Positions 1-8,667 of a DNA stretch of 8,667 nt are shown here, piece by piece. The stretch lies in the IMG/VR virus record IMGVR_UViG_2579778894_000017, one strand, 5' to 3'. The position numbers and the translations under genes are program-made. Under the pieces are notes generated by a model. It had not been told where the DNA came from. It saw only the letters and a list, made by a program, of their open reading frames with translations, and ran no database searches. Numbering within the stretch: the first letter of the stretch is position 1; the number at the start of each line of letters is the position of its first letter. The stretch comes from a virus (Duplodnaviria; Heunggongvirae; Uroviricota; Caudoviricetes).

Positions 1-295
1 TTCGTGCATTCATCTTAAATGTCCTTTTACTGCGAAAATGGACATTAGTATCGGAAACAGGGAAGGGAGGCGAAAGACGGTTTAAATGATGCGCTTACTA
101 TTAACGTTTGGTAATAACGTTTCCATTATCGCGTCCTCAACAATGAATTTTGTGATGTGGTGCCTGGTGCCTCCAGGTGACGTTAACCAGTTAACAATTA
201 ACGCCGGATACAGAGAATCCACCCATAACACTGTTTTTGGTTTTAACTGTTCCGCGTGCGCTCAGCCGCATTCACCGCATCACAAAATTCACTTT

Positions 296-353
296 AAAAA
301 CGGCGGCAGAGCAGTCACGGAGTAAAACTGATACCGCCAAACGTCACCAGAAA
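296..353 (-). ncRNA. dicF: DicF small regulatory RNA (ftsZ-targeting prophage sRNA); ends approximate
   Basis: The minus strand reads TTTCTGGTGACGTTTGGCGGTATCAGTTTTACTCCGTGACTGCTCTGCCGCCG followed by TTTTT, which matches my memory of the about 53-nt E. coli DicF RNA. A GGCGG/CCGCC stem plus U-tract forms an intrinsic terminator at the 3' end. It sits downstream of ydfC on the same strand, as in the K-12 ydfABC-dicF-dicB operon. Recognition is from memory, not a database hit. Confidence 0.8.
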
Positions 354-693
354 ATTGATAACAGAGGGCGTTGCAGCGGGGTTGTCGCTTAAGCGTATGG
401 TCAACCTGACAACCCGGTGTCCTCAACGGGGAAGGAATAACCCCGCCATACTTACCGCCGCGCCATTTCGCGGAGTGCCACAACCGGAAGCGCACGGTCG
501 ACGAAAATTTAACGACAGGCTATCTATGAACCAGCTACCTCGCCGTGCGCTTTCGCGTTATGGTCTGACTTTTCATGGAAATATCCTTTCAGTAAACTGT
601 CAGTGCCGGATGCTCACCCATGTCCGGCGCACGCACTCCACCTCACCCGTGGAGAACTCCTTAATTACCAACCTTAGCTTCGTTGGTTAGCTA

Positions 694-912
694 TTAACGC
701 GGGTATGTAATCATTCTGGCAATGCTTAATGCCGCTGCTTTTTCCAGCCTGGTGATATCCTGCTCCAGAGCGGACAGATTTTCAGCCTGCTTAGCCCTGG
801 CTTCATTGGCCCATTTCAGATCCTGCGCTGCATTAATTTTCTGGCGCATCCACTCATAAAGTTCATCATCGGTATAGTCTGGCGAGATGATGACGGGTTC
901 TCGTTTCTGCAT
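694..912 (-). CDS. ydfC: YdfC-like prophage protein (function unknown)
   Basis: 72-aa ORF on the minus strand with GAGGAA about 7 nt upstream of the ATG (complement of 910-912). Size and position (third gene after dicA) match Qin ydfC. The coiled-coil-like sequence is taken from the ORF track. Confidence 0.7.
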   Translation of the reverse strand: MQKREPVIISPDYTDDELYEWMRQKINAAQDLKWANEARAKQAENLSALEQDITRLEKAAALSIARMITYPR

Positions 913-941
913 ACTGATTCCTCGCGGTGCTGCTTCGCTTA

Positions 942-1070
942 TCAGCCGTTAGATTTTGCCGAGCTGGAAAGCGCCTGTTTAAACTCACTGAAGCTGAGAG
1001 CTTCTTCGCCTTCGGCAAGGCCTTCGAAGTATTCTTCGTAAGCCTTTTCCATGATTGTGTCGAAATCCAT
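942..1070 (-). CDS. ydfB: YdfB-like small prophage protein (42 aa)
   Basis: Manual minus-strand translation gives MDFDTIMEKAYEEYFEGLAEGEEALSFSEFKQALSSSAKSNG, stop at 942-944, with AGGTGA 5 nt upstream of the ATG. It is too short for the ORF track. Its start lies 2 nt past the ydfA stop, suggesting translational coupling. The 42-aa size matches Qin YdfB. Confidence 0.65.
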   Translation of the reverse strand: MDFDTIMEKAYEEYFEGLAEGEEALSFSEFKQALSSSAKSNG

Positions 1071-1071
1071 A

Positions 1072-1227
1072 TCACTCACCTGAGTTTCTTTCCAGCCAGC
1101 GACGGGCACCATTTTCGGTTTTAAACGTTTTGCTTCTGGTATACGTCATCGCGGTAAACGTGCCGTCCTGGTTGGGAAACACGCCGCATACCAGAGATTC
1201 GTTGTTGCCAAGATCGATAGTATTCAT
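1072..1227 (-). CDS. ydfA: YdfA-like small prophage protein (51 aa)
   Basis: Internal ATG of track ORF 1072..1281 (MNTIDLGNNESLV...) preceded by GAGGT; gives 51 aa, the size of Qin YdfA. First gene downstream of dicA on the same strand. Confidence 0.65.
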   Translation of the reverse strand: MNTIDLGNNESLVCGVFPNQDGTFTAMTYTRSKTFKTENGARRWLERNSGE

Positions 1228-1340
1228 GCTGACCTCATTTCCCCTTAACGCCGGGGTAGCGGAACTGTTTGCTGAGAACACCGTGCGGTGTCTTGGTGGA
1301 GATTAATTTAGAATAACCTAACAAATGTAGCAAGTATTTT

Positions 1341-1360
1341 TTGTTAGATTGGTCTAACAA
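1341..1360. promoter_or_regulatory. Putative DicA operator (TTGTTAG-N6-CTAACAA) in the dicA-ydfA intergenic region, at the expected dicB-operon promoter
   Basis: Perfect 7-bp inverted repeat with a 6-bp spacer, TTGTTAGattggtCTAACAA. The same TTAG-N6-CTAA core recurs twice in the dicA-dicC intergenic region. It lies about 100 bp upstream of the ydfA start. Confidence 0.55.
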
Positions 1361-1395
1361 AAAGAGTGAGGGAATCTAAGTATCTGAAAGGAGTG

Positions 1396-1803
1396 TTATT
1401 TTATTGATTTGTTTTTACGTGCTTTAAGCATTTCTTCGAAGAGTTTATTGAAATTCTCTACTCTTGCGCGCATTTCAGACAGTAAGGCTTCCTGCTCGGA
1501 GGAGGGAAGAGCATCGAATAATTCGATCAATTCTTTGTGGCTGGGAGTTAACTCGGTTTCCACATGAAGTTCTTGTGCTGGCACTGGTGCCTTGTCTTCG
1601 TCACCAAACATTAGCCATGTAGGCGAGCACTTCAGCGCATCAGCTAAAGCAAATAACCGCTTCCCGACCGGTTGGGTTTCGTCTCTTTCCCATTGTGAAA
1701 TTGTGACGTGAGCTACCCCAGCGAGGCGTGCAGCTTCTCGTTGTGTTAGGCGTAATTCTTTTCGTCGTGCCAGAACTCGCTGGCCTAGGGTTCTTGTATC
1801 CAT
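1396..1803 (-). CDS. dicA: DicA-like HTH (XRE-family) prophage repressor
   Basis: 135-aa ORF. The N-terminal HTH (LTQREAARLAGVAHVTISQWER) and the segments LFALADALKCSPTWLMFGDEDK and EMRARVENFNKLFEEMLKARK closely match my memory of E. coli DicA, also 135 aa. Divergent from a Cro-like gene; no S24 peptidase domain. Confidence 0.85.
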   Translation of the reverse strand: MDTRTLGQRVLARRKELRLTQREAARLAGVAHVTISQWERDETQPVGKRLFALADALKCSPTWLMFGDEDKAPVPAQELHVETELTPSHKELIELFDALPSSEQEALLSEMRARVENFNKLFEEMLKARKNKSIK

Positions 1804-1883
1804 AGTTAGGTAATTCTAATTTTTCTTGACTTAGGTATCCCGCGCACATTACTGTTAGGAATATCTAACAAGAGGGGGCTTTG
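1804..1883. promoter_or_regulatory. Divergent dicA/dicC control region with two palindromic operator-like sites and a -35-like TTGACT
   Basis: TTAGgtaattCTAA at 1806-1819 and TGTTAGgaatatCTAACA at 1853-1870, a perfect 6-bp inverted repeat. TTGACT at 1826-1831 faces rightward. GAGGGGG (1872-1878) precedes the dicC ATG. Confidence 0.6.
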
Positions 1884-2111
1884 ATGCTTAAAGTTGACGC
1901 AATTACTTTTTTTGGCAGCAAAACAAAACTTGCCAATGCCGCAGGAGTGAAACTGGCAAGTGTTGCTGCATGGGGGGAACTGGTTCCTGAAGGTCGCGCG
2001 ATGCGCCTGCAAGAGGCATCCGGCGGGGAACTTCAGTACGACCCCAAAGTTTATGACGAATATCGTAAGGCAAAGCGGGCGGGGCGGTTGAACAATGAAA
2101 ATCACCCCTGA
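1884..2111 (+). CDS. dicC: DicC-like (Cro-like) regulator
   Basis: 75 aa from the ATG at 1884; the track begins at the in-frame TTG at 1881. The segment LVPEGRAMRLQEASGGELQYDPKVYDEYRK...RAGRLNNENH matches my memory of E. coli DicC. Divergent from dicA across the operator region. Confidence 0.8.
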   Translation: MLKVDAITFFGSKTKLANAAGVKLASVAAWGELVPEGRAMRLQEASGGELQYDPKVYDEYRKAKRAGRLNNENHP

Positions 2112-2616
2112 ACAGGTTTGTGAGGCTCTGGATGCCTGGGTATGCCGACCAGGAATGACACAGGAGCAGGCGACGATATTAATCACGGAAGCATTCTGGG
2201 CTCTGAAAGAACGCCCGAACATCGATGTTCAACGCGTCACGTTTAATGATGGCGAGGTTGATCAACGGGCGTTGGGCGTTAACCGGGTGAAGATATTCGA
2301 ACGCTGGAAAGCTATCGACACCAGGGATAAGCGGGAAAAATTCACGGCGCTGATTCCGGCAATTATGGAGGCTATCCGGATCAGCGATTTCAGGTTGTAT
2401 TGTGAAATTACTGACGGAAAAAGCATTACGTACATGATCGCCGGGTTAAACAAAGAATATGGTGATGTGGTGGAGTCCGGGCTGCTTTTTGCGGATCCAT
2501 CTGTTGTGGAACGTGAGACTGACGAGCTTATAGAAAAAGCTATTGCTTTCAAGCATGCGTATCGTCAGCAATACCAACAAAAAGCTGGATGGAATTATGA
2601 GCCTTCTTTTTGCTGA
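2095..2616 (+). CDS. YdaT-like protein (DUF1019; reported functional analog of lambda cII in cryptic prophages)
   Basis: 173-aa ORF directly after the cro-like gene, overlapping its 3' end by 17 nt, which is the position ydaT occupies after ydaS in Rac-type prophages. Family assignment is by position and remembered motif similarity, not a database hit. Confidence 0.6.
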   Translation: MKITPEQVCEALDAWVCRPGMTQEQATILITEAFWALKERPNIDVQRVTFNDGEVDQRALGVNRVKIFERWKAIDTRDKREKFTALIPAIMEAIRISDFRLYCEITDGKSITYMIAGLNKEYGDVVESGLLFADPSVVERETDELIEKAIAFKHAYRQQYQQKAGWNYEPSFC

Positions 2617-3562
2617 ACGCCCACTGGTTATAAACACACAGCTTGCGATGAAGATTGGCTTAAATGAAGCCATTGTGTTGCAGCAGTTGCATTACTGGTT
2701 GAGAGATACCAGTTCCGGTATGGAATGTGACGGGGTTCGCTGGATTTATAACACAACAGAACAATGGCTGGAACAGTTCCCGTTCTGGTCAGAGTCAACG
2801 TTAAAACGCGCATTTGCAAGTCTGAAAACGCTGGGGCTTTTGCGTTGCGAAAAGCTCAACAAATCAAAGCGTGATATGACTAATTTTTACACGATTAATT
2901 ACGAGAGTGAGCTTTTAGATGGTGGCAAAGTGAGCGAATCCATCAGGTCAAAATGCGCCGCTCCATCGGGTCAAAATGACACGATGGAAGAGGTCAAAAT
3001 GGCACGCTCCATTGGTTCAAAACGACCCAATGTCATCGGGTCAAAATGGCCTGATGATCTTACAGAGAATACAACAGAGATTACTACAGAGAATAAAAAC
3101 ACTTCTCGTCCGGAAGCTTCGCAACCGGACCCGCAGACGGCTGAACAGGATTTTTTAACCCGACACCCTGACGCGGTTGTGTTCAGTGCGAAAAAACGCC
3201 AGTGGGGAAGTCAGGAAGATTTGGCGTGCGCACAGTGGATCTGGGGACGAATCGTGAGTCTTTACGAGCAGGCTGCCAGCGATGATGGCGAGATCACGCG
3301 ACCGAAAGAACCAAACTGGACCGCATGGGCCAATGACGTGCGCACAATGCGGATGCTGGATGGCAGAAGCCACAGACAAATTTGCGAAATGTTTGGTCGG
3401 GTACAGCGAGATCCATTCTGGGTAAAAAACATCATGAGCCCGTCAAAGCTTCGCGAAAAATGGGACGACCTGGTCATCCGCCTGGGGCGTTCACCTGTAC
3501 AGTGTTGTGTGAATCATATTTCTGAACCGGATACCGAAATTCCGCCTGGTTTCAGGGGATAA
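2597..3562 (+). CDS. Phage replication initiator (lambda O-like replisome organizer) containing the origin iterons
   Basis: Long ORF; the preferred start is the ATG at 2597 (MSLLFAERPLV...), with the track start at 2543 as an alternative. The N-terminal region looks like a winged-helix DNA-binding domain. The central low-complexity linker (SGQNDTMEEVKMARSIGSKRPNVIGSKW) is encoded by tandem iterons, the hallmark of lambda O-type initiators. Confidence 0.75.
   Translation: MSLLFAERPLVINTQLAMKIGLNEAIVLQQLHYWLRDTSSGMECDGVRWIYNTTEQWLEQFPFWSESTLKRAFASLKTLGLLRCEKLNKSKRDMTNFYTINYESELLDGGKVSESIRSKCAAPSGQNDTMEEVKMARSIGSKRPNVIGSKWPDDLTENTTEITTENKNTSRPEASQPDPQTAEQDFLTRHPDAVVFSAKKRQWGSQEDLACAQWIWGRIVSLYEQAASDDGEITRPKEPNWTAWANDVRTMRMLDGRSHRQICEMFGRVQRDPFWVKNIMSPSKLREKWDDLVIRLGRSPVQCCVNHISEPDTEIPPGFRG
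2944..3096. repeat. Putative phage replication origin: five GGTCAAAATG iterons at about 23-bp spacing, then an AT-rich block with three 12-bp tandem repeats
   Basis: Iterons at 2946-2955, 2969-2978, 2992-3001, 3014-3024 (degenerate GGTTCAAAACG) and 3039-3048, several sharing the longer CATCGGGTCAAAATG. Followed at 3061-3096 by tacagagaatac / aacagagattac / tacagagaataa. Confidence 0.7.
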
Positions 3563-3602
3563 GTGGTGATTTTAGGGCATAAAGTAATGTTCAGGAGGAC
3601 TT

Positions 3603-4010
3603 ATGGCAAAAGTATTTACACAGGAAGAGCGGGAAAAAATTAAAGGACAGGTGGTGGAACTCGTGCGCCAGAGCGGTCGTGAGACGTTACGGCAACTGGA
3701 AGCTAAAACAGGTGCGACAAGATATCTGATGAGCGTTCTTGCCAGAGAGCTGGTTGCCAGTGGTGATGTATATCACTCTGGCTATGGGGTGTTCCCGTCA
3801 GAACGGGCTCGTAAGGACTGGCAAAACGCCCGCAAAAAACTCTCGAGGGCAAAGGTGAAGAAACCTGTTGTGGTTGATCCGGGCCTTATCTGGACATTAC
3901 CCGACGGAGAAATACGCCGCTACGACAGGCGTATGAACATAATCTGTCGCGAGTGCCGGAAGAGCGAAGTTATGCAGCGTGTATTGGCGTTCTATCAGGG
4001 ATATGCCTAG
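3603..4010 (+). CDS. Hypothetical prophage protein (135 aa), possibly DNA-binding
   Basis: ORF with a strong RBS (AGGAGG) 5 nt upstream of the ATG. Basic protein with a single CxxC (CRECRK). It occupies the slot where lambda P or a DnaC-like helicase loader would normally follow the initiator. No family recognised. Confidence 0.65.
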   Translation: MAKVFTQEEREKIKGQVVELVRQSGRETLRQLEAKTGATRYLMSVLARELVASGDVYHSGYGVFPSERARKDWQNARKKLSRAKVKKPVVVDPGLIWTLPDGEIRRYDRRMNIICRECRKSEVMQRVLAFYQGYA

Positions 4011-4056
4011 AATTGTCACAGGTAATGAAATTAAAGAGTATTGGTTCGGATATGAA

Positions 4057-4085
4057 TTGACATTTTCGCGGCACAGAGCTAAAAA
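4057..4085 (+). promoter_or_regulatory. Candidate sigma70 promoter at the start of the AT-rich segment
   Basis: Consensus -35 TTGACA (4057-4062), 17-bp spacer, then TAAAAA (4080-4085). It is about 300 bp upstream of the SIR2-like ORF, so it is either a long-leader promoter or unrelated. Confidence 0.3.
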
Positions 4086-4378
4086 TAGCCTACTTGTTGG
4101 TTTTGTGTGAAAAGCAGACATTTTGAGACTCAGGATTTGTTATCAAATAAGACCAATACTTATCTATATTAATACACATTAAATACTGTGCAATACATTA
4201 TTGCATTTTATTAGATAAGCGATATTTAGGGAAAAGAAAAGTCATAGAAAACAGGCCGCTATTTGTTGTTGGATTTTATAGGCTATATCTAGATTATCTT
4301 GCCACTGCGGTCTCTGTTTACCTAACAGCTTGGGCTTCTTTGCATGCAAGTTTGTAATAACAAGAGTAATCAAACGGA

Positions 4379-5410
4379 ATGTCTATTAATCCTAAACTTA
4401 AGCGTATCGCGCGACGCTATCCAGCGTTATTCCAATATGAGTCCCCCTATATGGCAAGAAAATTAATAATATTCGGCAACGGTCTCGGTATGGCTTTAGA
4501 TCCTGCTCACTTCTCCTTAGACAGAGCGTTGGAAGAAATTTGGCATCGCCCCAATTTTTTAAAAGATATCCACAAGCAACTTATCGAGCGTTGTCTTCAG
4601 CGGCAAGGTCCACCAGAAGGAGAACATGAGTTGGATACCCTTCACCAGGCTGTCACATATTGTAAAGCTCTTGCTCAAATTGGAGAGGGGAACGTGCATT
4701 GGCTTACTGAAGATGGACTAAACTTCCCCAAAATTACCGCCACTTATATTCACAAAGTTGCAACCAGGTTGCATAATTACGATAAAGGTTTGCCACAAAG
4801 ATTCGAAAATGCGCTTGTGGAGTTTGTAAAGAACACACACTCACATATCGCGACATTAAACTATGACAAATTATTATACAATTCATTCATAGATAATGAT
4901 ATATTCAACGGGTATGATGGGGTTTTAGTTGATGGGATGCTAAGCCACGGATTTTCCTCTGCAGCGCTCGAACGGAAATACAATCGTAGGTTTGGTTATT
5001 ATTTGCACTTGCATGGTTCACCACTATTTATTAATCAGCATGAAAATGTTTTAAAACTTTCACGCTCACAACTTACTCTTGACATAGATGAACCTAGTGA
5101 GCATATAGTGTTAACTCATATAAAAAGAAAACCGTCAGTTATAGCAGCATCTAATGTTCTTTCTACGTACTGGGATTATTTGCAGTTTGCATTATTTGAA
5201 TCAGAAGAAATAATATTGTTTGGTTACTCTGGTCTCGATATTCACCTTAACCTGCTTATTCGACCTTACCTAACCTCTAAGCCTTTAAGAGTAATTGAGT
5301 GGAGCGGTGCTGGTGAACAAAACGCTCGTGAGATATATTGGAAAAACCAGTTGAGACGGGAAGTTACTGTAATTAGGTTGGATAACATCACTGATTTTAT
5401 TGATTGGTAG
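4379..5410 (+). CDS. SIR2-like (DHS-like NAD-binding fold) protein; candidate NAD+-degrading anti-phage defence effector
   Basis: 343-aa ORF in a visibly AT-rich segment. Ordered motifs typical of defence-type SIR2 domains: glycine-rich IIFGNGLG (aa 30-37), TLNYD (aa 159-163), HLHGS (aa 210-214) and FGYSGLD (aa 281-287). Start codon uncertain (4379 has a weak RBS; alternative ATG at 4451). Confidence 0.7.
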   Translation: MSINPKLKRIARRYPALFQYESPYMARKLIIFGNGLGMALDPAHFSLDRALEEIWHRPNFLKDIHKQLIERCLQRQGPPEGEHELDTLHQAVTYCKALAQIGEGNVHWLTEDGLNFPKITATYIHKVATRLHNYDKGLPQRFENALVEFVKNTHSHIATLNYDKLLYNSFIDNDIFNGYDGVLVDGMLSHGFSSAALERKYNRRFGYYLHLHGSPLFINQHENVLKLSRSQLTLDIDEPSEHIVLTHIKRKPSVIAASNVLSTYWDYLQFALFESEEIILFGYSGLDIHLNLLIRPYLTSKPLRVIEWSGAGEQNAREIYWKNQLRREVTVIRLDNITDFIDW

Positions 5411-5480
5411 CGCAATGCGAAGTTAAAGAGGCAGCCTCATATTTATCAGAGCTGGTGTACGTCCAATACAGGAGGTTATC

Positions 5481-5570
5481 GTGCTGGTTCTCAAATGCGC
5501 GCTGGCTATTGCGGCTGTAGTGGCAATTTATTGTCTTGCTATTGTTCTTATGGATCGCCTTTCTGATTGA
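5481..5570 (+). CDS. Putative 29-aa hydrophobic single-TM peptide
   Basis: AGGAGG at 5471-5476, 4 nt before GTG at 5481; translation MLVLKCALAIAAVVAIYCLAIVLMDRLSD, stop TGA at 5568-5570. Too short for the ORF track. One predicted TM helix with a charged C-terminal tail. Confidence 0.4.
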   Translation: MLVLKCALAIAAVVAIYCLAIVLMDRLSD

Positions 5571-5595
5571 TTTTATATTGGCGAGGTGACGGGAG

Positions 5596-5660
5596 TTAAG
5601 TAGAATTGCTGCGGGTGCTTGAGGCTGTCTGCCTCGGGCATGCCACCGTAAGGCAGACAG
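5596..5660 (+). promoter_or_regulatory. hok mRNA 5' leader: upstream complementary box and leader hairpin
   Basis: 5' GCGGGTGCTTGAGG (5611-5624) is complementary to CCTCAACGCACCCGC (5987-6001) near the mRNA 3' end, and GTTAAGT (5596-5601) to CACTTAAC (6001-6008). Hairpin CTGTCTGCC (5625-5633) / GGCAGACAG (5652-5660). Confidence 0.6.
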
Positions 5661-5689
5661 AGAAAAGCCCCAGTTAACATTACGCGTCC

Positions 5690-5760
5690 TGCAAGACGCT
5701 TAACATTAATCTGAGGCCCAATCTATGCTTCACAAACGTAGGTTAGCCTCTTACGCGCCG
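5690..5760 (-). ncRNA. Possible Sok-type antisense RNA overlapping the mok start (boundaries not determined)
   Basis: By analogy with hok/sok loci, the antitoxin RNA is encoded antisense to the mok translation-initiation region. A short GCGTC/GACGC inverted repeat and a duplicated TTAACATTA lie here. No promoter or terminator was pinned down. Confidence 0.25.
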
Positions 5761-5937
5761 AAAGGCAAGGAGAAGCAGGCTATGAAGCAGCAAAAGGCGA
5801 TGTTAATCGCCCTGATCGTCATCTGTTTAACCGTCATAGTGACGGCACTGGTAACGAGGAAAGACCTCTGCGAGGTACGAATCCGAACCGGCCAGACGGA
5901 GGTCGCTGTCTTCACAGCTTACGAACCTGAGGAGTAA
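5725..5937 (+). CDS. Mok-like reading frame (in-frame N-terminal extension of hok)
   Basis: 70-aa ORF sharing frame and stop with hok, the arrangement I recall for chromosomal mok/hok pairs. Its start sits where the antisense RNA would pair. Confidence 0.45.
   Translation: MLHKRRLASYAPKGKEKQAMKQQKAMLIALIVICLTVIVTALVTRKDLCEVRIRTGQTEVAVFTAYEPEE
5782..5937 (+). CDS. hokD: Hok/Gef-family type I toxin (51 aa), closest to HokD/RelF
   Basis: MKQQKAMLIALIVICLTVIVTALVTRKDLCEVRIRTGQTEVAVFTAYEPEE has the Hok-family signature (single TM, conserved RKDLCEV, TGQTEVAVF). AAGGAGAAG RBS upstream of the ATG at 5782. Confidence 0.9.
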   Translation: MKQQKAMLIALIVICLTVIVTALVTRKDLCEVRIRTGQTEVAVFTAYEPEE

Positions 5938-6005
5938 GAGACCAGGCGGGGGAGAAATCCCTCGCCACCGCTGATGTGTCAGGCATCCTCAACGCACCCG
6001 CACTT

Positions 6006-6032
6006 AACCCGCTTCGGCGGGTTTTTGTTTTT
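6006..6032 (+). terminator. Intrinsic terminator of the hok transcript
   Basis: AACCCGC-ttcg-GCGGGTT stem-loop followed by TTTTGTTTTT. Confidence 0.75.
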
Positions 6033-6153
6033 ATTTTCAACGCATTTGAAGTTCTGGACGGTGTCGGAATAGAATCAAAAATACTTAAGTAGTGCGCAGG
6101 GATAAGAGGGATGGTCCCTTAAAGGGGAGAGCTAATTATCCGGAAGGATTCTG

Positions 6154-6405
6154 ATGATGAACATCGAAGAACTGCGTAAAATTTTTTGTGAAGATGGCCT
6201 CTATGCTGTGTGCGTTGAAAATGGAAATATTGTTAGTCATTACCGCATTGTGTGTTTGCGAAAGAATGGGGCTGCGTTAATTAATTTTGTGGATGGTCGA
6301 GTGACAGACGGATTTATCTTGCGCGAAGGTGAGTTTGTCACTTCATTACAGGCACTGAAAGAGATCGGAATAAAAGCTGGCTTTTCTGCTTTTTCAGAAG
6401 AATAA
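6154..6405 (+). CDS. rem: Rem-like hypothetical prophage protein (83 aa)
   Basis: ORF with GGAAGGA RBS. The 83-aa size and position (next to hokD, upstream of ydfU) match Qin rem as I recall it. Function unknown. Confidence 0.6.
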   Translation: MMNIEELRKIFCEDGLYAVCVENGNIVSHYRIVCLRKNGAALINFVDGRVTDGFILREGEFVTSLQALKEIGIKAGFSAFSEE

Positions 6406-6471
6406 ACTCATCTACAATCTTGCGCGGGGCTGAACTCCCGCTGAGTAACACCGTGCCGCCGGAGGAAACCG

Positions 6472-6750
6472 ATGGCACGCAACGCAAAATATTACAATCA
6501 TGATAATTCGACCGTTCTTGCCCACACGCACGAGCGGTATTCTCACGCATTTAAGTCAGACTGGTACCAGCATCCCCCATGCACTGAAGAACAGGCCGAA
6601 TGGCTCATTCAGTGTTACCGCAGGCGCGGATGCGAGGTTAAAAAAGCCCTTAGCCTCGACTACCGTCACTGGATAATCTCCGTCGGGCTTCCTTACTCCG
6701 AACGCCCACCGCGTCTGTCCCGCACATTCCAGCAACGCATCTGGAGGTAA
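6472..6750 (+). CDS. Hypothetical prophage protein (92 aa)
   Basis: ORF with GGAGGA RBS. Its stop TAA (6748-6750) abuts the GTG start of the next gene, suggesting translational coupling. No family recognised. Confidence 0.65.
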   Translation: MARNAKYYNHDNSTVLAHTHERYSHAFKSDWYQHPPCTEEQAEWLIQCYRRRGCEVKKALSLDYRHWIISVGLPYSERPPRLSRTFQQRIWR

Positions 6751-6751
6751 C

Positions 6752-7801
6752 GTGCGGGTATTACTTCGACCTGTTCTGGTACCGGAACTCGGGCTGGTGG
6801 TCCTTAAGCCCGGTCGCGAATCACTGCCGGTTTTTCATTGCGGCAGGGTGCTGGTGGAGCCGGAACCGAAAAGCATGCGCGGTCTGCCGTCCGGAGTCGT
6901 CCCTGCCGTTCGCCAGCCGCTGGCGGAGGATAAATCATTACTGCCATTTTTCAGCGATGAGCGTGTGATTCGTGCTGCTGGCGGCGCTGGCGCACTGTCT
7001 GACTGGCTCCTGCGTCATGTCAAATCCTGCCAGTGGCCTCATGGTGACTACCATCACAGTGAAACCGTCATACATCGTTATGGTACCGGCGCAATGGTGT
7101 TGTGCTGGCACTGCGACAACCAGCTGCGCGACCAGACCTCCGAATCACTCGGGCAACTTGCTCACCAAAACCTGTCTGCATGGATGATTGACGTCATACG
7201 CCATGCAATGAATGGCTCGCAGGAACGGGAATTATCGCTGGCTGAATTATCCTGGTGGGCGATCCGCAATCAGGTGGCGGACGCGCTACCGGAAGCGGTA
7301 TTACGTCGTTCGCTGGGGTTGCGTGCGGAAAAAATCCGCTCAATGTACCGTGAAAGCGACATCGTACCGGGAGAGCAGACCGCCACCAGCATACTGAAAC
7401 AGCGCACAAAAAATCTTGCGCCGCTGCCTCACGCCCACCAGCAACAGAACCCGCCACAGGAAAAGACGGTGGTCAGCATTGCTGTTGATCCGGAGTCTCC
7501 GGAATCTTTAATGAAGCGACCTAAACGTCGCCGTTGGGTAAATGAGAAATATACGCGCTGGGTAAAGACACAGCCGTGTGCGTGTTGTGGTAAGCCAGCC
7601 GACGATCCCCATCACCTGATTGGTCATGGTCAGGGCGGAATAGGGACAAAAGCCCACGATATTTTCACGCTACCGTTGTGCCGGGAGCATCACAACGAAC
7701 TTCATGCTGATCCGCTGGCATTTGAAGAAAAGCATGGTTCCCAGATTGATTTAATTTTTCGTTTTCTTGATCGCGCCTTTGCAACCGGCGTGCTCGGGTA
7801 A
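6752..7801 (+). CDS. ydfU: DUF968-family prophage protein (YdfU-like) with a C-terminal HNH-like Cys/His motif
   Basis: 349-aa ORF from GTG at 6752, with GGAGG at 6744-6748. The C-terminus CACCGKPADDPHHLIGHGQGG...LPLCREHHNELH resembles an HNH/zinc-binding motif. Size matches Qin YdfU. Confidence 0.75.
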   Translation: MRVLLRPVLVPELGLVVLKPGRESLPVFHCGRVLVEPEPKSMRGLPSGVVPAVRQPLAEDKSLLPFFSDERVIRAAGGAGALSDWLLRHVKSCQWPHGDYHHSETVIHRYGTGAMVLCWHCDNQLRDQTSESLGQLAHQNLSAWMIDVIRHAMNGSQERELSLAELSWWAIRNQVADALPEAVLRRSLGLRAEKIRSMYRESDIVPGEQTATSILKQRTKNLAPLPHAHQQQNPPQEKTVVSIAVDPESPESLMKRPKRRRWVNEKYTRWVKTQPCACCGKPADDPHHLIGHGQGGIGTKAHDIFTLPLCREHHNELHADPLAFEEKHGSQIDLIFRFLDRAFATGVLG

Positions 7802-7813
7802 AAGAGGTTACTG

Positions 7814-8173
7814 ATGCGTATAGAGTTTGTTTTGCCTTACCCGCCGACGGTGAACACCTACTGGCGACGTCGTGGCAGCACATATTTTGTGTCAAAAGCC
7901 GGTGAGCGTTATCGCCGGGATGTGGCACTTATTGTTCGCCAGCAGCGGCTGAAATTAAACCTGTCCGGAAGGCTGGCGATAAAGATTATTGCAGAGCCAC
8001 CGGATAAGCGCCGCCGCGACCTGGACAATATCCTGAAGGCACCACTGGATGCGCTTACGCATGCCGGACTACTTATAGACGACGAGCAGTTTGATGAAAT
8101 CAATATTGTGCGCGGTCAGCTCGTTTCTGGTGGGCGGCTGGGCGTGAAGATTTACAAAATTGAAAGTGAGTGA
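7814..8173 (+). CDS. rusA: RusA Holliday-junction resolvase
   Basis: 119 aa containing PDKRRRDLDNILKAPLDALT, matching the catalytic acidic motif region of RusA. AGAGG RBS. Typical nin-region position upstream of Q. Confidence 0.9.
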   Translation: MRIEFVLPYPPTVNTYWRRRGSTYFVSKAGERYRRDVALIVRQQRLKLNLSGRLAIKIIAEPPDKRRRDLDNILKAPLDALTHAGLLIDDEQFDEINIVRGQLVSGGRLGVKIYKIESE

Positions 8174-8181
8174 GCATAAAT

Positions 8182-8667
8182 ATGATATACCCGGAAATTA
8201 CAGGCAAAAGCGGTGAGCATTTACGCCTGAAAACGCTGGAAAGTGTCTGGATCCAGGGGAAACTGCGTATGTGGGGGCGTTGGTCGTATATTGGCGACGG
8301 TAAGACGGGAAATATGTTCAACCAATTACTGACCTCTAAAAAGCTGACAAAAACGGCAATTAACGAGGCGCTCCGGAGGATGAAAAAAGCGGGTCTGGAC
8401 AAACCTGAACTTGAGGCTTTTTTGCGGGATATGATCAACGGCAATCAAAAAAGCTGGCTGGCACATTGTACCGATTCAGAGGCGTTAATAATCGACAGGG
8501 TTATTGGTGAAGTACTGGCAGGTTATCCCGGGCTGCTCAATGTTCTGAGTCAGCGTTATGTGGGGCGGGGGATGACTAAGCGCAAAATGGCTGAACTGCT
8601 GAATGATGCACATCCGGAATGGAGTTTAAGAACCTGTGAAAGACGCATTGAGCATTGGCTAAAGGTG
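8182..8667 (+). CDS. Antitermination protein Q-like (5' part; the ORF runs off the window end)
   Basis: Manual translation from the ATG at 8182 stays open for 162 codons to the window end (MIYPEITGKSGEHLRLKTLESVWIQGKLRMWGRWSYIGDGKTGNMF...). The WGRW and ALIIDRVIGEVL...YVGRGMT segments resemble Q antiterminators of the 933W/phage-82 type. It sits directly after rusA. It is absent from the ORF track because it has no in-window stop. Confidence 0.6.
   Translation, partial: MIYPEITGKSGEHLRLKTLESVWIQGKLRMWGRWSYIGDGKTGNMFNQLLTSKKLTKTAINEALRRMKKAGLDKPELEAFLRDMINGNQKSWLAHCTDSEALIIDRVIGEVLAGYPGLLNVLSQRYVGRGMTKRKMAELLNDAHPEWSLRTCERRIEHWLKV

Follow-up and report, generated by a model that had tools for sequence, protein, structure and literature searches.

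A repeat array occupies the middle of an O-like gene

Does a prophage gene that RefSeq names 'hypothetical protein' hold, within its own coding sequence, the origin from which the phage replicates? The question is raised by an 8,667-nucleotide stretch of viral DNA (the window, here and below), in which an open reading frame of 321 codons plus stop (2597..3562, plus strand, taken from the ORF list) carries regularly spaced repeats in its middle. Judged from sequence, 2918–3099 is very probably the vegetative replication origin of a lambdoid E. coli prophage of the mEp460 / HannyBb type, set within its own initiator gene, in the central part that codes for a linker. The intragenic layout of an origin is already textbook knowledge, and the gene itself is common: it was present in 1849 of 5426 complete E. 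coli genomes, about one third, and the protein clusters in Enterobacteriaceae number in the thousands. The corresponding coding sequence of mEp460_ev081 has identical limits. The gene product matched phrog_391, a family whose name 'replication initiation O-like' is an annotation label, as a full-length profile match (E = 7.5e-95; residues 17–321 on profile positions 11–298 of 298), and Pfam and NCBIfam models returned nothing useful for the whole initiator or for single domains at E up to 10.

The preliminary description had reported five copies of the 10-mer GGTCAAAATG, one of them degenerate, at about 23-bp spacing in the middle of an O-like ORF, and this was confirmed. Exact copies were found at 2946, 2969, 2992 and 3039 and a degenerate one (GTTCAAAACG) at 3015, with no further exact copy in the window, where base composition predicts about 0.011 copies per strand. 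Within ORF 2597–3562 the array, including the 12-mers that follow the iterons, occupies codons 115–167 of 321, the iterons alone codons 115–153. The size of the unit had to be revised, however, since the whole 23-mer, and not the 10-mer, is repeated. A repeat search found five 23-nt units at 2941–3056, spaced 23, 23, 23 and 24 nt, Tandem Repeats Finder (TRF) reported a period-23 array at 2926–3048, and the unit proved to be a near-palindrome of the form CATCGGGTCA-AAA-TGACCCGATG. In its consensus, CATCGGGTCAAAATGACCCGATG, 10 of the 11 pairs are self-complementary, and units 2, 4 and 5 have 8–9 of the 11, whereas positions across the window average 2.8.

The units, listed without strand, differ in which part is kept. 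Iteron 1 (2941–2963, CATCAGGTCAAAATGCGCCGCTC) matches the consensus at 18 of 23 positions with 5 of 11 dyad pairs, its left half-site being good and its right one poor, and iteron 2 (2964–2986, CATCGGGTCAAAATGACACGATG) is a near-perfect palindrome (22 of 23; 9 of 11 pairs). Iteron 3 (2987–3009, GAAGAGGTCAAAATGGCACGCTC) keeps the core only (15 of 23; 5 of 11 pairs), while iteron 4 (3010–3032, CATTGGTTCAAAACGACCCAATG) has a degenerate core between palindromic arms (19 of 23; 8 of 11 pairs). Iteron 5 (3034–3056, CATCGGGTCAAAATGGCCTGATG; 21 of 23; 8 of 11 pairs) adjoins the 12-mers, is the unit varying least among relatives in the entropy track, and is kept in a rare natural variant with a 93-bp in-frame deletion between iterons. 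A sixth unit is probably part of the array: the degenerate iteron 0 (2918–2940, GATGGTGGCAAAGTGAGCGAATC) lies exactly 23 nt before unit 1, is better kept in two relatives (L002 and L004), and matches the consensus at 14 of 23 positions, a level reached at 9 of 8645 window positions, six of which are the array itself. No RNA family was found by Rfam in the origin region. Literature searches with the motifs GGTCAAAATG, ACAGAGAATAC, TACAGAGATTAC and TENTTEITTE returned unrelated primer sequences only, and those for descriptions of such a module type returned background only.

The initiator pairs a distinct N-domain with a lambda-O-type C-domain

By homology, the ORF is an O-type initiator. Its helical C-terminal domain (coding part 3134..3487, plus strand) is homologous to the lambda O C-domain, residues 147–294 aligning with lambda O residues 135–270 at 34% identity over 148 aa (BLASTP, E = 3e-27), and AlphaFold2 predicted helices at residues 183–295. 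The N-terminal winged-helix DNA-binding domain (coding part 2597..2920, plus strand; residues about 1–108) had no match in Pfam, including PF04492 (Phage_rep_O), at E up to 10, whereas lambda O, the positive control, matched PF04492 with E = 5.7e-36. None of the RepA_N, DnaB_2 and Phage_rep_org_N profiles of Pfam matched the initiator at E up to 10. The N-domain did match PHROG profiles named 'DnaD-like helicase loader' (phrog_6493, E = 5.2e-37), and its predicted structure is nearest to the N-terminal winged helices of plasmid Rep and DnaD, with a fold of the RepA_N / DnaD-like winged-helix type. Residues 109–174, with pLDDT values of 25–30 in the AlphaFold2 model, form a predicted disordered linker.

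The proposal that origin and initiator form a pair with its own specificity gained support from relatives, among which the iteron classes GGTCAAAATGACC, GGGCAAATTGCCC and GGACAATTTGTCC track N-domain clades. Classes B and C (GGGCAAATTGCCC vs GGACAATTTGTCC) are separated by 14 fixed differences, all of them beyond residue 52, and 8 of these fall within residues 65–74, a putative recognition helix in which the class-specific residues cluster. Such co-variation of iterons and recognition helix also lends indirect support to the proposed binding of the iterons by the initiator. The locus is best read as a lambda-type iteron origin with a specificity of its own.

The 12-mers adjoining the iterons are best read as a sequence-specific unwinding element

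Next to iteron 5 lies the 12-mer array, a proposed unwinding element and module junction (3057..3099, no strand assigned), which consists of three units of the form wCAGAGAnTAc, tacagagaatac (3061), aacagagattac (3073) and tacagagaataa (3085), with 71% A+T and 67% purine in the top strand. TRF reported it as a period-12 array at 3062–3095 (2.8 copies, 86% matches). No other 41-mer in the gene is as unstable as 3059–3099 (dG -45.6 vs a mean of -56.5, z = 2.8). This stretch has 71% A+T vs 51% for the gene, a moderate A+T content only, and less stable DNA exists elsewhere in the window. The 12-mers had been described as three AT-rich repeats; their sequences and AT-richness stand, but they are more than merely AT-rich, being conserved as wCAGAGAnTAc. 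In the unit matrix, the synonymous positions are invariant (ACA and GAG throughout), and a second codon position (N/I/S/T), where changes are non-synonymous, varies freely. The corresponding stretch of low-GC phages has no higher AT content than the gene around it.

The two-part anatomy extends far beyond close relatives. Isolated phages HannyBb, mEp460_ev081 and PhiR42_1 carry the module at 93–94% identity, and all 12 distant homologs examined, from phages of Staphylococcus, Bacillus, Listeria, Lactobacillus, Vibrio, Burkholderia, Stenotrophomonas, Flavobacterium and Bacteroides, among others, carry 2–5 dyad-symmetric repeats of 22–24 bp at about nt 300–430 of the gene. At 10 of 13 loci, no other 21–25-nt periodicity of the entire locus is as strong as these repeats. 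Beyond the iterons, most of 13 lineages have AGA[GT]A motifs spaced about 12 nt apart (32 observed vs 2.2 expected, for a motif defined after the data had been looked at). The repeats are therefore not missing from homologs that keep the protein: they are retained down to 27–50% protein identity in three phyla, the sole loss seen being the rare 93-bp deletion variant. This initiator/origin family is without annotation and ranges from E. coli phages to those of Staphylococcus and Bacteroides.

The 12-mers could instead be mainly a junction at which heterologous initiator genes exchange modules, the N-domain and iterons on one side and the C-domain on the other, with unwinding independent of any particular sequence. 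Such a junction is compatible with the iterons as an origin and competes solely with the specific unwinding element. An exact 25-mer from the 12-mer array was found in more than 120 viral contigs, joined to at least six upstream iteron / N-domain classes, including those of Stx1 phages with an unrelated N-domain. BLAST matches to Klebsiella phages end at query positions 550–553 and those to other E. coli phages begin at 553 (window 3092–3095), and one contig, L132, combines an Stx1-type N-domain with an mEp460_4F5-type C-domain. However, the 12-nt AGA[GT]A pattern is also found in Staphylococcus, Bacillus, Listeria, Lactobacillus, Flavobacterium and Burkholderia phages, whose DNA recombination with enterobacterial phages is implausible, and the combination of fixed synonymous positions with a free non-synonymous one points to a sequence-specific DNA function, not to mere shared ancestry. 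As their main role, module exchange thus seems rather unlikely, and the 12-mers are best read as a sequence-specific unwinding element, beyond mere AT-rich DNA, which also marks a module-exchange junction.

The rightward operon reads through the array

Upstream lies the immunity region, with a cI-like repressor gene on the minus strand (1396..1803; Pfam HTH_3, E = 1.2e-14, and a weak Phage_CI_repr match) that is annotated 'repressor protein C2' in mEp460_ev081. The first gene of the rightward operon is a cro-like gene (1881..2111, plus strand; a 76-aa ORF whose counterpart in contig L221 carries P22_Cro), followed by a cII-like / YdaT-family gene (2095..2616, plus strand; Pfam YdaT_toxin; phrog_163 'CII-like transcriptional activator', E = 1.5e-41), the 3' end of which overlaps the start of the initiator gene. 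The operon reads on through the origin. A sigma-70 promoter scan of 1300–3700 gave no site, so that pR was not located; terminator-like matches (4 vs 2.4 expected) look like chance.

Could the iterons be initiator sites for control, by roadblock autoregulation of this operon, titration or handcuffing, or exclusion of related phages, with replication starting elsewhere in the prophage? That plasmid iterons act in copy control as well as in initiation is established knowledge (review PMC4980987), cloned fragments of lambda ori inhibit related phages (PMC3349717), and the window shows only 8.7 kb of the prophage. However, the locus has the full anatomy of an origin, with iterons and adjoining low-stability repeats placed as in lambda, within a gene whose product has a lambda-O-type C-domain; TRF found no other array in the window that exceeded about two short copies; and the two-part anatomy travels with the gene from phylum to phylum, irrespective of its neighbours. 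A purely regulatory array is therefore improbable.

The constraint on the array appears at the DNA level

An earlier entropy track had been anchored on the 12-mer motif, which is circular for the 12-mer stretch, and the analysis was therefore repeated on loci found via the N-domain alone. From the N-domain to the array, third-position entropy fell from 0.287 to 0.073, while that at positions 1+2 rose from 0.027 to 0.076; many of the compared relatives are closely related and the counts are thus not independent. These comparisons show that the constraint on the array acts on DNA, because codon-position periodicity is lost there and the stretch encodes a predicted disordered linker. A peptide linker (S-K / G-Q-N / TENT-TEIT-TENK) under protein-level selection and without a DNA function is accordingly very improbable: the 12-mers do lie in frame, all in phase 2, encoding TENT/TEIT/TENK, and distant homologs again show a P-[DE]-x-[TN]-x-[ED]-I-[TN]-like peptide, but it is the second codon position of the 12-mers that is free and their synonymous positions that are fixed, and the frame analysis contradicts a peptide-repeat explanation for the 23-mers, whose 23-nt period puts the 10-mer core in all three frames (codon phases 1, 0, 2, 1, 1 across the units) with the unrelated peptides RSKC, GQND, EVKM, GSKR and GSKW.

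Comparison with known origins

The likeness to lambda ori, drawn in the preliminary description, was upheld by the same place within the gene and by the related C-domain. In lambda gene O, the palindromic iterons (TCCCTCAAAACGAGGGA; here CGGGTCAAAATGACCCG) have an A-rich centre and lie mid-gene in the linker-coding part, at codons about 117–145, collinear with codons 115–153 here, and they share the centre TCAAAAYGA with this array. In both phages the DNA 3' of the iterons is rich in A+T and its top strand is purine-rich, and the operon order of cro, cII-like gene and initiator is the same. However, lambda iterons measure about 18–19 bp, whereas the units here are of 23 bp with regular 23-bp spacing; the lambda unwinding region is a plain AT tract and not a 12-nt periodic repeat; and the lambda O N-domain belongs to PF04492, with no sequence similarity to the N-domain described here. 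Lambda also has a P gene, whereas no P gene follows here and the protein bears an extra DnaT-like tail. The natural 93-bp in-frame deletion between iterons, which leaves one hybrid iteron, resembles the r-type ori- deletions of lambda. Among Stx phages, 933W and P27 carry 6-iteron variants of the lambda-type ori (PMC7466680).

Repeats and an unwinding element within the initiator's gene are also found in SPP1, where oriL in gene 38 comprises direct repeats bound by G38P and an AT-rich unwinding element (PMC6316719). G38P is of a different protein family, the protein of the window having no match to PF09681 or any other Pfam model, and gene 38 is followed by the loader gp39 and the helicase gp40, both missing here. 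The staphylococcal multiresistance-plasmid Rep structures (PDB 4pta, 4pql, 4pt7 and 5kbj) belong to the RepA_N family of pSK41/pTZ2162. The N-domains of staphylococcal plasmid Rep and of DnaD / B. subtilis DnaB show no sequence-level match to the initiator (Pfam, E up to 10); these are plasmid and not phage proteins, and their C-domain differs from that of the initiator. The 13-mers of oriC, the DnaA-trios and the 13-mers of RK2 oriV are short repeats beside initiator sites in the melting region, and one strand of them is bound by the initiator. The array described here has a 12-nt period and the core CAGAGA/CAGATA, and its likeness to these elements would be functional only.

A DnaT-like tail and the route to the host helicase

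The last residues of the initiator, VNHISEPDTEIPPGFRG (coding part 3506..3559, plus strand), nearly match the 18-residue C-terminal end of E. coli DnaT (primosomal protein I), DVNTVSEPDSQIPPGFRG. Outside this tail DnaT has no similarity to the initiator, whose C-domain is lambda-O-type, and a PDB sequence search (phmmer) matched 2ru8, 6aep and 9zbt_D by the tail only (E about 0.1), with nothing beyond it. The mEp460 records carry for this gene the RAST name DnaT / primosomal protein I. We ruled out that annotation because the tail alone matches. The tail is kept in relatives whose C-domains differ.

No helicase-loader gene (P, DnaC-like or DnaB-like) was found immediately downstream of the initiator, where the next genes are DUF977 / Ren-like (3603–4010) and then SIR2-like (4379–5410). 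In mEp460_ev081, the only phage whose flanks were read, no loader gene is annotated adjoining the initiator, nor does any further replication gene lie nearby. Of 9 loci with the GFRG tail, none had a loader or helicase gene downstream, whereas 10 of 16 tail-less loci had one; since six tail-less lineages are also without a recognisable loader, this association is suggestive and not clean.

From these features we infer initiator binding, unwinding and helicase recruitment. Dimers of the N-domain would occupy the 23-bp palindromic iterons, of which there are five to six (half-site CATCGGGTCA, centre AAA), and build an O-some-like nucleoprotein complex, whose strain, together with rightward transcription through the gene, would open the adjoining 12-mer array (wCAGAGAnTAc x3). 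One strand of the 12-mers would probably also be held by the initiator, because they are conserved as sequence. The lambda-O-like C-domain and the DnaT-like tail would then bring in the host helicase system, given that the phage has no analogue of P, DnaC or DnaB of its own. More speculatively, and with considerable doubt on our part, the origin may be loader-less ('initiator-solo'): the DnaT-like tail (IPPGFRG) would replace a P/DnaC-type loader and plug the opened origin into the host primosome or into DnaB-DnaC loading, and the 12-nt CAGAGA array would be the strand-specific hold for the hand-over. If true, this would suggest that the extreme C-terminus of DnaT binds a partner; the link of DnaT to DnaB/DnaC is described as still unknown in a study of the DnaT preprimosome that does not discuss the extreme C-terminal tail (PMC13377028).

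With this module described, origins become annotatable in many prophages and phages, from Proteobacteria to Firmicutes and Bacteroidetes. The matched pairs of iterons and recognition helices (classes A, A', B and C) offer a natural series for studying how initiator specificity evolves, and synonymous recoding gives a means of testing whether the conserved 12-nt periodic element next to the iterons acts in strand opening. The missing loader gene, together with the DnaT-like tail, provides a testable route by which such phages may load the host helicase.

Intragenic iterons and 12-mers

A repeat search of the 321-aa initiator ORF (2597-3562) revealed five 23-nt units starting at 2941, 2964, 2987, 3010 and 3034, with spacings of 23, 23, 23 and 24 nt, and TRF returned a period-23 array followed directly by a period-12 array at 3062-3095. 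These results confirmed the repeats noted in the preliminary description, including the sequences of all three 12-mers (3061-3096). The core GGTCAAAATG is present in four exact copies and once as the degenerate GTTCAAAACG, all inside the iteron array, and base composition predicts about 0.011 exact copies per strand. The repeat unit is the entire 23-mer, which is palindromic. Its five-unit consensus CATCGGGTCA-AAA-TGACCCGATG forms 10 of 11 self-complementary pairs, and units 2, 4 and 5 form 8-9 of 11; all 23-mers of the window average 2.8 pairs, with at least 8 in only 0.2%. A sixth, degenerate unit (2918-2940; 14 of 23 matches) lies exactly in register and is better kept in relatives. Among the 41-mers of the initiator gene, the segment 3059-3099 has the lowest stability (z = 2.8); it is 71% A+T, with 67% purine on the top strand. 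Within the window as a whole, the SIR2 island contains DNA that is richer in A+T.

Origins in which the initiator gene itself contains both iterons and an unwinding element are textbook knowledge for lambda, Stx phages and SPP1, and this locus is a further example. The annotated lambda iterons are collinear with the array, and the palindrome centre is also alike (lambda TCCCTCAAAACGAGGGA). A literature search for the iteron and 12-mer motifs found nothing relevant. The initiator gene is of the O type, with a full-length match to phrog_391 'replication initiation O-like' (E = 7.5e-95) and 34% identity between residues 147-294 and lambda O 135-270 (E = 3e-27). However, its N-terminal domain differs from that of lambda O and gave no Pfam or NCBIfam match, whereas a control search with lambda O recovered PF04492; the protein thus belongs to the lambda O family by its C-domain and not by its N-domain. 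The initiator occurs in 4314 protein clusters, and RefSeq labels its gene 'hypothetical protein' in every genome listed.

Selection on DNA in the repeat region

The 23-nt period places the iteron core in codon phases 1, 0, 2, 1 and 1, and the encoded peptides are unrelated. Among relatives collected via the N-domain alone, entropy in the N-domain was 0.287 at third positions versus 0.027 at positions 1+2, while codon periodicity was gone in both the iteron array (0.073 versus 0.076) and the 12-mers (0.044 versus 0.047). In the 12-mer units, ACA and GAG never vary at their synonymous third positions, whereas position 2 of the codon that follows (N, I, S or T) is almost information-free, a pattern of sequence variation opposite to that expected under protein-level selection. 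In an AlphaFold2 model of moderate confidence (mean pLDDT 62.5, shallow alignment), the iterons and 12-mers encode exactly the stretch, residues 109-174, that is predicted to be disordered (pLDDT 25-30) between the folded N-domain and the helical C-domain. In this stretch, selection acts on the DNA and not on the protein.

Conservation of both parts of the probable origin across phyla

A tblastn search with the N-domain matched 154 phage records, including phages of Staphylococcus (50% identity), Bacillus, Listeria, Lactobacillus, Vibrio, Stenotrophomonas, Burkholderia, Flavobacterium and Bacteroides, with no classical lambdoid phage among the matches listed. All 12 distant homologs fetched have tandem repeats with dyad symmetry, 2-5 per gene and 22-24 bp long, at about gene nt 300-430, such as GGACAAAATGGCCCGAC in Staphylococcus phage P954, GTACCCAAGTTGGGTA in a Bacillus phage and TTGCAAAATTGCAA in a Bacteroides phage; the P954 iteron (GGACAAAATGRCCCGA) is almost the same as that of E. 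coli. In an unbiased scan of 13 entire loci (2.7-8.7 kb each), the strongest 21-25-nt periodicity fell at gene nt 295-426 in 10. Providencia phage PSTCR8lys (L214) has its strongest 23-nt periodicity near nt 209, upstream, by the repressor gene, and its initiator gene still has its own iteron array (1814-1959).

Every one of the 13 loci has AGA[GT]A motifs after its last iteron, with at least two copies in 11, mostly spaced 11-13 nt where there are several. Their count (32 observed versus 2.2 expected) gives a Poisson value of 5e-26, which is optimistic because the motif was defined after inspection, as were others behind several of our statistics, and many of the compared sequences are close relatives. 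Both origin parts, dyad repeats of 22-24 bp and, after them, CAGAGA/CAGATA-type motifs at intervals of about 12 nt, are kept in phages of Staphylococcus, Bacillus, Burkholderia, Flavobacterium, Bacteroides, Lactobacillus and Listeria (L209, L212, L216-L220), and in distant homologs the motif run often begins (C)AATACCAGA. In low-GC phages the motif stretch is not more AT-rich than its gene; therefore, the conserved property is sequence and period, not base composition.

Module exchange and proposed iteron specificity

The 12-mers double as a junction between modules. In BLAST, Klebsiella phages with the same N-domain and iterons and another C-domain align as far as about 3092, other E. coli phages with the same C-domain and another N-domain align from 3095 onwards, and Stx phages have only 3056-3095 in common with the window (97.5% identity). 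Contig L132 is a recombinant at the 12-mer/25-mer element, joining a Stx1-type N-domain to an mEp460_4F5-type C-domain. The junction and origin roles can coexist, and we regard the former as secondary because the 12-nt element is conserved across phyla.

An exact-match scan found the 25-mer TTACAGAGAATACAACAGAGATTAC in more than 120 IMG/VR viral contigs (L088-L207; also L006, 2501-2540), including Stx1-converting phages, which have an unrelated initiator N-domain. On its 5' side lie repeats of at least six iteron classes, joined to differing N-domain classes: A, that of this window (GGTCAAAATGACC), A' (GGTCAATATGACC / GTTCAAAATGACC), B (GGGCAAATTGCCC), C (GGACAATTTGTCC), D, of Stx1 phages (GGGAAACC-type repeats), and E (ATGAGGAAAAACCACATAC). 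N-domain identity tracks iteron class, being 74-79% within A, 85-93% within B, 94% within C, 61-63% between A and A' and 76-79% between B and C; N-domains of D and E are about 25% identical to the rest or not alignable. The B and C N-domains show 14 fixed differences, all past residue 52, of which one is in the wing and eight are in residues 65-74, from just before the putative recognition helix (66-78) into it. Such a pattern is expected for matched initiator-iteron pairs.

A natural variant (L221 1683-1810, the contig encoding initiator P0020; also P0018) carries an exact 93-bp in-frame deletion, equal to the sum of the unit spacings (23+23+23+24), which fuses iteron 5 with the left flank of iteron 1, so that a single hybrid iteron and the intact 12-mers remain. 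It resembles iteron-deletion mutants of lambda, the r-type deletions being the known parallel, and by this analogy is probably an origin-defective prophage.

Gene context

The gene content of the window includes an immunity and replication region of lambdoid type, with a cI-like repressor gene (1396-1803, minus strand), a cro-like gene (1881-2111), a cII-like/YdaT-family gene (2095-2616) and the initiator, after which a DUF977/Ren-like gene (3603-4010) comes first. An SIR2_2-domain gene (4379-5410), the next in order, is likely a defence moron, given its location within a markedly AT-rich island (4145-5230) and its weak PADLOC matches to Aga_SIR2 and PDC-S21. The pair formed by a DUF968/HNH-like gene (6752-7801) and the RusA resolvase gene after it (7814-8173) is usual nin-region content and recurs 3' of the initiator in several relatives. 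Elsewhere there are a hok/sok-type toxin-antitoxin locus (5613-5937), in which Rfam sok RNA (5613-5787, 116 bits) is overlapped by a 70-aa mok/hok-like ORF (5725-5937), and a DicF small RNA (301-352, minus strand; RF00039, 72.5 bits), as in Qin-type prophages; the corresponding region of the related phage mEp460_ev081 has dicB.

A loader-less arrangement with a DnaT-like tail

In profile searches of the window genes and in the mEp460_ev081 annotation, no gene downstream of the initiator emerged as an analogue of P, DnaC or DnaB. The last 18 initiator codons (3506-3559) encode a tail, VNHISEPDTEIPPGFRG, almost identical to the C-terminal end of E. coli DnaT (DVNTVSEPDSQIPPGFRG), and a P-x-GFRG tail is also found on relatives with a different, unrelated C-domain (L004, L007). 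A loader or helicase gene lies downstream in 0 of 9 tail-bearing versus 10 of 16 tail-less loci (one-sided Fisher P 0.0025 by our own arithmetic, on a small sample of non-independent loci). The initiator of Bacillus phage vB_BthS-HD29phi (L212 1492-2265) ends in EEQDDLPF, like the acidic C-terminal tip of bacterial SSB. These sequences suggest that different members of the initiator family may carry different host-mimicking C-terminal tails. The role of the DnaT-like tail is a hypothesis, since how DnaB/DnaC get recruited is reported as unknown for DnaT (PMC13377028).

The most likely mechanism is drawn by analogy from lambda and Stx phages (PMC7466680) and from SPP1 (PMC6316719): winged-helix dimers would bind the palindromic iterons, the complex and transcription starting at the cro-side promoter would jointly open the 12-mer array, and the C-domain would recruit the host helicase; binding, melting and replication are candidate functions of this probable origin. 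Two features go beyond the textbook, namely the 12-nt periodic element kept in several phyla and the DnaT-like tail on an initiator that no loader gene follows. The gene's 'hypothetical protein' label persists in sequence databases although it is common in E. coli (1849 of 5426 complete genomes, at least 80% coverage).

Follow-up and report, generated by a model that had tools for sequence, protein, structure and literature searches.

A lambdoid prophage carries in its early region, as a discrete AT-rich cassette, the gene for a protein of most probably 319 amino acids that belongs to the immunity-type SIR2_2 subfamily ('SIRim'; DHS-like NAD-binding) and, judging from its sequence, combines a complete set of NAD+-binding and catalytic residues with a near-bare SIR2 domain. 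SIR2 NADases are among the commonest effectors of bacterial immunity, and we consider this gene, found in a window of 8,667 nucleotides (the whole stretch of viral DNA that was analysed), to be a credible candidate anti-phage defence gene. NAD+ depletion and abortive infection are the best-supported reading of its function, drawn entirely from the fold, the conserved motifs and the genomic surroundings. More specifically, we see about an even chance that this solo SIR2 protein is an NAD+-depleting abortive-infection or growth-arrest effector that would be expressed by the lysogen and act against superinfecting phages.

The first-pass annotation took the entire open reading frame of 343 aa (4379–5410, plus strand) as the gene. 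The frame is indeed present in the ORF list, but its start does not hold, since translation most probably begins at ATG 4451 (M25), giving the 319-aa product of a single-domain SIR2_2-type coding sequence at 4451–5410 on the plus strand (RefSeq WP_000101550.1). The RefSeq annotation begins at this codon, as does the family consensus in an alignment of 58 homologues; a good Shine-Dalgarno sequence precedes the equivalent codon in distant homologues, and DNA homology with them starts at 4448–4451. In addition, non-synonymous divergence of the 24 upstream codons is 3.5-fold above that of the gene body. All these observations favour 4451, and ATG 4379 was rejected as the start. The in-frame extension (4379–4450, plus strand) is probably not translated, given its divergence (pN of 0.18–0.37 versus 0.05–0.11 in the gene body, dN/dS of 0.5–0.7), its absence from most homologues and the pLDDT of 65–75 for residues 1–30 of the predicted structure. 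The protein had also been called uncharacterised. We found no experimental study of the family in the literature, although the protein does have an annotation in RefSeq, as 'SIR2 family protein'.

Four sequence motifs, described earlier in this order, could be mapped by pattern to the NAD-binding and catalytic motifs of sirtuins, and they are invariant or nearly so in the 58 homologues (57–87% identity; motif residues are numbered as in the 343-aa frame). The glycine-rich NAD-binding loop IIFGNGLG (4466–4489, plus strand), with nearly invariant G33, N34, G35 and G37, follows the first beta strand, residues 28–32 of the predicted model. The TLNYD motif (4853–4867, plus strand), in which T159, L160, N161, Y162 and D163 are all invariant, is presumably the counterpart of the sirtuin TQNxD motif that contacts the nicotinamide ribose; its Asn161 and Asp163 correspond to Asn137 and Asp139 of the 319-aa protein. 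The invariant HLHGS motif (5006–5020, plus strand; H210, L211, H212, G213 and S214) holds the presumed catalytic His212 (His188 in 319-aa numbering). Finally, FGYSGLD (5219–5239, plus strand) appears to be the counterpart of the G-T/S-S loop of sirtuins which binds the NAD ribose and phosphate, with G282, Y283, G285 and D287 invariant and F281 and S284 nearly so.

Profile and structure comparisons agree with the assignment to SIR2 that had been read from the motifs. Pfam SIR2_2 (PF13289) matches residues 156–302 with 26.1 bits against a gathering threshold of 24.5, a narrow margin (E=1e-5), and 57 of the 58 relatives match it at E<=1e-3; no other Pfam domain was found in the window protein. 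The predicted structure has the SIR2 fold, Rossmann-type with a helical subdomain, and this fold spans nearly all of the 319 residues. Taken together with the near-invariance of the motif residues, these results indicate that the motifs are not due to chance. Searches of NCBIfam and PHROGs matched no family, and at the sequence level neither the protein nor the family profile retrieved anything relevant from the PDB, Sir2 chains included. The SIR2_2/SIRim clade includes all validated antiphage SIR2 proteins, and defence systems are enriched 12-fold around its members (bioRxiv 10.1101/2024.09.18.613514).

The SIR2 gene was horizontally acquired as a discrete cassette with sharp junctions, consisting of a leader and the gene (4068–5427, plus strand). 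Sister prophages without the SIR2 gene (L015 and L017) are homologous to the window up to 4065–4067 and again from 5428, and loci L010–L012, which have an unrelated TacA/TacT chromosomal context, share 87% DNA identity with it over 4102–5424 only. GC content of the cassette is 38.1% (38.9% in the gene and 36.0% in the leader) versus 49.4% in the rest of the window, and GC3 of the SIR2 gene is 34.4% versus 50–55% in five neighbouring genes. Thus, both the low GC content of gene and leader and the horizontal acquisition proposed in the first-pass annotation are borne out. The only repeat at the cassette ends is an imperfect direct repeat of 12 nt (4027–4038 and 5419–5430), which may be a chance occurrence.

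The leader, comprising the 5′ untranslated and promoter region (4068–4450, plus strand), travels with the gene: from about 4118 it is roughly 87% conserved with L010/L012 despite their unrelated flanks. With the start at ATG 4451 the leader is about 440 bp long (4011–4450) and not 370 bp as first given. A promoter consensus scan found no site within its conserved part; by eye we picked TTGGGC-17-TGTAAT at 4330–4358, which may be proposed as a weak candidate promoter. A minus-strand ORF at 4242–4373 was considered as a hidden antitoxin or partner and rejected as coding, because indels of 4 nt and 15 nt relative to L010 break its frame. An Rfam scan detected no known RNA in the leader, with sok and DicF located elsewhere in the window.

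Within the prophage, the SIR2 gene runs parallel to the replication genes and is located 3′ of them and of a DUF977 gene, and 5′ of hokD/sok, that is, between the replication module and a hok locus as originally described. In sister prophages the DUF977-hokD interval holds unrelated alternative cargo: a RelA/SpoT-domain protein matching the PADLOC model PDC-S33 at 5.3e-119, which is a single-gene defence candidate, or alternatively an alpha/beta hydrolase, QueH, a SAM methyltransferase, or DUF7167 with small ORFs. The PDC-S33 protein is the only one among these cargoes that matched a PADLOC model. The interval is thus a hotspot, a fixed site with alternating cargo that includes a defence candidate, consistent with the earlier view of this position as a slot for defence genes. 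The 1.3-kb AT-rich cassette, with its own leader and one gene, would represent self-contained prophage cargo (a 'moron'). Unrelated phage contigs carry the SIR2 gene at different moron positions, suggesting independent capture by phages. Among the strains that carry the gene are pathogenic E. coli of the O55:H7 and O111:H2 types and porcine ETEC. A plasmid search produced one distant match, in Marinobacter.

The position in the prophage early region, co-directional with the replication genes, and the use of NAD-derived substrates by SIR2 enzymes would also fit a phage counter-defence enzyme that degrades or modifies NAD-derived immune signals or remodels NAD pools for the benefit of the prophage. 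We regard this explanation as very improbable, because most family members are chromosomal and located outside phages, no isolated phage among the GenBank phage genomes carries the gene (DNA and tblastn searches), and the viral protein structures in BFVD include no similar fold at E<1e-3. Moreover, we know of no SIR2-type anti-defence protein. The absence of the gene from isolated GenBank phages, together with the weak PADLOC matches described below, also speaks against the defence reading.

With roughly 800 homologues, which form 360 clusters at 50% identity, the family is small, and it is almost uniformly single-domain; of the complete proteins among the 150 best representatives, almost every one is solo, with a length of about 310–380 aa. 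Most carriers are Chloroflexota or free-living Proteobacteria of marine and soil habitats. Values of dN/dS between 0.055 and 0.157 reveal strong purifying selection and therefore a functional gene, and sequence identity is 56–82% from E. coli to Vibrio, Aeromonas and a Desulfobacteria genome. A phage sensor would not usually be so conserved across distant bacteria, which counts against a role in defence, as does the occurrence of many family members in ordinary chromosomal contexts. In Aeromonas the homologue follows sucCD, in Klebsiella it adjoins a LysR gene, and rpoD/dnaG are nearby in a further context. In syntenic Rhodobacteraceae loci, a nicotinate phosphoribosyltransferase gene and an RF-1-domain gene are clade-restricted neighbours, and the SIR2 gene lies 21–44 bp 3′ of the former on the same strand; this, too, speaks against defence, hinting at a metabolic link. 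The protein might accordingly function in NAD+ metabolism or physiological regulation, with no role in phage defence and with the prophage copy as a passenger, a possibility to which the housekeeping surroundings (sucCD, rpoD/dnaG), the nicotinate phosphoribosyltransferase neighbour, the high conservation and the low dN/dS all lend something. Nevertheless, we find it quite unlikely. The family is patchily distributed, being present in about 100 of 185,579 species representatives (pattern scan) and in 46 of 5,426 E. coli genomes, and this patchiness, along with atypical base composition, mobility of the cassette, repeated capture by prophages and defence neighbours, points to an accessory rather than a housekeeping gene. 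As to such neighbours, Hachiman and a DNA methylase adjoin the Citrobacter homologue in an integrase island, a SoFic-type Fic protein and a PDC-M36A-like protein are encoded near the Serratia homologue, and matches to SNF2 DpdE/ZorD-like helicases and dGTPase are found next to members of the close clade. TacA/TacT and IS110 adjoin some homologues.

A search with the predicted structure identified the Sir2 of Sir2-HerA (Nezha) as the closest fold (PDB 8w9l, 8yhx, 8j4u, 8uae and 8sub). This Sir2 and the window protein are of the same size class, lack the zinc module and share NAD-binding motifs, but their sequence identity is only 14–17%. Likewise, the PADLOC 'SIR2' model PDLC04093 (395 positions) gave a weak match (E=6e-5, 20.2 bits). 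In Sir2-HerA the HerA ATPase gene is adjacent, whereas the window and the 25.7 kb of annotated context contain no ATPase gene at all, and no HerA gene adjoins the SIR2 gene at any locus examined. As expected from the first-pass annotation, genes for SLOG, TIR or Argonaute proteins are also missing from the window and the 25.7-kb context. The Sir2 of Sir2-HerA is inactive alone and acquires NADase activity only with HerA and a phage trigger (PMC13434337), which, with HerA absent from our locus, argues against the defence reading as formulated above. The same fact could be accommodated if the protein were a non-autonomous defence effector that requires an unlinked partner, such as a HerA-like ATPase or some other factor of the host or the prophage, or the orphaned remnant of a two-gene system. 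Two further features of the family are in line with this scenario: at seven alphaproteobacterial loci, distant members have an adjacent ORF of about 204 aa that overlaps their start, and two Vibrio proteins contain a fused N-terminal module of about 190–225 aa. Neither the module nor the 204-aa ORF has a Pfam or PDB sequence match, and no relation between the two was found. Even so, we judge this scenario to be rather unlikely. The mobile cassette consists of the leader and the SIR2 gene only, nearly all complete proteins among the best 150 representatives are solo, and a decaying orphan would hardly be under the strong purifying selection seen where the gene is solo. Furthermore, clustering of 926 neighbouring ORFs from 87 loci yielded no universal neighbour and none recurring in the clade of the prophage gene, and the neighbours at the loci inspected one by one bear no relation to each other.

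Other SIR2 defence systems differ from the prophage protein in carrying sensors or partners. DSR1 and DSR2 are single-gene NAD+-depleting defence proteins of the same SIR2_2 subfamily, but they comprise about 1,000 aa and have a large C-terminal sensor that binds the phage tail tube protein (PMC11087589, PMC11263360). This region is absent from the 319-aa protein, which is thus far shorter, as had been pointed out; no DSR chain is present among the matches listed in either fold search. Thoeris ThsA has a SLOG (or Macro) domain and the TIR protein ThsB encoded nearby, Kongming KomC depends on KomA/KomB with dITP, and in Avs5 the SIR2 domain belongs to a STAND NTPase that carries a sensor; all these modules and partners are missing from the prophage protein and its surroundings. 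SPARSA (PADLOC Aga_SIR2, a weak match with E=3.8e-6) has SIR2-APAZ beside a short Argonaute, and no Argonaute was observed in any neighbourhood examined. Conceptually, the precedent is sole-Sir2 of the CRISPR-supervised immune system (CRISIS), likewise single-gene, small and stand-alone. As described, however, sole-Sir2 is set apart by its length of about 440 aa, a non-SIR2 N-terminal part (the proposed sensor) and a C-terminal Sir2 domain that resembles the one in DSR2. In vitro, sole-Sir2 turns NAD+ into ADPR, and protection against T2 and T4 was found for a homologue of it (bioRxiv 10.1101/2024.12.27.630466).

Similar-length single-domain SIR2-like families are represented by PADLOC PDC-S21 and by DUF4917, which includes SliP and PD-T7-2A; the latter acts with a HerA-like partner (PMC9519451). 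PDC-S21 matched residues 26–230 weakly (E=8.4e-6, 23.5 bits, model positions 18–210 of 336) and was matched by 48 of the 58 relatives, at best with 3.5e-9. More generally, PADLOC defence models (2023) are matched weakly across the family, with best values of 1e-8 to 3.5e-9. Scores for both PDC-S21 and DUF4917 are far below what would be expected of members, and PDC-S21 probably represents a separate, neighbouring family. The relation to DUF4917 (PF16263) bears on another interpretation, namely that the protein is an NAD+-dependent modifier (a deacylase or mono-ADP-ribosyltransferase) of a specific host or phage target and not a bulk NADase, serving as a regulator or as a lysogenic-conversion or virulence factor like SliP, the reported secreted sirtuin deacetylase of C. 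jejuni (PMC10421069). Weak DUF4917 matches (E<=1e-3) in 33 of the 58 relatives and the pathogenic E. coli carriers are compatible with this interpretation, and a fixed protein substrate would fit the high sequence conservation. We nonetheless hold it to be unlikely. The window protein does not match DUF4917 even at E<=1, and the two relatives checked score 18.0 and 23.7 bits, under the gathering cut-off of 28. With only two cysteines, C72 and C95, it lacks the Cys4 zinc module that canonical deacetylases need and that is likewise missing in SIR2_2 immune sirtuins (PMC12700824). In addition, its nearest structures are immune NADases rather than deacylases, and the mainly free-living marine and soil Proteobacteria and Chloroflexota that harbour the family argue against an effector directed at animal hosts.

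Returning to an NAD+-depleting effector, the lysogen would express the SIR2 protein, which would consume NAD+ and so protect the host and its prophage from superinfecting phages. No sensor domain is recognisable in the protein, which counts against this reading. Because a partner gene is missing as well, activation would most likely proceed through a change in self-assembly, in which a phage protein or a small molecule might serve as the infection cue that alters an oligomer or filament and thereby switches on the enzyme. ThsA, Avs5, KomBC and FAM118B, all activated through assembly, provide the model for such control. Vertebrate FAM118B is particularly similar to the prophage protein in being an essentially single-domain SIR2_2 protein of about 300–350 aa that has no zinc module, and it forms filaments and processes NAD, indicating that a minimal SIR2_2 protein can be regulated by self-assembly alone (PMC12700824). 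A bolder proposal, which we advance tentatively and consider less probable than its negation, is that the prophage protein might be the smallest SIR2 immune protein so far to act self-sufficiently: a SIR2_2-only protein of 319 residues that senses infection and depletes NAD+ without a sensor domain, partner or second messenger, its conserved surface mediating trigger-dependent self-assembly or sensing a conserved host or metabolite cue instead of a variable phage protein.

All SIR2 defence systems that we found described pair SIR2 with infection sensing, by HerA, SLOG and TIR, a STAND NTPase, Argonaute, a sensor region of about 700 aa, KomA/B or an N-terminal module. If the protein were a protein-modifying enzyme instead, it would be a candidate lysogenic-conversion factor in strains of the EPEC/EHEC lineage. 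As a defence gene, it would extend the known repertoire by a member with only weak matches to the 2023 PADLOC models, and it would single out the DUF977-hokD interval of Qin/Rac-like lambdoid prophages as a hotspot in which further cargo could profitably be sought. A strongly conserved SIR2-only family in a one-gene cassette would pose the question of how a bare SIR2 domain is kept silent and then switched on, and would offer a minimal system for the study of assembly-driven activation, with relevance to the vertebrate FAM118 sirtuins.

The long ORF of the SIR2 gene occupies window 4379..5410 (+) and encodes 343 aa (residue numbers follow this form). It carries the four SIR2 motif blocks in the order claimed by the first-pass annotation, namely, IIFGNGLG (nt 4466-4489), TLNYD (4853-4867), HLHGS (5006-5020) and FGYSGLD (5219-5239), all on the plus strand. 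In an alignment of 58 homologues (57-87% identity), N161, D163, H210, H212, G213, S214, G282, Y283, G285 and D287 are invariant, and G33, N34, G35 and G37 nearly so. The start initially placed at 4379, with a 370-bp leader, has to be corrected: the true start is most probably ATG 4451 (Met25), so that the product has 319 aa and the intergenic leader is 440 bp long. This is where RefSeq places it (WP_000101550.1, 319 aa); homologues are mostly 319-320 aa long, with the consensus N-terminus MxRKLIIFGNG, and in distant relatives DNA homology starts at 4448-4451, where good Shine-Dalgarno sequences are present. In addition, the 24 codons upstream of 4451 are divergent (pN of 0.18-0.37 vs 0.05-0.11 in the gene body; dN/dS of 0.5-0.7), and residues 1-30 of the AlphaFold2 model have a pLDDT of merely 65-75.

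Searched against Pfam, the protein passes the SIR2_2 gathering score by a narrow margin (26.1 vs 24.5 bits, E=1e-5). Built from the alignment of 58 sequences, the AlphaFold2 model reached high confidence (mean pLDDT 88.3, pTM 0.88), and its predicted fold is indeed that of SIR2. Foldseek searches against the PDB ranked E. coli SIR2-HerA/Nezha SIR2 subunits first (8uae_B, E=3.3e-11, TM 0.59, 14-17% identity), followed at lower ranks by CobB, SPARSA SIR2 and human SIRT2. Fold comparison gave scores of 19.3 for PsSIR2 (8w9l, 275 residues aligned), 18.4 for 8yhx_G, 17.8 for Nezha Sir2 (8j4u), 14.2 for ThsA, 14.0 for KomC, 12.9 for archaeal Sir2, 12.4 for Avs5 SIR2, 11.0 for SirTM and 10.9 for FAM118B. 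Together, the Pfam match, residue conservation and predicted fold indicate that the motif set did not arise by chance. The SIR2 fold covers essentially all 319 aa, leaving no space for a separate sensor domain. A rival reading would make the protein a SliP-like protein-modifying enzyme (PMC10421069). The protein has only two cysteines and therefore does not have the Cys4 zinc module that deacetylating sirtuins carry; immunity-type SIR2_2/'SIRim' proteins do not have it either (PMC12700824; bioRxiv 10.1101/2024.09.18.613514).

Judged by sequence comparison, the protein is isolated. Neither it nor the family profile matched any chain in PDB sequence searches, and NCBIfam and PHROGs searches assigned it to no family. 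PADLOC profiles, suggested as a check, did produce matches, but weak ones (Aga_SIR2, 3.8e-6; PDC-S21, 8.4e-6; SIR2, 6e-5), the best values over all 58 relatives being 1e-8 to 3.5e-9. SIR2_2 is matched by 57 of the 58 relatives and DUF4917 by 33, in all cases marginally.

At 99.97% identity, the window corresponds to a lambdoid prophage of the Qin/Rac-like type in E. coli O111:H2 strain 12A, integrated at a site adjoining yccA. Its left part comprises int, exo, dicB, ydfC and a cI-like repressor, and the order from the divergence point is cro, YdaT, replication protein, DUF977, SIR2, hokD/sok, rem, DUF968 and RusA, which bears out the reported location of the SIR2 gene between the replication module and the hok locus. 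The Qin/Rac-like nature of the prophage is confirmed by the DicF antisense sRNA of the dicB/ydfC-type region (301-352, minus strand; Rfam RF00039, 72.5 bits); Rfam also recognised sok. The immunity region (1396-2616) contains the cI-like HTH repressor (1396-1803, minus strand) and, divergent from it, Cro/CI-family (1881-2111) and YdaT-family (2095-2616) genes. The SIR2 gene shares the orientation of this rightward early operon and starts 440 bp past the DUF977 gene. In strain 12A the SIR2 gene is intact and the large terminase gene, adjoining an ISEc22 transposase (24362-25701 of the locus), is truncated; the prophage is therefore probably defective.

As first noticed by eye, the gene (38.9% GC, GC3 34.4%) and its leader (36.0%) are poorer in GC than the remaining window (49.4%; GC3 of 50-55% in five neighbouring genes). 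Both junctions are sharp: in sister prophages lacking the SIR2 gene, homology to the window ends at 4065-4067 and resumes at 5428. Three chromosomal loci adjoining TacA/TacT and IS110 share 87% DNA identity with the window over 4102-5424 and nothing else. The mobile unit thus consists of the leader and one gene, about 1.3 kb. The gene almost certainly encodes a SIR2-fold NAD-binding enzyme on a mobile cassette. An imperfect 12-nt direct repeat (GAAATTAAAGAG / GAAGTTAAAGAG) is found at 4027-4038 and 5419-5430, with copy 2 exactly on the right junction and copy 1 ~30 nt ahead of the left one; it may be the trace of a recombination event or have arisen by chance. Directly past the cassette, in the prophage backbone upstream of hok/sok, lies a strongly hydrophobic 29-aa ORF (5481-5570, plus strand; VLVLKCALAIAAVVAIYCLAIVLMDRLSD) with a GTG start and AGGAGG at about 5471-5476. 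It has no RefSeq annotation in strain 12A, its DNA is conserved in sister prophages, and it might encode a small membrane peptide. Region 5613-6023 is likewise backbone, retained regardless of the cargo in the adjoining slot.

The interval between DUF977 and hokD behaves as a hotspot for cargo. In sister prophages it holds a RelA/SpoT-domain protein, an alpha/beta hydrolase (on the opposite strand), QueH, a SAM methyltransferase, or DUF7167 with small ORFs. Only one of these alternatives is a recognised defence candidate: the 341-aa RelA/SpoT-domain protein of E. coli EC21Z-147 (L015, 2639-3664), in the slot equal to window 4068-5427, matches PDC-S33, a single-gene candidate of PADLOC (E=5.3e-119). 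The SIR2 gene is present on 21 IMG/VR viral contigs. Some of these are phage contigs of 40-51 kb that bear distant alleles (41-53% identity) at differing moron positions, past the portal gene in one contig and past a tail fibre gene and DNA methyltransferase in another. No isolated phage in GenBank carries it. A further rival reading is that of a counter-defence enzyme.

A word-indexed search collected 794 homologues, the best 120 of which have identities of 56-99% and belong to Escherichia, Pantoea, Serratia, Citrobacter, Klebsiella, Vibrio, Aeromonas, Pseudoalteromonas, Chromobacterium, Pseudoduganella and a Desulfobacteria genome. When 1.84 billion representatives were searched exhaustively with a profile, no more than 360 clusters reached E<=1e-3, and 200 reached <=1e-30. 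Nearly all of the complete proteins in the best 150 measure ~310-380 aa and align end to end, the shorter matches resembling fragments; the family is accordingly small, sharply bounded and single-domain. Of 185,579 species, each represented by one genome in a pattern scan, ~100 were positive, spanning Gamma-, Beta-, Alpha- and Zetaproteobacteria, Chloroflexota and Binatia; within E. coli, the gene occurs in 46 of 5,426 complete genomes. Pairwise dN/dS against six relatives (0.055-0.157) indicates a functional, strongly constrained gene.

We surveyed the contexts of nine close relatives and, over 87 loci, grouped 926 neighbouring ORFs into clusters. No neighbour is common to the clade of the window gene, in agreement with the earlier remark that a partner is lacking. 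Three clade-restricted exceptions, neighbours or fusions, were observed in distant members, and none is found in the window. In seven alphaproteobacterial loci (L064, L073, L079, L084, L088, L095 and L097; about 9400-10050 each), a conserved ORF of approximately 204 aa, with no Pfam or PDB match, lies directly upstream of a SIR2 homologue (38-43% identity) on the same strand, overlapping its start; the pair may represent the system in two-gene form. Rhodobacteraceae loci L083, L089 and L092 (8665-9980 each) have a nicotinate phosphoribosyltransferase (NAD salvage) gene 21-44 bp upstream on the same strand, and L089, L092 and L093 have, on the downstream side, an oppositely oriented gene with an RF-1 domain (ArfB-like); being syntenic and of one lineage, the Rhodobacteraceae loci count as a single event. 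Two Vibrio proteins, P0042 (506 aa) and P0044 (541 aa), have mutually homologous N-terminal extensions of ~190-225 aa, without Pfam or PDB matches, joined directly ahead of the usual start (MTRKLIIFGNG). These could be a sensor/regulatory module or read-through of an upstream gene.

The defence association of the family in the neighbourhoods inspected is real but partial. The Citrobacter homologue resides in an island bounded by an integrase, together with a C5 DNA methylase, Hachiman (HamA and helicase) and a giant SACS/NOV_C protein, and the Serratia homologue lies between a PDC-M36A-like protein (5.9e-21) and a Fic protein whose C-terminal domain is SoFic-like. Among the 113 neighbours of 17 close-clade loci, three SNF2 helicases match DpdE/ZorD/DrmD very strongly, and there are two matches to dGTPase. 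Ordinary neighbourhoods also occur, downstream of sucCD (Aeromonas), adjoining a LysR gene (Klebsiella) and close to rpoD/dnaG (one further locus); a metabolic role is the corresponding rival reading. We consider a role in anti-phage defence somewhat likelier than not.

On the most probable reading, the protein would act as a prophage-borne single-gene SIR2_2-type effector and consume NAD+, leading to abortive infection or growth arrest and thereby restricting superinfecting phages. A small stand-alone Sir2, sole-Sir2, is on record, with NADase activity and anti-T2/T4 protection by a homologue (bioRxiv 10.1101/2024.12.27.630466); unlike the protein described here, it has an additional N-terminal module and a DSR2-like Sir2. 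By the features defining each system, our protein falls outside Sir2-HerA, DSR, Thoeris, SPARSA, Kongming and sole-Sir2. Against autonomy counts the structurally closest protein, the Sir2 of Sir2-HerA, which is inactive alone (PMC13434337); the window protein might likewise be a non-autonomous effector dependent on an unlinked partner, a rival to be set beside the lack of a common neighbour in its clade. Autonomous action through NAD+ depletion is predicted at even chances or slightly below. With sensor and partner both absent, a plausible control is trigger-induced self-assembly, as established for ThsA, Avs5, KomBC and FAM118B (PMC11897194, PMC13454610, PMC12700824, bioRxiv 10.64898/2026.03.01.708072). 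The very high sequence conservation would be atypical for a recogniser of fast-evolving phage proteins and points to a cue, or a surface for assembly, that is itself conserved.

The module had been called uncharacterised. RefSeq already labels the gene 'SIR2 family protein', so its domain identity is not new; the description does hold for the literature, where we found no experimental or comparative study of the family. We classify the gene as putative SIR2-based immunity in a minimal, single-domain form without a partner. It is not surprising in kind, is a good experimental candidate, and raises the question of how a bare SIR2 gets triggered.

Follow-up and report, generated by a model that had tools for sequence, protein, structure and literature searches.

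A probable 29-residue inner-membrane peptide gene in the hok module of Escherichia coli lambdoid prophages

Introduction

On an 8,667-nucleotide stretch of DNA from a virus of the Caudoviricetes (IMG/VR record IMGVR_UViG_2579778894_000017; hereafter the window), a SIR2-like gene and a hok locus are separated by a short interval that is occupied by a hydrophobic open reading frame of 29 codons. The presence of so small a frame at this place has led us to wonder whether it is a gene at all and, if it is one, whether its product belongs with the SIR2-like protein, with the Hok toxin or with neither of them. An original prediction, made from the letters of the window and a list of its reading frames, considered the frame to be real and proposed three roles for its product, namely a partner or effector of the SIR2-like protein, a second type I toxin-like peptide or a regulator of membrane proteins. 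Taking together the comparative analyses reported below, we estimate at about 70% the probability that positions 5481-5570 are a real small-protein gene which encodes a 29-residue single-pass inner-membrane peptide and which is a member of a hok-linked family with a promoter of its own.

Results

The small ORF lies on the plus strand, where a Shine-Dalgarno (SD) hexamer AGGAGG (5470-5475) stands 5 nt (TTATC, 5476-5480) ahead of a GTG start codon at 5481, and it ends with a TGA codon at 5568-5570 (small ORF, 5481..5570); its 29 codons encode the peptide MLVLKCALAIAAVVAIYCLAIVLMDRLSD. Both the arrangement AGGAGG-ttatc-GTG and the single helix of the 29-aa product are thus as first described, and so is the end of the feature at 5570, while the start that had been given, 5471, is one base late with respect to an AGGAGG that begins at 5470. 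The peptide consists of one predicted transmembrane helix followed by a short C-terminal tail with charged residues. A hydrophobic core of some 19 residues, from 6 to 24, is free of polar residues in every lineage of the family and reaches a mean Kyte-Doolittle value of 2.84, a value that describes hydropathy only. It had been argued that a perfect SD in front of a clean helix is unlikely to arise by chance, and the counts bear this out. The motif AGGAGG-N(4-8)-RTG occurs at two sites in the 8.7 kb window, the small ORF and the start of the DUF977 gene, against 0.44 expected; among 105 ORFs of 20-60 aa on both strands, only the small ORF contains a membrane-grade stretch, defined as 19 residues with a mean Kyte-Doolittle hydropathy of at least 2.5, and it is likewise the only one of the 105 to combine such a stretch with an SD, a combination which none of 200 shuffles produced. 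The rarity of the SD-start motif and the outcome of the shuffles therefore indicate that the small ORF is more than a product of chance, and from its sequence one would expect the peptide to insert into the membrane.

The locus is common. Of 5426 complete E. coli genomes, 1363 contain the 190-nt query segment with identities of 88-100%, and so do four isolated temperate phages (Tritos, Evi, mEp460_ev081, and HannyBb); no annotated feature lies under it in the 30 RefSeq records listed out of the 1363 E. coli matches. For these records the description of the frame as unannotated holds, but GenBank already contains the exact peptide and close variants of it, for instance from E. albertii and from E. 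coli B REL606/BL21, under the names "hypothetical protein" and "membrane protein". The allele of E. coli BL21/REL606 is of the same type as that of the window, hereafter type A, and reads MLVLKCTLAIVAVMAIYCLVIVLMDHLSD. No family covering the small ORF was found in Pfam, PHROGs or NCBIfam, and a protein-database search with a 40-aa read-through variant returned only its own cluster; at a length of 29 aa, such homology searches are nearly uninformative. A literature search with the peptide strings and ECs5710 gave no match in main texts, and the small ORF goes unmentioned in the hokW-sokW paper, in the Pas sRNA preprint, and in the "Cryptic Bacterial Microproteome" paper.

Relatives of type A were found in three further settings. 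One of them, type B (MSDDISLAMEGALAVIAVVGVYCLVVFLMDRLGN), occupies the same position in a second class of hok loci and is, in prophage Sp6 of E. coli O157:H7 Sakai, the RefSeq CDS ECs_5710 (YP_009502606.1), a 34-aa hypothetical protein. The proteins of types A and B share 15 of 28 residues (54%), with an alignment score of 80 as compared to 21.7 +/- 4.3 for composition-matched shuffles, none of which equalled it in 20,000 trials. At the DNA level, the two types are 63% identical without a gap from codon 2 to the stop only, the flanks being unalignable until the hok -10 region is reached. Searching 2.3 Gb of phage DNA by tblastn with type B returned nothing but type-A ORFs. Homology and the shared place directly upstream of the hok promoter make type A a member of the ECs_5710/XECs145 family. 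Like type A, ECs_5710 has a single helix, a YCL...LMDRL motif and an SD-led start, and its score lies 13 standard deviations over the shuffles; it differs from type A by five extra acidic N-terminal residues, by its ATG start, by a small ORF resembling type C (see below) that stands upstream in place of the TTGAAK-17-CATATT promoter, and by a 24-nt palindrome downstream. It also differs in having a RefSeq annotation and RIBOseq support, which the type A of the window does not have.

ECs_5710 corresponds to XECs145, which was reported as translated by RIBOseq (Huecker et al. 2017, PMC5597208); for this paralogue, translation in an uninduced lysogen has thus been shown by others. The published values (PMC5597208 S2 Table) are, in LB, a transcriptome RPKM of 79.1, a translatome RPKM of 346.1, a ribosome-coverage value (RCV) of 4.35 and a coverage of 0.99; in BHI, 121.3, 150.1, 1.14, and 0.84, respectively; and under BHI stress, 73.3, 1.1, 0.01, and 0.37, all of them referring to an interval that begins 57 nt before the start codon of type B and has a slight overlap with a further small ORF, and to reads that may multi-map among prophages. 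Once a constant offset of 144 nt between the coordinates of that study and those of the current record is allowed for, the two stop positions agree.

There are two other lineages. Type A' sits downstream of an 87%-identical relative of the SIR2-like protein; 12 of its 28 residues are changed, all of them in a hydrophobic-conservative manner, an 11-nt deletion has removed its stop codon and lengthened the frame by 6 codons, and its differences from type A fall on the three codon positions as 6/7/7, that is, with no third-position excess. The pINV lineage is a copy on the Shigella virulence plasmid, present in 124 Shigella plasmids, that encodes MLVLKGTLAIAAVMTIYCLIVVLMERFSD. While the ORF of pINV is 80% identical to that of the window without any gap (differences by codon position 10/1/7), the hok leader next to it is only 55% identical with 18 gapped columns and the hok gene is absent. 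This relic of the module is situated upstream of icsP, in a part of the virulence plasmid that has been studied extensively. The family is very probably a narrow one, found in Escherichia and Shigella, with products of 29-35 aa for types A, A', and pINV and of 34 aa for type B. Other small hydrophobic ORFs, type C (MTWPEALTTVGIAMAVALVVYSICRWG, 27 aa) and type D (32 or 59 aa), are also found directly upstream of prophage hok promoters and resemble types A and B in where they stand with respect to hok, in size and in having a hydrophobic helix; their homology to A and B is marginal or absent (p ~0.01-0.4 against shuffles), and type C, unlike type A, is coupled to a preceding DUF551-type gene by an ATGA overlap and has no promoter of its own.

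The region upstream of the small ORF points to a sigma-70 promoter. The hexamer CATATT (5438..5443, plus strand), its putative -10 element, is invariant in 30 upstream haplotypes, and TTGAA[T/G] (or TTGATT, TTGCTG) is found exactly 17 nt upstream of it across at least five very different spacers. A spacer of fixed length and variable sequence between conserved hexamers argues for a real promoter, TTGAAK-17 nt-CATATT, which appears to belong to the small ORF itself and to be ancestral to the family; transcription would start near 5448-5450 and leave a leader of about 30 nt. In the window and L001 type, the -35 position (5415-5420, plus strand) reads ATGCGA and the hexamer is lost. Loci L340-L343, which carry the 87%-identical SIR2 relative, possess about 90 extra bases here, including an intact TTGAAT -35, which identifies the window as a deletion derivative in which a deletion of about 90 nt next to the SIR2 cassette would have removed the -35 hexamer. 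As a consequence of this loss, the copy of the window is probably expressed by read-through from the SIR2-like gene or the early-right operon, or only weakly; the window scan detected no terminator between the SIR2-like gene and the small ORF. Nor did it detect one between the small ORF and the hok promoter, so that the transcript of the small ORF should run on into hok.

The hok locus itself begins at close range. A promoter scan placed the hok promoter TTGGCG-17 nt-TAGAAT at 5578-5606 (plus strand), starting 8 nt after the stop codon of the small ORF and positioned correctly for the 5' end of the hok mRNA at 5613. This mRNA (5613..6030, plus strand), whose 5' end is taken from an Rfam RF01794 match (5613-5787, 116 bits), contains the mok frame (5725-5937) and the hok frame (5783-5937), both on the plus strand and known from the ORF list and from the RefSeq hokD annotation in L001, together with the sok antisense region; a terminator scan located the hok terminator at 6006-6023. 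In a viral-contig scan anchored on the peptide motif, the hok leader follows the small ORF at a fixed distance in all 118 informative phage copies among the matches listed, the interval from stop codon to leader being 42 nt in type A and 75-76 nt in type B. In E. coli lambdoid prophages, the small ORF and hok very probably form one module, which is exchanged as a mosaic unit.

Such strict linkage makes it tempting to regard the small ORF as a functional third component of hok/sok. According to this scenario, hok/sok loci would be three-part modules in which a constitutive small membrane peptide (of type A or B, with types C and D perhaps as its functional analogues at other loci) determines how sensitive the membrane is to Hok, as a modulator or immunity factor, or joins Hok at induction as a co-toxin; alternatively, the promoter of the small ORF may feed 5'-extended hok transcripts. 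Besides the 118 copies and their fixed spacing, the lack of a terminator before the hok promoter in the window, the occupation of the corresponding place at other hok loci by unrelated hydrophobic ORFs of small size (types C and D), and the fact that Hok and the product of the small ORF are both small membrane peptides speak in favor of this scenario. However, identical Hok proteins are encoded at many loci that have no small ORF, or another sequence in its place, and at least five independent recombination junctions (~5512, 5527, 5533, 5538, and 5546) truncate the small ORF and keep hok, which implies that it is dispensable for the phage. Furthermore, the small ORF is separable from hok, since it is intact on pINV beside a decayed hok, and the alignment of the peptide with Hok or with the Hok transmembrane segment is no better than with shuffles (p = 0.10-0.15). 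An obligate hok component is rejected by the identical-Hok loci, the truncations and the outliving of hok on pINV, and physical closeness alone could explain co-inheritance in mosaic phages. We consider a non-obligate third component unlikely, yet it is the most interesting alternative; if it were true, survival on pINV beside a dead hok would be explained by a second role of the peptide or by the protection that it gives from other paralogues of Hok.

Whether the frame itself has been under selection was approached through its conservation. When copies were collected by the sequence on the 3' side of the ORF, a choice that introduces no bias with respect to the ORF itself, 113 of 132 had the small ORF intact; the others are recombination junctions and one decayed lineage (L252/L299), which has a 2-nt deletion in the frame and a ruined SD (AGGAGG to AGAAAG). 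Amid variable surroundings (pi 0.15-0.19), in which the spacer bases vary as well, 24-30 upstream haplotypes all have the same GGAG core and start codon at an unchanged spacing. The SD core, a start codon and the frame are kept in the four diverged lineages A, A', pINV, and B, where the codon at the start position is GTG in both A and A', ATG in the pINV copy, and either of the two in B. The frame remains open at 20-37% nucleotide divergence. Comparison across related prophages, one of the checks put forward with the original prediction, accordingly came out in favor of the reading frame.

Among 51 distinct type-A haplotypes, pi amounts to 0.058 in the small ORF (5481-5570), 0.064 in the hok promoter, 0.068 in the hok leader, and 0.187 in the 53 nt upstream of the small ORF, so that the conservation of the small ORF does not exceed that of the non-coding hok elements next to it. 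By codon position, its pi is 0.042/0.040/0.097, with 8/7/15 segregating sites and no indels, and all type-A replacements are conservative (A/T/V, I/V/M, L/F, S/T, D/E, R/H, C/Y, and M/T). Pooled differences by codon position are 35/20/44. The NG86 dN/dS ratios of 0.31-0.46 (A-B, A-A'), computed on only about 28 codons, are no different from those of out-of-frame controls. In a second proposed check, on synonymous substitutions, type-A pi showed a third-position excess, and the NG86 ratios, uninformative on their own, were replaced by codon-position diversity and by a neutral simulation of the hydrophobic core, in which an equal number of transitions and transversions was placed at random. From A to A', the probability that the frame stays open with a core hydropathy at least as high as observed is 0.002, and that it stays open with no polar residue or proline in the 19-residue core is 0.11; from A to B, the corresponding probabilities are 0.001 and 0.009. 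The residues invariant across the compared types A, A', and B are L2, L8, A9, A12, V13, Y17, C18, L19, M24, and R26, the last of which is polymorphic with H within type A.

Some of these figures would also suit a locus with no gene at all, in which the stretch is kept as cis-acting DNA or RNA of hok, such as an upstream promoter element or a binding site, or by recent spread of the module, and the frame is incidental: the diversity of the ORF is about that of the non-coding promoter and leader of hok, dN/dS is indistinguishable from that of the frame controls, and truncated copies always retain the last 25-60 nt beside the hok promoter. What speaks against such an explanation is that DNA unalignable between A and B outside the ORF should nevertheless encode proteins with 54% identity, bounded by codon 2 and the stop, that SD and start codon form conserved islands in which GTG and ATG interchange, that the hydrophobic core was kept against neutral expectation, and that the pINV ORF has outlived hok. 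Together with the RIBOseq support for the paralogue, these observations make an incidental frame quite unlikely.

The small ORF stands beside a type I toxin locus, and one may ask whether its product is a second type I toxin-like peptide, toxic when made and normally restrained by RNA. In its size, single hydrophobic helix and charged tail, it resembles TisB, ZorO, DinQ, and ShoB, a likeness that we count in favor of this possibility and that extends to type I toxins at large (Hok/Gef, Ibs, Ldr) as small single-helix hydrophobic peptides with a polar tail. A promoter-like site on the minus strand, from 5599 to 5570, could also be taken as that of an antisense RNA; it is the only one, and its -10 is unconserved, many alleles reading ATTTCA as compared to ATTTTA in the window. 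The window search gave no Rfam match over the small ORF, and the RNA fold is not in excess of shuffles on either strand (z = 0.37 for plus, z = -0.06 for minus). The peptide thus differs from known type I toxins in having no signal of an antisense or adjacent sRNA, no long structured leader and no family match. More specifically, an antisense RNA antitoxin is not borne out by Rfam, by the unconserved minus-strand promoter or by the minus-strand fold. A translation-blocking structured leader sits badly with a strong SD, a leader that would be about 30 nt long, the plus-strand z value, and an RCV of 4.35 for the paralogue in healthy, unstressed LB cultures, unlike that of a translationally silenced toxin. 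Membership in the Hok/Gef or another toxin family finds no Pfam hit at E <= 1, and the alignment with Hok does not exceed chance. In the absence of a conserved antisense promoter, an Rfam hit, structure or a toxin-family match, we set aside this part of the original prediction and regard a second type I toxin as improbable.

There remains the gene upstream. The SIR2-like gene (4379..5410, plus strand) was recognized by Pfam SIR2_2 with 26.1 bits (cut-off 24.5) and by weak PADLOC matches to Aga_SIR2, PDC-S21, and SIR2, and its stop codon at 5410 precedes the small ORF by 70 nt on the same strand. The small ORF and hok follow downstream at each of the 13 viral loci that encode either this SIR2 protein or the relative with 87% identity to it. 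These 13 loci, however, represent two SIR2 lineages at one site, as would be expected if SIR2 cargo had been inserted once, in an ancestor, ahead of a pair of small ORF and hok that was already there. The boundary between the two parts, a junction or deletion scar at 5424..5430, is visible in the window: homology to all non-SIR2 contexts starts at ~5428-5432, most genomic matches begin at query base 18, which corresponds to ~5428 of the window, and the other upstream neighbors are various phage genes or, at the edge of a prophage remnant, a chromosomal MFS gene. The SIR2-type context or allele of the window accounts for 3 of 84 to 6 of 134 type-A copies (~4-5%), and about 95% of type-A copies, as well as all type-B and pINV copies, have no SIR2 upstream. 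The obligate co-occurrence of a multi-gene SIR2 defence system is thus missing. Considering that the dependence is one-way, that a module boundary separates the genes, that the ancestral layout provides the small ORF with a promoter of its own, and that the small ORF is found with no SIR2 gene at the edges of prophage remnants and on the pINV of Shigella, the proposed partner, sensor or effector of the SIR2-like defence gene is hardly credible, despite the 13 loci and the short distance on one strand.

Discussion

The core of the original prediction, a real SD-led ORF with a single helix, agrees with the comparative evidence and with the published RIBOseq data for the paralogue. Part of this picture is already known, since the family is present in databases as a hypothetical protein and translation was reported for one of its members. 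What is new is the inclusion of type A, 29 aa long and unannotated, in the ECs_5710 family, the type-A promoter, the strict association with hok together with the independence from SIR2, and the pINV relic.

As for the role of the peptide, our best guess is a lysogen-expressed accessory ("moron"-type) protein of the inner membrane, which would act by helix-helix contacts with an inner-membrane target and would not require an adjacent functional hok. The third proposal of the original prediction, a regulator of membrane proteins, is also a possible role. The small inner-membrane regulators MgtS, AcrZ, CydX, and MgrB of E. coli are of similar size, possess a single helix and a strong SD, and are of a kind easily missed in annotation. 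They are core-genome genes with known partners, whereas the small ORF is cargo of prophages and a plasmid, and no sequence similarity to proteins of this kind was found in Pfam, PHROGs or NCBIfam.

Since roughly one complete E. coli genome in four contains the segment (the 1363 matches) and no feature lies under it in the 30 RefSeq records listed, a probable prophage membrane protein appears to be missing from standard annotation. Assigning it to the hok module and not to the SIR2-like gene averts the erroneous call of a two-gene defence system. While the peptide is otherwise one more uncharacterised small membrane protein and no new kind of system, studies of prophage hok/sok, such as those on HokW-dependent phage release, may have to reckon with it as an additional player.

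Results and discussion

A relic of the module formed by the 29-aa small hydrophobic ORF (sORF) and its downstream hok locus lies some 290 nt 5' of icsP/sopA on the Shigella virulence plasmid, and it is present on 124 Shigella plasmids. In pCP301 (L345 1643-1732; NC_004851.1 219920-220009) the 29-aa ORF is intact, with a predicted promoter and Shine-Dalgarno sequence, and is followed by a hok-like remnant at about 1733-1880 of L345. This remnant preserves a hok-promoter-like TTGGCG-18-TAGAAT, has a degraded hok leader and lacks any hok gene. The titles and abstracts of eight icsP-promoter papers contain no hint of this relic.

Five or more mosaic junctions of independent origin lie in the 3' half of the sORF, at positions equivalent to 5512-5546 of the window (L305; L268, L271 and L330; L277; L109; L269, L274, L005 and L064). 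Each of them retains the final 25-60 nt of the sORF together with the hok promoter, fused to differing upstream genes, among them the end of a QueH-like gene and that of a SEC-C-motif gene. This clustering may reflect either a recombination hotspot or a requirement for sequence 5' of the hok promoter.

The stand-alone SIR2-like gene (window 4379-5410), which scores slightly over the cut-off for Pfam SIR2_2 and gives weak PADLOC matches to Aga_SIR2, PDC-S21 and SIR2, is inserted between a DUF977 gene and the sORF-hok module; among viral contigs it is found at this position only (13 of 13 loci), and it looks like a candidate single-gene defence cargo. On the hok side of the module, E. coli 2013C-4465 (L001), the closest complete-genome relative, carries two additional genes between hok and an 83-aa ORF (L001 6693-8427 versus about 6040-6150 in the window), one for a hypothetical protein and one for an HTH-domain protein, both missing from the window. 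A sub-threshold Rfam match to isrK (window 5946-6027; 24.9 bits against a gathering score of 50) overlaps the 3' end of the hok mRNA and its terminator, and is most likely merely the hok terminator hairpin.

In the O157 Sakai prophage Sp6 (L344), the place of the sORF is taken by its 34-aa paralogue ECs_5710 (type B). The interval that separates the type-B stop codon from the hok promoter contains a 24-nt perfect palindrome, CCGATATGGGAATTCCCATATCGG (L344 2567-2600), which is also found upstream of hok in L087, L112, L086, L136 and L063. A direct repeat of some 16 nt, GGGTAAAAACGgTTtGCgG, flanks the type-B cassette on both sides, suggesting cassette insertion or deletion. Immediately 5' of ECs_5710 we identified an unannotated hydrophobic 27-aa ORF, MIWPEAFAITGVAIAIDFLVYVICRWG (L344 2345-2428; about 1550844-1550927 of NC_002695.2), which is coupled through an ATGA overlap with ECs_1518, a gene with a DUF551-type C-terminus. 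Many other prophages have related ORFs (type C, MTWPEALTTVGIAMAVALVVYSICRWG) directly before their hok promoter. Another group of prophages (L137, L130, L128 and L009) has type D (MEKIDVLILMFGHINALFLGVFMAVMCIEYWR), a further unrelated small hydrophobic ORF that is also called as a 59-aa protein, ahead of hok, about 150-60 nt 5' of the start of the hok mRNA. Small membrane ORFs immediately before hok are thus a recurrent feature, with at least three sequence families represented.

Follow-up and report, generated by a model that had tools for sequence, protein, structure and literature searches.

How complete is the hok locus carried by a stretch of phage DNA in which a short Hok-like reading frame stands beside a SIR2-like gene, and do the two genes belong together? 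For the 8,667-nucleotide stretch analysed here (the window), a first-pass annotation had proposed a hok/mok type I toxin locus under fold-back inhibition, and matches to Pfam, Rfam and PHROG families, a predicted RNA switch, and covariation among related loci all bear this out. We hold with high confidence that positions 5578-6032 are a hok/mok/sok type I toxin-antitoxin cassette of the hokD/hokW lineage that is canonical, looks complete, and would work by the same mechanism as the locus of plasmid R1. Features described below lie on the plus strand unless stated otherwise.

The element that carries the cassette is a Qin/mEp460-like lambdoid prophage of E. coli, and the cassette sits in its early-right region. 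An Rfam scan of the window finds DicF at 301-352 on the minus strand, and the reading frames include a cI-like repressor, cro, a YdaT-like protein, a replication protein, and a DUF977 protein, followed by a SIR2_2-domain protein (4379-5410), Hok, Rem, a DUF968 protein, and RusA. Three complete E. coli chromosomes match bases 5560-6060 with 100% identity, RefSeq labels the identical gene 'type I toxin-antitoxin system toxin HokD', and 3849 of 5426 complete E. coli genomes match this 501-bp query with at least 80% coverage. The cassette also occupies an equal map position in phages mEp460, HannyBb, Evi, Tritos, and PPompW/Stx2, in which it is annotated as MokW, HokD, or 'gef phage maintenance protein'. 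As a find the locus is of small value: RefSeq already names the gene hokD, its product is one of a large family of phage proteins (PHROG 251), and a 2026 census listed tens of thousands of hok loci and noted their enrichment in prophages. The leader is recognisable as well: Rfam RF01794 ('sok') matches positions 5613-5787 over its full length (model 1-157 of 157), scoring 116.2 bits where the gathering score is 59 (E 1.3e-26). Because this model represents the sense-strand hok leader in its open conformation, ending at the hok AUG, the plus-strand match is not to be taken as the position of the Sok gene.

The toxin frame was said to be intact, and it is: hok runs from 5782 to 5937 behind a Shine-Dalgarno (SD) sequence AAGGAGA and encodes 51 amino acids (MKQQKAMLIALIVICLTVIVTALVTRKDLCEVRIRTGQTEVAVFTAYEPEE) that match Pfam PF01848 (HOK_GEF) with E 1.2e-23 (82.9 bits, cut-off 22) and PHROG 251 ('MokW-like host killing') with E 3e-33. 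The NCBIfam Hok subfamily model scores the window protein at 48.5, below its cut-off of 73. The protein has what defines the Hok family, namely a length of about 50 amino acids, an N-terminal transmembrane helix, and an R-K-x-L-C-E core, and L29, C30, and E31 of this core are conserved in an alignment of 30 diverse Hok homologues. That diverse set was drawn from protein representatives; among the matches listed in the homologue search, all are at least 94% identical to Hok. The proposed in-frame mok extension is likewise present, with the layout of the curated mokC/hokC of K-12: the mok ATG at 5725 lies exactly 19 codons 5' of the hok start, and the frame (5725-5937) comprises 70 codons in frame with hok and ends at the common stop codon. 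An SD sequence GAGG (5713-5716) precedes the mok ATG by 8 nt. The exact 70-amino-acid Mok product is on record in 177 contigs, and the 19-codon in-frame extension recurs in 28 of 47 related loci. By analogy with known hok loci, this overlapping upstream frame with its own SD sequence suggests that hok translation would be coupled to that of mok.

Where the transcript begins decides which parts of the locus can take part in a fold-back. A consensus scan finds a promoter-like site at 5578-5606, with a -35 box TTGGCG (5578-5583), a 17-nt spacer, and a -10 box TAGAAT (5601-5606). All 47 related loci compared have a -10-like hexamer 6-7 nt 5' of GGG[U/C]GC, the K-12 hokC promoter has TATAAT aligned with the window -10 box, and the Rfam model begins at 5613; taken together, these place the start of the mRNA most likely at about 5611-5613. 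At the other end, the terminator that had been proposed is found as the hairpin AACCCGC-TTCG-GCGGGTT (6006-6023) followed by a T-run (6006-6032 in all), and it appears in both scan and fold. The span first given for the locus, 5596-6032, is thus right at its end, but its start belongs at the -35 box at 5578.

This revision bears on the fold-back complementarity as it was first described, with an outer arm GTTAAGT at 5596-5602 and a partner ACTTAAC at 6002-6008. GTTAAGT falls in the stretch from the -35 to the -10 box and shares bases with TAGAAT, so with an mRNA start at 5611-5613 it would be promoter spacer DNA and is very likely untranscribed, and ACTTAAC overlaps the terminator stem. The two arms do not pair in the minimum free energy (MFE) fold, even when the RNA is folded from 5596. 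In close relatives the 5' arm varies (GGTAAGA, TTTTTGT, CATAAGT) while the 3' arm stays unchanged, which leaves no compensation, and about 4% of shuffles produce a 7-nt match like it. We reject the outer pair as part of the fold-back and regard the match as probably due to chance. The inner complementarity, between 5611-5624 and 5987-6001, is the part of the claim that stands.

This core joins the translational activator element (tac, 5613-5624, GGGUGCUUGAGG), which forms the 5' end of the mRNA and at whose first base RF01794 position 1 aligns, to the fold-back inhibitory element (fbi, 5987-6001, CCUCAACGCACCC(GC)), identified from folds, conservation, and covariation. Positions 5611-5624 (GCGGGUGCUUGAGG) pair with 5987-6001 (CCUCAA-C-GCACCCGC) over 14 bp with one bulged C, a duplex of -27.3 kcal/mol that is equalled in 7 of 5000 shuffles of the 3' UTR. 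As the first-pass annotation had anticipated for a structure prediction of the full transcript, the MFE fold of the 418-nt RNA (-173.7 kcal/mol, z -6.5) contains the tac/fbi stem.

A covariation test, set beforehand as decisive, asked whether this pairing is conserved. With a five-sequence alignment, 73 loci related to Hok were collected from one-genome-per-species contigs of about 10 genera (Escherichia species, Shigella, Kluyvera, Pseudocitrobacter, Citrobacter, Photorhabdus, Pantoea, Mixta, and others), and the 47 with recognisable 5' and 3' elements yielded 27 distinct tac/fbi combinations. Every one of the 27 forms a duplex, of 11-16 bp, and cognate partners pair more stably than non-cognate ones (mean -22.5 vs -20.5 kcal/mol), the observed mean being reached in 0 of 2000 permutations. 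Standard pairs fill 81.5% of alignment cells, against 33-57% in registers in which the 3' side is slid by 1-3 columns, and 7 of the 14 tac/fbi pairs have changed on both sides, counts that come from related sequences whose segments were anchored on GGGYGC/GCRCCC, which favours the structure. MAFFT run on tac + linker + fbi mini-sequences gave an ungapped alignment, in which the bulge-less inner helix of the Photorhabdus type falls one column off register, so that the pairing count is understated there; per-sequence duplex folding was run beside this MAFFT-based count. The clearest covariation is at U5616-A5996: 17 sequences have U-A at this pair and 8 have C-G. The inner GAGG/CCUC becomes GAGA/UCUC or GAAG/CUUC in some relatives, and in a Mixta locus the entire inner helix is swapped (UCUGGAUC/GAUCCAUGA). 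The outermost pairs (5611-12 with 6000-01) are unconserved, so the conserved core is 5613-5624 with 5987-5999. Plasmid loci of Vibrio and Aeromonas, and one of R1 type, also have recognisable pairing of the tac/fbi kind. The fold-back is therefore conserved by the measure chosen in advance, and the conservation of tac/fbi, the promoters, and the Sok region, with compensatory changes, indicates selection on the RNA.

In the R1 system, the full-length hok RNA is locked by tac/fbi pairing while ucb covers the mok SD, 3' trimming leads to tac/ucb and SD/dcb stems that enable translation and Sok binding, and tac is kept in a metastable hairpin during transcription (PMC9841398). The ucb/mok-SD, tac/ucb, and nascent-hairpin pairings are each predicted for the window RNA as well. 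Its ucb or anti-SD box (5665-5673, AAGCCCCAG) pairs with either the mok SD or tac depending on the form of the RNA: in the full-length MFE fold 5667-5673 pairs with 5711-5717, which includes the mok SD, and when the RNA is cut after a stable hairpin in the 3' UTR the MFE fold switches to GGG.GCUU (5613-5620) paired with AAGCCCC (5665-5671), that is, tac with ucb. That hairpin, GGCGGGGGA-GAAA-UCCCUCGCC at 5945-5966 in the folds, is presumed by analogy with R1 hok to protect the 3' end of the processed, active mRNA (PMC9841398). For the nascent RNA, a metastable 5' hairpin is predicted at 5613-5645, in which tac pairs with 5629-5641; folded alone, the first 33 nt give a hairpin of 13 bp with -21.2 kcal/mol (z -4.3). 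The dcb core GCCUC (5746-5750), located through the Rfam structure, is complementary to the mok SD region GAGGC (5713-5717), and the inner part of the Rfam SD/dcb stem is non-canonical in the window sequence. In the predicted truncated fold the mok SD still lies within a weak local hairpin, and activation of the truncated RNA would not be obvious from the MFE alone.

A Sok-like antisense RNA had been expected on the minus strand around 5690-5760. Alignment to the annotated K-12 sokC instead carries the predicted Sok to 5733->5657 on the minus strand, with a length of about 77 nt and a 5' end that overlaps the mok start codon. Its predicted fold (-33.2 kcal/mol, z -6.0) is a long hairpin with GGGGCUUUUCUCU after it, and the longer target hairpin in the window makes it exceed SokC by about 18 nt. 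Homology also points to its promoter on the minus strand (5766-5740), with a -35 box TTGCCT (5766-5761), a 17-nt spacer, and a -10 box TAACCT (5745-5740). This promoter was missed by a generic sigma-70 scan, since TAACCT agrees with the consensus at 3 of 6 positions, yet it is the family's own consensus: the pattern TTG(C/A)C(T/C)-N17-TA(A/C)(C/T)CT stands at the matching place in about 45 loci from Escherichia, Kluyvera, Photorhabdus, Pantoea, and others.

The order of events that these elements suggest is transferred by homology from plasmid R1 hok/sok, with folding and covariation in its support; for the transcription starts, processing, Sok expression, and toxicity, we infer that the window copy would behave in the same way. 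The promoter at 5578-5606 would drive an mRNA of about 420 nt, whose 5' tac would be trapped in the metastable hairpin while synthesis continues. In the finished RNA, tac (5613-5624) would pair with fbi (5987-5999) and ucb would hide the mok ribosome-binding site, giving a stable but inert message. Slow trimming of the 3' end to the hairpin at 5945-5966 would strip off fbi, whereupon tac would pair with ucb, the mok start region would open, and mok translation would permit that of hok. While the cell keeps the locus and transcribes it, the short and unstable Sok (5733->5657, minus strand) would bind the processed mRNA and lead to its destruction; when the supply of Sok ends, the 51-amino-acid membrane toxin Hok would be made and the cell would die. 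Such a cassette would presumably serve prophage maintenance and/or abortive infection.

Does the SIR2-like gene share in this function? The gene is adjacent to hok and co-oriented with it, its product has a SIR2_2 domain (Pfam) and weak matches to PADLOC SIR2 models, and R1 hok/sok is reported to exclude T4. On these grounds, the two could be one dedicated, co-inherited, two-part system for defence and stabilisation, close to the small cluster that the first-pass annotation had imagined. We give this reading almost no credence, and reject the pair as a unit on its distribution: a query of SIR2 plus the hok flank (4200-5600) is covered to at least 80% in only 46 genomes, as against at least 1379 for the 173 bp upstream of hok (5428-5600) and 3849 for the hok locus. 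The two genes thus do not occur together consistently, and from the difference between 46 and 1379 genomes the constant hok module starts near 5428 and SIR2 is cargo in a variable slot. This slot, between the DUF977 gene and hok, is occupied elsewhere by at least seven other cargos: an AAA_13 ATPase in E. coli A2 (PADLOC PDC-S06, E 0), a 449-amino-acid protein in phage mEp460 (PADLOC PD-T7-1, E 4e-157, PD-T7-1 being a validated defence gene; PMC9519451), relBE in K-12, and, with no PADLOC match, QueH in HannyBb, a polyketide cyclase with LysR in A36, and unknown genes in FCI54 and ECC-1470. A promoter and terminator of its own further set hok apart. By these arrangements, hok and SIR2 are independent modules at a common cargo hotspot rather than a dedicated pair.

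The same cargo bears on what an independent hok/sok module would be for. Its main role might be abortive infection against other phages rather than prophage stabilisation, a reading that we consider possible if on balance doubtful. The exclusion of T4 by R1 hok/sok (Pecota and Wood 1996), a roughly 4-fold enrichment of hok in prophages (bioRxiv 10.1101/2025.08.07.668861), and the presence of PD-T7-1 and PDC-S06 in the adjoining slot of relatives (PMC9519451) speak for it, but hok lies near known defence systems in 12% of cases against 9.4% expected, which is not an enrichment (bioRxiv 10.1101/2025.08.07.668861), and half of the slot cargo examples have no defence signature. Post-segregational killing has repeatedly not been demonstrated for hok loci on chromosomes and prophages (bioRxiv 10.1101/2025.08.07.668861). 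The cassette might alternatively be silent or decaying, as chromosomal hok copies in K-12 are, complete in appearance but without expression or toxicity. In K-12, four of five hok loci have been described as inactivated and hokD lacks canonical components, and the K-12 hokD mRNA is reported to be only 6% A-to-I edited at a Tyr codon that editing converts to a conserved Cys (PMC12214031); the UACG of this edited codon also occurs in the window (5920-5923), and the Sok and hok promoters are only moderate matches to consensus. We nevertheless judge this very unlikely, given that all elements lost in K-12 hokD are present in the window with both reading frames intact, that across genera tac/fbi, the promoters, and the Sok region have been conserved, with compensatory changes, that sequenced and presumably viable phages carry the cassette, and that the diverse Hok homologues tested in a 2026 preprint were toxic whatever their location.

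Within the preferred reading, of an apparently complete hok/mok/sok cassette independent of SIR2, the constant segment next to the toxin invites a more speculative suggestion. Inside 5428-5600 lies an unannotated 29-codon hydrophobic ORF (5481-5570), which has no match in Pfam, PADLOC, or PHROGs and whose substitution pattern is sparse, with 7 variants only; it could encode a further membrane peptide of the hok module, one so far undescribed. The hok/sok module, the 5428-5600 segment, and this ORF might together form the fixed right border of a lambdoid cargo-exchange hotspot, with the killer retaining or aiding the cargo, an idea that we put forward tentatively and think rather improbable. 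PD-T7-1, PDC-S06, SIR2, and relBE may then be swapped in and out among Qin/mEp460-like phages. A literature search found nothing specific on a hok-adjacent lambdoid defence hotspot. In relatives, the hok cassette marks the constant edge of a slot that holds validated or candidate anti-phage genes, and this edge could guide the mining of defence genes in lambdoid prophages, including the SIR2 protein of the window. The window copy itself offers a clean reference for the hokD lineage with all regulatory RNA elements, and it is suited to testing whether hok/sok acts in prophage stabilisation or in abortive infection.

Set against the known systems, the window copy shares its plan with plasmid R1 hok/mok/sok, including the order of elements, the pairing of tac (GGCGCUUGAGG in R1) with fbi (CUGAAGCGCC), the ucb sequence AGCCCC, the mok SD GAGG, the overlap of the Sok promoter with dcb, and the 3' hairpin. 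The Hok proteins are only about 43% identical, however, and mok, in frame in the window, is shifted by +1 relative to hok in R1; post-segregational killing has been demonstrated for R1 on its plasmid, whereas the window copy lies on a prophage. K-12 hokC/mokC/sokC (gef) shows leader homology over the whole stretch between the -10 box and hok, with tac, ucb, and the mok SD included, has mok in frame 19 codons upstream with a shared stop and Sok at the aligned position, and encodes a HokC about 82% identical to the window Hok. It differs in a Sok-target hairpin 18 nt shorter than that of the window, in an IS186 inserted downstream, where the 3' region (fbi) no longer aligns, and in being chromosomal rather than prophage-borne. 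The hokW/mokW loci of Stx-converting and other lambdoid phages belong to the same protein family (PHROG 251; DNA 89-94% identical) and lie, in mEp460, HannyBb, Tritos, and PPompW/Stx2, between the replication genes and rem/DUF968/rusA/Q; here the differences are only allelic or concern the cargo in the upstream slot. The Hok protein of K-12 hokD (relF, Qin prophage) is identical to that of the window, the DNA is nearly identical from about 15 nt 5' of the hok ATG to the terminator, fbi included, and both have rem downstream and a Qin-like context of dicF, dicB, ydfA-C, DUF968, and rusA. Further upstream the two part: in K-12, relE/relB replace the region, leaving a relE-hok fusion without promoter, tac, ucb, mok, or sok, all of which the window has, in agreement with a published account in which K-12 hokD lost its canonical components by rearrangement (PMC12214031). 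The earlier statement that this locus is not a decayed relic thus holds at the level of sequence, as the window keeps what K-12 hokD has lost beyond about 15 nt upstream of the toxin start, and judged by this comparison the window copy is the complete form of the hokD lineage.

The prophage is Qin-like, as identified by the small RNA DicF (301-352, minus strand; a full-length Rfam RF00039 match at 72.5 bits) together with dicB, ydfA-C, and rem, which are present in a genome record identical to the window. The hok cassette, a hok/mok/sok type I toxin-antitoxin locus at 5578-6032 in the rightward early operon, lies with its terminator in the same orientation as the upstream replication genes and the downstream rem, DUF968, rusA, and Q. 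From this arrangement we infer that early-right transcription would need to continue past the hok terminator, and that during induction it would also yield 5'-extended hok RNAs.

Upstream of the cassette, the interval from the DUF977 gene to about 5428 (window approximately 4100-5428) is a variable cargo slot, as a comparison with L080-L085 and L003 shows. Where the window has SIR2, E. coli A2 carries PDC-S06, phage mEp460 carries PD-T7-1, K-12 carries relBE, and phage HannyBb carries QueH; elsewhere the slot is filled by a polyketide cyclase with LysR or by unknown genes. The constant side of the slot is hok-rem-DUF968-rusA. The window's SIR2_2-domain ORF (4379-5410, plus strand) encodes 343 amino acids counted from the first ATG, versus 319 amino acids for the RefSeq product of the gene (7892-8851 in L001, a compared genome region). 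Because this protein matches the PADLOC models Aga_SIR2, PDC-S21, and SIR2 only weakly (E values between about 1e-5 and 1e-6) and NCBIfam and PHROG yielded no family for it, it is left without a named defence system.

The 173-bp segment directly upstream of hok (5428-5600) co-travels with hok and not with SIR2, and within it lies a putative, unannotated small ORF on the plus strand (5481-5570; 29 codons, GTG start), preceded by the Shine-Dalgarno sequence AGGAGG at 5470-5475. Its predicted product is a hydrophobic peptide, VLVLKCALAIAAVVAIYCLAIVLMDRLSD, which matched nothing in Pfam, PADLOC, or PHROG and which some E. albertii records label 'hypothetical protein'. The ORF is unbroken across seven sequence variants and is less variable than its flanks, with 9 variable columns in 90 nt versus 16 in 83 nt.

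Within the cassette, the Rfam 'sok antitoxin' match (RF01794, 5613-5787) falls on the plus strand, as hok does, and its last positions lie in the hok start codon (AUG). The content of this model is the sense hok leader (the tac/ucb and SD/dcb stems), not an antisense RNA, and the strand of the match is misleading for the placement of Sok. The Hok ORF, called intact in the first-pass annotation, carries a UAC codon at Tyr47 followed by G, forming a UACG motif at 5920-5923. In K-12, 6% A-to-I editing of hokD mRNA has been reported at the Tyr codon, giving the conserved C-terminal Cys (PMC12214031), and this mRNA is identical in the window; the full toxicity of the window's Hok may therefore hinge on editing by TadA.

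hokD copies with 96-100% protein identity also occur on contigs named Veillonella parvula MAG, Acinetobacter idrijaensis, and Xanthomonas pisi (L016, L026, and L033), two of the three being shorter than 500 bp, and these most likely represent E. coli contamination of the assemblies. The K-12-type relE-hok junction, which lacks tac, mok, and sok upstream of hok, is found in E. coli/Shigella (L010 and L015) and also in other genera, namely in Enterobacteriaceae bacterium G50 (L032) and Kluyvera sp. (L038). In these other genera the adjacent Hok is only 70-80% identical to HokD and an fbi-like 3' sequence is kept, so the relBE-hok ('relBEF') arrangement seems to have been kept as an alternative form and not to be an accident of K-12.

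The reading frame of mok differs among related systems. In the window (5725-5937), as in K-12 mokC, mok is in frame with hok, unlike in the R1-type plasmid locus (L004), where its 70 codons are +1 out of frame relative to hok. Since the in-frame ATG extension is, in addition, absent from 15 of 47 hokC/D-type loci, the mok frame is not fixed across the hok family.
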